NCBI GenBank assembly: GCA_963739685.1 | Contig: CAVUAX010000006.1 | Coordinates: 73,670-137,669, forward strand | Reading direction: 5' to 3' | DNA length: 64,000 nucleotides | From: an uncultured Bacteroidales bacterium | GTDB taxonomy: Bacteria > Bacteroidota > Bacteroidia > Bacteroidales > VadinHA17 | Shown here: piece after piece, positions 1 through 64,000 of the stretch | How the letters are laid out: the number at the start of each line of letters is the position of its first letter | How positions within the stretch are numbered: position 1 is the first letter of the stretch | Made by a program: the position numbers and the translations under genes | Notes under the pieces: model-generated | What the model was told of the DNA's origin: nothing | Database searches by the model: none | What the model saw: only the letters and a program-made list of their open reading frames with translations

Positions 1-306
1 GGAATACCTGCTGGTAACAGGATTTTCAGGATGCCTTACTTTGATCCTGAAGGAAGAATGACTATTATGCAATGGAACACTGCCAGCCAGGGTGTTGATT
101 ATAGAATTGGTCCAAGGGAAACGAAAGTGGAAAGGTTCACATTTAAATTGCCATTTGATGTTGCCCCCGGAGAGATGAAAGTCAGAGCAGTTTTGAACTA
201 TCAGCTCCTGGTAAAACCTGTTGCCGACTTTCTTAAGGTGCCTGAAGATGAATCTGAAATTAAAATGGTTAATGATCATACAACCCTGGTTCAGATATTA
301 CCCTGA
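1..306 (+). CDS. C-terminal part of a protein entering from the left edge; possibly the C-terminal domain of a multiheme (c554-like) cytochrome
   Basis: The frame is open from base 1 (GIPAGNRIFRMPYFD...). The DYRIGPRETKVERFTF..VRAVLNY tail resembles C-termini of exported multiheme cytochromes, and it lies next to a CxxCH porin. No heme motif is inside the window. Confidence 0.4.
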   Translation, partial: GIPAGNRIFRMPYFDPEGRMTIMQWNTASQGVDYRIGPRETKVERFTFKLPFDVAPGEMKVRAVLNYQLLVKPVADFLKVPEDESEIKMVNDHTTLVQILP

Positions 307-343
307 TAAATAATGAATTGAGATTAACTTTAAGCTAAACAAT

Positions 344-1543
344 ATGAAAAAATACCAATATATAAATGTGGCTTCGCTGGCTCTGTTACTTCTTTTATTC
401 TTACCACTAAATAAGATCTATTCAATTCCGGCCTTTGCCAGGAAGTACCAGATCAGTTGCCAGGTTTGCCATTCACCTGCATTTCCGCGTCTTAAGGGAT
501 TCGGCGAAGAGTTTGCCAATAATGGCTTCAGGATGACTAAATATGAATCACCAAGATATTTCATTCAGACAGGCGATGACAGGCTTTCTCTATTCAGGGA
601 ATTACCTCTTGCTATCAGGCTGGAAGGTTTTGCATCTTATAATTTTAACAATGACAGAGAAACAGATTTCGGATCACCCTTTGTTATTAAAATTCTTTCA
701 GGTGGAGAAATTTCAGACAAAATATCCTATTATTTTTACTTCCTGTTCAATGAACTAGGTTCTGTAGCAGGAATTGAAGATGCATTCATAATGTATAATG
801 ACCTTTTTAATACCGGGATCACTTTTTATATCGGACAATTCCAGGCTTCCGATCCGCTTTTTAAAAGCGAATTAAGGTACACCCTTGAACCATACATGAT
901 ATACGGCGTAAAACCCGGTACTTCCCAGGCATCACTTAAATATGAAAGAGGCGTCACATTCGAGAAAAGTTTCCCTACGGGTACAACTCTTCTGGCAGAG
1001 GTTGTTAATGGGAACGGAATAGGTGAAGCAGGGGAGGATTTTGTTTTTGACACAGATAAACATAAGAACTTTCTTTTGAGGTTAACTCAGGAAGCAGGTA
1101 AAAATTTAGGTATCGGACTCTTCGGATATGCAGGAAAGGAAGATCTGACTGGAAATTCTGGACCTTTTACCAGCACCATAAAAATGTTTGGTCCGGATAT
1201 TAAATTGAACTTCGAAGACAGGTTTATGCTTAATCTCCAATATGTCTGGAGAACTGACTCTGAAGTTTTTCTTGCCTATATGAATTCTACAGTGAATAAT
1301 GTTTTGACTTCAGGCGGCTTTGCTGAGGTAATCTACTCCCCGAAAGGTGATATGAGCAAGTGGTATCTTACCGGACTTGCTAATTGGGTTGACTCAGATA
1401 TTGATGACCTTGATTACCAGTCAGCTACTCTGCACGCAGGTTATCTGGTAAGACGGAATCTCAGGTTAGTTGCAGAGTATACCTGGCAATTTTCAGGAAA
1501 TTCATACGGCAGGTTTAATACCGGGTTTATTTCAGCTTTTTGA
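344..1543 (+). CDS. Outer-membrane beta-barrel/porin with N-terminal CxxCH (ExtI-like porin-cytochrome family)
   Basis: Signal peptide, then IPAFARKYQISCQVCHSPAFPRL..FGEEFANNGF; amphipathic beta-strands; C-terminal Phe. Confidence 0.7.
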   Translation: MKKYQYINVASLALLLLLFLPLNKIYSIPAFARKYQISCQVCHSPAFPRLKGFGEEFANNGFRMTKYESPRYFIQTGDDRLSLFRELPLAIRLEGFASYNFNNDRETDFGSPFVIKILSGGEISDKISYYFYFLFNELGSVAGIEDAFIMYNDLFNTGITFYIGQFQASDPLFKSELRYTLEPYMIYGVKPGTSQASLKYERGVTFEKSFPTGTTLLAEVVNGNGIGEAGEDFVFDTDKHKNFLLRLTQEAGKNLGIGLFGYAGKEDLTGNSGPFTSTIKMFGPDIKLNFEDRFMLNLQYVWRTDSEVFLAYMNSTVNNVLTSGGFAEVIYSPKGDMSKWYLTGLANWVDSDIDDLDYQSATLHAGYLVRRNLRLVAEYTWQFSGNSYGRFNTGFISAF

Positions 1544-1780
1544 ACCGGGATACCATTGTTTAAAGAACTTTCCATTTACCGTTGACTTGTTCGGGGTATA
1601 AGAAATATCTCTACAGTCTGTTATAGGGAGCTTTTCCCTATTTATAATTTTTCTTATTTAGATTTCAGCCTGTTAAACATACTATTTAAAAAAGTAGTGC
1701 AGGAATTAAACGGCTTAAAATAATAATCACTACAATTGTACTGGAAAATTATTCATTTCTGAAGTATAAAAATTTATGTC

Positions 1781-2077
1781 ATGAAGTTACCGCATGAATG
1801 CCACTCCATTGAAGAAGTGCGCCAGGAAATTGATGAAATCGATCAGGTTATTATTGGTATGATCGCAAAAAGATTTTCTTTTATAAAAGAAATTATAAAG
1901 TATAAAAACAGTACCGATGATGTATATGCGAAAAACAGGTATTCTTCCGTTATTGGCAAACGTAGGGAAATTGCAGCCAGCCATCATTTGAATCCTGACG
2001 TTATTGAAAATATGTACCGGATATTGATGGACTATTTTATTAAAGAACAACTTGAATTGTTAAAGAATAAACAATAA
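1781..2077 (+). CDS. Chorismate mutase type II / isochorismate-pyruvate lyase (PchB-like)
   Basis: MKLPHECHSIEEVRQEIDEIDQ...KRF...K; AroQ-sized helical protein with a PchB-like N-terminus. Confidence 0.8.
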   Translation: MKLPHECHSIEEVRQEIDEIDQVIIGMIAKRFSFIKEIIKYKNSTDDVYAKNRYSSVIGKRREIAASHHLNPDVIENMYRILMDYFIKEQLELLKNKQ

Positions 2078-2087
2078 TAACAATACT

Positions 2088-3041
2088 ATGTACAGAAAAG
2101 ATATTAAAGTAGTGGATTGCACCATTCGCGATGGTGGCCTGATGAACAACTGGCATTTCAGTGATGACTTTGTAAGATCAGTTTACACTGCTTGTGTTGA
2201 GGCCGGGATTGACTATATGGAAATCGGGTATAAAAGCAGCGAGAAGGCCTATTCACGGAAAGATAACGGTCCATGGAAATTCTGTGATGAGAAGGATGTA
2301 AGACGGATTGTCGGTGAGAACAAAACCAATACCAAACTTTCGGTTATGGTTGATATTGGCAGGGTTGAGCTTGATAATATTCCACCGAAGTCGAAAAGTG
2401 TTATTGATATGATACGGGTGGCAACTTACGTTCACCAGATGGACAAGGCTATATTTATGGCTGAACATTGCATGGATAAGGGGTACGAAACGACCATAAA
2501 CCTGATGGCTGTATCAAAAGTAAATGAGAAGGAGCTTGATGAGGCACTCCAGGATGTTGCCAAATCGAAAGTACCGGTATTTTATGTGGTAGATAGTTTT
2601 GGAAGTATGTATTGCGAGCAGATCGAACTTATTACAAAGAAATATACTGAATTATTAAAAGGAAAAACAATCGGAATCCATGCTCATAACAATATGCAGC
2701 TGGCATTTTCCAATACTATTACGGCGATTATTCACGGCTGCAACATGCTGGATGCAACATTGCTGGGATTGGGAAGAGGTGCAGGAAATTGTCCGATCGA
2801 AATATTGATTGCATTCCTGAAAAATCCCAAATACCGTTTATTACCGCTTTTCAAATCGATTCAGGATAATATCCTTCCATTGCAGAAGGAGATTAACTGG
2901 GGATATCATATTCCCTATATGGTAACAGGTTCGATGAATGAGCATCCCAAGGAAGCCATGGAATGGATGGATTCTGAAAAAAAGGACGATTTTGTGGGGT
3001 TTCTAAGCCATATGCACGATAACTTTGCACTTCTTGAATAA
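2088..3041 (+). CDS. DRE-TIM metallolyase, 4-hydroxy-2-oxovalerate-aldolase-like
   Basis: DCTIRDGG, VDSFGS, GIHAHNN and GLGRGAGNCPIE motifs. Confidence 0.8.
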   Translation: MYRKDIKVVDCTIRDGGLMNNWHFSDDFVRSVYTACVEAGIDYMEIGYKSSEKAYSRKDNGPWKFCDEKDVRRIVGENKTNTKLSVMVDIGRVELDNIPPKSKSVIDMIRVATYVHQMDKAIFMAEHCMDKGYETTINLMAVSKVNEKELDEALQDVAKSKVPVFYVVDSFGSMYCEQIELITKKYTELLKGKTIGIHAHNNMQLAFSNTITAIIHGCNMLDATLLGLGRGAGNCPIEILIAFLKNPKYRLLPLFKSIQDNILPLQKEINWGYHIPYMVTGSMNEHPKEAMEWMDSEKKDDFVGFLSHMHDNFALLE

Positions 3042-3059
3042 GTATTTCCAACTTACATT

Positions 3060-5846
3060 CTAATCAGTAATTAATGTCTTAAACTCAAATTCTCCGGAGG
3101 ATACCTCGCAGGTAGTTTTTCCGTTATTAACTGTAACTTTGCTTACCACGGGGGATTTTGTTACCGGGATATTGCCGGTCATTATTTTTTCGGGATCCTT
3201 GCCGGCAATGATAACTGATGCCCGGGTGTTTGAAGGGATCCTTACTTTTAATGTGAAATACTTATCCTTAATATTCCATGAAGTCATAACTTCTCCATTT
3301 ATAGAACCGTAGGTAGTTTCTGCCCATGTTAAATCACCAACCGGTTCAGGTTCGATCACAAGGTTTTCATAAGATTTTGAACCTTTCGCCTGGCGGATTC
3401 CTCCGATCCCGCTGAAGAACCACTCCATAAGGTGACCAAGCATCATATGGTTATTAGATACATCTCTGAGGCCGGCCCACGATTCAGTAAGTGAGGTTGC
3501 ACCTTTTGACAGTTGATATCCATAACCCGGAACATCATTCCTTGAATTCATCTCATAGATTAATTGCGAATTATCTTCTTCTTCCAGCACTCTGAGGAGG
3601 TAGCGGTAACCAATATCTCCGGCAGTAAGTGCTTTATTATTTTCATTTATCGATTTGATAAGGTTTCCTGTCACCTCTTTTTTAAGGCTGTCTTCAACCA
3701 TTCCAAAGAAAAGAGGCATTGAATAAGCAGTCTGGCTGCCAGTCGAAATTACTTTTGTAACCGGATTAAAAAATTTTTCATTGAAAGCTTTCCTGATTTC
3801 TTCAGCCAATTTAACATAATATCCTGTATCTTCTGTTTCACCAATAAGGCTGGCCATTTTACTCATAAGAGTGGCATCATAAAAATATATCGATGTGGCA
3901 GTTACTGCTTTTGGTGTAAGCTGAGCTTCACCCGGAAATTTTGGACCGAGATCATACCAGTCACCCAGACCATGAGAAAGAATGTTGCCAGCTGACCTTT
4001 CCCGGAGATAGTTAAGGTATTTTTTCATCATCGGGTATGCTTTCCTGACAGCTTCGATATCACCATACCATTTGTACATGTCCCATGGAAGGATAATACA
4101 TGCACTTCCCCATTCCGGAGAATCCCTGAATCCACTGGTAAATGGGACATATTCAGGTGCAATATCGGGAACAAGTCCGTTATCAAGCTGTGCCTCTATC
4201 ATATCATCGATGACCTTATCATACAGATTATGAATATCAAAAATGAATTTTATGGAATTTCCCATAAGATGGGTCTGTTCGAGCCAGCCCAGTTTTTCCC
4301 TGTGAGGACAGTCGGTAGCAACACTGGCAAGGTTACTTTTTACAGACCAGTTTATCAGATTATATATTGAATTGAAGAGTTCATTGGAGCACCTGAACCG
4401 GCCCACTTCCGGCGAGGAGTTTCTTGTGTGCAGGAACTCAATATTTTGTATTACCGGGAGGTTATCAGGATTGGGATTATTTGCCGGTACTGCCCCATCT
4501 GCCTGTATGTACCTGAAACCATAGTAGGTAAATCGTGGCATCCATATTTCCCAATCTTCTCCTTTTAAGGTGTAGGAAAAATAAAATGGTTCTCCGGAAG
4601 CTTTCTGTGTAACAAGGGAATCTTTTCCCAGGAGCTCTCCGGGGGTAAACCGCACAATCTGACCTTTGTTCCCTTTAACTTTAATTTGTATTATCCCGGA
4701 AGCATTCTGCGCAAAATCATATACATAGCAATCATTACGTTTTCGGGTAACTTTTTTAAATGCAATAACTTCTTCTGCTTTAACCGGATAATCCTTTTCA
4801 GGACGAAGATCCCCGGAAGGTTCTTTTACCAGCAAAGCCTGCTTCCAATGGCTGTCGTCAAATCCGGGCTTATTCCATCCTGTCTGCTCAATCCGGGCAT
4901 CATAATCTTCACCCCCGTAAATACTTGAAAAGGTAACTGGTGATGGGAATGTTCGCCATGTTCCATCACTTACAATAGTTTCTTTGGTGCCATCGGAGTA
5001 AATGACTTCAAGTTTCATGATTATTTTAGGAGCTCCATAGGCAATAACCAGTTTTCTGTATCTCTCCCTGTTAATATTGTAGAATCCATTACCAACTATT
5101 GCACCTAAAGTATTTGAGCCCCTTTTAAGATTTTCAGTAACATTGAAAGTGTTATATAAGCAGGTTTTTCTGTAGTCGGTCCAGCCCGGTGCCAGAAAAT
5201 GGTCTCCAATTTTATCTCCATTGATATATACTTCGTATTGACCGAGTCCACTGACAAAAATATAAGCCCGGCTGATCTTCTTTTCCAGTGAAAAATCTTT
5301 TCTGAAGTATGGTACGACTGTTCTTGCTTTTGCTATGTTTCCAAGGTTATCTCCCTTTCCATGAACTCCCGGAACTAACAATAATGAATCCGGAATATCC
5401 TCATATCCGATCCACCTGGCACCGCTCCATCCGTTTTTATCAAAAAGTCCGGTAATGAATCTGGCGGTGCTGCTCCATGAAGATGATATGTCATTATCAT
5501 CCCAGACTCTGACTTTCCAATAGTAATCTTCTCCTGCTTCCAGAGGAGCCCCCCTATATTTTATCCAGGCTGTTTGTCCCGATTTTACCTTCCCTGAATT
5601 CCAGATGTTTCCTGTTTGCTTTTCTGCAAGTTCCTCATCTGTGGCAACAATAATCTGGAAAGCAGTCTGCCGGATGTTATTTGCTGGCGAATTGATCTTC
5701 CAGTTGAAAGTTGGATTACTTTCAGTGCCGGCAGGATTTTCAAGATTATTACATTTCAGCTCTGTAACAATAATTACAGGAGTATCTGCTTTAAGACAAT
5801 CCTGCGTCAGAAGCATAAGGAAGAGGAAATATTTAAAGGTTCTCAT
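3060..5846 (-). CDS. Alpha-L-rhamnosidase (GH78), secreted
   Basis: Signal peptide; YGGEDYDAR, FTYYGFRY, TDCPHREKLGW, GLGDW, GATSLTESW, SNNHMM motifs. Confidence 0.9.
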   Translation of the reverse strand: MRTFKYFLFLMLLTQDCLKADTPVIIVTELKCNNLENPAGTESNPTFNWKINSPANNIRQTAFQIIVATDEELAEKQTGNIWNSGKVKSGQTAWIKYRGAPLEAGEDYYWKVRVWDDNDISSSWSSTARFITGLFDKNGWSGARWIGYEDIPDSLLLVPGVHGKGDNLGNIAKARTVVPYFRKDFSLEKKISRAYIFVSGLGQYEVYINGDKIGDHFLAPGWTDYRKTCLYNTFNVTENLKRGSNTLGAIVGNGFYNINRERYRKLVIAYGAPKIIMKLEVIYSDGTKETIVSDGTWRTFPSPVTFSSIYGGEDYDARIEQTGWNKPGFDDSHWKQALLVKEPSGDLRPEKDYPVKAEEVIAFKKVTRKRNDCYVYDFAQNASGIIQIKVKGNKGQIVRFTPGELLGKDSLVTQKASGEPFYFSYTLKGEDWEIWMPRFTYYGFRYIQADGAVPANNPNPDNLPVIQNIEFLHTRNSSPEVGRFRCSNELFNSIYNLINWSVKSNLASVATDCPHREKLGWLEQTHLMGNSIKFIFDIHNLYDKVIDDMIEAQLDNGLVPDIAPEYVPFTSGFRDSPEWGSACIILPWDMYKWYGDIEAVRKAYPMMKKYLNYLRERSAGNILSHGLGDWYDLGPKFPGEAQLTPKAVTATSIYFYDATLMSKMASLIGETEDTGYYVKLAEEIRKAFNEKFFNPVTKVISTGSQTAYSMPLFFGMVEDSLKKEVTGNLIKSINENNKALTAGDIGYRYLLRVLEEEDNSQLIYEMNSRNDVPGYGYQLSKGATSLTESWAGLRDVSNNHMMLGHLMEWFFSGIGGIRQAKGSKSYENLVIEPEPVGDLTWAETTYGSINGEVMTSWNIKDKYFTLKVRIPSNTRASVIIAGKDPEKIMTGNIPVTKSPVVSKVTVNNGKTTCEVSSGEFEFKTLITD

Positions 5847-5875
5847 ATTGTTAATTAATAATATTAATTGTCAGA

Positions 5876-6664
5876 TCATTTATGGTCAGCAAACCGCCAC
5901 CAGGCAGCAGTACAGATGAGACCAAGCAGTGAAGTAACCATAAGTATCAAATAACTTATCAGTTTCAATGAAGGATTCCCCGGTCCGGAAACTCCGCTGT
6001 AAAGCGCAGGGATAGACCATGGAAAATATGGCGTAATACCGGCCATGCCAAGAAAAAGAAATTGAGTGATAATAACCAAAAGGATTACGATGCCAACGGG
6101 AAGCAGATAGCCCCGGCTTACGCAGGTAATAAAGGCTATCGGTGTACAAAGAAGTAATGTGAGCAGGGTACTTACAGTAAAGTTTAAGGAATATTCAGAA
6201 AACAGCTCCCTGTTCCAGCCATCAAGGTGTATTAAAATACCTGTAAGAATACTGAAAACAAACAAAATGAACAGAAGCAAAATGCTCCAGGTGACAATGA
6301 GTATAAATTTGGAAAGCACTATAGTCTGACGGGCAACCGGTAAGGCAAGCAAATCTTTTATCACCATGTCGGAGTATTCCCTTCCAAATACCCAGATTGT
6401 AACTATCCCGGGACCCAACATTCCCAGAATTAAAGTCATCTGAATCAACAGGTTGAAAAAAGATGGCCAGTCTGCAGTACCTATCAGTGAGGCCTTGGTA
6501 CTGAGGATTGCCGAGTTCCCGGCAACTTCAGGATGCTTTGACACAAACATCAGAAATCCCAGCATTACAGATATAAATGAAAAGAAAATTATAGTTACCC
6601 ATAATATTTTCGATCTTCGGGCTTTCAGAAATTCAGTATACAGGGCTGCATAAAATCCTTTCAT
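5876..6664 (-). CDS. ABC-2 permease, bacitracin/lantibiotic-immunity (BcrB-like)
   Basis: TEFLKARRS, FGREY..., ALPVAR motifs; about 6 TM helices; overlaps the ATPase stop. Confidence 0.8.
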   Translation of the reverse strand: MKGFYAALYTEFLKARRSKILWVTIIFFSFISVMLGFLMFVSKHPEVAGNSAILSTKASLIGTADWPSFFNLLIQMTLILGMLGPGIVTIWVFGREYSDMVIKDLLALPVARQTIVLSKFILIVTWSILLLFILFVFSILTGILIHLDGWNRELFSEYSLNFTVSTLLTLLLCTPIAFITCVSRGYLLPVGIVILLVIITQFLFLGMAGITPYFPWSIPALYSGVSGPGNPSLKLISYLILMVTSLLGLICTAAWWRFADHK

Positions 6665-7591
6665 TCGGAGTCCCCCTTCATTTTTATCATCCTGAGAAAA
6701 AAGGTTTCAAGATCTTCCTCCTCAACTTTGAGAAGCGAAGGAGGAAAGCCGGAACGGACAAGCATTATCGCGATATTTTCAGGTTTTGTAATTGCCTCAT
6801 TTCCTGCAATCTCGAGAAGGCCGGATTCGGAAATGACAGTACTGTAGCCACGCATATCCAGGATATGTTTTGCACCGTTTAGATCAACAGTTTTTACATG
6901 AAGGCATCTCTTTCTGAGAGAATCCATTTCGTGAACCACAGATTCGTGCAATAAGGAGACCCTCATGAATAATTCCGATACGTGTGGCAAATTTTGAAAT
7001 TTCTCCCAGAATATGACTGGAAATGAATATTGTGGTACCTTTGTTAAATGCAAGATCATGCAGCATGCCTCTTATTTCAACGATGCCTGCAGGGTCCAAT
7101 CCATTTGCAGGTTCATCAAGCAGAAGTATATCCGGCTCATGAAGCAAGGCCTTTGCAAGCCCCAGTCGCTGAACATTTCCCAGTGACAGATTCCTGGCAA
7201 TAATATCCTGGTATGGTCCAAGCCGGAGAGTTTCAATTATTTTTCCGACAGATCCCCTGTCACCTAAGAACCTTAACCTTCTGAACAGTTCAAGGTTTTC
7301 TTTCACGGTCAGGTCCGGATAACAATAGGGTATCTCAACAAGATATCCGACACTGTTCCATATTTCACGGATGCCGGGTCTTATCTTTTCACCATTCAGG
7401 TATAATGTACCGGATGTTGGTCTTATCATCCCCAGAAGCATACGGATAGTTGTAGTTTTACCGGCTCCGTTCAGTCCTAAAAAACCATATATTTCACCTT
7501 TGCGGACATTAAGGGAAAGCTTATCAACAGCCCTGAGTTTTCCATAGCTTTTGCAGAGACCCTCTGTTCTAATGACAATCTTTTCAGCCAT
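6661..7591 (-). pseudogene. ABC ATP-binding subunit (BcrA-like) split by one +1 frameshift near 6950 (pseudogene or sequencing error)
   Basis: ATG at 7591 (MAEKIVIRTEGL); Walker A GLNGAGKTT, LSLG, LLDEP, ISSH. Removing one base after IHEG restores ...LLHESVVHEMD...EEEDLETFFLRMI. Confidence 0.8.
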
Positions 7592-7598
7592 GAGGATA

Positions 7599-7880
7599 TC
7601 AATTAATATGAAGTAGGTTACCGGAGAGAATACAGGATTTTCCTTTCCCGGTTTTCTCAAGCATGGTAATCTTATCTTTATAACTTAATTTCAGGGGGGT
7701 ACCGGGCCTGGAGGTTAATCTGTCTTCTTTCAGTATTCCATTTTCCCTGTTAATGCTGACCTCAAAACCTCCCTTTGCAATCAATGTGTGGATAAAGCCC
7801 TTTTGCCATGCTAAGGGTAATGCGGGTAAAAGTTCCACCTCTCCTGCATGGTTCTGTGGAAGCATTTCAGTAGCAGTTTT
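7599..7880 (-). pseudogene. C-terminal remnant of a GH95 alpha-L-fucosidase
   Basis: TEMLPQNHAGEVELLPALPLAWQKGFIHTLIAKGGFEVSI matches the GH95 tail (EMLLQSH...LLPALP..W..G...GL.ARGGFEV) with decayed residues; the rest of the gene is absent. Confidence 0.75.
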
Positions 7881-8008
7881 CATTATAATTATAAGATCTG
7901 TACTGTTTACGCCACCGGGTAATAGTCTTATGGGCTTCATAGTTGTTTTGGGTTTGCAAAATATGGAGGGTTGTTGATAAATTTATTTGTTTGATCAACA
8001 GATCATAC

Positions 8009-8674
8009 TCACTTCCGATCTGCCAGTTTTTGCAATTCATCAGATTCATAAATACTTACTGAGGTATCTTTTTGTAAAGCTAAAATCATTGCCCTTGCCA
8101 CATCCCTGCCATGTATAGCCCTGTATTTTCTAAGCTTTCCTTTAAGTAATGGGTTGACGGTTTTCATTACGACTTTTCCAACCGCCTCTCCATTTCGCTT
8201 CTCCTTCCTTTCACCGAGAAGTATTGATGGTCTGACGATAACGATCTGTTTAAAATCCAGCTTCTTAATACCATTTTCCATCTCTCCTTTAATTCTCAGG
8301 TAATAATTACCGGAACCCGGATCTGCACCTATTGAAGAGATAACGGCGATTTTTTGAACGCCGTTAGCATTTGCGATTGAAGCAATCTGAATGGGAAGAT
8401 CCCTGTCAATCTTTTCAAGGTTGATTACTGAACCGGCCTTTTTAATTGTTGAACCAAGACAGATAAACAAATCATTGCCAGTTATATGTGCAGAAAAAAT
8501 ATCGGGATAGGAGAAATCTATGAAGATTTCTTTAACCTTCGGATGTGAAAAATCTGTTCTCTGACGTACGAAAATCTTTATCATCGAATAATCTTCCGAA
8601 TGTATCAATTCTTCAAGGAGCAAATTACCCACAAGTCCTGATGACCCGAATATCAACGCAATTCTTTTATTCAT
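8009..8674 (-). CDS. NAD(P)-binding atypical SDR (CC3/TIP30/YraR-like)
   Basis: GSSGLVG, FICLGSTIKKAG, YLRIKGEME, RPSILLG. Confidence 0.85.
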   Translation of the reverse strand: MNKRIALIFGSSGLVGNLLLEELIHSEDYSMIKIFVRQRTDFSHPKVKEIFIDFSYPDIFSAHITGNDLFICLGSTIKKAGSVINLEKIDRDLPIQIASIANANGVQKIAVISSIGADPGSGNYYLRIKGEMENGIKKLDFKQIVIVRPSILLGERKEKRNGEAVGKVVMKTVNPLLKGKLRKYRAIHGRDVARAMILALQKDTSVSIYESDELQKLADRK

Positions 8675-8882
8675 TGTTATAAAATGAAGCTTAGTTCAAA
8701 ATCAGACATCAGGGAATTATTAAGTTTAAGTTCCATTATTATCTCCAAAACTAAACTAAAATTCCGGTTAAATTAAGGAAGAGGCACGAAAAATTATCAC
8801 GAATAGTATGTTGAATATTATGTTTAAACATTTAAATTGCACGATGCTATAATTAACTGAAAGATAATTTTAGACAGTATCT

Positions 8883-10406
8883 ATGGGAAAGATTGAAAGT
8901 TTTTCAGCTTATATAAATGAAGGTTATTCCTGCAAAGGTGACGCTATAATCCTTGGTGCTGCTATCCTTGATGGCGAGGCCATCCCCGGGGTATATGTCA
9001 AGGTGCCTCTTAAAACATTGAACAGGCATGGTCTGATTGCCGGGGCAACCGGTACCGGTAAGACCAAGACCCTTCAGGTGATCTCCGAACAATTGTCAGA
9101 AAGAGGAATTCCCGTTTTGTTAATGGATATCAAGGGTGACCTTAGCGGAATTGCAATGCCTGGAGAGGAGAAACCTTTCATTACCGAAAGACATACAAAG
9201 ATTGGTCTCCCATATTCGGTAAAAGGATTCCCCGTGGAATTATTATCGCTATCACAACAGGATGGTGTCAGACTGCGTGCTACGGTTTCCGAATTCGGAC
9301 CTGTCCTGTTATCACGCATACTTGGCCTTAACGATACCCAGGGAGGCGTTCTGGCAATAATCTTTAAATACTGCGACGACAATCAGCTGGCTCTTCTTGA
9401 TATAAAGGACTTAAAGAAAGTAATACAGTTTATTACAGAAGAGGGGAAAGCAGAGATTGAGAGGGAATATGGAAAAATATCAACCTCTACTACCGGTATC
9501 ATATTACGCAAAATTATTGAACTTGAGCAACAGGGTGCTGATCTATTCTTCGGAGAATTATCTTTCAACATTAATGACATGCTTCGTGTTGACAGAAACG
9601 GTAATGGTTATATCAACATTATAAGGTTAACTGATATACAGGATAAACCAAAGCTCTTTTCAACTTTTATGCTTTCACTTCTTGCAGAGGTTTATACCCA
9701 GATGCCTGAAAAGGGAGATGCAGAGAAACCGGAACTGGTAATTTTTATAGATGAGGCTCACCTCATTTTTAATCAGGCGGGCAGGGCCCTGCTTGACCAG
9801 ATAGAGAACATAGTTAAGCTTATCCGTTCAAAGAGAGTAGGGATCTTTTTTGTAACACAGAATCCAACAGATATACCTAATGGTGTCCTGGCTCAATTGG
9901 GTCTTAAGGTTCAGCACGCTTTGAGAGCCTTTACAGCCATTGACAGAAAAGCAATCAAACTGACTGCAGAGAACTATCCTCTTTCAGATTATTATAAAAC
10001 AGATGAAACTATTACCTCTCTTGGTATAGGTGAAGCACTGGTAACAGCGCTAAATGAAAAAGGGATTCCCACACCCCTTGCTGCAACAATGCTGAGAGCT
10101 CCGATGAGCAGAATGGAAATACTAACACCTGATGAGATATCCCTTTTGAACAGGTCATCCGCCCTGGTTTCCAAATATAGTGCAGTAATTGACAGGGAAA
10201 GCGCTTATGAGATACTTGGAAGGAAGATTGCGGCAATGGAAAAGGATGCTTCTGATGAAGTGGTGAGGAAAGAATGGGAAAAGCAGAGGAAAGATGAGTG
10301 GGGGAGAAGGAGTAGCAGAAGGCCGGCTGCCAATCCAATTGTAAAAGTTCTGACCAGTGCAACCTTTATAAGAGGAGTTTTAGGAATTCTGAAAAAGGTA
10401 ATGTAA
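8883..10406 (+). CDS. HerA/FtsK-like ATPase, DUF853 (YjgR family)
   Basis: NRHGLIAGATGTGKTKTLQ, DIKGDLSG, FIDEAHL, FVTQNP, QHALRAFT. Confidence 0.9.
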   Translation: MGKIESFSAYINEGYSCKGDAIILGAAILDGEAIPGVYVKVPLKTLNRHGLIAGATGTGKTKTLQVISEQLSERGIPVLLMDIKGDLSGIAMPGEEKPFITERHTKIGLPYSVKGFPVELLSLSQQDGVRLRATVSEFGPVLLSRILGLNDTQGGVLAIIFKYCDDNQLALLDIKDLKKVIQFITEEGKAEIEREYGKISTSTTGIILRKIIELEQQGADLFFGELSFNINDMLRVDRNGNGYINIIRLTDIQDKPKLFSTFMLSLLAEVYTQMPEKGDAEKPELVIFIDEAHLIFNQAGRALLDQIENIVKLIRSKRVGIFFVTQNPTDIPNGVLAQLGLKVQHALRAFTAIDRKAIKLTAENYPLSDYYKTDETITSLGIGEALVTALNEKGIPTPLAATMLRAPMSRMEILTPDEISLLNRSSALVSKYSAVIDRESAYEILGRKIAAMEKDASDEVVRKEWEKQRKDEWGRRSSRRPAANPIVKVLTSATFIRGVLGILKKVM

Positions 10407-10411
10407 ATATA

Positions 10412-10834
10412 TTATTGTTTAATGTTCACACTGTCAACAAGGTACTCGGAATCACCCCGCCAGAAAATTACCCCGTTCTTTTGCCTGTAATGGACAATTA
10501 CCTTTTCGCCCTGGAGTGTATCAAACTGGCGGATCAATGCTTTATTGGTTAATGTAAAGTAAAATTTTTCAGAAGCAAGGGTTACATCCTGACTGGATGA
10601 CACACTGCTCAATATCATTTCTCCTTCGTAGGTTTTAAACAAAGTGCCTTTACTTGAAAATTTCTGCAGTAATCCGGCGCGGTAACCTTCGCTGTAGGTG
10701 TAAAAGTATTTCCAGTAAATGAAAATGGCCATAAATAAAATAATTATAAAAAATGCCCACCTCAGGATCTGTTTGGTTTTCCTGATCACAGCTGACCAGA
10801 ATGAAGATTTTTTCAATGATGCTAGCGGATCCAT
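10412..10834 (-). CDS. Conserved membrane-anchored hypothetical protein
   Basis: One N-terminal TM helix, then YSEGYRAGLLQKFSSKG..FKTYEGEM. Confidence 0.65.
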   Translation of the reverse strand: MDPLASLKKSSFWSAVIRKTKQILRWAFFIIILFMAIFIYWKYFYTYSEGYRAGLLQKFSSKGTLFKTYEGEMILSSVSSSQDVTLASEKFYFTLTNKALIRQFDTLQGEKVIVHYRQKNGVIFWRGDSEYLVDSVNIKQ

Positions 10835-10978
10835 TTTAAAGGTTCTGTTTTTTATTTAACATTTAATAAACCAGAGTTCAGTTAATAATGTTGCAGTACT
10901 AACTAATACGCAAATTTGAAGATAATAAAGATAGTAATTTTCTTGTAGAAATGAAGCTGAGACAGGATCTTTAATTTG

Positions 10979-11641
10979 TTATCTTTTTGCCAGGTCCACT
11001 ATATCCTTTACTTCAAGCACAGATTTTTCATAACCTTTAGTTACGCAGTTTATCATAGCAATTCCAACCTCTTTAAGTGTTGAAACAAACCCCGGGAACA
11101 GAATGCGAAGAACCGGATAAAGAAAATTGAAAACAATATAATACCCCGGTACATTTTTAGCTTCCTGCGCAGGGAGCATAAAACCCGGACGAAAGGCATA
11201 AACTCTTTTGAAAGGAAGTTTCATAAGATCATTCTCCGTTTTTCCCTTCACCCGGGCCCACCTGAGCCTCCCCTTTTCACTGCTGTCTGTTCCTGCTCCC
11301 GAAACATAGCAAAATGTCATACCTGGGTTAAGTCCTGACAGTACTTCTGCAACATGCATTGTCAGATTGTAGGTAACTGAATAGTACAATTCCTCCTTCA
11401 TATTAACCGACGAAACACCAAGACAGAAAAAGCATGCGTTTAAGTCTTTCAGCTGATCGGCGACAGGACTGAGATCATAGAAATCAGTATGGATGATCTC
11501 GGAAAGTTTAGGATGAGTTACTCCGCAGGGCCTTCTGTTGAGAACAACTACCCTTTCAACGTCCTTATGTTCAAGTGACTCCAGCAGCACACCCTCACCA
11601 ACCATTCCGGTCGCACCTGTGATAACTACCTTTACTTTCAT
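10979..11641 (-). CDS. NAD(P)-dependent epimerase-like atypical SDR (CC3-like)
   Basis: ITGATGMVGEGV, CFFCLGVSS, YVSGAGTDSSE, WARVKGKTEN, FRPG. Confidence 0.85.
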   Translation of the reverse strand: MKVKVVITGATGMVGEGVLLESLEHKDVERVVVLNRRPCGVTHPKLSEIIHTDFYDLSPVADQLKDLNACFFCLGVSSVNMKEELYYSVTYNLTMHVAEVLSGLNPGMTFCYVSGAGTDSSEKGRLRWARVKGKTENDLMKLPFKRVYAFRPGFMLPAQEAKNVPGYYIVFNFLYPVLRILFPGFVSTLKEVGIAMINCVTKGYEKSVLEVKDIVDLAKR

Positions 11642-11661
11642 TTTATTAAATATTTTTTATG

Positions 11662-13206
11662 TTAGAATCGCTCATCCGGTTTAAGGAATACCGTTTTGGG
11701 ATTTTCTGAATCGAATTTTCTGATTAATTCAAATATTGAAGGGATCTGTTTCCGGAAACGTGATATAATTTCATCATTTGTATTCAACCGGCTTACCGGG
11801 ACCTGCCTGGTGTCATAAAAATGATTTTCCTCCCTGCCATATTTATAGTCATAGGTAAACCGCTGAGTTGAATCAGTTTTAATTCCGTCACCAAGTTTAT
11901 CCGGTACACTTATATAGAACTCACTATTATTAATATTTCCACTTTTATTAGCCAGGTTATTTGCAGTAATATAGTCATAAACTTCTTTTGCGGTATTTAT
12001 TGCCGGATCTATCAGTATTATACTGTCGCAAAGGTATTCCCTGTAAATAAATTTGTCGTTAATCTTCAAATTGTATAGATCCTTTAAGCTTTTTTGGATA
12101 AATGCAGACAGGTAAGGATAATGTGTACATCCTAATATTAAAGTTTTTAACGGTTTGGCAACATGCTCCAGCCTTAATTTCTCGCAAAGAGAGACCAGAT
12201 AATATTTCATATAATTATCTGGGCTGTTTAGCTGAATGATACTGCAATCATCATTATTCACGTCGCACAGGAGAGCATTATTGATTGTATCAAATTTATA
12301 CATTTGCATCAATTCCCTCCGGATTTTCAGATCCGCGCTGCTTAATGACGGACCCTTATAATCTTTTCGGGGTGCAACAACATTTCTGGTTAAATAATTC
12401 GGATCCTCATCAATTGCTTCTGCAATACCCGTTCCGGCTTGCTGAATAAATTCGATATTACCTGAATAACCTGATTTTGACCTGATAGCATTAAAAGTAT
12501 TAAGATATCCGTTTGATGATACAGTTCCGGCCGTGGCAAGAACGGCAATTGTTCCGCTTTCATCTTTTTTAAATGTTGCAAGAGCCCCGTTGATACCTGC
12601 GTCTATTACTCCTATGACTTTTATTTTACTGGCAGCGTCAGACAACATATTTTCGATGTCCTTTTTTCCATAAGCAGTAGCAGTGTTACAGGCAATTACT
12701 ATGAGTTTAACGGACTTTTTATCTGTCTGATATGTTTTGTCTTCGGGAGTCCTGTAGTATTTATTCCCCAGTAAAAAGAGTGCATCTTTAAGTACCAGTT
12801 CCTTCAGGAACCCGGTTTTATTTTCTTGTGAATAATTCCCGTAAGGCATATTTGCCTGATCGCCAAAATAGATAAATTGTTCTGCCTGAAAGTCTTTGAT
12901 CCCATCTCCACCCTTCACAGGTTTTTGATTTGAATTATCGAAATTATCCAGATCAATTAAAGCATTCAATACCGTTAGTCCGCCTGTTCCCGAATCAAAA
13001 ACTCCAATTGGCAGGGTAGCAGACAAATTGGAATTTGTCTTTAAATCAACATAGTAATAATCCGTTTTATCATTAAGTACCTTATTCAGAAAGGAGTTAT
13101 TATAATTGACCGGCGGTTTTGTCTGAGGATTATAGCAACCTGTCAGCAGCACCCCGATGATGAAACTTAAAGTAAAATAAATTCTGACTTTTAATATGTT
13201 TTTCAT
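11662..13206 (-). CDS. Lipoprotein of the Asp/Glu racemase (MurI-like) family with large insertions
   Basis: Lipobox LLTGC; IGVFDSGTGGLTV, YFGDQANMPYG, IACNTATA, LATAGT, LGCTHYP, LIDPA; 514 aa. Confidence 0.85.
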   Translation of the reverse strand: MKNILKVRIYFTLSFIIGVLLTGCYNPQTKPPVNYNNSFLNKVLNDKTDYYYVDLKTNSNLSATLPIGVFDSGTGGLTVLNALIDLDNFDNSNQKPVKGGDGIKDFQAEQFIYFGDQANMPYGNYSQENKTGFLKELVLKDALFLLGNKYYRTPEDKTYQTDKKSVKLIVIACNTATAYGKKDIENMLSDAASKIKVIGVIDAGINGALATFKKDESGTIAVLATAGTVSSNGYLNTFNAIRSKSGYSGNIEFIQQAGTGIAEAIDEDPNYLTRNVVAPRKDYKGPSLSSADLKIRRELMQMYKFDTINNALLCDVNNDDCSIIQLNSPDNYMKYYLVSLCEKLRLEHVAKPLKTLILGCTHYPYLSAFIQKSLKDLYNLKINDKFIYREYLCDSIILIDPAINTAKEVYDYITANNLANKSGNINNSEFYISVPDKLGDGIKTDSTQRFTYDYKYGREENHFYDTRQVPVSRLNTNDEIISRFRKQIPSIFELIRKFDSENPKTVFLKPDERF

Positions 13207-13218
13207 TCATTAATCATT

Positions 13219-14388
13219 TTAATACTTACCATATTCCATGAGGGTTTCCCACATGGCCCAAAAGTTTTCAGGCGGGACATCTTCCTGAACATTATGGACC
13301 GGAGTAAATACAAATCCTCCCCCGGGAGCCATTATATCAAGTATTTTCTTTACCTCATCCTTAACCTGGTCAGGGTTGCCATTTTTAAGAGTCGCTTGTG
13401 TATTTATTCCCCCTCCCCAGAATACAAGGTCTTTTCCAAAATCCCTTTTTAACCCCTCTAATTCCATATCTGCAGCGGTGAACTGAACAGGATTATAAAT
13501 ATCAAGGCCCGCCTCAATCAGATCGGGCAGTAATACCCGGACCGAACCACAGGTGTGCATGAATATTTTAATATGGGGTAATTTCCTCCTGATATGTGTC
13601 CATAGCTTTTCAAATCTCGTTATAATGTTCTTCCGTAAGTAATCAGGTTCAAGCAATGTGGAAGTCTGTGTTCCAAGATCATCGCATTCTGAAACGACGG
13701 TCACAATGTTATGAAGATTATTTTCGAAAAGCCAGTCTATTATCAGGTCCCAGTAATTGATTTTGTACTCAAGAAGAAGGTCAAGAAGCTTTTCTACTCC
13801 GGCAGGATCAGTAATGGTGTCCATGTACCAGTTCTGATATCCTCTCAGCCGTAACGACATTTCTGTAAGACCGGCGCAATTTCTGTCAGCAATTACACCA
13901 TAATCATGAATATCCCTTACTTGTTCTGACAGATCATTTCGGATTATATCAGCATGTTTAGCAGCTTCTGGAAATTTATAATTTTTAAGTCCCTCATTTA
14001 TTGAGGGGAACGATTCAAGGGGATAGGAATACTGATTAAAATAGAAATCCTTCGTTTCATCCATTTTCCATAGACAAGCCCAATCATCAGTTAATTCAAT
14101 GATGCCGTCTTTTATGGTTATAATTTTTTCATAATCCGGGATCCTGCGGGAACCGATACGCCGTGTATCGGTATTAAGTAATTTCAATGTTGCATCAACA
14201 GGTGTTACGATCTGTTGTATGGGATCAATCTCTTTCTTTTCATAATCGGTCGATAAACCCCGATACTCCATTGCCCTGATAAATGCCCTTTTGTTGATTC
14301 CTGTGACAGTGGTACCGGCAAGGTCATAAGGAATCCTGTCAGGTTCTTTATGATTAAGAGTTGTATTCAGACGTTCAGAACTTTTCAT
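13219..14388 (-). CDS. Uroporphyrinogen decarboxylase / MtaA-CmuA methyltransferase family protein
   Basis: MKSSERL...HKEPDRIP, LRG, DDLGTQ, HTCG, FWGGG, PGGGFVFTPVHNVQ.DVPPEN. Confidence 0.85.
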   Translation of the reverse strand: MKSSERLNTTLNHKEPDRIPYDLAGTTVTGINKRAFIRAMEYRGLSTDYEKKEIDPIQQIVTPVDATLKLLNTDTRRIGSRRIPDYEKIITIKDGIIELTDDWACLWKMDETKDFYFNQYSYPLESFPSINEGLKNYKFPEAAKHADIIRNDLSEQVRDIHDYGVIADRNCAGLTEMSLRLRGYQNWYMDTITDPAGVEKLLDLLLEYKINYWDLIIDWLFENNLHNIVTVVSECDDLGTQTSTLLEPDYLRKNIITRFEKLWTHIRRKLPHIKIFMHTCGSVRVLLPDLIEAGLDIYNPVQFTAADMELEGLKRDFGKDLVFWGGGINTQATLKNGNPDQVKDEVKKILDIMAPGGGFVFTPVHNVQEDVPPENFWAMWETLMEYGKY

Positions 14389-14394
14389 AGCGGC

Positions 14395-15666
14395 TTACAG
14401 ATTAACGGGTTTTATTTCAGGAATAAGCAACTGGATTAATCCCAGTGCAATAAAATAGCCAATAGATGCAATAAAAAATGGTAAAATGTAACCGTTCATT
14501 CCCAGGTTTTGAAGTAATCCTCCAACGAGCTGAGCAATAAGTGCTCCTCCGAGTGCACCGGCAAATCCTCCTATTCCGGTTATAGAAGCGGTTGCTTTTC
14601 TGGGAAAAATATCGGACATAAGGCTGAATATATTTGCCGACCATCCGCAATGACCGCCTGCGGCTATTGCAATCAGAGCCACCGTAAGCCACATATTATC
14701 GATGTGAGGGACCAACATTACTGGAAGGGCAAAAATAGCGCAGATAAAAAATCCCATCTTTCGACCCTTATTCAGGGACCAGCCTATTTTCAGAAATTTC
14801 GACGAAAGCCATCCCAGGAAAATCCCTCCTGCCCATGATACAAGATAAATTGTAAAGAAAGGTAATCCAATCTCTTTCAGGTTAAGGCCATATTTCCCGT
14901 TAAGAAATTTTGCACCCCAGAAAAGATAGAACCACCAGATGGGGTCAGCCATAAATTTCCCAACACAAATTCCCCAGACTTCCCTTCTTTTTAGTAAAAC
15001 CGACCACTTAATTTTTTCTGATGTCACTGTTTCATTATCGCTGTTTATATAATCAAGCTCGACTTTACTAACAAGTTTATGTTTTTCGGGTTTTTTGTAA
15101 AAAACCAGCCAAAGTATTATCCAGATGCAGCTTATTGGCATTGTCCATAAAAAGGCTGCTCTCCAGTCATCATTAAAGGCTGAAACAACAACCGGTATTA
15201 TCAGGGGGGACAACAGAGTCCCCACATTTGATCCTCCATTGAACAGACCAACTGCAAAAGCTCTTTCTTTTTTCGGGAACCATTCTGCAAGCACTTTATT
15301 TGCAACCGGAAAGTTGCCTGACTGACCGACTGACAAACCTGCACGGACCAGCGCAAATCCGATCCATGATCTTGCAAAAGCAGTTGAAGCCTGAGCCAGC
15401 GACCACAAACCTACAGATATGGTATAACCTGCTTTAGTCCCTATTTTGTCAACAACCGCCCCCATTATCAGAAAACAGATCGCGTAACCTATCATAAATG
15501 CCGTATTGATGTTACCGTATTGTTGTTCGTTCCACCCGATTTCTTTTTGAAGAAACGGAGCCATAATACCAAGGGCAGAACGGTCAATATACAGGAGTAC
15601 CGTTGCAAAAAACAGAAATAAAAGGATTAACCATCTGATATTCGTATTTATGTATTTTGATTTCAT
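14395..15666 (-). CDS. MFS transporter, ExuT/hexuronate-like (ACS family)
   Basis: IRWLIL..LFFAT.LLYIDR, EWFPKKERA.A.G.FN.G.N.G, DPIWWFYLFW. Confidence 0.85.
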   Translation of the reverse strand: MKSKYINTNIRWLILLFLFFATVLLYIDRSALGIMAPFLQKEIGWNEQQYGNINTAFMIGYAICFLIMGAVVDKIGTKAGYTISVGLWSLAQASTAFARSWIGFALVRAGLSVGQSGNFPVANKVLAEWFPKKERAFAVGLFNGGSNVGTLLSPLIIPVVVSAFNDDWRAAFLWTMPISCIWIILWLVFYKKPEKHKLVSKVELDYINSDNETVTSEKIKWSVLLKRREVWGICVGKFMADPIWWFYLFWGAKFLNGKYGLNLKEIGLPFFTIYLVSWAGGIFLGWLSSKFLKIGWSLNKGRKMGFFICAIFALPVMLVPHIDNMWLTVALIAIAAGGHCGWSANIFSLMSDIFPRKATASITGIGGFAGALGGALIAQLVGGLLQNLGMNGYILPFFIASIGYFIALGLIQLLIPEIKPVNL

Positions 15667-15827
15667 CTCTTTGATCTGATAGGCTGGTTATTATGACATT
15701 TGATGATTTTAAGAAGGTTTTTGATTTTGCGATAACGGATTAAAAGTGATAACCAACGGATAAATCACTGCAAAACACTATGTTTCACCCTGCTGGTTAA
15801 CAGAGGTTACAGACAGAAATTGTAATT

Positions 15828-17183
15828 CTAAACTTTATCAGGAACAACAAATGGTTTGCGATACTGCCGTGTAAGCATAGCGTTAGCTTCGGGGTCCTGA
15901 ATGAATTCCATTTTTACCGGGTCAAATTCAAGAGTTCTACCCAGGCGATACGAAATATTTCCAAGATGCATTACCGCACATGAATAAAATCCATCACGTA
16001 TATCACCCTGTGCCAGTTTCTGATCATTTGCACGGATAGCATTTATAAAATCTGCGTAATGATCGCCAAGACCACTCCCAGTTTCACCAGGGGTACGCTC
16101 TTTTCCATAAAATACCTGCCATTCGTTGACATTTTTGGTCATAAAACCTTTTGAACCGAAAAAGAGATTCCCTACAGTATTCTCTGCACTAACCATATAG
16201 GCATCTGATGCAGGATTATCGTTTTTTATCCCTTCCCTGTTTGTTATCCAGTGGCGAACCTCAAACTGAAGTATTTTCTTTTTATCGCCTCCGCCTTGCG
16301 GATTTGGAAATTCAAATACAGCTACCATGTCATTAGGTGTTTGCTGATCATCGTCGAACATGAAATGTCCGCCCATAGCGCTTATTTTTGAAGGCAATGT
16401 AACATTCAATCCCCACCGGGCAATGTCCATTTCGTGAACACCCTGGTTTCCCATGTCGCCATTTCCATAGTCCCAGTTCCAGTGCCAGTTGTAATGGAAA
16501 CGGTTCTTTGAGAATGGTCTTTTTGGTGCCGGTCCTAACCACAGATCGTAATCAACCCCTGCCGGAACAGGTTCGTCAGGTGTTTTCCCGATAGTATCGC
16601 GCCATTTGTAGCAAAGTCCTTTTGCCATATATACCTCTCCCAGTTTTCCCTGGTGAAGAAATTCAGCCATGCTTTTTCCACATGGATTACTTCTCTGTTC
16701 AGCACCATCCTGAACTATCAGTTTATATTTTTCAGCAGCTTCAACCAATTTACGGCCTTCATAGAAATTGTAACAACAAGGCTTTTCCACCGATACATGT
16801 TTACCTGCCTGCAATGCCCATATCGAGGCGAGGGCATGCCAATGGTTCGGAGTCACAATCGAAACAGCATCAATATCTTTATCTTCATAAAGCTTTCGCA
16901 GATCTGTATAAGTTTTTGGTTTTGGAAGACCTTTTGCAGTGAAATGTTTTTTGATCAGCGGGTCGAAAAGGTTACTGTCAACATCACAAAGTGCAGCAAC
17001 TTGTACATTTTTAAGCGTAGAATAACTCTGGATGTGGCTTTGACCCTGTCCGTTTATCCCTATAACTGCAACATTGACACGGTCATTAGCTCCTTTCCAT
17101 CCGGTGTCTGCAAGTATTGTCGGTGCAACTCCTATCCCCACAGAGCCGGCAACAGCTATTTTACTAAATTCACGTCGGTTCAT
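15828..17183 (-). CDS. Tat-exported Gfo/Idh/MocA oxidoreductase
   Basis: Twin-arginine MNRREF; TPNHWH, VEKP, DYDLWLGPAP, GDMGNQGVHEMD. Confidence 0.9.
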   Translation of the reverse strand: MNRREFSKIAVAGSVGIGVAPTILADTGWKGANDRVNVAVIGINGQGQSHIQSYSTLKNVQVAALCDVDSNLFDPLIKKHFTAKGLPKPKTYTDLRKLYEDKDIDAVSIVTPNHWHALASIWALQAGKHVSVEKPCCYNFYEGRKLVEAAEKYKLIVQDGAEQRSNPCGKSMAEFLHQGKLGEVYMAKGLCYKWRDTIGKTPDEPVPAGVDYDLWLGPAPKRPFSKNRFHYNWHWNWDYGNGDMGNQGVHEMDIARWGLNVTLPSKISAMGGHFMFDDDQQTPNDMVAVFEFPNPQGGGDKKKILQFEVRHWITNREGIKNDNPASDAYMVSAENTVGNLFFGSKGFMTKNVNEWQVFYGKERTPGETGSGLGDHYADFINAIRANDQKLAQGDIRDGFYSCAVMHLGNISYRLGRTLEFDPVKMEFIQDPEANAMLTRQYRKPFVVPDKV

Positions 17184-17291
17184 AAGTATAACATTTAAAT
17201 AAATTATGGAAACTATCTCTTTTGAATTAAAATTAAAAATACACGTATTTTTTAAATAAATACAATCCGGTAATTTTATTTTAAGTTCAAT

Positions 17292-18743
17292 TTACTTCAA
17301 TGGTAATACTCTGCAGACACCAGGTGCGTATCCGATTTTTACCGGTTTTGTACCAGCCATTAAAATTACAGAATCGTGATCCGGTCCGAAATCCGTACGA
17401 CGTACGAGCAGGCTGTCTCCCAGGGCAAGTCCTGAAATTACCGTTCCGGGTTTACCCGGGACATCAAATGTAACAGGTAGGCCATGATCGAGAAAAGCTC
17501 CATATTGCTGGGCAGCCGCGTAGACCTCATGAACCAGTTTCACCTCCTCCGGGAACTCCTTTTTATCACTCCACATGAAGAAAGTATCCGTACCTCTGAG
17601 TAACATATGCCATAATAGTTCCTGATAACTTGCTTTGCTCATTTGCTTAATGGTACTATCCCGATTAACTCCTGCAAATATTGTATTCCAGTGGACAAAG
17701 CTGATAACCGGGATATTTTGCGGGGTACTCTTGCCGGCATTACTGGCACAGAGTAGCATGTTATAAAACCAATTGTAATCTGAGTTTTCAAAGCCGTACC
17801 ATTTGTATATCCCCGACCATGTGTAAACGACCGGCATCGCAAAAGTGAATCCCGTCAGTGGAAAGTCATTGTACCACTTTCTGTATTTTGCATTATGATC
17901 TGCTTTATATGGCTGACCATTAACATAATACTCAAAATAATCATACCAGTAACGGTAACCATCATTGGGATATACAGCGTAATTTCCTGCCAGAGCTTCA
18001 GGGAACTGCTCAAGAACAGGGGCACTGAAAGAATAATACTGCAGGTAAGCCCGCATCTGTCGCATGGACTTCTGAAAATCTTCAAATGTGAAGTCTTTTC
18101 CCAGATAGCGGCAACATCTTGTACACTTTTTTGAAGCTTCAAAAGCACGATTTACCTCAATGGGTCCGTCAATTTCCCAGTCAGTAAAGATAAAATCAAC
18201 CGGTAAACCGGCTTCTTTATACTTTTTGACAAAAAATTCCACGCGATCCCTGATCTCCTTTTTCCTGAAATCAATTGCAAACGGACAACCCATTTTGTGA
18301 GGGCCGAAACTATCATCAAAAAAGGGCTGACCATCTTTATCAATATGGGCGGTTTTTTCATCACCATTAAAGAAAGAATTCAGGAGGGAGGTGGCATCGA
18401 TGTTAATACGCAGTCCGGCTTTTTTCTGGGCACGTGCTATAGTCAAACCCTGTGATAATATTTTTTCCCGGTCTTTTATCTTCCATGAGCAAACTAATCC
18501 CACCCCACGTTTATTAAGTTCATTTACCAGTTGTTCGGCAGAATCATCAGTAAGCTCCCCGGGGTCAATTGCCGGCCAGAGGTATAGCGGAAGGCGATTG
18601 CCCCTGGAATACTTTAAAGGGGTTGTATTATCAAGTATCACCTGAATGTTATCAGACCATTTAATGCCAGCGACCTTCTCTTCAGGCGAAGAACATTGTT
18701 TAACTGAAAGAAAAAAAATAAATGTGAGAATGGTTATTTTCAT
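17292..18743 (-). CDS. Exported hypothetical protein, possible TIM-barrel glycoside hydrolase
   Basis: Signal peptide with a possible lipoprotein Cys; VDFIFTDWEID; very Trp/Tyr-rich; function not assignable. Confidence 0.55.
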   Translation of the reverse strand: MKITILTFIFFLSVKQCSSPEEKVAGIKWSDNIQVILDNTTPLKYSRGNRLPLYLWPAIDPGELTDDSAEQLVNELNKRGVGLVCSWKIKDREKILSQGLTIARAQKKAGLRINIDATSLLNSFFNGDEKTAHIDKDGQPFFDDSFGPHKMGCPFAIDFRKKEIRDRVEFFVKKYKEAGLPVDFIFTDWEIDGPIEVNRAFEASKKCTRCCRYLGKDFTFEDFQKSMRQMRAYLQYYSFSAPVLEQFPEALAGNYAVYPNDGYRYWYDYFEYYVNGQPYKADHNAKYRKWYNDFPLTGFTFAMPVVYTWSGIYKWYGFENSDYNWFYNMLLCASNAGKSTPQNIPVISFVHWNTIFAGVNRDSTIKQMSKASYQELLWHMLLRGTDTFFMWSDKKEFPEEVKLVHEVYAAAQQYGAFLDHGLPVTFDVPGKPGTVISGLALGDSLLVRRTDFGPDHDSVILMAGTKPVKIGYAPGVCRVLPLK

Positions 18744-18821
18744 AGATCAGGTTCCTGTCCGGCTTTATTTGTAAAAAATATTGATCGAATGTAGTTCTTT
18801 CATTTATCAGGAGTTGTCTTT

Positions 18822-20474
18822 TTATTTACTCTTGAGGATCAGGTTTGCAAGGCTCTCACGCGCTTGTTCGTATGCTTCCCTTTCATGGCTCCAGTTCTGG
18901 AATGAAGTTGCAATACCGTCAACGATCTTCTTAACCTCCTCAGCCTTGCCGAGACTTTTTGCCAGAGCCATATACTCATAGTCTTCGACTGATTCACGAT
19001 AAAGCTTCAATCTTATTGAGGGTACAAATCCTTTTACGCCTGCAGGTTGACCGGGATAGAGCAGCATGCCCTCTCCCCAGTAATTTTTACGGAAGTAAGG
19101 CGCTTCCCATACTCCCTGCAATGAACCATAGCCATTCCAGAAACTGCTGGACCAGTAAAGAAAACCTGTAATGTCATAGTGCCAGCTAATCCACATAGGT
19201 GCGCGAAAGTTAAGAGGATCCATATCTATCTGCCACCACGGTGTTCCATCAGGTCCCTGACATAGTGCTGTATAGCTCCATAATTCTTCACCCAATGCCA
19301 GTCTTTCCCTGGCAGTTGAATCATTCCATAAGCCCCATAAAGGGCACCAGATGGTTACTGCACCATAAAGGTTGCCCCATGCTTTATTGCTTGTAATTGT
19401 CTGCTCGGTGCACAACCTTCCGATCTCCGGATTGGCCGATTTGATCATTGCTCCCTGTTTCCGGACGATCTCATATTCTTTGATATCGTTAGGTTCGTCT
19501 TCCATATAAACATAGGACATGTCAAGATATCCCAGTTTCTTAAGCCATTCTGCAGTTGCTGCCAGATAGGCTTTACATTTTCTGGTGTCATCCTTATAAC
19601 GGAAAGGTATATCCAGAGCATTAAAGTGTTCTTTGTTCACCAGCAACCGCATTGTGTCGGCTTCACCATGGTCAATTATTCCTTCCTTTTCGTTCCAGTC
19701 GGGCCAGGCAAAATCCGGTGTAGCGGGTACTGCCCGGTTCTTAAGTAACTCGAGGTCATACATTGATTCCATCTCCCTAAACTCTTTGCTGTCAACCTCC
19801 ATCCCCATCATTTTCGCTGCTTCACCATTCAGACTTCCAAAGTGAGATAGCATTGAAATCTTTGAGGGTAGTTCGAATCCCCAAACTTCAATAGCTACAG
19901 GGATGTCCGTAAGTTTTCTTTTCCCTGTCACCACAGTTACTTTCCCCTGATATAACCCTGGTTTTGTTCCAGGTGGCACAAAAAGGTCACACCAGACTTC
20001 CGCATTCTGGGCTGTATCAACATCGAAAGGCGCAGCGTTATAGATTACCTTCTCTGGCGCTGTACCGGACTGAGGAAAGGCAAAAGGTATAAGTGCATCG
20101 GGATACCAGCCTGCAGGATTTTTGGTACGGCTGCTGGGTTTGGTAATGTTGAGGTAGTTAGCCCTGTAGAGCCTGAGGTTTTCTGCAGGTATCTCACCAT
20201 CATTGCTTTTAAGGCTGCCGGCAATTACATTTACATCTTTAAGTAAATTTTCCCCGGAATTGTGGACAATAAGCCTGAATGGTTCATACTCATTGGCTGC
20301 GGCTTTTAGATTAACACTTTTCAGTTCTCCCGGAAGAGTATTGCGCATCACTCTCTGCCATGGGGTTGCAATCCAAACCGTAGCTTTTTCGCGGGTGCAG
20401 GCCAATAATATTATTGTTAGTACACACCACAGAATAACTGATTTCTTTATGAATGCCGGCTTAATTTTTTTCAT
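18822..20474 (-). CDS. DUF4091 / GH123-like glycoside hydrolase lipoprotein
   Basis: Lipobox LLAC; AAANEYE, WYPDALIP, DEP acidic pair, GFLYW, GEGMLLYPG, PSIRLK..RE..EDYEY. Confidence 0.75.
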   Translation of the reverse strand: MKKIKPAFIKKSVILWCVLTIILLACTREKATVWIATPWQRVMRNTLPGELKSVNLKAAANEYEPFRLIVHNSGENLLKDVNVIAGSLKSNDGEIPAENLRLYRANYLNITKPSSRTKNPAGWYPDALIPFAFPQSGTAPEKVIYNAAPFDVDTAQNAEVWCDLFVPPGTKPGLYQGKVTVVTGKRKLTDIPVAIEVWGFELPSKISMLSHFGSLNGEAAKMMGMEVDSKEFREMESMYDLELLKNRAVPATPDFAWPDWNEKEGIIDHGEADTMRLLVNKEHFNALDIPFRYKDDTRKCKAYLAATAEWLKKLGYLDMSYVYMEDEPNDIKEYEIVRKQGAMIKSANPEIGRLCTEQTITSNKAWGNLYGAVTIWCPLWGLWNDSTARERLALGEELWSYTALCQGPDGTPWWQIDMDPLNFRAPMWISWHYDITGFLYWSSSFWNGYGSLQGVWEAPYFRKNYWGEGMLLYPGQPAGVKGFVPSIRLKLYRESVEDYEYMALAKSLGKAEEVKKIVDGIATSFQNWSHEREAYEQARESLANLILKSK

Positions 20475-20774
20475 GTTTCTCGATTTTTATATGATCTGTA
20501 TTATTGAATGACACAGTTTCAATGTTGATTAAATTATATCATAAGTATTTCCAGTAAAAATGGCACCTTCGTAATTATCGTAATCCTGTATTGTAAAAAT
20601 CAATTGGACCATTAAAATTAAGTCATATATTTTTAATTGAGAAATTAAATGGTATTTAATGAATTTAAAGCTTAGCATTCATATTCTTTTTAATTCTATA
20701 CCCGGGTATTAATCGAAAGTTACCTGGCACTTTAAGTTGCTCTGTACCCTTGAATTCTTGAGATAAATAAGTAT

Positions 20775-20803
20775 AAAAAAACCAGTATCCAAGTGATACT
20801 GGT
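20775..20803 (-). terminator. Intrinsic terminator downstream of the peroxiredoxin gene
   Basis: Perfect 9-bp stem ACCAGTATC/GATACTGGT (20781-20803), followed on the minus strand by a T-run. Confidence 0.75.
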
Positions 20804-20860
20804 CCTCATATTCAGGGTCCCTGAAGGGTCAAATTCGCATTAAACAAATATCGGCATGAA

Positions 20861-21568
20861 TTAGTCCGGTTTTCTGAATGTCATAAACCATGCAACTTCA
20901 GAAGTGACCTTTTTTTCTTTTTCTGTTACAGGTTTCAGGGGAACGAGTACGTCATTGCCTTTCTGCCAGTTGGCCGGAGTCATGACATGACTTGTCCGTG
21001 CAGTTTGGAGGGCGGCAATCGTGCGTAATAATTCATCGATGTTGCGTCCGATATTCATGGGATAGAAAAATATTGCCTGGATAACATCATCGGGATCAAT
21101 TATGAATACCCCTCTTACATCTTTTGTACTGTTCGTTAAAGGCTGTATCATACCATACTGGCGCGATACCACCAGGTTATCGTCATCAATAATTGGAAAC
21201 TTTATTTTGACAGGTCCCCTTCCCTTATAGTTAATTTCTTCCATTGCTTTCTTCCATTGAAGATGCATTTCCAGGGGATCTGTAGATATTACCGCAAGAG
21301 CCACATTCAGTTTATCGAACTGATTCTGGGCATGTGCGAGTTCAATAAGCTCCGTAGAGCAAACAGGAGTAAAATCCTGCGGATGACTGAACAGGATCTT
21401 CCATTTCCGGCCAAAATCAACAGGAAAATTAATTGTCCCGTTTGTTGATGAAGCGGTAAATACAGGAGTAACTTCCCCGATAAGGGGAACTACAATTGGT
21501 CTGTCTTTTTGAGACCACAACATATTAAAAGACAAGGCTAAAGCAATAAGTAAAATGGTTTTTTTCAT
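20861..21568 (-). CDS. Peroxiredoxin (Prx6 / 1-Cys type) with N-terminal signal peptide
   Basis: Likely start MKKTILLIALALSF at 21568; FSHPQDFTPVCSTE, VRGVFIIDP, YPMNIGRN, TPANW. Confidence 0.85.
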   Translation of the reverse strand: MKKTILLIALALSFNMLWSQKDRPIVVPLIGEVTPVFTASSTNGTINFPVDFGRKWKILFSHPQDFTPVCSTELIELAHAQNQFDKLNVALAVISTDPLEMHLQWKKAMEEINYKGRGPVKIKFPIIDDDNLVVSRQYGMIQPLTNSTKDVRGVFIIDPDDVIQAIFFYPMNIGRNIDELLRTIAALQTARTSHVMTPANWQKGNDVLVPLKPVTEKEKKVTSEVAWFMTFRKPD

Positions 21569-21739
21569 AATTCTCTGTTTAAATTCAAAGCAAAACATAA
21601 TAGTGAGTTAGTTTGTTCAATTGTAAACGGTAAAATATGGTTTAAACATTTCAGAATTTTTATAACTTGATTTATCTTTACACTACATTACCTTAGATTA
21701 TATTTTTATTTTGTCAGTTATCAGAAATCTGATTTAGGA

Positions 21740-22612
21740 ATGAAGAAAATATTTATCCCGGCATTGATCATTTTTAATAGCCTATTCCATGTTGCAGGGC
21801 AGGTTATCAGATTTGAATCGGCAGATGATTTTGTACTTAAGTGTGGTTTTGCCAGCATTATTCCTCATCGGAATGTTGGCCACGGGTTTTCCAAATGGTA
21901 TGATTTCATGCCGCAATGGAACGCAATCTATGCTGAAATGATCGCAAAATTCGATTCTGACCAGTCACTGGTTAATAAGGATGCCCCGAATAAAAAGATA
22001 CCGACTATAATAACTCTCGGGAAGAGCGGAGTTAAAAGTAATGTCATTGCTGTCATGTTCTCAGGTGACGGAGGTTGGTACGGACTTGAACAATCGATTG
22101 CCAACCATTTGGCTAATTCCGGGATCTCAACAATAGGAATAGATACCAGAAAGTATTTCTGGAACAGAAAAACTCCTGAAATAACTGCCTCTGATGTGGA
22201 GAGTCTCCTTAATTATTATGGAAAAGAATGGAACAGATCACAGTTCATGTTTATCGGATATTCACAGGGAGCTGAGATTATCCCATTTGTTATAAACCGC
22301 CTTCCGGAGGTATTAAAATCCAAAGTTATTTCAAGTGTAATGCTTTCTCCTGAAGAGACCACTGATTTTGAAGTACATATTAGTAATATGCTGGGATTGG
22401 GAAACAAACAAAACACCTATGATGTTATTGCGGAAATTTCCCGGATAAAAAAGATTCGTCAGATTTGTATTTTTGGTGAGAAGGAGGACACTAAGGTTCC
22501 CGGATTACTTAAAGGCAAACATGTTGAGGAGGTATTTATTCCTGGTGACCATCATTATAAGAGTAATTCAACTTTAATTGTTCAGGAGATGAAAAACAAA
22601 CAGGCATTTTGA
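21740..22612 (+). CDS. AcvB/VirJ-family alpha/beta hydrolase (aminoacyl-phospholipid hydrolase)
   Basis: SGDGGW, YFW..KTPE, GYSQGA nucleophile, PGDHHY; adjacent to mprF. Confidence 0.85.
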   Translation: MKKIFIPALIIFNSLFHVAGQVIRFESADDFVLKCGFASIIPHRNVGHGFSKWYDFMPQWNAIYAEMIAKFDSDQSLVNKDAPNKKIPTIITLGKSGVKSNVIAVMFSGDGGWYGLEQSIANHLANSGISTIGIDTRKYFWNRKTPEITASDVESLLNYYGKEWNRSQFMFIGYSQGAEIIPFVINRLPEVLKSKVISSVMLSPEETTDFEVHISNMLGLGNKQNTYDVIAEISRIKKIRQICIFGEKEDTKVPGLLKGKHVEEVFIPGDHHYKSNSTLIVQEMKNKQAF

Positions 22613-22699
22613 ATATCTGGTTTATTGGCATGAAGATATCCTGGATTCGCTTTTCGAATTTTTTGAATAAAACTGACCGGTTCAACTCAAAACCTATTA

Positions 22700-25282
22700 A
22701 TGAAGAAAATAGCTACACTTTTTCGCGGTAACTCGGGCATAATAGTAAGATATTCCCTGACAGGATTGTTTATTGGTCTGGCAGTATGGTTCTTCCATCA
22801 CGAAAAAACCGAACTTCATAGCGTCAGTAAAGTAATATTTGAGGCAAGGCCCGCCTGGATAACTGCAGGGCTCGGACTGGTTATAATATATATCCTGCTT
22901 CAGGGATTTATGTATGTGGCTTCATTTGCATCGGTAAATGCAAAGGTTACTCTCTGGGATGCGGTAATTCTTTTTCTCAGGAGAAACTTTATAAGCGTTT
23001 TTATACCTGCCGGCGGAATTTCGTCTTTGGCATTCTTCAGCAAGGCAATAGAAAAAAAAGGGGTATCCAGATCTCAGATCTATTTTGCCTCATCCATTTA
23101 TGCATTTGTCGGAATCCTTTCAGTAATTGTGGTTGCGTTTCCCGCATTTCTTTTTGCCGTTTCACATGATAAAAGCGGAATGGCCAAATGGTATGCACTT
23201 TCCGGAGCAATACTTATTCTGGCATTGTTTTATTTCATTTATAAATCTCTTATGAGCAAAAAGTCACTATACAAATGGCTCATAAAGATTTATCCCGCTG
23301 CAGCTGTATTAATCGATGAAATAAGCACTAATGAGATAATAGTAAAACATTTTTATTTTACCGTACTGGTTTCAGTTTTAATTGAATTTGCGGGAATAGC
23401 TCATGTTTACATCTCAATGGCCGCTTTGAACATTACTCCTTCTTTATCCACTGCAATAATTGCATATATTATTGTGGTACTTTTTCTTATTGTTTCTCCT
23501 TTTTTGAGAGGGCTCGGAGCTATAGAAGTTTCGATGTCATATATTTTATTCAGTTCAGGTTACAGCAATGTTGAATCAATTGCTATTACATTGTTATTCA
23601 GGTTCTTCGAGTTCTGGTTACCACTTTTTACAGGATTAGTAAGCTTTTTACTAAAAATAGAAAGGCTTCTGATGAGGGTACTGCCATCATTTCTGATCTT
23701 TGCTCTGGGTATAGTAAATATTGTGTCAGTACTTTCCCCTGATAATCCGGTGAATCTTAGACTATTGCGGGCTTATCTGTTTTTTGATGTTGTAAATTTT
23801 TCTAACAGCTTCGTTCTGATAACCGGCTTATTTCTCCTTGTAACTGCCGCTTTTATGTTAAGAGGGCTCAAAGTGGCATGGTGGATCGCAATAATTCTGA
23901 GTCTGTTTTCGGCTGTTGGCCATATTACAAAAGGTATAAATTATACCGAATCAGGTATCGCTTTGTTTGTCTTTTTCGCTTTAATTACCACAAAGAAAGA
24001 ATACTATGTAAAAACAAACCCACGGATCCGGACAATTGGTATTCAGACAGCTTTATTAAGTATCCTGGCCGTGCTTGTTTACGGGATTGTGGGATTTTAT
24101 TTCTTTGACAAAAAACATTTTCAGATAGATTTCAGTATCCTTCAGTCAGTAAAATACACTCTTCTTGACTTTTTTCTGGTAGGAAGTGAAGATCTTGTGC
24201 CACGCGATTCATTTGCATCTGATTTTCTTTATACCATTAGCATAGGTGGTGTTGCTACGGTGTCCTTTCTCATATATTCATTGATCCGGCCATATTTTTT
24301 CAGGAGTTCTCCCACTGAGGAAGAAAAGAAAACTGCGGAAAAGCTTGTAAGCCTATATGGGAAATCATCGCTCGATTATTTCAAGTTATATTCTGACAAA
24401 CAGTTTTTTTTGCTTACAGGAATAAATTCATTTATCTCTTACAGGGTGAGCGGTAATTTTGCTGTTGTGCTTGAAGATCCTGTTGCACCCGGGAGGGAGG
24501 AGATGAAAAAATGTATCATCGAATTCCGTAAATTCTGTTATGATAACGGATTAAAGGAGCTTTATTACCGTGTACCCAAAGAGAGTCTTGAAATTTACAG
24601 TGAGGTATCAAAAAAGAGCCTTTTTCTTGGGCAGGAGGGGGTTGTTAATCTTTCCGATTTTACTCTTGAAGGTGGGGAAAGAAAGTCGATAAGGAATGCC
24701 CTTAACAAAATTTCAGAACATGGATATGTTACGCATATTTATAACCCGCCTCTTAAAGATGGACTGATTCAAAAACTTAAATCAGTCAGTGATGAATGGC
24801 TGAGAATTTCCGAGAGAGAAGAAATAATGTTCTCCCAGGGAATCTTTCTCGAAAAAGAGATTAAACATCAAACTGTAGTAACAGTGGAAAACGTAGAAGA
24901 GAAAATTATAGCGTTTATTAACATCATACCGGATTTTGTCAAGAACGAAGGTACCTATGATCTTCTTCGTAAATCAGCTGATGCACCTAACGGTATTATG
25001 GATTATATTCTTGTTGAACTTTTTAAATATTTCAGATCCCGTGGGATCCAATATGTAAACCTTGGGTTTGCACCTATGTCAGGGCTTGATGATCCCCATA
25101 ATTTCCCCGAAAGATCAATGAAGTTTGCTTATGAAAAAATCAGGTCATTCTCTCATTTCAGAGGTCAGAGGGATTATAAGGAAAAGTTTCATCCGGTCTG
25201 GTCAGACAGGTACCTGATATATGATAATGATTATGACCTGATAAGTGTGCCCGGGGTTCTTTCCAGAGTTATAAAACCTTGA
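22700..25282 (+). CDS. mprF: Aminoacyl(lysyl)-phosphatidylglycerol synthase/flippase, MprF/LpiA family
   Basis: Multi-TM flippase region (GLGAIE, LLFRFFEFWLP) plus synthase domain (SLDYF..DK, GQEG, YDLLR...APNGIMD, NLGFAPMSG, YKEKFHPVW..RYL). Confidence 0.88.
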   Translation: MKKIATLFRGNSGIIVRYSLTGLFIGLAVWFFHHEKTELHSVSKVIFEARPAWITAGLGLVIIYILLQGFMYVASFASVNAKVTLWDAVILFLRRNFISVFIPAGGISSLAFFSKAIEKKGVSRSQIYFASSIYAFVGILSVIVVAFPAFLFAVSHDKSGMAKWYALSGAILILALFYFIYKSLMSKKSLYKWLIKIYPAAAVLIDEISTNEIIVKHFYFTVLVSVLIEFAGIAHVYISMAALNITPSLSTAIIAYIIVVLFLIVSPFLRGLGAIEVSMSYILFSSGYSNVESIAITLLFRFFEFWLPLFTGLVSFLLKIERLLMRVLPSFLIFALGIVNIVSVLSPDNPVNLRLLRAYLFFDVVNFSNSFVLITGLFLLVTAAFMLRGLKVAWWIAIILSLFSAVGHITKGINYTESGIALFVFFALITTKKEYYVKTNPRIRTIGIQTALLSILAVLVYGIVGFYFFDKKHFQIDFSILQSVKYTLLDFFLVGSEDLVPRDSFASDFLYTISIGGVATVSFLIYSLIRPYFFRSSPTEEEKKTAEKLVSLYGKSSLDYFKLYSDKQFFLLTGINSFISYRVSGNFAVVLEDPVAPGREEMKKCIIEFRKFCYDNGLKELYYRVPKESLEIYSEVSKKSLFLGQEGVVNLSDFTLEGGERKSIRNALNKISEHGYVTHIYNPPLKDGLIQKLKSVSDEWLRISEREEIMFSQGIFLEKEIKHQTVVTVENVEEKIIAFINIIPDFVKNEGTYDLLRKSADAPNGIMDYILVELFKYFRSRGIQYVNLGFAPMSGLDDPHNFPERSMKFAYEKIRSFSHFRGQRDYKEKFHPVWSDRYLIYDNDYDLISVPGVLSRVIKP

Positions 25283-25554
25283 CCGGTTTACTATTCTGAT
25301 TCTTACTCTTGTTATATAAATTACCTGACAGGAAAAAATTACTTACGGGTTCCTCTTTACTGATTTCGGCTTAAGAGGATCCATTGGCACAAAATAAAAA
25401 ATTTTCAATATAAGTGACTATTATTATGATGCTGTATTTATAATATAAAGAAAATGTGATGATTATTACTTTAGTCTGGTCATGGGTCCATGAATTTTAT
25501 ACAAGTAAAATGCTTATTATCATCATTTAGCTATATTTTAAACACAATTTCTAT

Positions 25555-25562
25555 TAATTTTG
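25555..25562 (+). promoter_or_regulatory. Bacteroidota sigma-A -7 element upstream of proB
   Basis: TAATTTTG matches TAnnTTTG, about 40 nt before the TTG start. Confidence 0.5.
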
Positions 25563-25600
25563 CGGCGATTTAATTTTTATGCCGCCATTAAAAGTAAAAA

Positions 25601-26701
25601 TTGAAAAACAACAGGCCAATATTCAAAAGGATAGCCATCAAAATTGGCAGTAATGTGATAGCCGATGGTGATGGTTCACTTAACTCAGGGAGGATCTTAA
25701 GGATTGTGGAGGAGGTTGCGATTCTTTATAAAAGGGGAATTGAAGTGATCCTTATCTCATCTGGAGCTGTTGCTGCAGGGCGAAGTGAGGTATCTCTTTC
25801 AAAAAGAACCAATATTGTTGCAGCCAAACAGGTGTGGGCAGCTATTGGTCAGATAAAGCTGATGTCAAGTTTTCAGTTCCTGTTCAGTAAATATCTTATA
25901 CAGGCAGGACAGGTGCTGACAACAAAAGAGAGTTTTATGGACCGGAGACACTATCTGAATATGAAAAACTGTATTTCGGCAATGCTTGAAAACCATGTTC
26001 TGCCTGTTGTAAACGAAAACGATACAATTTCGGTCAATGAGCTGATGTTTACAGATAATGATGAGTTGTCAGGTCTGATTTCCTCTCTGATGAATTGCGA
26101 TACGCTGATCATACTCACGAATGTTGACGGGATCTATAACGGAGTGCCGGGAATACCCGGCACAGAACTTATAAAAGAATTTAAAGAGGGATCAGATGAT
26201 CCAGATAAATTTATTTCCACTTCAAAATCAGGATTTGGACGCGGAGGAATGCTAACAAAATTTTCTGTTGCCAAAAAAATTGCTGCCGAAGGCATTGATG
26301 TATTTATTGCCAATGGGAGCCGCGAATCCATTATAACCGATATTGTAAGCAAGAAAGAGGTTCCCTGCACTCGCTTCCCTGCTCATTCCGAAATGAAAAA
26401 AGGTGTCAAAAAGTGGTTGTCTCATTCAGATACATTTGCAAGAGGGAAGGTGCATATTAATAAGGGTGCCAGAGATGCTTTGCTTAATGAAAAGGCTTCA
26501 AGCCTTCTCATGATTGGGATCACAAGTATTGAGGGATTTTTTAAAAAAGGGGATATAATCAGAATCTTTGATGAGTCCGGAAATCAGATTGGCCTGGGGC
26601 GATCACAATATGATTCAAAAAAAGCCGAACAATACCTTGGACAAAAAAGCAGCAAGCCTTTGATACACTATGACTATATGGTAATTAACGCTAAAAGTTA
26701 A
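25601..26701 (+). CDS. proB: Glutamate 5-kinase
   Basis: IKIGS, SSGAVAAG, VNENDT, FTDNDELS, GRGGMLTK; C-terminal PUA domain; TTG start. Confidence 0.95.
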   Translation: MKNNRPIFKRIAIKIGSNVIADGDGSLNSGRILRIVEEVAILYKRGIEVILISSGAVAAGRSEVSLSKRTNIVAAKQVWAAIGQIKLMSSFQFLFSKYLIQAGQVLTTKESFMDRRHYLNMKNCISAMLENHVLPVVNENDTISVNELMFTDNDELSGLISSLMNCDTLIILTNVDGIYNGVPGIPGTELIKEFKEGSDDPDKFISTSKSGFGRGGMLTKFSVAKKIAAEGIDVFIANGSRESIITDIVSKKEVPCTRFPAHSEMKKGVKKWLSHSDTFARGKVHINKGARDALLNEKASSLLMIGITSIEGFFKKGDIIRIFDESGNQIGLGRSQYDSKKAEQYLGQKSSKPLIHYDYMVINAKS

Positions 26702-26786
26702 GATGGGCAGCTGTAAGAAGGCTCAGGACTCAGGCCTGTAATTGTGTGAATGGAATACGAATTAAAAGAGTAAAACATTTAAAAAG

Positions 26787-28034
26787 ATGGATTGTACTTC
26801 AATATTTAAAAATGTATTAAAAGCAAGCCGGGACATTAATTATGATGATCCAGAATCAGTTAACAAGATTCTGTTGCAGGTAGCTGAAAAAACTGAAGCC
26901 GGCATAGCTGAAATCATAAGGGAAAATGAAAAAGACCTGGCCCTGATGGATAAATCTGACCCCCGGTACGACAGGCTGAAGCTCACTCCTGAAAGGATTC
27001 ATTCTATAGCTTCGGATATCAGGAATGTTGTTAAGCTGCCGCATCCGGCCGGAAGAGTTTTAATGGAGATGACACGACCTGACGGACTGAAAATCACTAA
27101 GATATCTGTTCCATTCGGAGTTATCGGAGTTATTTATGAAGCAAGACCCAATGTTACATTGGATGTTTTCTCTTTATGTCTGAAATCGGGGAATGCATGT
27201 ATTCTTAAAGGCGGGAGTGACGCGATTAATTCAAATACGGCTTTAGTCGGCATTATAAAAGATGTTTTAATAAAATCAGGTTTCAATCCTGACACCATAG
27301 CACTTTTACCCGCCGGTCATAATGAGACAATTCAATTATTGAATGCCAGCGGGTATGTGGATCTGATTATCCCGCGGGGAAGCCAGACGTTAATTGATTT
27401 TGTCAGAAAAAATGCCACAATCCCGGTAATTGAAACCGGAGCGGGTATATGCCATACCTATTTTGATGAATCCGGTGACCGGGAAAAAGGACAACTGATA
27501 ATAAACAATGCCAAGACCCGCAGGGTAAGTGTATGCAATGCCCTTGACTGTCTGGTGGTACATAAGGGCCGTTTAAATGACCTTGGTTACCTTGTTGAAC
27601 TTTGTTCAGCATCAAATGTTGAGATTTATGCTGATGAAGAAGCTTATAAGGCACTTGAAGGAAAGTATCCGGCAAATCTTCTTAAAAGAGCAACTGAAAA
27701 GTCATTTGGCACAGAATTTCTTTCATATAAAATGGCTGTAAAGACTGTACGTTCATTTGAGGAGGCTCTTGCCCATATCGCAGAAAATAGTTCCAGACAC
27801 AGTGAAGCAATCGTATCGGAAGATGAAGACAGGCTCAGGGAATTTTGCAGGAAAGTTGATGCATCCGCAGTTTTCACAAATACTTCAACTGCTTTTACCG
27901 ATGGGGCTGAGTTTGGACTTGGAGCTGAAATAGGCATTTCGACTCAGAAATTACATGCCCGTGGGCCAATGGCTCTTGAAGCTCTTACAACTTACAAATG
28001 GATAGTTACCGGTAACGGACAGGTGAGAAAATAA
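26787..28034 (+). CDS. proA: Gamma-glutamyl phosphate reductase
   Basis: [49 protein letters not shown]. Confidence 0.96.
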
Positions 28035-28047
28035 ATAAAGAAATAAA

Positions 28048-30315
28048 ATGGTATCAGATATTGAAATGATCAGAAATTTTTACAGGGAATTCCCTGAAAG
28101 AATTTCAGTTGTCAGGAAAGTGTTAAAACGGCCTTTGACCCTGAGTGAAAAGATCTTATATAGTCACCTTTATAAAACAATCAGTTTATCTTCATTTAAC
28201 CGCGGAGAAGATTATGTTGATTTTGCCCCCGACAGGGTGGCAATGCAGGATGCCACGGCACAGATGGCTCTGCTTCAGTTTATGATGGCAGGAAAAGATC
28301 AATCATCAGTTCCGGCTTCAGTTCATTGCGACCATCTGGTGATTGCAAGATCGGGAGCTGCTGAAGATCTGAAGAGCGCCCTTTCTTCCAACCGGGAGGT
28401 TTATGATTTTTTAAGATCAGTATCCAGTAAATACAATATTGGATTTTGGGAACCGGGTGAAGGGATCATTCATCAGATTGTCATGGAAAATTATGCTTTC
28501 CCGGGCGGAATGATCATAGGGACAGATTCCCATACTCCAACTGCAGGTGGTCTTGGGATGCTGGCAATTGGTGTCGGAGGCGCTGATGCTGTTGACGTTA
28601 TGGCGGGTATGGGCTGGGAATTGAAATTTCCAAGGATAACAGGCATAAAACTGACCGGTAAACTTAATGGATGGACCTCTGCAAAAGATGTCATTCTTAA
28701 ATTAACCGGACTCCTTACAGTTAAGGGAGGGACCGGGCACATTTTAGAATATTTCGGAGAGGGGGCTGATTCGATCTCCTGTACCGGTAAATCTACTATT
28801 TGCAACATGGGTGCTGAGACTGGAGCCACATGCTCACTTTTTGGTTTTGACACCGCAATGGCTGACTATCTTAACGCAACCGGACGCCAGGAAATAGCCG
28901 ATCTCGCAAATGGGATTAAAGATCACCTTACGGCTGATCCGGAAATTTATTCTCAGCCGGAAAAATACTTTGACCGGTTTCTGGAACTAAATCTTTCGGA
29001 ACTTGAGCCATATATCAACGGACCCTTTTCCCCTGATGTTGCCACCCCGATTTCAAAAATGAAAGAAGAATTAAGAAAACATAACTGGCCTGAGGATCTT
29101 TCGGCAGGGTTGATCGGTTCATGCACCAACTCATCATATGAAGATATTTCAAGGGCAGCTTCAGTTGTCAGGGATGCACTATCTAAAAATCTTGTACCAC
29201 ATTCAGAATTTATGTTAAATCCGGGCTCGGAACAAATAAGGAAACTTGCTGAGGAGGATGGTTATTTAAGTTTATTCAGAAAATTTAATTGTGAGATATT
29301 TGCAAATGCATGTGGTCCATGTATAGGACAATGGGATCGTAAAGGTCTGGAAAAGAACAAAGTCAATTCGGTATTACATTCATTCAACCGCAATTTTGCA
29401 AAAAGGATAGATGGTAACCCGGGCACACATGCCTTTATTGCTTCTCCGGAGATTATAACAGCTATGGTGATTGGTGGTAAGCTTACGTTCAATCCTTTAA
29501 CAGATACTTTGAAAAATTCAGATGGTGATACTGTAAAACTGGAAGAACCGGCTGGTCTGGAACTGCCTCATTCCGGTTATGGTAATACAGAACGATTATC
29601 CCATAATACAGAAAGAGCGACCGGTAAGGAAGAAATAATAATTAATCCGGATTCAGACAGGTTACAAAGTCTTAAACCTTTTGAAAAATGGGATGGGAAT
29701 GATCTTATAAACATGCCGTTGCTTATTAAAGTCAAAGGTAAATGCACGACCGATCACATATCTATGGCAGGACCCTGGTTAAAATTCAGAGGTCACCTTG
29801 AGAATATCTCCGACAACTACATGATCGGAGCGGTAAATAGTTTCAATGATCAGTCAAATAATATTTTAAATCAGCTCTCCGGAACATACGAATCTGTTCC
29901 CGCGGTTGCGAAAGCATACAAAGCCAATGGTACCGGTTCAGTCGTTATTGGTGAAGAAAATTTCGGAGAGGGTTCCTCTCGCGAGCATGCAGCAATGGAA
30001 CCGCGATACCTGGGTGTGAAAGCTATTCTGGTTAAATCTTTTGCAAGGATTCATGAAACCAATCTTAAAAAGCAGGGTATCCTGGCAGTTACATTCTCTG
30101 ATAAAGATGATTACAACAAGGTGAGGGAGGATGACAGATTAGAGTTCACTGGTTTAAAAGACTTTTCCCCCGGATGCAAGATTACCGTTGTACTGAACCA
30201 TAAGGATGGAACCCGGGAAAAAATCAATGCAAACCATTCATATAATAAAACCCAGATTGAATGGTTCAGGGCGGGAAGTGCCTTAAATCTTATCAGTAAA
30301 TTCAGCATAACTTAA
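28048..30315 (+). CDS. acnA: Aconitate hydratase (mitochondrial-type)
   Basis: [61 protein letters not shown]. Confidence 0.95.
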
Positions 30316-30325
30316 TAATTATCAA

Positions 30326-31594
30326 ATGGAGGAAAAAATCAAATTAGTAAACGGCAGGTTAGAAGTGCCTGATAATCCTGTTATACCATTCATTGAAGGC
30401 GATGGAACCGGTCCGGACATCTGGCGGGCTTCAGTAAGAGTCTTTGATGCTGCAGTTAAGAAAGTATATGGGAATAAGAAAAAAATTGCCTGGAAAGAAG
30501 TATTGGCAGGAGAAAAGGCTTTTAAAAAAACAGGCAGCTGGATGCCTCCCGAAACACTTGAAGCATTCAAAGAATACCTTGTCGGAATAAAAGGTCCTCT
30601 AACTACACCTGTCGGAGAGGGTATGAGGTCGCTGAATGTTGCATTGCGTCAGGTACTTGATCTCTACACATGCTACAGGCCTGTAAGATATTTTAAAGGA
30701 GTTCCGAGCCCGGTAAAGAAACCCGGACTGGTAGATATGTACATTTTCAGGGAAAACACTGAAGATATTTATCTGGGAATTGAATTCGCAAATGGAAAAC
30801 CCGAAACGGAGAAACTTAAAAGATTTCTGATAGACGAATTGGGGGTTAAATCAATCAGGTTTCCTGATACCTCGGCCCTTGCAATTAAACCTGTCTCGGT
30901 TGAGGGAACAGAAAGACTTGTCAGGCAGGCCATAAAATTTGCGATCGAAAAGAAATTACCATCTGTGACACTTGTTCACAAAGGAAATATAATGAAGTAT
31001 ACTGAAGGAGCCTTTATGAAATGGGGATATGCCCTGGCAGAGCGTGAATTTCCGGATAAGGTGTTTACATGGCTTCAATACAAAAAAATTGCAGAGGCTG
31101 AGGGGGAAAAGAAAGCTTTAAGCGAACAGGCAAAAGCTGAAGCATCGGGGAAAGTCATAATAAAAGATGTAATTGCTGATGCTTTCCTCCAGCAGATACT
31201 GACACGTCCGGCCGAATACTCGGTAATAGCTACGCTCAACCTGAACGGAGACTACATTTCCGATGCTCTTGCAGCCATTGTCGGAGGTATCGGGATTGCC
31301 CCCGGGGCCAATATTAATTTTGACACGGGCCATGCAATATTCGAAGCTACCCATGGTACTGCACCTAAATATGCTGACCTGGATAAAGTAAATCCCGGGT
31401 CAGTAATTCTTTCCGGCGGTTTAATGTTTGAATATATCGGATGGGGAGATGTGGCCGACGCTATTTATAAAGGACTCAAAAGGGCAATTCAGGCTAAAAA
31501 GGTAACTTATGATTTTCACCGTTTGATGAAAAACGCAACACTGCTGAAAACATCAGAATTTGGTGATGAGATAATTTCAGAATTTAACAGGTAA
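30326..31594 (+). CDS. icd: NADP-dependent isocitrate dehydrogenase
   Basis: [56 protein letters not shown]. Confidence 0.96.
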
Positions 31595-31802
31595 TAAAGC
31601 AAAGGTATAGATTATTGTAACTGGGGATGTCTTCCTGTCTTCGACACATTTTAAAACCACTAACCTGAAGTGTCATTATTTCAGTCTTATACTTTTTTTA
31701 TAAGAACAGGTTGCAGGTTTTGCTGAGCCGAAGTCAGGAATATATTTTGGCTTTTTTATCATTGGTTGGAAAGAGACTTGCAATTAACAGTAAATACACA
31801 GG

Positions 31803-33329
31803 TTATTCAAGTTTTAAACCCTCTTTTGTTAATTTCCAGAACCTGTTGCCCTGATCATCATTTACACCATCCCTGTCATAATAATGACTTTGATTGGGAT
31901 ATATCATATTTTTAGTATTAATGCCCATGTAAATCATAGTTCCTTCAGGAATGTGCAATGTGACACCGACATCATCAAAAGCCCATTTAGCCCCGGAGGG
32001 ATAAGTAAAATATTCATCAAGGAACAGGGTATCTCCGGAATGACGGTAACTGTATTGTAGCGCATTTGCTTTCGCAAGTGCCTCAGACCGGGTTCGACCA
32101 CTTGATTGTTTTGTAATTTCAACAAGGTTATTATTATTTTCTGATGCTTCAATCCTTATACGCATGGGGATAAAAACCTCTTTACTACCTTCATTTATAT
32201 ATACAAAAAAGTCTTTATGGGGTATTACTAACTCATGGTCATACCCCAGATCTGAAATTCTGTTTATAGGTTTAATATAAAGAGTGTCAGGGATATTAAA
32301 TAAAGAATCAGTTGAAATGGATTTAGCTCTTTCAGCGTAACCAATACCCTCATTAAAGAGAATTATTGAAAGAGCTGCAATACTCATGACCCAGACTACT
32401 AGGGCTGAAAGACTGAAAATACCTTCCCTGGCCCTAAACCAGAATATCATTTTAACTCCCCCGTAGATAAATGCAAGCAGCGGTAAAATAACTATTATAC
32501 TGACCAGGATTGTAATCCATGGAGCGACTGACGGGGAAACAATGAAATTCAGGAAATCGGGGATATAACTCAGATTAATTCCTTCTGCCGCAACTGAAAA
32601 CGACCCGGGATATCTGAAAAGAAATACTATAACAAAGCTGAATATCCCAATGAATCCCGTAAGCACTAATAATGTGCCTGTTATGATAAAAATTATACGC
32701 AGAAAGATGAAAAATGTCCTGCCTAAAGCTTTGAAGACCTCATTCAAAGCGTTCCCAACACCCTGGATTCCGGTATCTTTGCCAGGCACACTGTTCTTCC
32801 GGATGGATGAATGCCAGGCATTACCATACATTTCTTTTTTCCGGGAACCGGTCTGATCTGATGGAAGAGCAATCCATAGAGCCAGATAAATGAAGAGCCC
32901 TATCCCAAAGAACATTGCAAACAAAATGAAAAGAATTCTTATCCAGACAGGATCAGTGCCGAGGTATGCTCCTATTCCGCCGCATACTCCCCCCATAATA
33001 GAATCGTCGGTATTTCTGTACATCCCTTTTCTCCCTGAAGTGAAGTGCGGAATGGAATTATCATTTTCAAACTGATCAAAATCCTCAGGTTTTCCAATGA
33101 CTGAAATCATTACTTCAACATTTTCCTTTGTAACAACCCCTGCCTGCCCTTTCTGTGATAGAAAGATTTCAGCTATACGTATTTCTATATCTTCAATGGT
33201 TTCGTAACCTCCCTGGATATTTCTGAATCTGGCATCTATTTCCTTCAAATAGTCATGCAAAATGTGGTATGCATCCTCATCGATAAGAAAAAGAGTGCCG
33301 CCCAGATTTATTTTTATTGTCTTGTCCAT
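31803..33329 (-). CDS. PspC-domain membrane protein (long form)
   Basis: KTIKINLGG..IDEDAY; PspC motif MYR..DD..MGGVCGGIG.Y; further TM helices and an exported tail. Confidence 0.85.
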   Translation of the reverse strand: MDKTIKINLGGTLFLIDEDAYHILHDYLKEIDARFRNIQGGYETIEDIEIRIAEIFLSQKGQAGVVTKENVEVMISVIGKPEDFDQFENDNSIPHFTSGRKGMYRNTDDSIMGGVCGGIGAYLGTDPVWIRILFILFAMFFGIGLFIYLALWIALPSDQTGSRKKEMYGNAWHSSIRKNSVPGKDTGIQGVGNALNEVFKALGRTFFIFLRIIFIITGTLLVLTGFIGIFSFVIVFLFRYPGSFSVAAEGINLSYIPDFLNFIVSPSVAPWITILVSIIVILPLLAFIYGGVKMIFWFRAREGIFSLSALVVWVMSIAALSIILFNEGIGYAERAKSISTDSLFNIPDTLYIKPINRISDLGYDHELVIPHKDFFVYINEGSKEVFIPMRIRIEASENNNNLVEITKQSSGRTRSEALAKANALQYSYRHSGDTLFLDEYFTYPSGAKWAFDDVGVTLHIPEGTMIYMGINTKNMIYPNQSHYYDRDGVNDDQGNRFWKLTKEGLKLE

Positions 33330-33359
33330 AACTTTATGACTATGAGGTAAATTAAACGT

Positions 33360-33686
33360 TTATCTGGTGCGTATAAGGTTTACTGATTCTACTAGCTCCA
33401 TCCACGATTTGTCCAGGTCGGCAAGATATTCCTTACCCTGGGGAGTGAGTTCATAATACTTCCTTGGAGGTCCCTGTTGCGATTCTTCCCATCGGTAGCT
33501 CAATAAACCCGCATTCTTCTGTCTTGTCAGCAGGGGATAAAGAGTTCCTTCAACCACAATTACCCTGGCATCTTTAAGTTCCTTTATTATGTCGCTTGCA
33601 TAGGATGATGTTCTGGAGAGCACTGACAGGATGCAATATTCCAGGATCCCCTTGCGCATCTGTGCTTTTGTATTTTCTAAATCCAT
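33360..33686 (-). CDS. PadR-family transcriptional regulator
   Basis: Likely start MDLENTKAQMRKGILEYCIL at 33686; VEGTLYPLL.R, GPPRKYY.LT. Confidence 0.92.
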   Translation of the reverse strand: MDLENTKAQMRKGILEYCILSVLSRTSSYASDIIKELKDARVIVVEGTLYPLLTRQKNAGLLSYRWEESQQGPPRKYYELTPQGKEYLADLDKSWMELVESVNLIRTR

Positions 33687-33738
33687 GGTATTTGATTTTA
33701 TATTATATGTTATAATTGTCATTATATTCTTAACCAGA

Positions 33739-34329
33739 TTACAGCTTCATTTTCTTCCTCACGTTGTCAAACTCGTTTTTGACAGAATCTTTTATGTTGT
33801 GAATATTCACCGGATTTCCCTTCATCTCGATTTTCTGGGCAGTAGTCTTTGCTTCAGGCAGGACAACATATAGAATTAGATAGACAAGAAGTCCCAGGCC
33901 TCCTGCAAAGACCAGGGCAACGAATATAATACGGATGACCAACGGGTCAATGGCCCAGTATGCACCCATCCCGGAACAGACTCCTCCGATGATCCTGTTG
34001 TCAGGGTCGCGGTACATGCGATGATAACCGGGAGAGCTGAATTTGTTACGTGACGAAGCTCCTTCATCATCTGAAATATCCTCAGGTGTTCCCAGAACAG
34101 AAATGGCGTGTTGAACATCATCCATCGATATTACTTGCTTATAAGCAGTTAATCTGCTACGAAAAAGTTCAGCGATTCTGGATTCAATATCCGAAAGTAT
34201 TTCTACGGAGCTTTCTTCCTGAGCAAAATGAATCTCAAGGTTTTTAAGGTACCTTTTAAGTTCGGCATAGGCATCTTCATCAATATTGAAAGAATAACCG
34301 CCGAGATTAATACTTACTGTTATTTTCAT
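33739..34329 (-). CDS. PspC-domain protein (short form)
   Basis: Likely start MKITVSINLGG at 34329; IDEDAY; MYRDPDNRIIGGVCSG; paralogous to the N-terminus of 31803..33329. Confidence 0.88.
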   Translation of the reverse strand: MKITVSINLGGYSFNIDEDAYAELKRYLKNLEIHFAQEESSVEILSDIESRIAELFRSRLTAYKQVISMDDVQHAISVLGTPEDISDDEGASSRNKFSSPGYHRMYRDPDNRIIGGVCSGMGAYWAIDPLVIRIIFVALVFAGGLGLLVYLILYVVLPEAKTTAQKIEMKGNPVNIHNIKDSVKNEFDNVRKKMKL

Positions 34330-34376
34330 GGTTTTGTAAAAATTTACTACTGGTTTATACATGTAACATTACAGCA

Positions 34377-34417
34377 CAAAGATATAAAGAAAATAATATA
34401 CTATGCAATGCATAGTA
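34377..34417 (-). promoter_or_regulatory. pspC-padR promoter with an overlapping palindromic operator
   Basis: Minus-strand TATCTTTG at 34377-34384; perfect inverted repeat TACTATGC-aat-GCATAGTA at 34399-34417 covering the expected -33 position. Confidence 0.7.
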
Positions 34418-34713
34418 CTAAAATAATTTACTTTTTTACAAAATATTTTTTAAAGAACATATAATCAGTGAATTAAAAATTATTAAATTAATGGCTTCCC
34501 CGATTAGTTACTTATACTCTAAATTTCACATATCATTACTGAAGGTTGAGAAAGTCATTGGCTGGTTATTGTTATTTGGTATTTAACCGGTATTTAAATG
34601 GGATATGGGAGCGGGTTCAGGTGCTTTTGAAAAAAGCCGGAGTTAATCCTTTAGTTAAAATTTGGAGGTTAAATCTCAAAGTTGATTATCTTTATCCAAA
34701 CATCAATAATTAA

Positions 34714-35700
34714 ATGGAAAGAAATTATAAGTGGGGCATATTAGCTCCGGGAAAGATGGCTGCAAAATTCACGGAAGGCCTTAAATTACTGAATAATGCA
34801 GAATTATATGCGGTTGGATCGCGGGATGCAGGCAGAGCTGAAATCTTTGCAAAGAAGCATGGATTTAAGAAATATTATGGCAGTTATGAAGATCTTGCAG
34901 CTGATAAGGAGGTTGATGTTATTTATATAGCATCGCCCCATTCACATCATTATCAGCATACTATGCTTTGCCTTAAAAACAGGAAAGCGGTTATTTGCGA
35001 AAAAGCATTTGCCCTGAACGGCCGGGAAGTGGAAGAAATGATTAGTGAAGCTCAGAACCGTAAAATATTTCTTATGGAAGCACTTTGGCCACCGTTTCAA
35101 CCTGTGTATAAAAAAGCAATGGAGATTCTGGATAGCGGTGAGCCGGGGAAAGTGATCCATCTCAATGCAAGATTCGGTTTTCAGCCTCCATTTAGTCCCT
35201 CCGACAGGAAGTTTAACCTTGATCTTGGAGGGGGTTCTCTCCTTGATATAGGGATTTATCCCGTAATAGATGCTCTCACATTCATGGGAATCCCTTCAGA
35301 AATAACAGCCAGAGCATCTTTTACCGAAACAGGTTCGGAGGATTCAATAAGCATAATTTTCTCATATGCTGATGGCAGAATGGCTGTTCTATACAGTTCG
35401 TTCCGCACTGCTGCCGGGATAGGTTGTGACATCCTTTGTGAAAACGGGAATATCTTCTTTACCCGAAGACGTGACATGTCGCAGCAGTTGATTGTTGATC
35501 TTAACGGGAAAGAGAGTTCTTCAATTTCCCTTTTACCGGAGGGCATGGGTTATCAGTTTGAAGCAATGGAAGTTATGAAATGTCTGGATCTCGGATTGAT
35601 TGAAAGTCCGGTTGTTCCGCATCAATTCAGCAGGGACCTTATCAATACACTCGACAGGATAAGAAGGGTTGCCGGAATTGTATTTCCAGGCAGAAAATGA
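34714..35700 (+). CDS. Gfo/Idh/MocA oxidoreductase (dihydrodiol dehydrogenase-like)
   Basis: WGILAPG, YIASPHSHH, ICEKAF, LMEALW, GGSLLDIGIY. Confidence 0.9.
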   Translation: MERNYKWGILAPGKMAAKFTEGLKLLNNAELYAVGSRDAGRAEIFAKKHGFKKYYGSYEDLAADKEVDVIYIASPHSHHYQHTMLCLKNRKAVICEKAFALNGREVEEMISEAQNRKIFLMEALWPPFQPVYKKAMEILDSGEPGKVIHLNARFGFQPPFSPSDRKFNLDLGGGSLLDIGIYPVIDALTFMGIPSEITARASFTETGSEDSISIIFSYADGRMAVLYSSFRTAAGIGCDILCENGNIFFTRRRDMSQQLIVDLNGKESSSISLLPEGMGYQFEAMEVMKCLDLGLIESPVVPHQFSRDLINTLDRIRRVAGIVFPGRK

Positions 35701-35837
35701 TTGTCCGGGCACCCGCAAAACCAGGAGATTTCCAGTGATGAACGGGATAATTGACGGTTAGTATCTACAATTTATTCTCCTGAATGATGGTAAAAGAAAT
35801 CAGGTTAGCAAGAAGTACCCTGTAGCCAGAATAAGTC

Positions 35838-36563
35838 ATGACAGATACCTATTCAGAAATGAATGCTGATGCCGCCTTTTACAGGAAGAAATTTCTGCTG
35901 AGTATGATGATTCCGGGCATTTTTGTATTTCTGATGTGGATAGTTAAACTGGTTGAAGTACTGTTTGGTCTTGATTTCTCCGGCCTTGGTATTTACCCGT
36001 TAACCCTAAAGGGATTACCGGGAATTATTCTCTCTCCCTTAATCCATGCTGACTTCGATCATTTGTTCAATAATTCAATTCCCTTATTTTTTTTATCAGT
36101 TGCTCTTTTTTATTTTTATTCGGAGGTTGCTACAAAAATATTTATTCTTAATTATGTTATTACAGGAACATTGGTATGGTTTGCTGGCAGATATGCCTGG
36201 CATATTGGTGCCAGCGGTCTGATATACGGACTGGCTTCGTTTCTTTTTTTCAGTGGTATAATCAGGAGATATTACAGGCTTGTTGCATTATCCCTGCTGG
36301 TTGTATTTTTGTACGGTGAGATGGTTTGGGGTATCTTTCCCGGAGTATATAAAAATGTGTCATGGGAATCACATATGCTTGGGTCCTTTTCAGGCATTGT
36401 GCTCTCAATCTGGTTCAGAAATCAGGGACCTCAGCGGCCGGCTTATGAATGGATGGAGGAAGATGTAGTGGAAAAGGTTGAAGATGAAGAAAATAATCAA
36501 TATCTTTGTGGCCAGGATAATCTTTTCTATGTCAAAGATATCAGCGGTAATAATAACTTTTAA
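35838..36563 (+). CDS. Rhomboid-family intramembrane serine protease
   Basis: H...HLFNN, HIGASG (catalytic Ser), SWESH (catalytic His). Confidence 0.9.
   Translation: MTDTYSEMNADAAFYRKKFLLSMMIPGIFVFLMWIVKLVEVLFGLDFSGLGIYPLTLKGLPGIILSPLIHADFDHLFNNSIPLFFLSVALFYFYSEVATKIFILNYVITGTLVWFAGRYAWHIGASGLIYGLASFLFFSGIIRRYYRLVALSLLVVFLYGEMVWGIFPGVYKNVSWESHMLGSFSGIVLSIWFRNQGPQRPAYEWMEEDVVEKVEDEENNQYLCGQDNLFYVKDISGNNNF
36501..36508 (+). promoter_or_regulatory. Possible -7 promoter element for the GT2-GT4 gene, inside the rhomboid 3' end
   Basis: TATCTTTG 20 nt before ATG 36529. Confidence 0.45.
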
Positions 36564-38487
36564 CGAGGCTGAATATATTGGTCAATGCATCAGATCGGTT
36601 GCAGAAGTTGCCGATGAAATTGTCGTTGTTGATTCTTTTTCCACTGACAGGACAAAGGAGATTTGCCTTTCGCACGGAGTACGGTTTATTGAACATTCAT
36701 TCGAGGGATACAGAGATCAGAAAAATTTTGCTCTCTCACTTTCTTCTTTCGATTATGTTCTATCGCTGGATGCGGACGAGGAACTTTCACCGGGATTAGA
36801 AAAATCAATTCTTGCAGTAAAGCAGAATCTTAAATATGATGGCTATAAGTTTAACCGGTTAAACAGCTATTGTGGTAAATGGATCTATCATACAAGTTTG
36901 TCTCCTGAGCGTAAAATTCGTCTGTTCAACAAAAAAAAAGCCAGATGGGTTGGCTTAAACATCCATGAATCTGTAGGACTTGATAATCCAAAAAGCGTAA
37001 AACGACTGGGGGGAAATCTGATTCACTGGCTTTATAATAGTCATGAAGAGAGCATTGACAAAATGAACCGGTATTCGACGCTGTTGGCTGGTGAGTATTT
37101 TAAACTTGGCATTAAAGCCAATTCTTCAAGGCTTATTATTAATCCCTTATGGAGATTTTTCCATTCATTTTTAATAAAGGGTGGCTTCATTGACGGATTT
37201 GACGGATATATAGTAAGCAAATTTCTTGCCCTCTCATGCTTTTTGAAATACGTTAAACTCAGGAACCTTTACATTCAGGCAAAGAAATCACAATGGGACA
37301 CAGATCACCGCAGCCATGTAATAACCACAAATCAGGCTGACTTAAATGAAGAAAAATTCGGCCCAATTTCAATTGGCTTTGATGCCAAAAGAGCTTTTTA
37401 CAATCTAAGTGGATTAGGAAATTATAGCCGTAACCTGTTGTACGCACTGGCAAAAAACAACCCTGAAAACTCATATTATCTTTTTACTCCTAAAACCAAA
37501 GACCGGTATATCGTGGATAATGAAGGTCAATTCAATCTGATTGAGCCAAATCGGCCCATTCTCAGAATGATTAATCCTCTCTGGAGAACTACTTATATGA
37601 AAAACGATATCAGGCGGCAAAAGTTGGAAATTTTTCATGGGCTGAGCCAGGAGCTTCCTTTCGGCATAGAAAAAACAGGTGTAAAGTCAGTTGTTACGGT
37701 TCATGATCTTATCTTCATGAGGTTTCCTGAGTTCTACAACTGGGTTGATATAAAAATTTATTATTGGAAATTAGTCCATGCATGCAGGGTTTCAGACCAT
37801 ATTGTTGCCATGAGCAAACAAACTAAAAATGATCTTATCAGGTTTCTGAACCTCTCTCCCGACAAAATCTCTGTGATCTATCAGGGCTGTAACCCATACT
37901 TCTGGAAGAGTTACACCAAAGAGTATTTTAAAGAAATCAGGACAAAGTATAACTTACCGGAGAGATATCTTTTATATGTTGGAACAATTGAGGAACGTAA
38001 AAACTTACTGGGCATAATTAAGGCAATGCACATGGCGAATATCAGCATCTCGCTCGTTGTAGTCGGCCGTAAGGCCGGTAATTATTTCAAAAAAGTTCAG
38101 AATTTTATTTCCATCAATGGAATTAACAACATAATTTTCCCCGAAAAAATATTAAATAGCGAGTTACCTGTTATTTATCAAAATGCAGAATGTTTTATTT
38201 ATCCCTCTTTTTTCGAAGGATTCGGTATACCTCTGGTTGAGGCTCTGGTATCAAAAACTCCTGTAATTACGAGCAAGAGAGGATGTTTTGCTGAAGCAGC
38301 CGGGCCAGGAAGTATTTACGTTGATCCTTATGACCCTGAAATGATCGGGGAAGCAATATTCAATGTAGTTAATAATAAGGATATCAGGGATAAGATGAGA
38401 ATTGTAGGAGCAGATTATGCCAATAATTTCAGGGAGGACTTTATTGCCGGTTCGTATATGAATCTCTATTACTCCTTATTAAAATAG
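36529..38487 (+). CDS. Bifunctional GT2 + GT4 glycosyltransferase fusion
   Basis: Likely start MSKISAVIITFNE at 36529. GT2 part: VVDSFSTD, SLDADE. GT4 part: IGFDAKRA..N.SGLGNYSR, TVHDLIF, VGTIEERKN, EGFGIPLVEA. Confidence 0.88.
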   Translation: MSKISAVIITFNEAEYIGQCIRSVAEVADEIVVVDSFSTDRTKEICLSHGVRFIEHSFEGYRDQKNFALSLSSFDYVLSLDADEELSPGLEKSILAVKQNLKYDGYKFNRLNSYCGKWIYHTSLSPERKIRLFNKKKARWVGLNIHESVGLDNPKSVKRLGGNLIHWLYNSHEESIDKMNRYSTLLAGEYFKLGIKANSSRLIINPLWRFFHSFLIKGGFIDGFDGYIVSKFLALSCFLKYVKLRNLYIQAKKSQWDTDHRSHVITTNQADLNEEKFGPISIGFDAKRAFYNLSGLGNYSRNLLYALAKNNPENSYYLFTPKTKDRYIVDNEGQFNLIEPNRPILRMINPLWRTTYMKNDIRRQKLEIFHGLSQELPFGIEKTGVKSVVTVHDLIFMRFPEFYNWVDIKIYYWKLVHACRVSDHIVAMSKQTKNDLIRFLNLSPDKISVIYQGCNPYFWKSYTKEYFKEIRTKYNLPERYLLYVGTIEERKNLLGIIKAMHMANISISLVVVGRKAGNYFKKVQNFISINGINNIIFPEKILNSELPVIYQNAECFIYPSFFEGFGIPLVEALVSKTPVITSKRGCFAEAAGPGSIYVDPYDPEMIGEAIFNVVNNKDIRDKMRIVGADYANNFREDFIAGSYMNLYYSLLK

Positions 38488-38745
38488 GTTGAACAGTTCC
38501 ACCGGAAAATGAGAGATTGCAGGTTTCGAAAAAGCAGAAATTCATTAATATTAATCTCTATTTCAGTTGATTCACTTAATCTGATCATACAATTTATTCA
38601 CCAATATGATAAAATAAGGGTCAGGTGAGTCCGGATATAAAAATAATATGATTATTGATAATTTACTTTTAACTATATGGGATTACTTAACCTGACAGGA
38701 CATTGGAATTTCGGGAAAGCTGTATTATTATACTATTAATTAATC

Positions 38746-39546
38746 ATGATTTCATTAATTATATCCTTCTACAAACGTCTTGATTTTTTAGAACTTATAC
38801 TTCAATCGCTTGATAGACAATCCTGTAAAAATTTTGAAGTAGTTATAGCAGAAGACAACAATGACCTTAAAACTGTCAGGTTTATTAACGGGGCACGTCT
38901 TTTGCATAATTACAATATACTGCATGTATCTCAGGAAGATATTGGATTCAGGAAAACACGGATATTAAATGAAGCAGTAAAATCAGCCAATGGTGAACAA
39001 CTTGTTTTCATTGACGGGGATTGTATCCTTCACAAACATTTTATTAAAGAATACAGCAAAGCCATAACAGATACACATTTCTGTTATGGCAGAAGAGTTT
39101 TCTGCAGCAGAAAACTTACGAATATCTTGTTGGAATCAAAATCTTTCAGAAAATGTAATATTTTAAATGCCTTTTTATATGGAGGACGAAGCATTGGAGC
39201 CGGTTTCTATCTTCCTTTCATAATAAACAAAGACAAACAATACAGGAGAATACTAGGCTGCAACTGGGGCATTTTAAAAAAGAATATTTTAGAGGTTAAT
39301 GGTTTTGATGAAGATTATGACCGGGCAGGTGTCGGTGAAGACTTTGATATTGACTGGAGATTAAAAATGCATGGTTTTAAGGTTCGTTCGATGAAGGGGA
39401 AAGCTATTGTTTTTCATATGTACCATAAAGCCAATTATATTCCCTCCGATACTGAGTATGTGGAAAAATTAATGGCTGAGAAGAAAATGGCAGGTAATTC
39501 GTTTTGCATCAATGGGATATATAGGAAACAACCTGTACAGAGTTGA
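38746..39546 (+). CDS. GT2 glycosyltransferase (with GT7C-like C-terminus)
   Basis: FEVVIAED, GFRKTRILN, FIDGDC, GCNW, VNGFDEDY, GEDFD. Confidence 0.88.
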   Translation: MISLIISFYKRLDFLELILQSLDRQSCKNFEVVIAEDNNDLKTVRFINGARLLHNYNILHVSQEDIGFRKTRILNEAVKSANGEQLVFIDGDCILHKHFIKEYSKAITDTHFCYGRRVFCSRKLTNILLESKSFRKCNILNAFLYGGRSIGAGFYLPFIINKDKQYRRILGCNWGILKKNILEVNGFDEDYDRAGVGEDFDIDWRLKMHGFKVRSMKGKAIVFHMYHKANYIPSDTEYVEKLMAEKKMAGNSFCINGIYRKQPVQS

Positions 39547-39640
39547 GTATTTAATAACATAAGCAGTTTTAATAACATATTAAAGCCGGTAAAAATTTAA
39601 TTTTACCCGGATAAATATATTTTTTAATTAATTAAATGAG

Positions 39641-40549
39641 ATGATTAATTGGTACCCTGGTAAAAACCATGACAAAGAGAGTAAATTCTCCATCCTTATC
39701 CCAAGCTGGAATAATCTTTCATTCCTGAGGATATGTATTGACAGCATTGCCAGAAATTCTGCCTTTAAACATCAGATTATTATTCATGTTAACGAAGGAA
39801 CCGACGGCACTCTGGAGTGGGTCCGTAATAAAGGGTTCGACTTCACGCACAGTACTGATAACGCAGGTGTATGCTGGGCAATGAATGCATGCAGGTCACT
39901 CATCAGGACCGAATATATTGTTTTTTTAAATGACGATATGTACATGCTGCCGGATTGGGATTATGAACTATGGAATGAAATAGATAGGCTACCCGGTAAA
40001 TATTTTTTTCTGTCTTCAACTACCATAGAACCCAGGATTTCGCCCCACCCTGGAATACTTGCTCCATTTGACTATGGAAATACCCCCGAAACATTCAGGG
40101 AAGAGAACCTTCTTAGGGAGTACAAATCAATAAAGGGTAATGATTGGAGTGGAGCTACCTGGCCTCCGAATATTGTTCACCGGGACCTCTGGGATCTGGT
40201 AGGCGGATATAGCATTGAATATTTTCCGGGTCTTTACTCTGACCCGGATTTTTCAATGAAGCTTTATGAAGCAGGGGTGCGCCACTTCAAGGGACTTGAT
40301 TCAAGCCGTGCATACCATTTCGGATCAAAAACAACTCAAAGAACAGCATTGAACAATGGCAGCAGGCAGTTCCTGAATAAATGGGGAATAACTTCAGCTT
40401 CCTTTACCCGTCATTACCTGAAGAGAGGTCAGAGCTTTCAGGGTGATATTGTTGTAAGCAATTCTGATAAGGCATTGAGAAGAGCACTTTTAAAAAGTAA
40501 TCTGAAAAGGATATTCTGGCTGCCTGGTGGAACCGGGAAAGCAAAATGA
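39641..40549 (+). CDS. GT2 glycosyltransferase
   Basis: SILIPSWNN, FLNDDM, VGGYS.E..PG..SDPD. Confidence 0.85.
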   Translation: MINWYPGKNHDKESKFSILIPSWNNLSFLRICIDSIARNSAFKHQIIIHVNEGTDGTLEWVRNKGFDFTHSTDNAGVCWAMNACRSLIRTEYIVFLNDDMYMLPDWDYELWNEIDRLPGKYFFLSSTTIEPRISPHPGILAPFDYGNTPETFREENLLREYKSIKGNDWSGATWPPNIVHRDLWDLVGGYSIEYFPGLYSDPDFSMKLYEAGVRHFKGLDSSRAYHFGSKTTQRTALNNGSRQFLNKWGITSASFTRHYLKRGQSFQGDIVVSNSDKALRRALLKSNLKRIFWLPGGTGKAK

Positions 40550-40736
40550 AAATTTTCATACAACCTTCTCAGTTAAACCAAAAGTACCCGATCTTGTTTA
40601 ATGTAAAAAGGCATTAAGTTATTAAAAAAAATTACAAACCGGGGTCAAAAAAATTGACTCACAATATCTGCGAAAGTTTTAGGGTTATTTATTAATACAA
40701 CTGCAAACATTTTTTCAACCTCGATAAAATATACAT

Positions 40737-42011
40737 ATGAAGTTACTTCTATTTACAATCTTTACCCTAATCCAGAACATTTTCTTTTTTTCATACTCAT
40801 TATCAGGACAGGAAATCCAGGCAGAACCAGATACTTTAAGACGAAGCACAATAAAAGTATTTCTTGATTGCCGGCGCTGCGACATGAACTATATAAGAGA
40901 GGAGATTCCTTATATTAATTATGTAAGAGATGTCGGCGAAGCTCAGGTTTATATACTTATTACAGACCAGAATTCAGGAAGCGGTGGTAATCAATATACC
41001 TTTAAGTACCAGGGGCAGAGGGAATTTAAAGGCATGGACGATACTCTAGTTTTTACAAGCGGGCCAGACCAGACCAGACCCATAGTAAGGGAGAAGATTA
41101 CAAACATGCTGAAGCTGGGTTTAATGAGATATGTGGCACGAACACCATTATTTGATGAAATTTATATTGGGTTTAACGAAGATCTGAAGATGGAGGAAGT
41201 GACAGACCGGTGGAATAACTGGGTGGTTGAGCTCCAGACAAGCCCGAGATTTAATTCCGAACAATCCTACAAAAACTTAAACCTGAATAATTCAATTCAA
41301 ATTTCGAGGATAACGAAGAAGCTGAAATTCGAAATGGAAATAAGGCAGAATTTTAACCGGCAGCGATTTATTGAAGACGACAATGATACCACCTATGTAA
41401 GAAGTTCAAAGTCAATAGATAATCTCATTGTGAGAAGCCTTGGTGATCATTGGTCGGCGGGAATTAGATATGATATCGGCTCATCAACAAGGGAGAATTA
41501 TAAATTTAATGCAGAATTCAGGCCGGCATTGGAATATAATCTTTTCCCATACTCCGAAGCAACACACAGGCAGCTCAGGTTTCAATACGGAGTCGGTGTG
41601 CAGTACAGCAGCTATAATGACACAACAATTTATAACAAGATGAGGGAGACCCTTTACAAAGAGAGGCTAAATGTGGCATATCAGGTTCAGGAAAAATGGG
41701 GCAGAATTAATCTCTCATTTTTCGCCTCAAATTACTTTAATGATTTTTCAAAAAACAGGGTAGGTCTTAACGGATATGTAAGGATCCGCATTTTTAAGGG
41801 ACTTTCGGTTTCCATGAACGGAGGAATAAGCTATCTCAATGACCGGTTAAATTTAAATAAAGGCGTACTAACCGAAGCCGAAAGGTTACTGCGCCTTAAA
41901 CAACAGGCTTCAAACTACGAGCTATGGGGAGGAGCAAGCCTGACCTATGTTTTCGGATCAATATATAACAATGTAGTTAATCCCAGGTTTGGCAACGGGG
42001 GAGGAAATTAG
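40737..42011 (+). CDS. Exported hypothetical protein, probable outer-membrane beta-barrel
   Basis: Signal peptide; N-terminal VFLDCRRCD domain; long alternating beta-strand pattern; ends FGSIYNNVVNPRF. Confidence 0.6.
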   Translation: MKLLLFTIFTLIQNIFFFSYSLSGQEIQAEPDTLRRSTIKVFLDCRRCDMNYIREEIPYINYVRDVGEAQVYILITDQNSGSGGNQYTFKYQGQREFKGMDDTLVFTSGPDQTRPIVREKITNMLKLGLMRYVARTPLFDEIYIGFNEDLKMEEVTDRWNNWVVELQTSPRFNSEQSYKNLNLNNSIQISRITKKLKFEMEIRQNFNRQRFIEDDNDTTYVRSSKSIDNLIVRSLGDHWSAGIRYDIGSSTRENYKFNAEFRPALEYNLFPYSEATHRQLRFQYGVGVQYSSYNDTTIYNKMRETLYKERLNVAYQVQEKWGRINLSFFASNYFNDFSKNRVGLNGYVRIRIFKGLSVSMNGGISYLNDRLNLNKGVLTEAERLLRLKQQASNYELWGGASLTYVFGSIYNNVVNPRFGNGGGN

Positions 42012-42114
42012 GCATAAGTTTTATCATTTGTTCAATAACAGCGAAGGAGGATGGTTTGATAATCCGTGTGTTATTGTTTATATTTATGATTTGATTCAAA
42101 CCCGGAACTGAAAT

Positions 42115-43497
42115 ATGATTCACATTAATTTTAACCTTAGCCCCGGCGATTTTTCGGGGAAACTACAAAGATTCTGGGACCTTTCCGGGCATAAGATCCA
42201 ACTTATAGATAAACACTATGATGAGACCAGGGGTTCTCCAGTTTTCACAAAAGAGGGGAAGTATACCGCAATCGGATGGACGGAATGGACTCTGGGATTC
42301 AGGTATGGCTCAGCCATTCTACAGTATGATGCTACCGGAGATAAGATGATCCTTGAAATTACAAGGAAGAAAATACTCGATAAAATGGCTACGCATATCA
42401 GCCATACCGGAGTGCATGATCATGGGTTTAATAATGTGAGTACTTACGGAAATCTTTTACGTCTCATTAATGAAGGGAAGATCCCTTTCAATGACTGGGA
42501 AAAGAATTTTTATGAACTGGCAATTAAAGTTTCAGGAGCGGTGCAGGCTTCAAGATGGAGCGTTGTAAAGGGCGGAGGGTTTATATACTCTTTCAACGGA
42601 CCGCATTCCTTATTTGTTGATACAATAAGGACCTGCCGCGTTTTAATTCTAAGTCATATGCTGGGTCACAATATTAAGGGAGAAGGAGACATCACTACAA
42701 GTCTTATGGAACGTGCCCTAGATCATCTGAAGGCTACAGCTGACTATTCGGTTTTTTACGGTGAAGGTCGGGATATTTATGATGTTTCAGGCCGTACTGC
42801 ACATGAAAGCATTTTCAATATCAGGGATGGAAGCTACCGATGTCCGAATTCACAGCAGGGGTATACCGGTTTTACCACCTGGACAAGAGGTCTTGCCTGG
42901 GCTATGTGCGGATTTTCTGAACAGCTCGAATGGCTTGATGCAGCTGATAGCGAAGATTTTAAGGCATCAGGAGGGAAAGAGATCTTTTCATCAATTATGT
43001 TAAAAGCCGCAAAAGCTACCTGCAATTTTTATATTGAAAATACTCCTGCCGATGGTGTACCATACTGGGATACAGGCGCTCCCGGACTTTACAGGCTGGG
43101 AGATTATTTAGAGAAACCGGCAGATCCTTTTAACGATTTTGAACCCGTAGACAGCTCTGCTGCCGCAATTGCATCCCAGGGGCTGTTACGTCTCGGAAAT
43201 TATTTAAAATTAAAGGGCGAAGTTGAAGAGGGAGACCGCTACAGGCAAGCTGGATTAAGTGTATTAGTTACACTTCTGGAAGAGCCTTACATCAGTACAA
43301 ATGGCAATCATCAGGGCCTGTTGCTTCATTCTATTTACCATCGTCCCAACGGATGGGATTTCATTCCGGAAGGAAGCAAAATTCCGTGCGGTGAATCAGG
43401 TATGTGGGGCGATTATCATATCAGGGAAGTCTGTTTATATCTCCAGAGGATTATCAATAAAGAAAACTATTACACTTTTTTTTCATCCATTAAATGA
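42115..43497 (+). CDS. GH88-like (alpha/alpha)6 unsaturated glucuronyl hydrolase homologue
   Basis: WTEWT.GF, HDHGF, TWTRGLAWA, VPYWD, DSSAAAIA, WGDY; no signal peptide. Confidence 0.75.
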   Translation: MIHINFNLSPGDFSGKLQRFWDLSGHKIQLIDKHYDETRGSPVFTKEGKYTAIGWTEWTLGFRYGSAILQYDATGDKMILEITRKKILDKMATHISHTGVHDHGFNNVSTYGNLLRLINEGKIPFNDWEKNFYELAIKVSGAVQASRWSVVKGGGFIYSFNGPHSLFVDTIRTCRVLILSHMLGHNIKGEGDITTSLMERALDHLKATADYSVFYGEGRDIYDVSGRTAHESIFNIRDGSYRCPNSQQGYTGFTTWTRGLAWAMCGFSEQLEWLDAADSEDFKASGGKEIFSSIMLKAAKATCNFYIENTPADGVPYWDTGAPGLYRLGDYLEKPADPFNDFEPVDSSAAAIASQGLLRLGNYLKLKGEVEEGDRYRQAGLSVLVTLLEEPYISTNGNHQGLLLHSIYHRPNGWDFIPEGSKIPCGESGMWGDYHIREVCLYLQRIINKENYYTFFSSIK

Positions 43498-44327
43498 AAA
43501 CAATGCCACTGACCGACCTGTCGAAGTTGTGCATTCATACTATCACAACAAAACCCTGGAGTATTGAAGAGGCGGCAAAAAATTATTCTGCAAAGGGAGT
43601 TAAGGGTATAACTGTCTGGAGAGATGCTTTGTCAGGCAGGAACATAAAACAGACAGGGGAAATGCTTCGTCAGCACGATCTGTCTGTTGTTTCGCTTTGC
43701 AGGGGAGGTTTCTTCCCGTCCAGAGAGCCTGGTAAGCGACAAAGAGCTATAGATGATAACCGTAGGGCAATTGAGGAGGCTTTCGAACTGGGAACCAGGT
43801 TGATCGTGCTTGTATGCGGTGCTGATCCGGCTCAGTCGCTTGAAGATTCGCGAAAGCAGATATATGAAGGTATAGCTGCTGTGATTCCTGAAACAAAAGC
43901 TGCAGGTGTCAGGTTAGCCATTGAACCTCTTCATCCAATGTATGCTGATACCCGTTCAGCCATAAACTCTATGGCTCAGGCTAATGACATGGCAGAAGCT
44001 CTTGATTCCCCCTGGGTCGGTGTAGCGGTTGATGTATATCATGTATGGTGGGATCCCGCATTGGAAAAAGAAATAGAACGCTGTGGAAAAAATAATGCGT
44101 TGCTGGCATTTCATATATGCGACTGGAAATCACCCACAATTGATTTTCTCAACGATCGCGGGCTGATGGGTGAGGGTTGCATTCCTGTCAGAAAAATAAG
44201 ATCCCGGGTTGAAGCTTCCGGATTCACAGGTTTTAATGAAGTTGAAATTTTTTCTGACAGATACTGGAAAATGGAGCAGTCTGTTTTTCTGGAGGATGTT
44301 ATAAAATCATATAAAGCATACGCATAA
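43494..44327 (+). CDS. Sugar phosphate isomerase/epimerase (AP_endonuc_2 TIM barrel)
   Basis: SLCRGGFF, LAIEPLHP, DVYHVWWD, HICDW, DRGLMGEG, EVEIF. Confidence 0.88.
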   Translation: MKTMPLTDLSKLCIHTITTKPWSIEEAAKNYSAKGVKGITVWRDALSGRNIKQTGEMLRQHDLSVVSLCRGGFFPSREPGKRQRAIDDNRRAIEEAFELGTRLIVLVCGADPAQSLEDSRKQIYEGIAAVIPETKAAGVRLAIEPLHPMYADTRSAINSMAQANDMAEALDSPWVGVAVDVYHVWWDPALEKEIERCGKNNALLAFHICDWKSPTIDFLNDRGLMGEGCIPVRKIRSRVEASGFTGFNEVEIFSDRYWKMEQSVFLEDVIKSYKAYA

Positions 44328-44339
44328 ACAACCAGGTAT

Positions 44340-45488
44340 ATGAAGCAACAAACAGTTGGGATAATAATGAATGGGGTGACCGGCCGCATGGGAACAAACC
44401 AGCACCTGATACGGTCAATAGCTGAGATAATAAAACAGGGAGGTGTGAAAACGGGTTCAGGTGAAACTATAATGCCTGACCCTACTCTGGTAGGCCGTGA
44501 TGAAAGTAAGTTAAAAAGGCTTTGCGAACTTACAGGTATTACAAAAATGAGTACCGATTTGGATGAAGCACTGAAGGAACCCGGAAACACAGTTTATTTT
44601 GATGCACAAACCACTGGAAGAAGAGCCGGTGATGTCAGGAAAGCAATAAAGTCGGGTAAACATATATATTGTGAAAAACCGGTTGCCGTAAGTACCGCCA
44701 TTGCCCTGGAGCTTTATGAATTATGTAAAAAAGCCGGACTTAAAAACGGTGTTGTTCAGGATAAATTATGGCTTCCGGGAATTATAAAACTTAAGCGCCT
44801 TATTGAACAGGGATTCTTTGGCAGAATTCTTTCTGTCAGGGGAGAATTTGGATACTGGGTATTTGAAGGTGATACGATACCTGCACAGCGCCCTTCATGG
44901 AATTACCGTAAAGAAGATGACGGGGGTATAATTGTTGACATGCTATGCCACTGGCAATATCTTCTGGATAATGTATTTGGAAAAGTAAAAGCAGTTTCCT
45001 GTCTTGGAGCAACACATATTGATAAAAGGATAGATGAAAATGGGAAATCTTATAAATGCACCGCTGACGACTCAGCATATGCAACATTTGAACTGGAAAA
45101 CGGTATTATAGCCCATTTTAATTCTTCATGGACAGTCAGAGTCAGACGCGATGATCTCCTTACCCTGCAGGTGGATGGCACTAAAGGTTCTGCTGTGGCA
45201 GGACTGCGTGAATGTTACATTCAGCATTACGGCAATACACCAAAACCTGTCTGGAACCCTGATATTGAACAGTCTATTGATTTTTTTGCCGGGTGGTCGA
45301 AAGTACCTGACCAGGAAATTTATGAAAATGCTTTCAAAGCACAATGGGAGTTATTTCTCAAACATATTGTGAAAGATGAGCCATTTCCCTGGACTCTTTA
45401 TGAAGGTGCCAAAGGAGTGCAACTTGCCGGTAAAGGGTTGAAAAGCTGGGAAAAACGTTGCTGGATCGATGTTCCTGAATTAAAATAA
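44340..45488 (+). CDS. Gfo/Idh/MocA oxidoreductase
   Basis: IIMNGVTGRMG, HIYCEKP, VVQDKLWLPG, RPSWNYR..D.GGII.DM. Confidence 0.9.
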   Translation: MKQQTVGIIMNGVTGRMGTNQHLIRSIAEIIKQGGVKTGSGETIMPDPTLVGRDESKLKRLCELTGITKMSTDLDEALKEPGNTVYFDAQTTGRRAGDVRKAIKSGKHIYCEKPVAVSTAIALELYELCKKAGLKNGVVQDKLWLPGIIKLKRLIEQGFFGRILSVRGEFGYWVFEGDTIPAQRPSWNYRKEDDGGIIVDMLCHWQYLLDNVFGKVKAVSCLGATHIDKRIDENGKSYKCTADDSAYATFELENGIIAHFNSSWTVRVRRDDLLTLQVDGTKGSAVAGLRECYIQHYGNTPKPVWNPDIEQSIDFFAGWSKVPDQEIYENAFKAQWELFLKHIVKDEPFPWTLYEGAKGVQLAGKGLKSWEKRCWIDVPELK

Positions 45489-45673
45489 GCAGAGGATTGG
45501 AAAAGCGGCCAAAATTCCCGTTGATAAACGGTAAATGAGATTTGTTGCAAGTGAGGGTTTAGTGAAAATAATAAGATAATATTGAAGATAATTATGATGA
45601 AAGTTGATGGACTAATGTAAATTGTTACCTTTAAAGCCGATATTCTGTAAAACCTGATAAATACCTTTCCAGT

Positions 45674-46453
45674 ATGACAAGCAAACCTGTAGCTATTATT
45701 ACAGGCGCAAGCAGAGGGATCGGCAGGGCAATAGCAATTTCTTTGGCCTCCGAAGGATTTGATATTGCTGCCGTTGCGCGTTCAGTTGATAGTGAAGGAA
45801 TGGGTATTCTTGGTGCAGAGGTTGAAAAACAGGGTGCAGAGTTTTTTCCGGCCGGATTCGATATTTCCTGTACCGATTGCCATAAGGAGGTTGTCGCCAA
45901 TATCCTGGAAAGATATGGAAGGATAGATGTTCTTGTGAATAATGCCGGTGTTGCCCCACTTCTGAGGAGTGATATTCTTGAAATGACAGAGGAGAGTTAT
46001 GACAGGGTTATGAATATTAACCTGAGAGGTCCGGTTTTTTTCGCTCAGAAAATTGCACGTGAGATGATCTGGATGAAGGAAAAGATTTCCTGTTACAAGC
46101 CTGTAATCGTTTTTGTAACTTCAGTTTCTGCTGTCCTTTCATCAACCAACAGGGCAGAGTACTGCATCTCAAAGGCCGGCCTCAGTATGGCTTCCACCGT
46201 TTATTCCGACAGACTTACCAGGGAGGGAATTCTTGTTTACGAAGTCAGACCGGGTATTATCGAAACCGATATGACTGCCAAGATCAGGGATAAATATGAC
46301 AAATTGATTGCCGACGGACTTGTTCCCCAAAAAAGATGGGGATTGCCTCAGGATATTGGTAAGGCGGTAGCGTCTCTTGCCAGGGGGGACTGGGATTTCT
46401 CAACGGGGATGGTATTCGAGGTTAGCGGTGGCCTGAATATCCACAAAATTTAA
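45674..46453 (+). CDS. Short-chain dehydrogenase/reductase
   Basis: TGASRGIG, NNAG, YCISK, PGIIETDM. Confidence 0.92.
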   Translation: MTSKPVAIITGASRGIGRAIAISLASEGFDIAAVARSVDSEGMGILGAEVEKQGAEFFPAGFDISCTDCHKEVVANILERYGRIDVLVNNAGVAPLLRSDILEMTEESYDRVMNINLRGPVFFAQKIAREMIWMKEKISCYKPVIVFVTSVSAVLSSTNRAEYCISKAGLSMASTVYSDRLTREGILVYEVRPGIIETDMTAKIRDKYDKLIADGLVPQKRWGLPQDIGKAVASLARGDWDFSTGMVFEVSGGLNIHKI

Positions 46454-46469
46454 TAGCTGATTAATTCTA

Positions 46470-47789
46470 TTAATATACCTTTAAAAGTGCCTCTGTTTTT
46501 CTACTTATAAGAGCATAATAGGTAATAACAGCAAAACAAAGCAGGGGAACAATATATGAATAATTAATACTTCCTGTCATGTCGGATACCCTTCCCTGCA
46601 GGAATGTTACCACTGCACCCCCGAGAATAGCCATTATAAGGCCTGATCCGCCAATTTTAGCATCATTTCCTATACCTATTACAGCCTGACCAAATATAGT
46701 CGGAAACATCAGCGACATAAATCCTGATATTGATACAAGTGCAATTACTCCAACCATCCCGCTTCCAATGATCACAATAATAGAGCTTATAATTGCCAGA
46801 ACAGATGCAAACGCAAGCAACGTTGAAGGTCTGAAGAATTTCATCAGAAAGGTAAAAATGAATCTTGAAGAGGCAAAAAGAACAAGAGAGGCAATATAAT
46901 ATGTGGCACCCATTTGTTCAGGGGTTTTGCCTGCCGGCAGCTGTATATGTTCGAGATTAAGGGAAGCCATCGCATAACGTATTGTAAACGACCATACCCC
47001 TATCTGGGCCCCGACATAGAAAAACTGTGCAATAACACCCATGACATAATTCCTGTTGCTGAGAAGTCTCTTTAAGGTTGGGCCAAGATCAACCTTTGAC
47101 CCTGCGTCAGATGCCCGTGGCATCTTAACTAAAAAGATTGTCAGCCAGAGAATAAGCAGTAAAAATCCGATTGAGACATAAGTCATGGTAACAGCATTAA
47201 GTTCCCCGTTTTGAATTGCATGAAGGTCAGCCGAAGCCATAGCTGCTCTTTCAGTGGCGGTGGCTCTGTTGAGTTCCGAAAGAATGAACACCTGACTTAT
47301 TATTACCCCCATGATTGACCCGAGAGGATTGAATGACTGGGCAAGATTAAGACGCCTTGTAGCAGTAGCCTCCCGGCCCATTGCTATAATATAGGGATTT
47401 GAAGCGGTTTCAAGTATTGACAAGCCTCCGAATAAGATCCATAAGGCTCCCAGGAAATGGAAATAGTTACCTGTGAGTTTTGCCGGGTAAAACATAAGGC
47501 ATCCTATAATATAGAGGCCGAGACCAAGCAAAACACCTGATTTGTAAGAGTATCTCTTAATGTAAATTGCTGCAGGCAGCGCAAAAATAAAATATCCCAG
47601 ACCATAACAGGATATCTGTATCAGGGAGGTTCTGGCATCTGTCATGCTCATTATTCTTTTAAATGCTGCCAGAAGGGTGTCAGTCATATTGTTGGCAAGC
47701 CCCCAAAGAAGGAATAATGAAGTTATAAGAACGAAAGGAACAAGATTGCCTGGTGCAATCAGTTTTTCTTTTATCTTGTGTGAATTCAT
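46470..47789 (-). CDS. fucP: L-fucose:H+ symporter-family MFS permease
   Basis: LF.LWG.ANN, LETASNPY, RRLNLAQSFNPLG, AQFFYVGAQ, MSLMFPTIF. Confidence 0.75.
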   Translation of the reverse strand: MNSHKIKEKLIAPGNLVPFVLITSLFLLWGLANNMTDTLLAAFKRIMSMTDARTSLIQISCYGLGYFIFALPAAIYIKRYSYKSGVLLGLGLYIIGCLMFYPAKLTGNYFHFLGALWILFGGLSILETASNPYIIAMGREATATRRLNLAQSFNPLGSIMGVIISQVFILSELNRATATERAAMASADLHAIQNGELNAVTMTYVSIGFLLLILWLTIFLVKMPRASDAGSKVDLGPTLKRLLSNRNYVMGVIAQFFYVGAQIGVWSFTIRYAMASLNLEHIQLPAGKTPEQMGATYYIASLVLFASSRFIFTFLMKFFRPSTLLAFASVLAIISSIIVIIGSGMVGVIALVSISGFMSLMFPTIFGQAVIGIGNDAKIGGSGLIMAILGGAVVTFLQGRVSDMTGSINYSYIVPLLCFAVITYYALISRKTEALLKVY

Positions 47790-48094
47790 TTCCGGGATAA
47801 ATTAAATAAAAGTTCTGAAAATATACGAACATAAAAATGATAAAAAAAATTCATTTTCGATCAGAAGCGTAAGAAATATTCTAAGAAAACATTTTGAAAT
47901 GCAGTTAGTTCGAAAAAGTATTTAAAAGAGACAGATCATGAGAAATTAAGACTTATATTTGAGAATCTATGGTCAAAGAATCAACAGAAGCTAAATTTTA
48001 AATTGATTTTATTTGTTGGTTTCAGGTGCATTAATTAAAAGATGAGATGAAAATGCAGATTAATTAAATCAGTTCAATTTAAAGCCTGCAACAT

Positions 48095-48955
48095 ATGAAA
48101 AAATTATTATTTCTGGTTACATTTTTATTTCTGTCTTACTTTCTGACAGGACAGGGCAGTAAGGTCTGTGATAACCTTACCATGAAGAGCAATATTTTAA
48201 AGATGGATAGAAAATATGCTATATATCTGCCGCCTGATTATGACAATTCCATAAGAAGTTATCCTGTTTTGTACCTGTTGCACGGGTCGGGTGATGATCA
48301 GACAGGATGGGTACAATACGGTGAAGTACAATATATTACTGATAAAGCAATAAATGCCGGGCTGGCTACACCAATGATAATTGTAATGCCGGATGCAAAT
48401 ACAGGAAAGAAAGGATATGTAAATGATATTAGCGGAAAATGGCTTTATGAAGATTTTTTTATACAGGAGTTTATTCCTTTTATTGAAAAACAGTATCGTA
48501 TACGGGGGGAGAAACAATACCGTGCAATTTCCGGAGTATCGATGGGTGGAGAAGGAACTTTTATCTATGCCCTTCATCATCCTGAATTATTTTCTGCTGC
48601 CTGTCCTCTCAGTGCTGCTACAGGCCCGCTTAATTTGGAAGACCTTAAGGGATACCTGGCAAAGCGTGGGATGGCAGGAGGAACCTCTGAACAACAGGAG
48701 GCATGGGTAAAACATAACAGTGTTCTGAACCTCATCGAAAATATTCCGGATGATCAGAAAAAGGCAGTTCGCTGGTATATTGACTGCGGTGATGATGATT
48801 TTCTTTTTGAAGGTAATTCCCTTGTTCATATTGCGATGAGAAAAAAAGAGATCCCTCACGAATACAGGATCCGGGACGGAGTTCATGGCTGGATTTACTG
48901 GAGGGTTTCTTTGCCATCCGTTCTGGAATTTGTTACCCAGGGTTTTCATCGATGA
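48095..48955 (+). CDS. Secreted alpha/beta-hydrolase esterase (CE1-like)
   Basis: YLPPDY, YPVLYLLHG, GVSMGG nucleophile, DCGDDD, GVHGW.YW. Confidence 0.85.
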   Translation: MKKLLFLVTFLFLSYFLTGQGSKVCDNLTMKSNILKMDRKYAIYLPPDYDNSIRSYPVLYLLHGSGDDQTGWVQYGEVQYITDKAINAGLATPMIIVMPDANTGKKGYVNDISGKWLYEDFFIQEFIPFIEKQYRIRGEKQYRAISGVSMGGEGTFIYALHHPELFSAACPLSAATGPLNLEDLKGYLAKRGMAGGTSEQQEAWVKHNSVLNLIENIPDDQKKAVRWYIDCGDDDFLFEGNSLVHIAMRKKEIPHEYRIRDGVHGWIYWRVSLPSVLEFVTQGFHR

Positions 48956-49097
48956 CCGCGGGAGGCACGATTAACGGATTTGCGTATTAAAGCTTCTGTG
49001 AAACAACATGCTGATCCTTTTACTGTTTAAAACCGGTTTTATTTGAGATCCGGAAGTAATAGGTTATATTTTAATAACTTTATCAAAAATAAAAGAA

Positions 49098-49715
49098 ATG
49101 AGAATTTACTCTTTATCTGTTGGATTGAGCCTTTTATTAATGTTTTCCGGTATGTCAAGATCCGGTGCACAGAATTTGTTTAACGGAGTCTCCCTAGAAG
49201 GGTGGGATATTATTGATTTCGAGGGACATGGAGCAATCACTGTTGAGGATAGCTGCATAATTATAGGTAAGGGTTTAGGAATAAGCGGGATAAAACTGAA
49301 AAGCGAGATTCCCAAGGTTAATTATGAATTATCCCTGGATGCCAAAAGGGTTGACGGTGAAGATTTTTTTTGCGGGGTGACGTTTCCTGTAAATAAAACC
49401 TTTAATACCTTTGTCATAGGAGGATGGGGAGGATCTATTGTAGGTCTGAGCTGTATCGACGGGGAAGATGCTGCCAATAATATTACCTATGATTTCCGGA
49501 AGTTCGAGACAAACCAGTGGTATAAGATCCGTCTGAGAGTTACCGAAGACAAGATTGAAGCCTGGATCGATGAGAACAAAATTGTTGATTTTACTATCGG
49601 GAATTATTTCCTGTCACTCAGATGGGAAGCAGAATCCTCCTTACCCTTCGGGATCTCGACGTGGCAAACAACAGCTGCATTACGGAACATTAAACTTGAA
49701 ACGGACATCAAATAA
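49098..49715 (+). CDS. DUF1080 (3-keto-disaccharide hydrolase-like) exported protein
   Basis: Signal peptide; LFNG.SLEGW, NYEL, QWYKIRLRV, RNIKL. Confidence 0.7.
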   Translation: MRIYSLSVGLSLLLMFSGMSRSGAQNLFNGVSLEGWDIIDFEGHGAITVEDSCIIIGKGLGISGIKLKSEIPKVNYELSLDAKRVDGEDFFCGVTFPVNKTFNTFVIGGWGGSIVGLSCIDGEDAANNITYDFRKFETNQWYKIRLRVTEDKIEAWIDENKIVDFTIGNYFLSLRWEAESSLPFGISTWQTTAALRNIKLETDIK

Positions 49716-49797
49716 ATAGCCGGTACTATACCGGAATCTGATTCCGGGTTTTTAAACCATGTGATAAACAAGCTTTCTGGTTGATTGTATAGGGCTC

Positions 49798-50787
49798 TTA
49801 TTCCCCGGAGTTGGCAATCGTCGTTATTATTTCATTTATCTCTGTCCATTTCTCCCCATCCATTCTTGCACCAATAATTTCAATAACCTTTCCCGCAAGT
49901 ACAGCACCGGCAATACCACATTTTTCAAGATTAAGGCCGTTTGCCAGACCATACAGGAACCCTGCTGCATACAAATCGCCTGCACCGGTGGTGTCTCTGC
50001 ATTCTGCCTCGATAGTCTCTATCCTGATAACCTCTTCTCCCTGTTTGATCCAGGAGCCCTCCTTACCTACTTTGACCACAGCTATATCACATAAATCAGA
50101 TAATTTATCCAACGCTTCCTCCGGTTCAAGTCCTGTGAAAGATTTTGCTTCTTCCTCATTGGCAAATACGATATCGACGTATTTTTCAATAATTTCCCTG
50201 AAGTCGTCAATTCTTGATTCAACGACATTATAGCTTGAAAGGTCAAGAGCGACCTCCATATTATTGTTTTTGGCAATTACACAGGCTTTTTTAACAAGCG
50301 GTTTATTATATATCAGGTAACCCTCAAGATAAAGAATATCAAAGTTTCTGAAAAATTCAGGTTTAAGGTCATCGGCTTCAAGTTCAACAGCTGCTCCGAG
50401 ATGTGTGGCAAAAGTTCTTTCAGAATCGGTTGAAATGAGAGCCAGAGCAGTGCCGGTTACAGAATTTCGCCTGAATAATATAGTATTTACACCAGCGTTT
50501 TTCATGTCATTTTCGAAAAAATCTCCTGTCTCATCTTTCCCAACAGAACCGATAAATCCGGTACTCACTTTAAGCATTGAAAGCCCGTGAATGGTATTTG
50601 CTGCAGATCCTCCTGATGCAAGCCGTCTTTTAAGGTCAAGGGTCCCGGCGATTATCTTTTTCGAAGTCTCCATATCAACAAGTTGCATGCTGCCCTTTGG
50701 CAACAAGAATTTATCGAGAGTCAAATCATTGTTAATCAATGTGATAATGTCAACCAGGGCATTGCCGATACCAAGAATTCGCTTCAT
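49798..50787 (-). CDS. PfkB-family kinase (adenosine kinase-like)
   Basis: GIGNALVD, GGSAANT, ERTF, FANEEEA, DTTGAGD. Confidence 0.92.
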   Translation of the reverse strand: MKRILGIGNALVDIITLINNDLTLDKFLLPKGSMQLVDMETSKKIIAGTLDLKRRLASGGSAANTIHGLSMLKVSTGFIGSVGKDETGDFFENDMKNAGVNTILFRRNSVTGTALALISTDSERTFATHLGAAVELEADDLKPEFFRNFDILYLEGYLIYNKPLVKKACVIAKNNNMEVALDLSSYNVVESRIDDFREIIEKYVDIVFANEEEAKSFTGLEPEEALDKLSDLCDIAVVKVGKEGSWIKQGEEVIRIETIEAECRDTTGAGDLYAAGFLYGLANGLNLEKCGIAGAVLAGKVIEIIGARMDGEKWTEINEIITTIANSGE

Positions 50788-50833
50788 TTCAAAAATTTTC
50801 CGTAAAGATATTGCTTAATTCGCTAAAAGCCCT

Positions 50834-50841
50834 TACTTTTG
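50834..50841 (+). promoter_or_regulatory. -7 promoter element for tRNA-Asn
   Basis: TACTTTTG matches TAnnTTTG, 35 nt upstream of the tRNA. Confidence 0.55.
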
Positions 50842-50876
50842 GCACGCTTAAACAGTGTAAGTTAATAATAAAAAAT

Positions 50877-50950
50877 TCCTCAGTAGCTCAGTTGGTTAGA
50901 GCATCTGACTGTTAATCAGAGGGTCGCTGGTTCGAGTCCAGCCTGGGGAG
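50877..50950 (+). tRNA. tRNA-Asn (GTT), CCA not encoded
   Basis: Acceptor TCCTCAG/CTGGGGA; D-arm GCTC/GAGC; anticodon arm TCTGA-CTGTTAA-TCAGA; T-arm GCTGG-TTCGAGT-CCAGC. Confidence 0.97.
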
Positions 50951-50963
50951 CGGTAGTAAACAT

Positions 50964-51000
50964 AAAAAGCCTTGATACGCAACGATATCGAGGCTTTTTT
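50964..51000 (+). terminator. Intrinsic terminator after tRNA-Asn
   Basis: AAAAAGCCTTGATA...TATCGAGGCTTTTTT hairpin with T-tail. Confidence 0.75.
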
Positions 51001-51009
51001 GTCTGAGGT

Positions 51010-51029
51010 TACTGAAACTATACTGAAAC
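51010..51029. repeat. Tandem 9-bp direct repeat TACTGAAAC x2
   Basis: Copies at 51010-51018 and 51021-51029 (11-bp period). Confidence 0.6.
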
Positions 51030-51242
51030 ATTTCAAGGGTTTAAAGCTATTATGTATTTATATCCCAGGTTCCCTCTGAGAGTGAAATATGAGATTTTGG
51101 GGATGGAAGAATAATACCCTGTTGGTTACTTCGGTATATGGTGGATTGCAAAACTGTTTTTTTCAACATATAACTGCTGGTTGTCCGTATGTTATGTTTA
51201 CTTTTATACCCATTATTTTAAATGATCAAATTTAACTGATAA

Positions 51243-53519
51243 ATGAAATTTTTCGGGTGGAGCTCAATTGACAGAGCTTTTGATTTCAGGTCAGCAGGCA
51301 GATGGCTGTTACTGGGTTCTATTGTAGGTATTATAAGCGGTTTGGGTGCGATCCTTCTTCAATCACTACTTGTTCTCGTAAAAGAATTTTGTGTTATGCA
51401 CCTTATGGGATTAAACCCGATGGGACCAGGAGGGGAGCATGAAGCTTCTCTTTTTTCAATTGGTAATTTTAATCCTTATCTGATTGTTTTATTACCGGCC
51501 CTTGGAGGTCTGGCAGCCGGAGTACTTATATTTAAATTCGCACCGGAAGCAGAAGGTCATGGTACAGATGAAGCCATTAAGGCATTTCATCGAAAGCGTG
51601 GTATAATCAGACCCTCGGTCCCGATTGTGAAACTTCTTGCATCAGCAATAACAATAGGAACAGGAGGTTCAGGAGGACGCGAGGGACCAATTGCCCAGAT
51701 CGGAGCAGGTTTTGGAAGCTTCCTTGCGATACGTATGAAGCTTGATATCAAAACCCGCAGGTGGCTCTTAGCTGCGGGAATGGGGGCAGGTATTGGCAGT
51801 ATTTTCAGGGCTCCTCTTGCTGGTGCAATTTTTGCTGCTGAGGTTCTATATTCATCTGCCGAAGTAGAAGCTGAGGTTCTTCTGCCGGCAGCTGTATCGT
51901 CAATAATTGCTTTTTCAGTTTATTCTTTACGTTATGGATGGGATCATATTTTCTCTAATGCCGGACAGCACGGGTTTTCTCAACCTCTTGAACTGATTCC
52001 TTATACAATTGAGGCATTATTACTGGCATTTGCAGCTCTGGTATTTGTAAAGTCTTTTTATGGCGTCAGAAAAATATTTACCCAATGGAAGATTCCCAAT
52101 TATATCAAACCATTTATTGGCGGATTGATAACAGGAGGTATGGCTCTGTTACTAATGAGTGTTACAGGTGAGAGAAAATTCACTATAGATATTATGGGTG
52201 GAGGTTATGGAATATTACAGGAAATTATGGAGAACGGAATCTCCAAAATTGGCCTTCAAATCCTGTTACTTGTTGCAGCAGGAAAAATACTGACTACTTC
52301 TTTTACCATTGGGTCAGGAGGCAGCGCAGGAGTATTTGGTCCTTCAATGGTCATAGGAGGCACTATTGGTGCAGCCTCAGGATATCTTCTCCAGTTTATC
52401 TTTCCGGGTTTTACACTTTTTCCTTCAACCTTTGCAATAGTAGGTATGGCAGGCTTTTTTGCTGCTGCAGCCAACACGCCTATATCCACTATAATAATGG
52501 TAAGTGAATTAACAGGTAATTATGAGCTTCTCTTGCCCAGCATGTGGGTATGTACAATATCTTTCCTTGTCGCCCGAAAATGGAGTATATATCAAAGCCA
52601 GGTCCCGGAGAAGAAGGATTCTCAGGCTCATTTCGGAGAATATGCTCATGACATCTTCAAAACAATTACTGTAAAAAATGCCTATAACAAGAATAAAAAT
52701 AATATGATTTTACAGGAAGATATGTCTATAGAAGATATTCTGATGACTCTGAAAAATATTAAACAGAGAATGTTTCCGGTTGTCAATAAAGAGAATCGCC
52801 TTACCGGTACTTTCTACATCAAAGACCTTCCCAGGTTGCTTCAGCAATCTGAAAATGAAATTAAAACCATAGGTGATATAATGCAGTATCATGAGCTTAA
52901 GGTAAGTCTTAATGAAATGATAGATAAGGCTCAGGATATAATGCTTCTTAACAATGTGGATGAGCTGGTTGTTGTTGATGACTTTGATAACCCTGAACAG
53001 GTGCTTGGCATTATCACTACTGCTGATATTATTAAAGCTTACAAGAAGGAATTTAACCTGCTCAAATCGGGAAAAGAGAGGCCTGAATCGTTACCAGGTG
53101 ATGAATCGTTGCTTAAACATATGAACCTCAATAAGGTGCTCGAGAAAGGATTTTTAACTGTTGATCCGGATGCGACCCTTGGGGACCTTGTTAATATTTT
53201 TGCAAAAGCAAATCGCAATATTTTTCCTGTTGTTAATAAAGAAAATCAGTATTTCGGGATAATAATGTTGAACGATATCAGGAAGATCCTATTTGATGTT
53301 GATAAATACAACTTGATCATAATAAAAAATATAATGACCCAAACACCTGAAATCATATACACTGATGACAGCATGGAACACGTTATGGCATTATTTGAAA
53401 GAAACAAAACATGGAATCTGCCTGTACTTGACCATCATAATAAATATGTAGGAATGGTGTCCCAATCTACACTTTTCTCCTCCTATCGTAATCAGTTAAT
53501 ACACCAGACAGAAACTTAA
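51243..53519 (+). CDS. ClC chloride channel / Cl-/H+ antiporter with extended CBS region
   Basis: AEGHG, GSGGREGP, FRAPLAG, GGSAGVFGP; the C-terminal ~290 aa appear to be two CBS pairs. Confidence 0.9.
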   Translation: MKFFGWSSIDRAFDFRSAGRWLLLGSIVGIISGLGAILLQSLLVLVKEFCVMHLMGLNPMGPGGEHEASLFSIGNFNPYLIVLLPALGGLAAGVLIFKFAPEAEGHGTDEAIKAFHRKRGIIRPSVPIVKLLASAITIGTGGSGGREGPIAQIGAGFGSFLAIRMKLDIKTRRWLLAAGMGAGIGSIFRAPLAGAIFAAEVLYSSAEVEAEVLLPAAVSSIIAFSVYSLRYGWDHIFSNAGQHGFSQPLELIPYTIEALLLAFAALVFVKSFYGVRKIFTQWKIPNYIKPFIGGLITGGMALLLMSVTGERKFTIDIMGGGYGILQEIMENGISKIGLQILLLVAAGKILTTSFTIGSGGSAGVFGPSMVIGGTIGAASGYLLQFIFPGFTLFPSTFAIVGMAGFFAAAANTPISTIIMVSELTGNYELLLPSMWVCTISFLVARKWSIYQSQVPEKKDSQAHFGEYAHDIFKTITVKNAYNKNKNNMILQEDMSIEDILMTLKNIKQRMFPVVNKENRLTGTFYIKDLPRLLQQSENEIKTIGDIMQYHELKVSLNEMIDKAQDIMLLNNVDELVVVDDFDNPEQVLGIITTADIIKAYKKEFNLLKSGKERPESLPGDESLLKHMNLNKVLEKGFLTVDPDATLGDLVNIFAKANRNIFPVVNKENQYFGIIMLNDIRKILFDVDKYNLIIIKNIMTQTPEIIYTDDSMEHVMALFERNKTWNLPVLDHHNKYVGMVSQSTLFSSYRNQLIHQTET

Positions 53520-53746
53520 ATTACGATAACAATTGCAGCTCATGTCATGTTGAATCAATAAGGTTTGACCACAGAGAATTTAATTCCATCGACATAGCCT
53601 GATGCTTCACCATGTTTTTTTGAACCAAATATTTCCTTCTGATTCCAAATTCCCGGCTATTATCTGGCTTATTCCTGTTTAGAACCAGAGGGTATTCCTA
53701 TTCTGTTTCAAGTTCGGATGCAGTGCCTGAATTTAAGGGAAGATTA

Positions 53747-56492
53747 CTATTTGGTCCCGCTGCCTGAGCTCATTTCCGATAAAATAGCTTTCATTTCCTG
53801 AAGTTCCTTTCCATAACCGGCCCAGTTGTTTTGTTTTAAATACTCAATGGCTTTGTTGTAATGGTCAAGTGCCTCCTGGGCTTTAGCCGAAAGAGAAGTC
53901 TTCACAATATTTTCGATGTCTTTTACTTGCTGGCACAGGCACTGAATCCTGTAACCCGGAGCTGTTAAAAATCGCCTGAAGAGACTCTTCCAGCGTTCTT
54001 TTCATCTCAATCTGATCATTATAGGCAACAATGACTCTTTTCAATTCAGGAATTTTGCCCTGTTCTGATTGCAGATAAACAGGTTCCACATAAAGGAAGG
54101 AATTTTTTATCGGGATTATAAGCTGGTTTCCTTTGAAAACCTGTGACCCCTGCTGTCCCCAAAGAGTGAGTTCGGAAGAAATGTCCGGCTGCTGATTAAT
54201 CCTTGCTTCAACCTGCATTGGCCCGTATATCAACTTATCTTTGGGAAGCGAATATACAATCAGATCTCCGTAATTAGGTGCATCGCAACGGGCACACATC
54301 CAGGCAATCATATTATCCTTTTTGGACGGAGTAAGCGGCAGCATCAGGATATATTCTTCTTCTTTAGTTCCGGGCAAACGCATGATAATGTAATACGGAA
54401 ACATTTTCTGCTGTGCTGTTATTGTAGCTTTCATTGGGGACCGCCCAATAGTCTTCCTGATTGTAAAATACCTTTGGATCAGTCATGTGATATACATTGT
54501 ACATTTGGGTTTGTATATTAAACAGGTCGGTGGGGTACCGGATATGGGCTTTCAAAAACTCAGGCATTTCACTGAAGGGTTTGAAAAGTCCTGGGATATA
54601 TTTTCTGAAATGTTTGAATAATCGGGTCTTTGGGATTAATCACATAATAGGAAACATCGCCGTTATAGGCATTTATCACCACTTTAACCGAGTTATTGAT
54701 GTAGTTGAAGCCCCGTTCGTTCAGGTTTTGTGAGACAGGCTCCGAATAGGGAAACATATTGCTTGTGGTATAGGCATCATGTATCCAGTACAGTTGTCCG
54801 TCCTGCCCGACCACAAGATAAGGCTGGCTGTCATAGGAAAGAAAAGGGGCAATAATTTTATCACGCTGTGTAATATTCCGATAAAACATGATGCGGCTTT
54901 GGTCGGTCAGATAATCGGTAAGAAGAATTTTTATGTCGGAAAATTTCCAGGCATAAACGATGCGCTTAAACAAATTGGAAATACGGACACCCCCTTTCCC
55001 GGCGTAACTTGTATAAACATTATCGTCCCCTTTAGGGTAATCAAACTCTTTGGCTGTTGTGTTTACCAAAACAAACTGATCGGACTCTTCACCATAATAA
55101 ATACCCATTTGTTTTAAGTTAAGGGGTACCGTGGTTGTCGGGGGGATGTCCTGAACAACTAAATTGGGCATCCCGTTAGGCAATATCTCATTAACCGGGT
55201 TCATAACCACACCATAGCCGTGTGTAAAAATCAAATGTTTGTTAACCCAGGTTTGTGCGCGGTCAGGTATTTGCGAAACCGGTAATTCTCTTGCTGCCAG
55301 CGCCACTTCTGTATATTTGTCAAAATGATAGCGATCAACCTGGACACTGTTAAAATCATAATAAAGGCGAATTTCCTGCAATTGCTTATAGGTTTGAATC
55401 AAAGGCCTGCGGTCCCATAACCGGATGTTCTCGATGGTGTTACGATTTTCCTGAATGTCCTTATAAGTAATTGTTTGGTCAACAGGAAATGGTTCAACCT
55501 TAATTTTATTTAAGCCATAAGCTTCGCGTGTTAATTTGATGTTGTTCAGAATATAAGGCGTTTCTTTTTGCAGTTCGTTGGGTTTCACAATGTATTGTTC
55601 GATGAGGCCTGGGGTGATCCCTACAAAAACAATCAAAACCAACACCCACAGTCCGACGAAATACAAAATAATTTTCTTTTTCCTGAAAACCGGCGATAAA
55701 AATAAAAGCAAGGTGATAACAATGCTCAGGATGAAAATGACCCAATAGGCCGGAATCTGTAGCATGTACATCCGCGTAAGACGGACCGTAAGCTGCTCCG
55801 TGGGAGGAATATAAAATATTGTACAGTTTCAGGAAATAGAATGCCGAAATGCCCAGCACGAAGAATCCGGCCAGGCTAAGTAAATGTCTTTTTACTGCTT
55901 TGGGAACCTGAAAACCTTTCCCTGTTGCCGAAATGGCGTTATCGAGGTAATATGAAATAAGAACAGCAATAAATGTCAGTACCACCATGAAAAGATACCA
56001 GCCGGTGATAAACTGGTAAACCGGAAGTTTAAATACATAAAACCCGGCATCCTTACCAAAAATAGGTTCCTGAATACCAAAAGAAGAAGCATGGATGAAT
56101 TGCAGAAAATTGTTCCATTGATCGACGGCATAAGAGCCCATAAAAATGCCAAGAAACAAAATCAGTGCAGCCCACATCCAAAAAACAGCCTTCCCCTTGT
56201 AAATCTCTAAAATAATTTGTCGCGGATCGTCGGCCGGAAAATGCAGGGTTCCCCTGGTTGGAGCTCCTCTCTTGCGCGCAATGCGAATGTGGAGACTAAA
56301 AAACAGGACAAAAACCAGAAAGAACAAGGTAAAAGAAACGGCCTTGGCAATAATCATGGTATTAAATACCGAGCCATACTGCATATTGTTGAACCAGAGC
56401 CAGTCGCCATAGTAATTTAGGAACAGGTTTAATAAGTAAAAAGCCACTAAAATGGCGGCAATGATGATTATTATCTTTTTGTTTTTTTTCAT
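53747..56492 (-). pseudogene. UPF0182 (COG1615) membrane protein interrupted by four +1 frameshifts
   Basis: DWLWF, FYVFKLP, YADVH, KPNE..KE.PYI..NI..TR.AYGL, NIRLWD, HLIFTHGYG, YLVV, RYPTDLF, YVEPVYL, IPELKRV; tail AQEALDHYNKA..L..NNWAGYG ends TAG at 53747. Breaks near 55760, 54590, 54413 and 53925. Confidence 0.85.
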
Positions 56493-56549
56493 CGATTTTC
56501 CTATTTAAGTAAAGAACTGAAATGAAAAACAGACTTCGTGGTTATATGA

Positions 56550-56722
56550 CTATTGAATGCATTTATAATTATACTGCCGGTTCCGGTTCCAATTTCTAAT
56601 ACGTTACCTTGTGTACAGTTAATCTAATTTTGAAAATATTCATTATCAGGAGCATCTATATTATGTTGATATGGGGTGTCATAGAAACGGCCAAAATATT
56701 TTGGATACTTAAAGATCATCAT
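56550..56722 (-). pseudogene. 5' remnant of a class I SAM-dependent methyltransferase
   Basis: Manual translation from ATG 56722: MMIFKYPKYFGRFYDTPYQHNIDAPDNEYFQN*INCTQGNVLEIGTGTGSIIINAFNS. Contains motif I VLEIGTGTG and an in-frame TAG at 56624-56626; truncated. Confidence 0.7.
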
Positions 56723-57082
56723 TGTCTGACTTTAAAATCCTTATGGTTACAAATATTTGCTCAGATAAATTTATATTAATGAACAGAATCCGGAACCGAT
56801 ATCAATATCCGGGCTATAAGTTAAGCTAAAAATTTTAACCTCACAGATAAAAATAACAGGTCCTCTAAATCATTAACTTAAATTATAGGTTTTTGTTTAA
56901 TCTTATGTTTTGTGAGTTTACGGAATCATGCATAAAAATAGTTAGAACAGTTTACTCTTGTCAGATAAAGTTATTATTGCAATGACTCAATTCCAAAAAC
57001 TATCACAAATTTAAAAAGAACTTTATAAAAAAATACTAATACCAAATCCGGTTAAAATGTCAAACCGCTTTTCATGGGTTAA

Positions 57083-58795
57083 CTAATAACCTGCCGCCCT
57101 GCCATCAAAACTGCGTGAATCGGCAGCTCCATATAATAACCCATTATTGCGGTTTACAAATATTCCCATTGCTGAGCCCTGGCTTGACTGCTGTATTACT
57201 TTGTGACCCATCATTTCATATAAGCATTTTGTGTCAGGAGAGATTCCCCATTGTTCAAATGTTGTAATATCGGGCAGCCATTGATGATGAATCCGTGGAG
57301 CTTCTATTGCCTGACCGATATTCATATTGAAGTCTATTACATTAAGCACAACCTGAAGTACTGTGTTAATAATTGTTCTTCCTCCCGGACTGCCGATTAT
57401 TAATACCGGTTTGCCATTTTTTGCAACTATTGTGGGTGTCATGCTTGACAACATCCTCTTTTGCGATGCAATAAGATTTGGAGGAGTGCCTATTAAACCT
57501 GCAGAGTTTGTTAATCCGGGAACTGGATTAAAATCTCCCATTTCATTATTCAGCAGGAACCCTGCGCCTTCCACAACCATGCGGGAACCATAGCTTGCTT
57601 CCAGTGTAAATGTCATTGATACAGCATTTCCTTCTTTGTCCATAACAGATAAATGAGTTGTTTCAGGACTTTCATGGGGAAGATATGCAGATGAGAACTT
57701 CGAAGAATCACTTATTGATGCCTTGAACAAATCAATTGTTGAACGTAATTTTTGCCCATATGACTTTGAGATTAATTCTTTTACAGGTATCGAAGGGTTA
57801 AAATCAGGATCCCCGAGATAAAGCGCTCTGTCGGCGTAAGATCTTCTCATTGCTTCTGTAAGTATATGGAGATACATTGCTGAGTTTTGTCCCATCTTTG
57901 TGAGATTGAAACCCTCCAGAATATTCAGCATTTCAACCAATGCCACACCACCTGAACTTGGTGGTGCCATGGCAAATATATCATATCCCCTGTAGGTACC
58001 GTGAACCGGCTCAATTTCTTCAGCTTTATATAAGGAGAGATCTTCTTTTGTTATTAACCCTCCTGTTGATCTCATATAATTTTCTATTAGCTGAGCAGTA
58101 ACACCTTTGTAAAAACCATCAGCACCTTTCTTTTGGATTAATCTCAGTGTTTTTGCCAGGTCAGGTTGTTTCCATATTTCACCGGGTTTATAAACTATTT
58201 CGCCATTTTTCAGAAACGATTTTGCTGTTGAAGGATAGGCATCCTTGTTCTGCATGACCCACTTCATGAATCCCTGCATGTCCCATCCTGAAGGAAAGCC
58301 ATTTTCTGCCAGATCAATTGCAGGTTCTAAAAGCCGGGTCCACGGTAGTTTTCCTAATTTCTGATGTGCCAGGTACAATCCTGCCACAGTACCCGGAACA
58401 CCTATTGATAAGGGACCTGAGTGGTTGGAATTATTTTTTATTTTTCCGTCATTGTTGAGAAACATATTTTCTGTTGAAGCTAATGGTGCTTTCTCTCTGA
58501 AATTGAATGATGTTGTTTGCCCGTTACTGCTATGAAAGACGAGAAAACCGCCGCCTCCGATATTCCCTGCTGAAGGCAGGGTAACTGCCAGGGTAAATGC
58601 AGTGGTTATTGCAGCATCTACTGCATTCCCCCCCTTTTCCAGTATCTTCTTTCCTGCTTCTGAAGCAAGGTAATGGCTGCTGACAACCATCCCGTTTGCA
58701 GAGGGCAAAGGAGTTCTTCCACTTTGTGCATAACAAGACCAGTATGGAGATGCTAATAAAACTATAACACTAATAATACATTCCCGAAATTTCAT
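57083..58795 (-). CDS. ggt: Gamma-glutamyltransferase, exported
   Basis: GGNAVDAA, GNIGGGGF, FREKAP, PPSSGG, ETTHLSV (Thr nucleophile), LNNEMGDF, LSSMTPT, GSPGG. Confidence 0.95.
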   Translation of the reverse strand: MKFRECIISVIVLLASPYWSCYAQSGRTPLPSANGMVVSSHYLASEAGKKILEKGGNAVDAAITTAFTLAVTLPSAGNIGGGGFLVFHSSNGQTTSFNFREKAPLASTENMFLNNDGKIKNNSNHSGPLSIGVPGTVAGLYLAHQKLGKLPWTRLLEPAIDLAENGFPSGWDMQGFMKWVMQNKDAYPSTAKSFLKNGEIVYKPGEIWKQPDLAKTLRLIQKKGADGFYKGVTAQLIENYMRSTGGLITKEDLSLYKAEEIEPVHGTYRGYDIFAMAPPSSGGVALVEMLNILEGFNLTKMGQNSAMYLHILTEAMRRSYADRALYLGDPDFNPSIPVKELISKSYGQKLRSTIDLFKASISDSSKFSSAYLPHESPETTHLSVMDKEGNAVSMTFTLEASYGSRMVVEGAGFLLNNEMGDFNPVPGLTNSAGLIGTPPNLIASQKRMLSSMTPTIVAKNGKPVLIIGSPGGRTIINTVLQVVLNVIDFNMNIGQAIEAPRIHHQWLPDITTFEQWGISPDTKCLYEMMGHKVIQQSSQGSAMGIFVNRNNGLLYGAADSRSFDGRAAGY

Positions 58796-58847
58796 ACGTT
58801 TATAATTTATTTTTAATAATTATGCCACTTAGTTCTCATTGATCAGC

Positions 58848-59570
58848 TTAATCCTTAACACAGCGTACAGAAAATCCAGATTTATAACTACTGTCCAGGT
58901 GGGATAAAATTACTGATTTGTTATCATAACTAATTGTCTGGGAGTAGGGAAAATCTTCAGAGTACACGGTAGAACACCACCAATGACCCTCATGTCCCAC
59001 GAACATGAACGACCCACCGTAATAGGAGCGCATTCCAGCTGGAAGAGCTGTAAAACCGCTTTCATTGTTAGCCCCGGTATTAGGACTATTCCAATGAGAT
59101 GTGCCTGTTTCTTTCAGCTTACCCCCGGCAACACCTTCCCCGCCCAGATAAGTCTTTAAAATTTCCCATTCCGCATCGGAGGGCACATGCCAGCCAGTCG
59201 GGCATAAATTACCGCTATTTAATGCGTACCAGTTGTATAGTGCACCATATTTGCTCTTATATTTAGTTGCATCGTTATTAAACCAGCAATATCCCGGCTG
59301 GTTCAGGTTTTTCCATATATTTTTATCTGTCACCAAAGATATTTGAGTACCATTATTGAATGTTGTGGTTTTCAGGTTTTCTGCCATCCATGTTTGAGTA
59401 CCAATAGTCACAGTCTTATACGTATTGCCCTCCCGATCTGTCATACTGCCATAGTTGATTGCTTTATTGAAATTAATATCCGGAACTTCATCTTTCTTAT
59501 TACAGCTAAAAGTGAACACTAATCCAGCTGTTATTAATAAAAATTTGAAAATTTTCTGGTCCCTTTTCAT
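58848..59570 (-). CDS. FISUMP (Fibrobacter succinogenes major paralogous) domain lipoprotein
   Basis: Lipobox FTFSC; D.EGN.YKTV.IGTQTWMAENL, YGALYNW, CPTGWHVPSDAEW, SGFTALP, GFSVRCVKD. Confidence 0.9.
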   Translation of the reverse strand: MKRDQKIFKFLLITAGLVFTFSCNKKDEVPDINFNKAINYGSMTDREGNTYKTVTIGTQTWMAENLKTTTFNNGTQISLVTDKNIWKNLNQPGYCWFNNDATKYKSKYGALYNWYALNSGNLCPTGWHVPSDAEWEILKTYLGGEGVAGGKLKETGTSHWNSPNTGANNESGFTALPAGMRSYYGGSFMFVGHEGHWWCSTVYSEDFPYSQTISYDNKSVILSHLDSSYKSGFSVRCVKD

Positions 59571-59599
59571 ACCTTTAATTTTTTTTACAGATCAACCCG

Positions 59600-59715
59600 A
59601 CACCCTCATTCGTGGTACTATACTCCGGTTACCAGATCGTAGTCCTATCAATGTTCTGATAATTACCACGGTTGTCATTATAACCTCTTTCCGGTAAAAT
59701 TATTCATTATTCAGG
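59600..59715 (-). pseudogene. Possible degenerate fragment of a second FISUMP gene
   Basis: Manual translation ILPERGYNDNRGNYQNIDRTTIW*PEYSTTN resembles the FISUMP segment ALPGGYR...G.F.NIG..G.WWSSTEYSTTN. Confidence 0.4.
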
Positions 59716-59893
59716 CTTAAGTCAATTTTATTTTGATAGTTGAATTTCACGGCATCTCAATCCTGCATTTAATTAAGCAAAAAGTCAGAATGAGAAATTA
59801 ATCGTTACTGGATACAATGATTATATCGCGAAGTTACTTCAAGCATCATTACAGGAACTTGTCAATCTGAGGTGAGATCAACCTGTCAGCGCA

Positions 59894-60052
59894 TCAGTGC
59901 GATGATTTGTTTTCTGATTTACCCGGGAAATATGAAGACTCATAATTAAATCCGTTCTCACGTAACCACCAGCGAAATGCTTTGGCAACCTTTCTTCTTT
60001 TTAATAAGAATACACCCATTTCTTTTGCATCGATCCGGTAATTAATTTTCAT
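59894..60052 (-). CDS. Small basic hypothetical protein (52 aa)
   Basis: MKINYRIDAKEMGVFLLKRRKVAKAFRWWLRENGF...; starts 28 nt after the stop of 60081..60647. Confidence 0.45.
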   Translation of the reverse strand: MKINYRIDAKEMGVFLLKRRKVAKAFRWWLRENGFNYESSYFPGKSENKSSH

Positions 60053-60080
60053 TCCTGTGCGATTTAAAATTTGATCATAA

Positions 60081-60647
60081 TTATTCCAGATCATAATTAT
60101 CGAATTTTTTAAGATAATCATATATTGAGGTCCCCAGCACATCTTTCCTGTTTATCGTTCCATTTGAATTAAGGAATACCTGCAATGAGCCGGCACCACC
60201 AAGATGTGATGCTGCAATCATTCCTGCTCTGGTTATTACGACACCTTTGATAGAGTTTCCAATAAAATGTTCATAATCTGCTAAATATTTAAGATTAATC
60301 CCAATTAAAGTCTTTAATGCTTTCAATTGCAGTTCCTTCGGAAAAATGGCCGGATTGCCTTTAAACTTTTTCAGGGTTATTTTACTATATCCAAGATACC
60401 GTAAAGTAGATTCGGAAAACTGCCATTCACCGAAACAACCTATCCGGTTAACGGATAACCAATTGTTTCCTGATTCTCTGTGTCCAAGGTCATTAATAAA
60501 TCTTGAAAATTCCGATTCATAGTAATCCTTTTTTACATTTTCTGATACAGATTTAAATTTTAGTGTGGTCAACCTGGAATCAATTATAGGTGCAGTACAG
60601 ATATGAAAAATAAATATTAAAAAGATTGTCAGTAATACTTTCCTCAT
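60081..60647 (-). CDS. Exported lysozyme-like / transglycosylase-like protein
   Basis: Signal peptide; LGHRESGNNW, G.FGEWQF, AASHLGGAG, D.LGTSI.DYL. The ES plus GxxQF arrangement is typical of lysozyme-superfamily folds. Confidence 0.65.
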   Translation of the reverse strand: MRKVLLTIFLIFIFHICTAPIIDSRLTTLKFKSVSENVKKDYYESEFSRFINDLGHRESGNNWLSVNRIGCFGEWQFSESTLRYLGYSKITLKKFKGNPAIFPKELQLKALKTLIGINLKYLADYEHFIGNSIKGVVITRAGMIAASHLGGAGSLQVFLNSNGTINRKDVLGTSIYDYLKKFDNYDLE

Positions 60648-61073
60648 AGGTAGTAAGGTTAGAAATATTTGTGGTATTTTAAGTAGTAACTCAGTTTGTA
60701 AAAGTAGAATTTAAAACATTTCATGGCAAGTGCCGAAGGCCCGGGGACGGGCAAAATAAGCCATGGATATTTCTGTTCATCCAAGAATTCAGAACGAATA
60801 TTCATTCAAAATAATGATTAGCAACCGAAAATAGTAAGTTCGTCAAAAAAGGATTAAATTTTATGAAAATACTTTGGTCACCCTGAGTGATCAGACATAC
60901 CATAAGATGCTAAAGCAAAGAAATCCAAAATAATATAAAAATCTAAAGGTCTCTTATTTAAATTAAACTCTAAAAATGGGATTTTGACTAACGGTTAATT
61001 AATAATGATGAAAAATCATGAAATTGGTGAATATTCAGACATTATGAACCTGAGTTAATTCTCATTACCCTTT

Positions 61074-61231
61074 GGTTCCATATTTCCGACAGAAGTCACC
61101 ACATCAATATTTCAGGATATAAACGGAGAGATTCTTACAATAATGATAATTCGGACATTCCCGAGGGCAAACTTGCTGGGAAAGAAATGCAGGAATCTGA
61201 ATAGAAGTACCGGACAATTTTTGAACATAAC
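61074..61231 (+). pseudogene. Remnant of a PAS/PAC sensor gene
   Basis: Manual translation GSIFPTEVTTSIFQDINGEILTIMIIR / DIPEGKLAGKEMQESE*KYRTIFEHN is a decayed PAC motif plus DITERK.AE..L.ESEEKYR linker; frameshift near 61154, TAG at 61202-61204. Confidence 0.7.
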
Positions 61232-61567
61232 GTAGTAAAGGACGGAATATAATTGTCACTTTAACCTCCGCACCCGGGAGAATTTCAAAAGAGAAATTTA
61301 TTCAGAGTTAAAAGATCTGTTGTTAGTGTATTATTCCACAGCCAGAATATTCCACAGAGCAAAAAAATCATCAATTTTATATTGAAAACGTAATTATTTC
61401 TGGTTATTAATGTATGATATATTAATTCTACTTTGACAGATTGAAAAATCAACCTATTTTTACCCTCCATCCCAAATAGGAACAGGTTGACTTTTCAACT
61501 TTCTCTCTTTTTGGACCGGGTAATAGAAGCTTAAAAATCGTTAATAACAAGAACCTTTCAAAGTAGA

Positions 61568-63961
61568 ATGAATAAATTTGATTGTAAGAAACAAAAGCAA
61601 AAAAGTTACATAATCACTGTTCTTCCTTTTTTTATTTGTTTATTTCTTGTTTGTTCAAACCTGTCCGGTCAACGGGTTATTCAACATGATCAGTATTCAA
61701 CTGTATATTTTGATTCTGTCAGAGCATTGGTAAATGATACTGCCAGAGAAAATTACACCATCAGTGCATATCGTTTGAAGGGATCAGATAAAATTGATAT
61801 TGATGGCTATTTAAATGAAGATGCCTGGAAAAATGCAGAGCACCGCGGGGGGTTTCTTGAAAAGGAGCCCTATCCACTGGTACCTATGAGTGAAAAAACC
61901 GAATTTGCCATTTTATACGATGAGGAAAATCTTTATATAGGGGTCTGGTGCTGGGATTCCGAGCCAGATAAGATTATACGCCAGTTATCACCAAGAGGTA
62001 CAGCTGGTCCGGATAATGTGGACTTGTTCATTGACAGCTATCATGATCACCGTACCGGGTATAAATTTACCGTATCCCCCACGGGTGTGCAGGTTGACGA
62101 GCTTCGTTATGACAACGTAAAACGTGATTTAAACTGGAATGGAATCTGGTATTCTGCGGGATCAGTTGATGAGAATGGCTGGTATGCGGAAGTTAAGATC
62201 CCCTTATTTAATCTGAGATTCTCTAACAAGGTAAATCAGACCTGGGGATTTAACATAATGAGAAATATCTCAAAAGACGCCTCCCGGGGACAATGGAAAC
62301 CTCACTTACCTGAATGGGACAATGCGACCCGTATGTCTGAGATGGGGCATATTGTAAACATTAACAATATTAAATCAGGGAGAACCTTTGAGTTGAGACC
62401 GTATGGGGTAGCCGGTAACACGGAAACCAAAGATCTCAAACCATCCTTTACATATAATTTTGGAGGAGATATCCGGTATAGTCCCTCTCCAAATCTGACC
62501 GCTGATTTTACAGTAAATCCTGATTTTGCGCAGGTTGACGCTGATGTTTTTGAAATAAATCTTACCCGCTTTCCGACCCGTTTCAAAGAACTGCGTCCAT
62601 TTTTTACTGAAGGGACAAGTATTTTTAATACTCCGCTCGAATTGTTTTACAGCAGGCGAATAGGAGCCAGGGGGGACATTATCGGAGGTGGAAAAATAAC
62701 GGGAAAGTTACAGCATGGCATTGAATTTGGCGCACTTGGAAACGTAACAGGACAATCTTTATTCTCAGGCTCTATGCAAAATCCGGAGAAAGCTGCATTT
62801 GGGGTGGTACGCCTTAAAAAAGATATTCTTGGTTCAAGTAGCATAGGGATTTTGGCAGGGACAAAAGAAGGAGCGGCAAACTTTAACAGAGTTTTCGGTC
62901 TTGATGGAAGTTTTGTTGTTAAGAATCACAATATCCTTGATTTTCAAATTGCCTCAGGACAAAATGAACTCAGATTCAATCATAATATGGCATATAACAT
63001 GTCCTATACCCGGACCGGTGATTTTATGGGTGCGCAGATCAATTTTAACCGTATTGAGCCTGCCTTTGAGATCAATCGGATCGGGTACATTCAGAAAGAG
63101 ACTGACCGGGGCTGGAACAAAGCAAGTGGCATTATCCGTGTAAGCCCCCGGATTAATAAATACAATATCCGAAGAATAATAGCAAACCTGGAATTTGACC
63201 AGACTACCGATATTTTTACGACGCGATACATTGACAGCTGGCTTGAAAGTTACCCGGTCTTAATTCCGGACCAGTGGTTTGGCACGGTAAATCAAATTGA
63301 CGGTGGGGAACGCCAAATTATCGGAGGAAGAAGAAACGCAAATAATTTCAGGACCGGAGGAGACCTTACAGTTAATCTTATAAATGAAATGTCACTTGTA
63401 ACGGAATATAAACGGTTTTCAGCAACTGAGTTAACCGGGAAATATACCGGCAACTATTATAAAATGATTTACTCGACAAGACCTCTCAGAATGGGAACGC
63501 GATTCGCAGGGATCTTATCTACAAGTGGCGGAACATTTTACAACTTTGACCAGAAGTATGTGGGCAGTCAAAAAGGGCTCACCATTAACGGTGAGGGCCA
63601 GTTAAGTCATAACGTGAAAACTAAAATGGAGGGGGGGTATACAAAAACCCTCAATCCCATGAATAAACAGGATGGCCAATATTTTAAATTATCATCCTAT
63701 TCGACATGGATGTTCACGAAGGATTTTTTTATACGGCTACATATTCAGGGAATATTTGAGACTACTTACTATGATCAGAAACAGGCATATAACCATTATT
63801 TGCTCAGCTGCCTTGTGAGCTGGGAATACAAGCCGGGTAGTTTTTTATATTTAGCTTATAATGAAGGCCGCTTTGATGAAACTAATCCAACAATTTCAAG
63901 ACATTTCGAATTTAATGATCGTACTATAATTTTAAAAGTTTCATATTTTTTTAATATATGA
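61568..63961 (+). CDS. CBM9-like sugar-binding domain plus outer-membrane beta-barrel (DUF5916-like)
   Basis: IDGYLNE.AW, YDEENLYIG, GWYAEVKIP, WGFN, TVNPDFAQVDAD, E.RPFF.EG, FYSRRIG; ends KVSYFFNI. Confidence 0.8.
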   Translation: MNKFDCKKQKQKSYIITVLPFFICLFLVCSNLSGQRVIQHDQYSTVYFDSVRALVNDTARENYTISAYRLKGSDKIDIDGYLNEDAWKNAEHRGGFLEKEPYPLVPMSEKTEFAILYDEENLYIGVWCWDSEPDKIIRQLSPRGTAGPDNVDLFIDSYHDHRTGYKFTVSPTGVQVDELRYDNVKRDLNWNGIWYSAGSVDENGWYAEVKIPLFNLRFSNKVNQTWGFNIMRNISKDASRGQWKPHLPEWDNATRMSEMGHIVNINNIKSGRTFELRPYGVAGNTETKDLKPSFTYNFGGDIRYSPSPNLTADFTVNPDFAQVDADVFEINLTRFPTRFKELRPFFTEGTSIFNTPLELFYSRRIGARGDIIGGGKITGKLQHGIEFGALGNVTGQSLFSGSMQNPEKAAFGVVRLKKDILGSSSIGILAGTKEGAANFNRVFGLDGSFVVKNHNILDFQIASGQNELRFNHNMAYNMSYTRTGDFMGAQINFNRIEPAFEINRIGYIQKETDRGWNKASGIIRVSPRINKYNIRRIIANLEFDQTTDIFTTRYIDSWLESYPVLIPDQWFGTVNQIDGGERQIIGGRRNANNFRTGGDLTVNLINEMSLVTEYKRFSATELTGKYTGNYYKMIYSTRPLRMGTRFAGILSTSGGTFYNFDQKYVGSQKGLTINGEGQLSHNVKTKMEGGYTKTLNPMNKQDGQYFKLSSYSTWMFTKDFFIRLHIQGIFETTYYDQKQAYNHYLLSCLVSWEYKPGSFLYLAYNEGRFDETNPTISRHFEFNDRTIILKVSYFFNI

Positions 63962-64000
63962 GCCTGTTATTTACTGAGATATGAAATCAAAACGAAGCAC

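Follow-up and report, generated by a model that had tools for sequence, protein, structure and literature searches.

A lipoprotein-type MurI homolog of twice the usual length is a candidate periplasmic glutamate racemase for D-glutamate salvage

The window analyzed here, a stretch of 64,000 nucleotides from an uncultured Bacteroidales bacterium, carries on its minus strand an uninterrupted open reading frame with an ATG start that encodes a protein of 514 aa, P0001 (Table 1). An earlier note on this DNA had described the product as a double-size homolog of the glutamate racemase MurI, with several insertions and with every MurI motif and both catalytic cysteines in place, and the motif positions and the alignment to solved MurIs agree with this description: the catalytic core is complete, comprising Asp71/Ser72, Pro-Tyr-Gly 121-123, Cys173-Asn-Thr, Thr225/Thr228, Glu263, and Cys360-Thr-His362. 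The additional length consists, by alignment and structure comparison, of an N-terminal extension and four insertions, together ~240 residues beyond the MurI core, and the conserved insertions probably make up a predicted added subdomain. The gene stands in a cluster of MFS transporter, URO-D-like, racemase, and SDR-like genes separated by gaps of 6, 12, and 20 bp. We considered this cluster as a functional operon clue and dropped it: GFO-MFS-UROD occurs without the racemase in a genome of the same genus (G456), as does GFO-UROD in another genome (G481), and none of 60 other genomes of the genus yielded the racemase gene. The SDR-like gene is missing at this position in the one locus that is 83% identical (L006), and the URO-D/MtaA-like neighbor probably has no functional tie to the racemase. 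The GFO/MFS/URO-D cluster behind which the gene lies looks unrelated to it, and the local context in the window thus offers no support for the racemase function; a promoter and terminator scan, made with a tool without models of Bacteroidota-type promoters, gave fewer sites than shuffled sequences and was not informative.

Table 1. Coordinates in the window of the racemase-like gene, its sequence features, and its neighbors
Feature	Position	Strand	Basis
CDS, 514-aa predicted exported MurI-like protein P0001	11662..13206	-	ORF list and translation, MurI homology, AF2 model
Predicted signal peptide, aa 1-23: n-region K2, K6, R8; hydrophobic core I9-L21	13138..13206	-	Sequence; model
Lipobox L-L-T-G-C24, aa 20-24; Cys24 predicted lipidated first mature residue	13135..13149	-	Sequence; family alignment
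Mature N-terminal extension, aa 24-63, none in canonical MurI	13018..13137	-	MurI structures align from model residue ~61 on; conserved in family
FDSGTGG motif, aa 70-76 (Asp71-Ser72)	12979..12999	-	Aligned with solved MurIs; D71 in 87/92, S72 in 86/92 members
Insertion 1, aa 86-110 (near-invariant D87, D101, D105; invariant E109)	12877..12951	-	Gap versus MurI; conservation
GDQANMPYG motif, aa 115-123 (P121-Y122-G123)	12838..12864	-	D116 in 92/92, P121 in 90/92, Y122 in 91/92
ACNTA motif, aa 172-176, catalytic Cys173	12679..12693	-	MurI alignment; Cys in 81/92 members
ATAGT motif, aa 224-228 (T225, T228)	12523..12537	-	T225 in 82/92, T228 in 83/92
Insertion 3, aa 266-345, including predicted beta-hairpin 312-326	12172..12411	-	Gap versus own-genome MurI; model secondary structure
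LLCDVNNDDCS, aa 312-322, Cys314/Cys321 pair in hairpin	12241..12273	-	Alignment of 92 members
GCTHYP motif, aa 359-364, catalytic Cys360 and His362	12115..12132	-	C360 in 84/92, H362 in 84/92
IDPA motif, aa 399-402	12001..12012	-	D400 in 88/92, P401 in 92/92
Insertion 4, aa ~420-477 (near-invariant K455, Y456; invariant R458)	11776..11949	-	MurI structures reach model residue 499 with only 247-255 residues aligned; conservation
NAD-binding SDR-like protein, 220 aa, downstream, 20-bp gap	10979..11641	-	Pfam search
URO-D/MtaA-like protein, upstream, 12-bp gap	13219..14388	-	Pfam URO-D match
MFS transporter, anion:cation symporter type	14395..15666	-	TIGR00893, 220 bits, under cut-off

The resemblance of P0001 to MurI is far above chance. 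Its HMM matches are glutamate racemase models (TIGR00067, E 2.9e-25; NF002035, E 4.3e-26), plus a weak match to the cysteate racemase CuyB (E 3.5e-05), and PF01177 is its sole Pfam match; all three family scores lie below the respective cut-offs (89.1 bits against a curated 146.65, 92.1 against 328, and 27.8 against 31). By sequence, the protein also matched 22 solved glutamate racemases, with E values from 4.4e-13 to 5.8e-09. Superposition on MurI, which the earlier note had proposed as a check, showed that the core of the AF2 model (pLDDT 94.2, pTM 0.90) has the MurI fold: VIA-align ranked 5w16_A first (Z 25.5, rmsd 2.3, 247 of 256 residues aligned), with Z scores of 25.5, 23.4, and 20.4 to MurIs, at most 17.4 to other superfamily members, and 14 to 17 to aspartate racemases. 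Foldseek gave 2gzm_A as its best match (E 1.9e-15, TM 0.76 by target), and among the matches listed, down to 2jfn at rank 48, all were MurI. The core also overlays closed MurI structures that hold D-Glu (rmsd 2.3). Pfam detected no cofactor-binding domain, and there were no alanine-racemase chains among the fold-search matches listed. The catalytic and substrate-binding motifs and the MurI fold are thus those of a predicted cofactor-independent racemase, in keeping with the earlier note. Glutamate is the predicted substrate of this protein, whose scores fall under the curated cut-offs, as read from the conserved FDSG, PYG, and TxxT motifs and from the His that comes behind the second catalytic Cys, all of which belong to the substrate site in MurI structures.

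P0001 belongs to a large family of proteins of ~500 aa that is patchy in Bacteroidota and also occurs in Planctomycetota-named records. Public sources label its members only "glutamate racemase" or "hypothetical," and in the ESM Atlas their clusters carry just the automatic name "glutamate racemase family"; homologs are named in, among others, Polaribacter porphyrae and Flavobacterium weaverense. Motif residues are kept in 72 to 92 of the 92 aligned members, and both catalytic cysteines in 80, with the other 12 lacking one or both. Outside the MurI core, several charged residues (D87, D101, D105, E109, K163, K167, K455, and R458) are invariant or nearly so, and the conserved charges of the extra regions are retained even in members without the catalytic Cys; Y125 and N119, beside the motifs, are family-specific invariant residues. 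Besides the 60 genomes of the genus that gave no match, 400 other genomes of the class yielded the gene only twice, one copy being broken; with this rarity in genus and class, it is dispensable and may have been acquired recently. A contig search with the single protein found one close relative, the L006 locus mentioned above, and a metagenome scan based on general MurI motifs kept 80 loci, of which the analysis covered the 13 with the long form (L033-L045); the other 67 are matches at the level of ordinary MurI (E 1e-16 to 2e-21). A separate canonical murI, whose presence the earlier note had wished to see checked, is encoded elsewhere in the same genome (G000:C3:366879-367619; 211.8 bits, over the cut-off) as an ORF of 285 aa with a TTG start and no hydrophobic N terminus; the 514-aa gene is therefore a paralog and not the genome's only MurI.

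The N terminus of P0001 has the makeup of a lipoprotein signal, with a 13-residue hydrophobic stretch following K2, K6, and R8 and then L21-T22-G23-C24. Our lipobox test was a pattern rule (a positively charged n-region and a hydrophobic h-region, then [LVI][ASTVI][GAS]C, whose Cys falls roughly between residues 15 and 35); 54 of the 92 members, P0001 among them, satisfy it strictly, 81 have a Cys in the aligned lipobox column, and the N terminus is hydrophobic in 91 of the 92 as well as in 68 of 71 fused relatives. With a lipobox closing the signal peptide, Sec export, lipidation at Cys24, and tethering by a flexible linker are predicted. The AF2 model has a helix at residues 2 to 21 and then a low-confidence linker (pLDDT 63 for the block of residues 21 to 30), and the residues after Cys24 (Y-N-P-Q-T-K-P-P) include no acidic one. 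Relatives fused to the glutamate symporter GltS carry, in 10 of 10 cases, three to four Lys/Arg and no Asp/Glu in the loop that follows their first transmembrane helix, which by the positive-inside rule places their racemase domain outside. The lipoprotein signal (LLTG-C) and the extracytoplasmic location put forward in the earlier note are both upheld as predictions, the first by the lipobox at Cys24 and its column in the homologs and the second by the family-wide signal, the signals of the fused relatives, and the topology of the GltS fusions. Alternative in-frame starts exist at codon 19 (GTG) and codon 61 (TTG, five residues ahead of PIGVFDSG), from which a second, signal-less product could, formally, still be made; residues 24 to 63 are conserved in the family and confidently modeled.

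Relatives of P0001 exceeding 900 aa (E<=1e-20) number 71; they are fusion proteins of up to 1456 aa, and all of them keep both catalytic cysteines. Their most frequent partner domain is Amidohydro_3, of the D-aminoacylase type (26/71), followed by the beta-lactamase/S12 domain PF00144 (12/71), GltS (PF03616; 10/71), gamma-glutamyltranspeptidase (PF01019; 7/71, 2 of these also with PF00144), and peptidase C26 (2/71); the other 16 fusions have different partners (glycosidases, TPR, and beta-helix) or, in 4 cases, no recorded partner domain. Among fusions of middle length, one contains a D-glutamate-cyclase-like domain and one a Peptidase_S11 domain. Neighboring genes present a similar picture. 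An Amidohydro_3 gene adjoins the racemase gene at three loci (L026, L033, and L038) and lies one gene off at a fourth (L018), where its product matches D-aminoacylase (1m7j, E 1.6e-79) and N-acyl-D-glutamate deacylase (3gip, E 4.3e-72); all four products have lipobox or twin-arginine-type signals, as read from their N termini by eye. Two loci have other peptidases: L037 has one of the M1 type, and L033 has two genes of the S12 type. Of the 18 loci fetched from one Bacteroidota family, f30, 10 have a gene for an AmpG-family permease upstream of the racemase gene and in the same orientation, and these 10 include a NagK-like kinase gene in 9 and a gene for a NagZ(GH3)-PBP4B-like fusion in 5 (4 full length and 1 cut by the contig end); these loci come from related genomes, with the AmpG context in 4 genera, and are not independent counts. 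The f30 racemases are 47 to 54% identical to named Flavobacteriaceae proteins, and f30 is placed in a class other than that of the genome studied here. That genome has a lipobox-bearing D-aminoacylase homolog, unlinked to the racemase gene, and for AmpG only a weak match (30.8 bits).

Taken together, these data make it probable that P0001 is a periplasmic, cofactor-independent glutamate racemase and that its role is to salvage the D-Glu of peptidoglycan or of gamma-glutamyl peptides. The protein would be a lipid-anchored, periplasm-facing enzyme that, outside the cytoplasm, converts D- and L-glutamate into each other with two cysteine thiols and no cofactor, in what appears to be a catabolic or salvage role. 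D-Glu in the periplasm could stem from peptidoglycan stem peptides, N-acyl-D-Glu, and gamma-D-glutamyl peptides, from which it may be released by exported D-aminoacylase-type amidohydrolases, S12 (beta-lactamase-fold) peptidases, and gamma-glutamyltranspeptidases; the racemase would then convert it to L-Glu, to be imported by a GltS-type symporter in those relatives that have both as one polypeptide. In this way the cell could consume D-Glu and leave undisturbed the cytoplasmic D-Glu pool supplied by the housekeeping MurI. The direction in which this reversible racemase works physiologically we infer from its partners only. As for the insertions, they may be an adaptation to membrane-tethered work in an oxidizing compartment, may lend stability outside the cell, or may serve in docking to partners or in binding a ligand. 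Whether the family provides the first thiol-based, cofactor-free periplasmic amino-acid racemase, acting as the last enzyme of an extracytoplasmic breakdown of peptidoglycan peptides (S12 peptidase, gamma-glutamyltranspeptidase, or D-aminoacylase yielding D-Glu, then L-Glu, then import by GltS), seems to us evenly balanced.

The earlier note had left two substrates side by side, free glutamate and peptide- or sugar-linked Glu, and of these our data favor free D/L-glutamate. A periplasmic epimerase acting on linked Glu (L-Ala-D-Glu, gamma-D-Glu-mDAP, N-acyl-D-Glu, or a muropeptide), with the four insertions binding the larger substrate, would make sense of the ~240 extra residues and of their charges, retained even where the catalytic Cys is lost, as well as of the muropeptide-handling genes and peptidases associated with the family. 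We nevertheless consider it unlikely, as the residues that enclose free glutamate in MurI are conserved, the core fits closed, D-Glu-bound MurI structures, and the partners joined in one polypeptide release free Glu (the D-aminoacylase type and gamma-glutamyltranspeptidase) or transport it (GltS). The same evidence for export and catalysis that serves D-glutamate salvage would also serve a racemase running from L- to D-glutamate, with D-Glu destined for wall editing, signaling, or an extracellular polymer, and such a role would have a precedent: in PMC12502697, BsrV/BsrF and RacK are amino-acid racemases with a secretion signal that work in the periplasm, and periplasmic racemases are described there as making D-amino acids for peptidoglycan editing. 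However, the partners of the family are not transpeptidases or ligases but a glutamate importer and hydrolases that set free D-amino acids or gamma-glutamyl groups, and a rare, patchy gene is at odds with wall building; the L-to-D direction therefore appears improbable. Still less room is left for an exported enzyme with this fold that racemizes some other small acidic molecule, for example, D-Asp, D-Gln/iso-Gln, or a compound related to 5-oxoproline or resembling cysteate. The scores under the MurI equivalog cut-offs, the CuyB match, and the invariant Y125 and N119 would agree with it, yet the best matches by both sequence and structure are glutamate racemases (Z 20-25 versus 14-17 for aspartate racemases), the MurI-type PYG, CNT, and CTH motifs are kept, and the fusion partners are glutamate specific (GltS, gamma-glutamyltranspeptidase, and proteins named N-acyl-D-Asp/D-Glu deacylase), so that we regard it as very unlikely. 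Finally, that P0001 is an ordinary cytoplasmic MurI with a mis-set start, as the TTG at codon 61 might suggest, or a noncatalytic binding protein, as the 12 Cys-deficient family members might suggest, is hardly credible given the canonical murI elsewhere in the genome, the conserved and well-modeled residues 24 to 63, the signal conserved in homologs, and the retention of every catalytic residue in P0001.

A periplasmic racemase salvaging D-glutamate would differ from each of the known systems that it resembles. With MurI/RacE (TIGR00067, PF01177; PDB 5w16, 1zuw, 2gzm, and 2jfn), P0001 has in common the two-domain alpha/beta fold and the ACNTA, GCTHYP, FDSG, PYG, and TxxT motifs. However, MurI/RacE enzymes are cytoplasmic, comprise about 250 to 290 aa, and make D-Glu for the wall, whereas P0001 is about twice as long, carries a lipoprotein/Sec signal, scores below the curated cut-offs, is the product of a patchy accessory gene beside the housekeeping murI, and has relatives that are joined to, or encoded next to, catabolic hydrolases and a Glu importer. 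BsrV/BsrF and RacK are PLP-dependent and have the alanine-racemase fold; P0001, periplasmic by prediction, resembles them in its secretion signal but has the MurI fold with PF01177 only and a predicted role in D-Glu salvage instead of the production of noncanonical D-amino acids. Escherichia coli recycles peptidoglycan peptides in the cytoplasm by means of AmpG, NagZ, MpaA, the L-Ala-D/L-Glu epimerase YcjG, and PepD. There, too, stem-peptide D-Glu is made usable, and relatives of P0001 lie beside AmpG-, NagZ-, and NagK-like genes, but YcjG is a cytoplasmic dipeptide epimerase of the enolase superfamily, whereas P0001 has the MurI fold and a predicted export signal, and its substrate is probably free Glu. 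The DgcN/DgcA route, by which marine bacteria use D-acidic amino acids, is likewise devoted to turning D-Glu into L-Glu for catabolism; it uses another enzyme family and proceeds in the cytoplasm through an N-acetylated intermediate, and we did not find its enzymes as partners of the racemase family in the fusions and loci examined. The D-aminoacylase/N-acyl-D-glutamate deacylase proteins (1m7j and 3gip), with their amidohydrolase fold, are the commonest partner and not a homolog, and would act one step earlier by releasing D-Glu.

Peptidoglycan contains two main D-amino acids, of which D-Glu is one. Its debris is regarded as a major nitrogen-containing nutrient of deep-sea water (PMC11044484), and glutamate racemase has been treated mainly as anabolic (PMC12363236); full-text searching of the literature turned up no paper describing a glutamate racemase that is exported or is a lipoprotein. 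If the proposal is true, a textbook enzyme family would take on a compartment and a physiological role that are new to it, Bacteroidota and Planctomycetota would have a widespread route for consuming the D-glutamate of dead cell walls, and thousands of entries labeled simply "glutamate racemase" and counted as cell-wall synthesis genes in metagenomic surveys would be explained. The fusions suggest an order of steps in the periplasm—hydrolase, racemase, importer—that can be tested, and a naturally exported, cofactor-free racemase might find use in biocatalysis. The two free catalytic thiols would have to remain reduced in an oxidizing compartment, which raises for enzymology the question of how this is achieved outside the cytoplasm. 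A second pair of cysteines, Cys314 and Cys321, may form a disulfide, judging from sequence; both are present in 46 of the 92 aligned members, neither in 40, and one in 6.

The MurI-like protein with a predicted export signal is confirmed as a real feature: every MurI motif that the earlier note had read in its 514-aa product is present in the order claimed (see the table), with the two catalytic cysteines lying in ACNTA and GCTHYP. The protein matched the glutamate racemase models TIGR00067 (E 2.9e-25) and NF002035 (E 4.3e-26), PF01177 (E 2.6e-06) and, weakly, a cysteate racemase model, each below its curated cut-off, and it matched no family beyond these; it also aligned with 22 distinct solved glutamate racemases, as four blocks with gaps between them. 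An AlphaFold2 model made from a 92-sequence family alignment (full-length representatives together with every second of the 120 best rows) had a mean pLDDT of 94.2 and a pTM of 0.90, with no segment below 50. In it the signal forms a helix at residues 2-21, the linker that follows has lower confidence (pLDDT 63 for the block of residues 21-30), and the rest is one compact body. With Foldseek against the PDB, the best match was 2gzm_A (E 1.9e-15, target-normalised TM 0.76), and all rows listed down to 2jfn (rank 48) were glutamate racemases. In a second, independent structural search, run all against representatives, residues 61-499 of the model superposed on Thermus MurI 5w16_A with Z 25.5 and an rmsd of 2.3 Å (247 of 256 residues aligned, 32% identity); Z was 23.4 for Campylobacter MurI and 20.4 for E. 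coli MurI, compared with 13.6-17.4 for aspartate, hydantoin and allantoin racemases. Superposition on MurI, proposed earlier as a check, thus returns the MurI fold.

Since about 250 of the 439 residues at 61-499 align to MurI, some 190 are insertions, and residues 24-60 and 500-514 bring the extra part to about 240 residues, out of 490 in the mature protein. Pairwise alignments place four insertions, in line with the several noticed before. These hold invariant or near-invariant residues of their own (E109, P286 and R458 in all 92 aligned members; D87, D101, D105, K163, K167 and N327 in 91; K455 in 88), which argues that they are functional parts and not spacers, and the conserved charged positions among them, four acidic and four basic, point to a network of salt bridges that would link the insertions to one another. 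Both catalytic cysteines are kept in 80 of the 92 members, as are, in most, the other MurI-site residues (D71 in 87, S72 in 86, P121 in 90, Y122 in 91, N174 in 84, T175 in 83, T225 in 82, T228 in 83, E263 in 72, T361 in 81 and H362 in 84). The remaining 12 members (P0189, P0196, P0207, P0245 and others) lack one or both cysteines, with, for example, other residues in place of ACNTA, and in them the signal peptide and the invariant positions specific to the insertions are retained; judging from their sequences, they may form a non-catalytic, perhaps binding, offshoot.

The 514-aa protein is, on these alignments, a member of a large, unrecognised MurI subfamily that is predicted to be exported. 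A word-indexed search scored 8000 candidates, of which 5586 reached E<=1e-3; the top 119 of these (query left out) are 357-541 aa long and 47-81% identical. An exhaustive search of 50%-identity representatives gave 147 clusters at E<=1e-30. Members are named "glutamate racemase", "Asp/Glu/hydantoin racemase" or "hypothetical protein" at source, NCBIfam holds no dedicated model, and the ESM Atlas gives only the automatic name "glutamate racemase family". Named carriers include Mariniphaga, Yeosuana, Psychroserpens, Tenacibaculum, Polaribacter, Reichenbachiella, Algibacter and Flavobacterium, and fused members bear names of Chitinophagaceae-type genera and of Pirellula/Planctomycetaceae. Across genomes the family is rare: it occurs in 5 of 300 other genomes drawn from the whole phylum (in one case as a fragment containing stop codons), in 2 of 400 others belonging to the source genome's class, in none of 60 others in its genus, and in 21 of 166 in f30, a bacterial family placed in another class. 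One degraded copy (L012, L013), in two fragments of which one has 7 stop codons, looks like a pseudogene remnant.

The lipoprotein signal claimed for the protein was borne out. Lys or Arg occupies residues 2, 6 and 8 of its N-terminus, a hydrophobic core of 13 residues follows and then L-T-G-C24, and the sequence satisfies a lipobox pattern rule; a Cys occupies the same column in 81 of the 92 members, of which 54 satisfy the strict rule, and several members without this Cys have signal-peptidase-I-like N-termini as read by eye. A hydrophobic N-terminus (an 11-residue window with mean Kyte-Doolittle hydropathy >=1.6 within the first 45 residues) is found in 91 of the 92 and in 68 of 71 long fused relatives. 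Ten clusters that carry a GltS Na+/glutamate symporter domain immediately after the racemase domain give evidence independent of signal peptides: in all ten, the 20 residues past the first membrane helix include 3-4 Lys/Arg and zero Asp/Glu, and the linker ahead of that helix has a net charge of <=+2, being net acidic in five, which under the positive-inside rule puts the racemase domain on the outer side. The N-terminus of E. coli GltS is reportedly periplasmic, a point on which we put no weight. Together, the lipobox, the family-wide signals and the fusion topology support the extracytoplasmic reading. Cys314 and Cys321, in a predicted beta-hairpin, are both present in 46 of the 92 members, both absent in 40 and single in 6, a co-occurrence that is compatible with a disulfide and that shared descent could also produce.

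The partners of the racemase domain point to its role. Precomputed domain records of the 71 fused relatives (proteins of 901-2570 aa at E<=1e-20) list Amidohydro_3 (PF07969) in 26, a beta-lactamase-fold/peptidase S12 domain (PF00144) in 12, GltS (PF03616) in 10, gamma-glutamyltranspeptidase (PF01019) in 7, Peptidase C26 (gamma-glutamyl hydrolase type) in 2, an Asp-Al_Ex/TrkA_C transporter in 1, other partners (glycoside hydrolases, TPR, beta-helix, S15/GDSL-type and others) in 11 and no second domain in 4; two of the seven transpeptidase fusions (P0277 and P0281, 1456 aa, with an N-terminal signal) are triple transpeptidase-racemase-S12 proteins and count under both PF01019 and PF00144. By this tally, the partner in 55 of the 71 is a domain that liberates D-amino acids or gamma-glutamyl groups or takes up glutamate, and all 71 have Cys at both catalytic positions. 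Source names of some fusions read "N-acyl-D-aspartate/D-glutamate deacylase/glutamate racemase", "Racemase/peptidase S12 family protein" and "ESS family glutamate:Na+ symporter". Among mid-length representatives there is one fusion each to D-glutamate-cyclase-like, Peptidase_S11, Peptidase_C26, GH5, MatE and VTT domains.

We also analysed the neighbourhoods of 19 loci, 18 from f30 and one from f9, and of L006, the locus of an 83%-identical ortholog, with ORFs called by the longest-ATG rule and then clustered. Ten f30 loci, which span 4 genera, have a same-strand gene of about 615 aa upstream of the racemase (directly so in 6, with gaps of -8 to 208 bp); it matches best the AmpG muropeptide permease family (TIGR00901, at 158 bits, below the cut-off of 350, and in two stretches), for which its length is unusual. 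In 9 of the 10, the gene before it encodes a BadF/BadG-type kinase that most resembles N-acetylglucosamine kinase. After it, in four loci and in a fifth truncated by the end of its contig, comes a gene for a protein of about 950 aa in which GH3 NagZ-like and PBP4B-like beta-lactamase-fold domains are fused; three of the four full-length products have hydrophobic N-termini. An Amidohydro_3 gene adjoins the racemase gene in L026, L033 and L038 and lies one gene off in L018, whose product matches D-aminoacylase 1m7j (E 1.6e-79) and N-acyl-D-glutamate deacylase 3gip (E 4.3e-72); all four have lipobox or twin-arginine-type N-termini as read by eye. Other long-form metagenome loci hold two S12-type genes (L033), a SusC/SusD pair (L034) and an M1 peptidase (L037), L036 and L045 have Planctomycetota-type gene sets, and L014, L019, L023, L027, L028, L029, L035 and L039-L044 have no informative neighbour. 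In several f30 loci, MBOAT, AMP-binding and GDSL-like genes diverge from the kinase gene and might be a cell-wall O-acylation set.

Comparative genomics supports well a function as a cofactor-independent periplasmic glutamate racemase that salvages D-Glu, and we consider this role probable; the protein itself shows, by sequence and model, a predicted lipobox export signal, an intact MurI-type two-thiol active site and conserved extra modules. D-Glu would be supplied by exported hydrolases whose substrates are D-Glu or gamma-glutamyl compounds of peptidoglycan or other origin, the enzyme would racemise the free amino acid in the periplasm, physiologically from D to L, and glutamate uptake would pull the reaction toward L-Glu, so that D-Glu could serve as a nutrient and the cytoplasm would not be flooded with it. 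The interpretation in the earlier note is thereby supported and narrowed toward free D-Glu: action on linked Glu, which that note had also allowed for, we hold to be unlikely beside these partner domains. Equally doubtful is an anabolic direction, and a different acidic substrate is less probable still. The genome also has a canonical murI (285 aa, no hydrophobic N-terminus) scoring 211.8 bits against a cut-off of 146.65; it is 22% identical to the 514-aa protein over the core, with the insertions appearing as gaps. The 514-aa protein thus bears a predicted signal and is not the sole MurI of its genome, the two points on which the earlier interpretation hung. A mis-set start or a non-catalytic protein is very improbable. 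The frame offers GTG at codon 19 and TTG at codon 61, and residues 24-63 are conserved and well modelled, so the long form is translated, though an internal start may yield an additional short product.

The salvage racemase proposed here has MurI's defining catalytic features and fold, and departs from the housekeeping enzyme in model cut-off, in size and compartment, and in the latter's role as the cell's D-Glu supplier. Housekeeping MurI of E. coli is held in check by a precursor activator, and the title of PDB 2jfn has the activator bound to MurI. BsrV, BsrF and RacK have the PLP-dependent alanine-racemase fold, a domain absent from the 514-aa protein in Pfam. These three are known periplasmic racemases (PMC12502697). 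In the full-text literature searched, subscription journals aside, we found no glutamate racemase described as periplasmic, extracellular, secreted, exported or a lipoprotein.

Elsewhere in the source genome, an unlinked D-aminoacylase homolog with a lipobox is 37% identical to the L038 copy. Two further Asp/Glu-racemase-superfamily paralogs, in frames of 257 and 237 aa (47.9 and 35.5 bits to TIGR00067), are probably aspartate-racemase-like.

Positions of the racemase, its motifs and related features (residues are those of the 514-aa protein; G000 is the source genome)
Feature	Position	Strand	Remark
Racemase CDS	window 11662-13206	(-)	uninterrupted ORF, ATG start, 514 aa
LLTGC	residues 20-24
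FDSGTGG	residues 70-76
GDQANMPYG	residues 115-123
ACNTA	residues 172-176
ATAGT	residues 224-228
LLCDVNNDDCS	residues 312-322
GCTHYP	residues 359-364
IDPA	residues 399-402
Insertions	about 86-110, 147-166, 266-345, 420-477		by pairwise alignments
URO-D/MtaA-like gene		racemase's	upstream, 12-bp gap
MFS transporter, anion:cation type		racemase's	upstream side
GFO/IDH/MocA oxidoreductase		racemase's	upstream side; twin-arginine-like N-terminus
GFO, MFS, URO-D unit	window 13219-17183
483-aa ORF	window 17292-18743	racemase's	upstream side; conserved in L006
GH123-like gene	window 18822-20474	racemase's	upstream side; adjoins 483-aa ORF
Small NAD-binding protein gene			downstream of racemase
VirJ-like, then MprF-like genes	window 21740-25282
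Canonical murI	G000:C3:366879-367619
Paralog, 257-aa frame	G000:C1:642776-643240
Paralog, 237-aa frame	G000:C3:509393-509857
NagZ-PBP4B-like fusion genes	L015:13892-16726, L020:5859-8735, L024:3652-6528, L032:7350-10232
MBOAT, AMP-binding, GDSL-like genes	L016:15493-18715, L017:13956-18854		also L021, L030
Degraded racemase gene	G012:C34:287938-289069
Orthologs in overlapping pieces	L006:549-7985

Gene order around the racemase is common to the window and L006. The oxidoreductase is closest to the BT_2158 glycoside 3-dehydrogenase family (184.8 bits, cut-off 750), and the 483-aa ORF has no match in Pfam or NCBIfam. Two same-genus genomes have orthologs (74-81% identity) without the racemase: the whole oxidoreductase-transporter-URO-D unit is conserved in G456, and the oxidoreductase and URO-D genes only are matched in G481. 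The racemase gene thus seems to have joined the end of this cluster recently and to be unrelated to it, and because the cluster occurs without it we gave the window context zero weight as functional evidence. In L006 the orthologs of the 483-aa ORF, oxidoreductase, transporter and URO-D genes each match as two overlapping pieces, which suggests frameshifts, perhaps assembly errors, in these four, the racemase gene being intact. Farther along the window, a VirJ-like gene is followed by one for an MprF-like lysyl-phosphatidylglycerol synthase.
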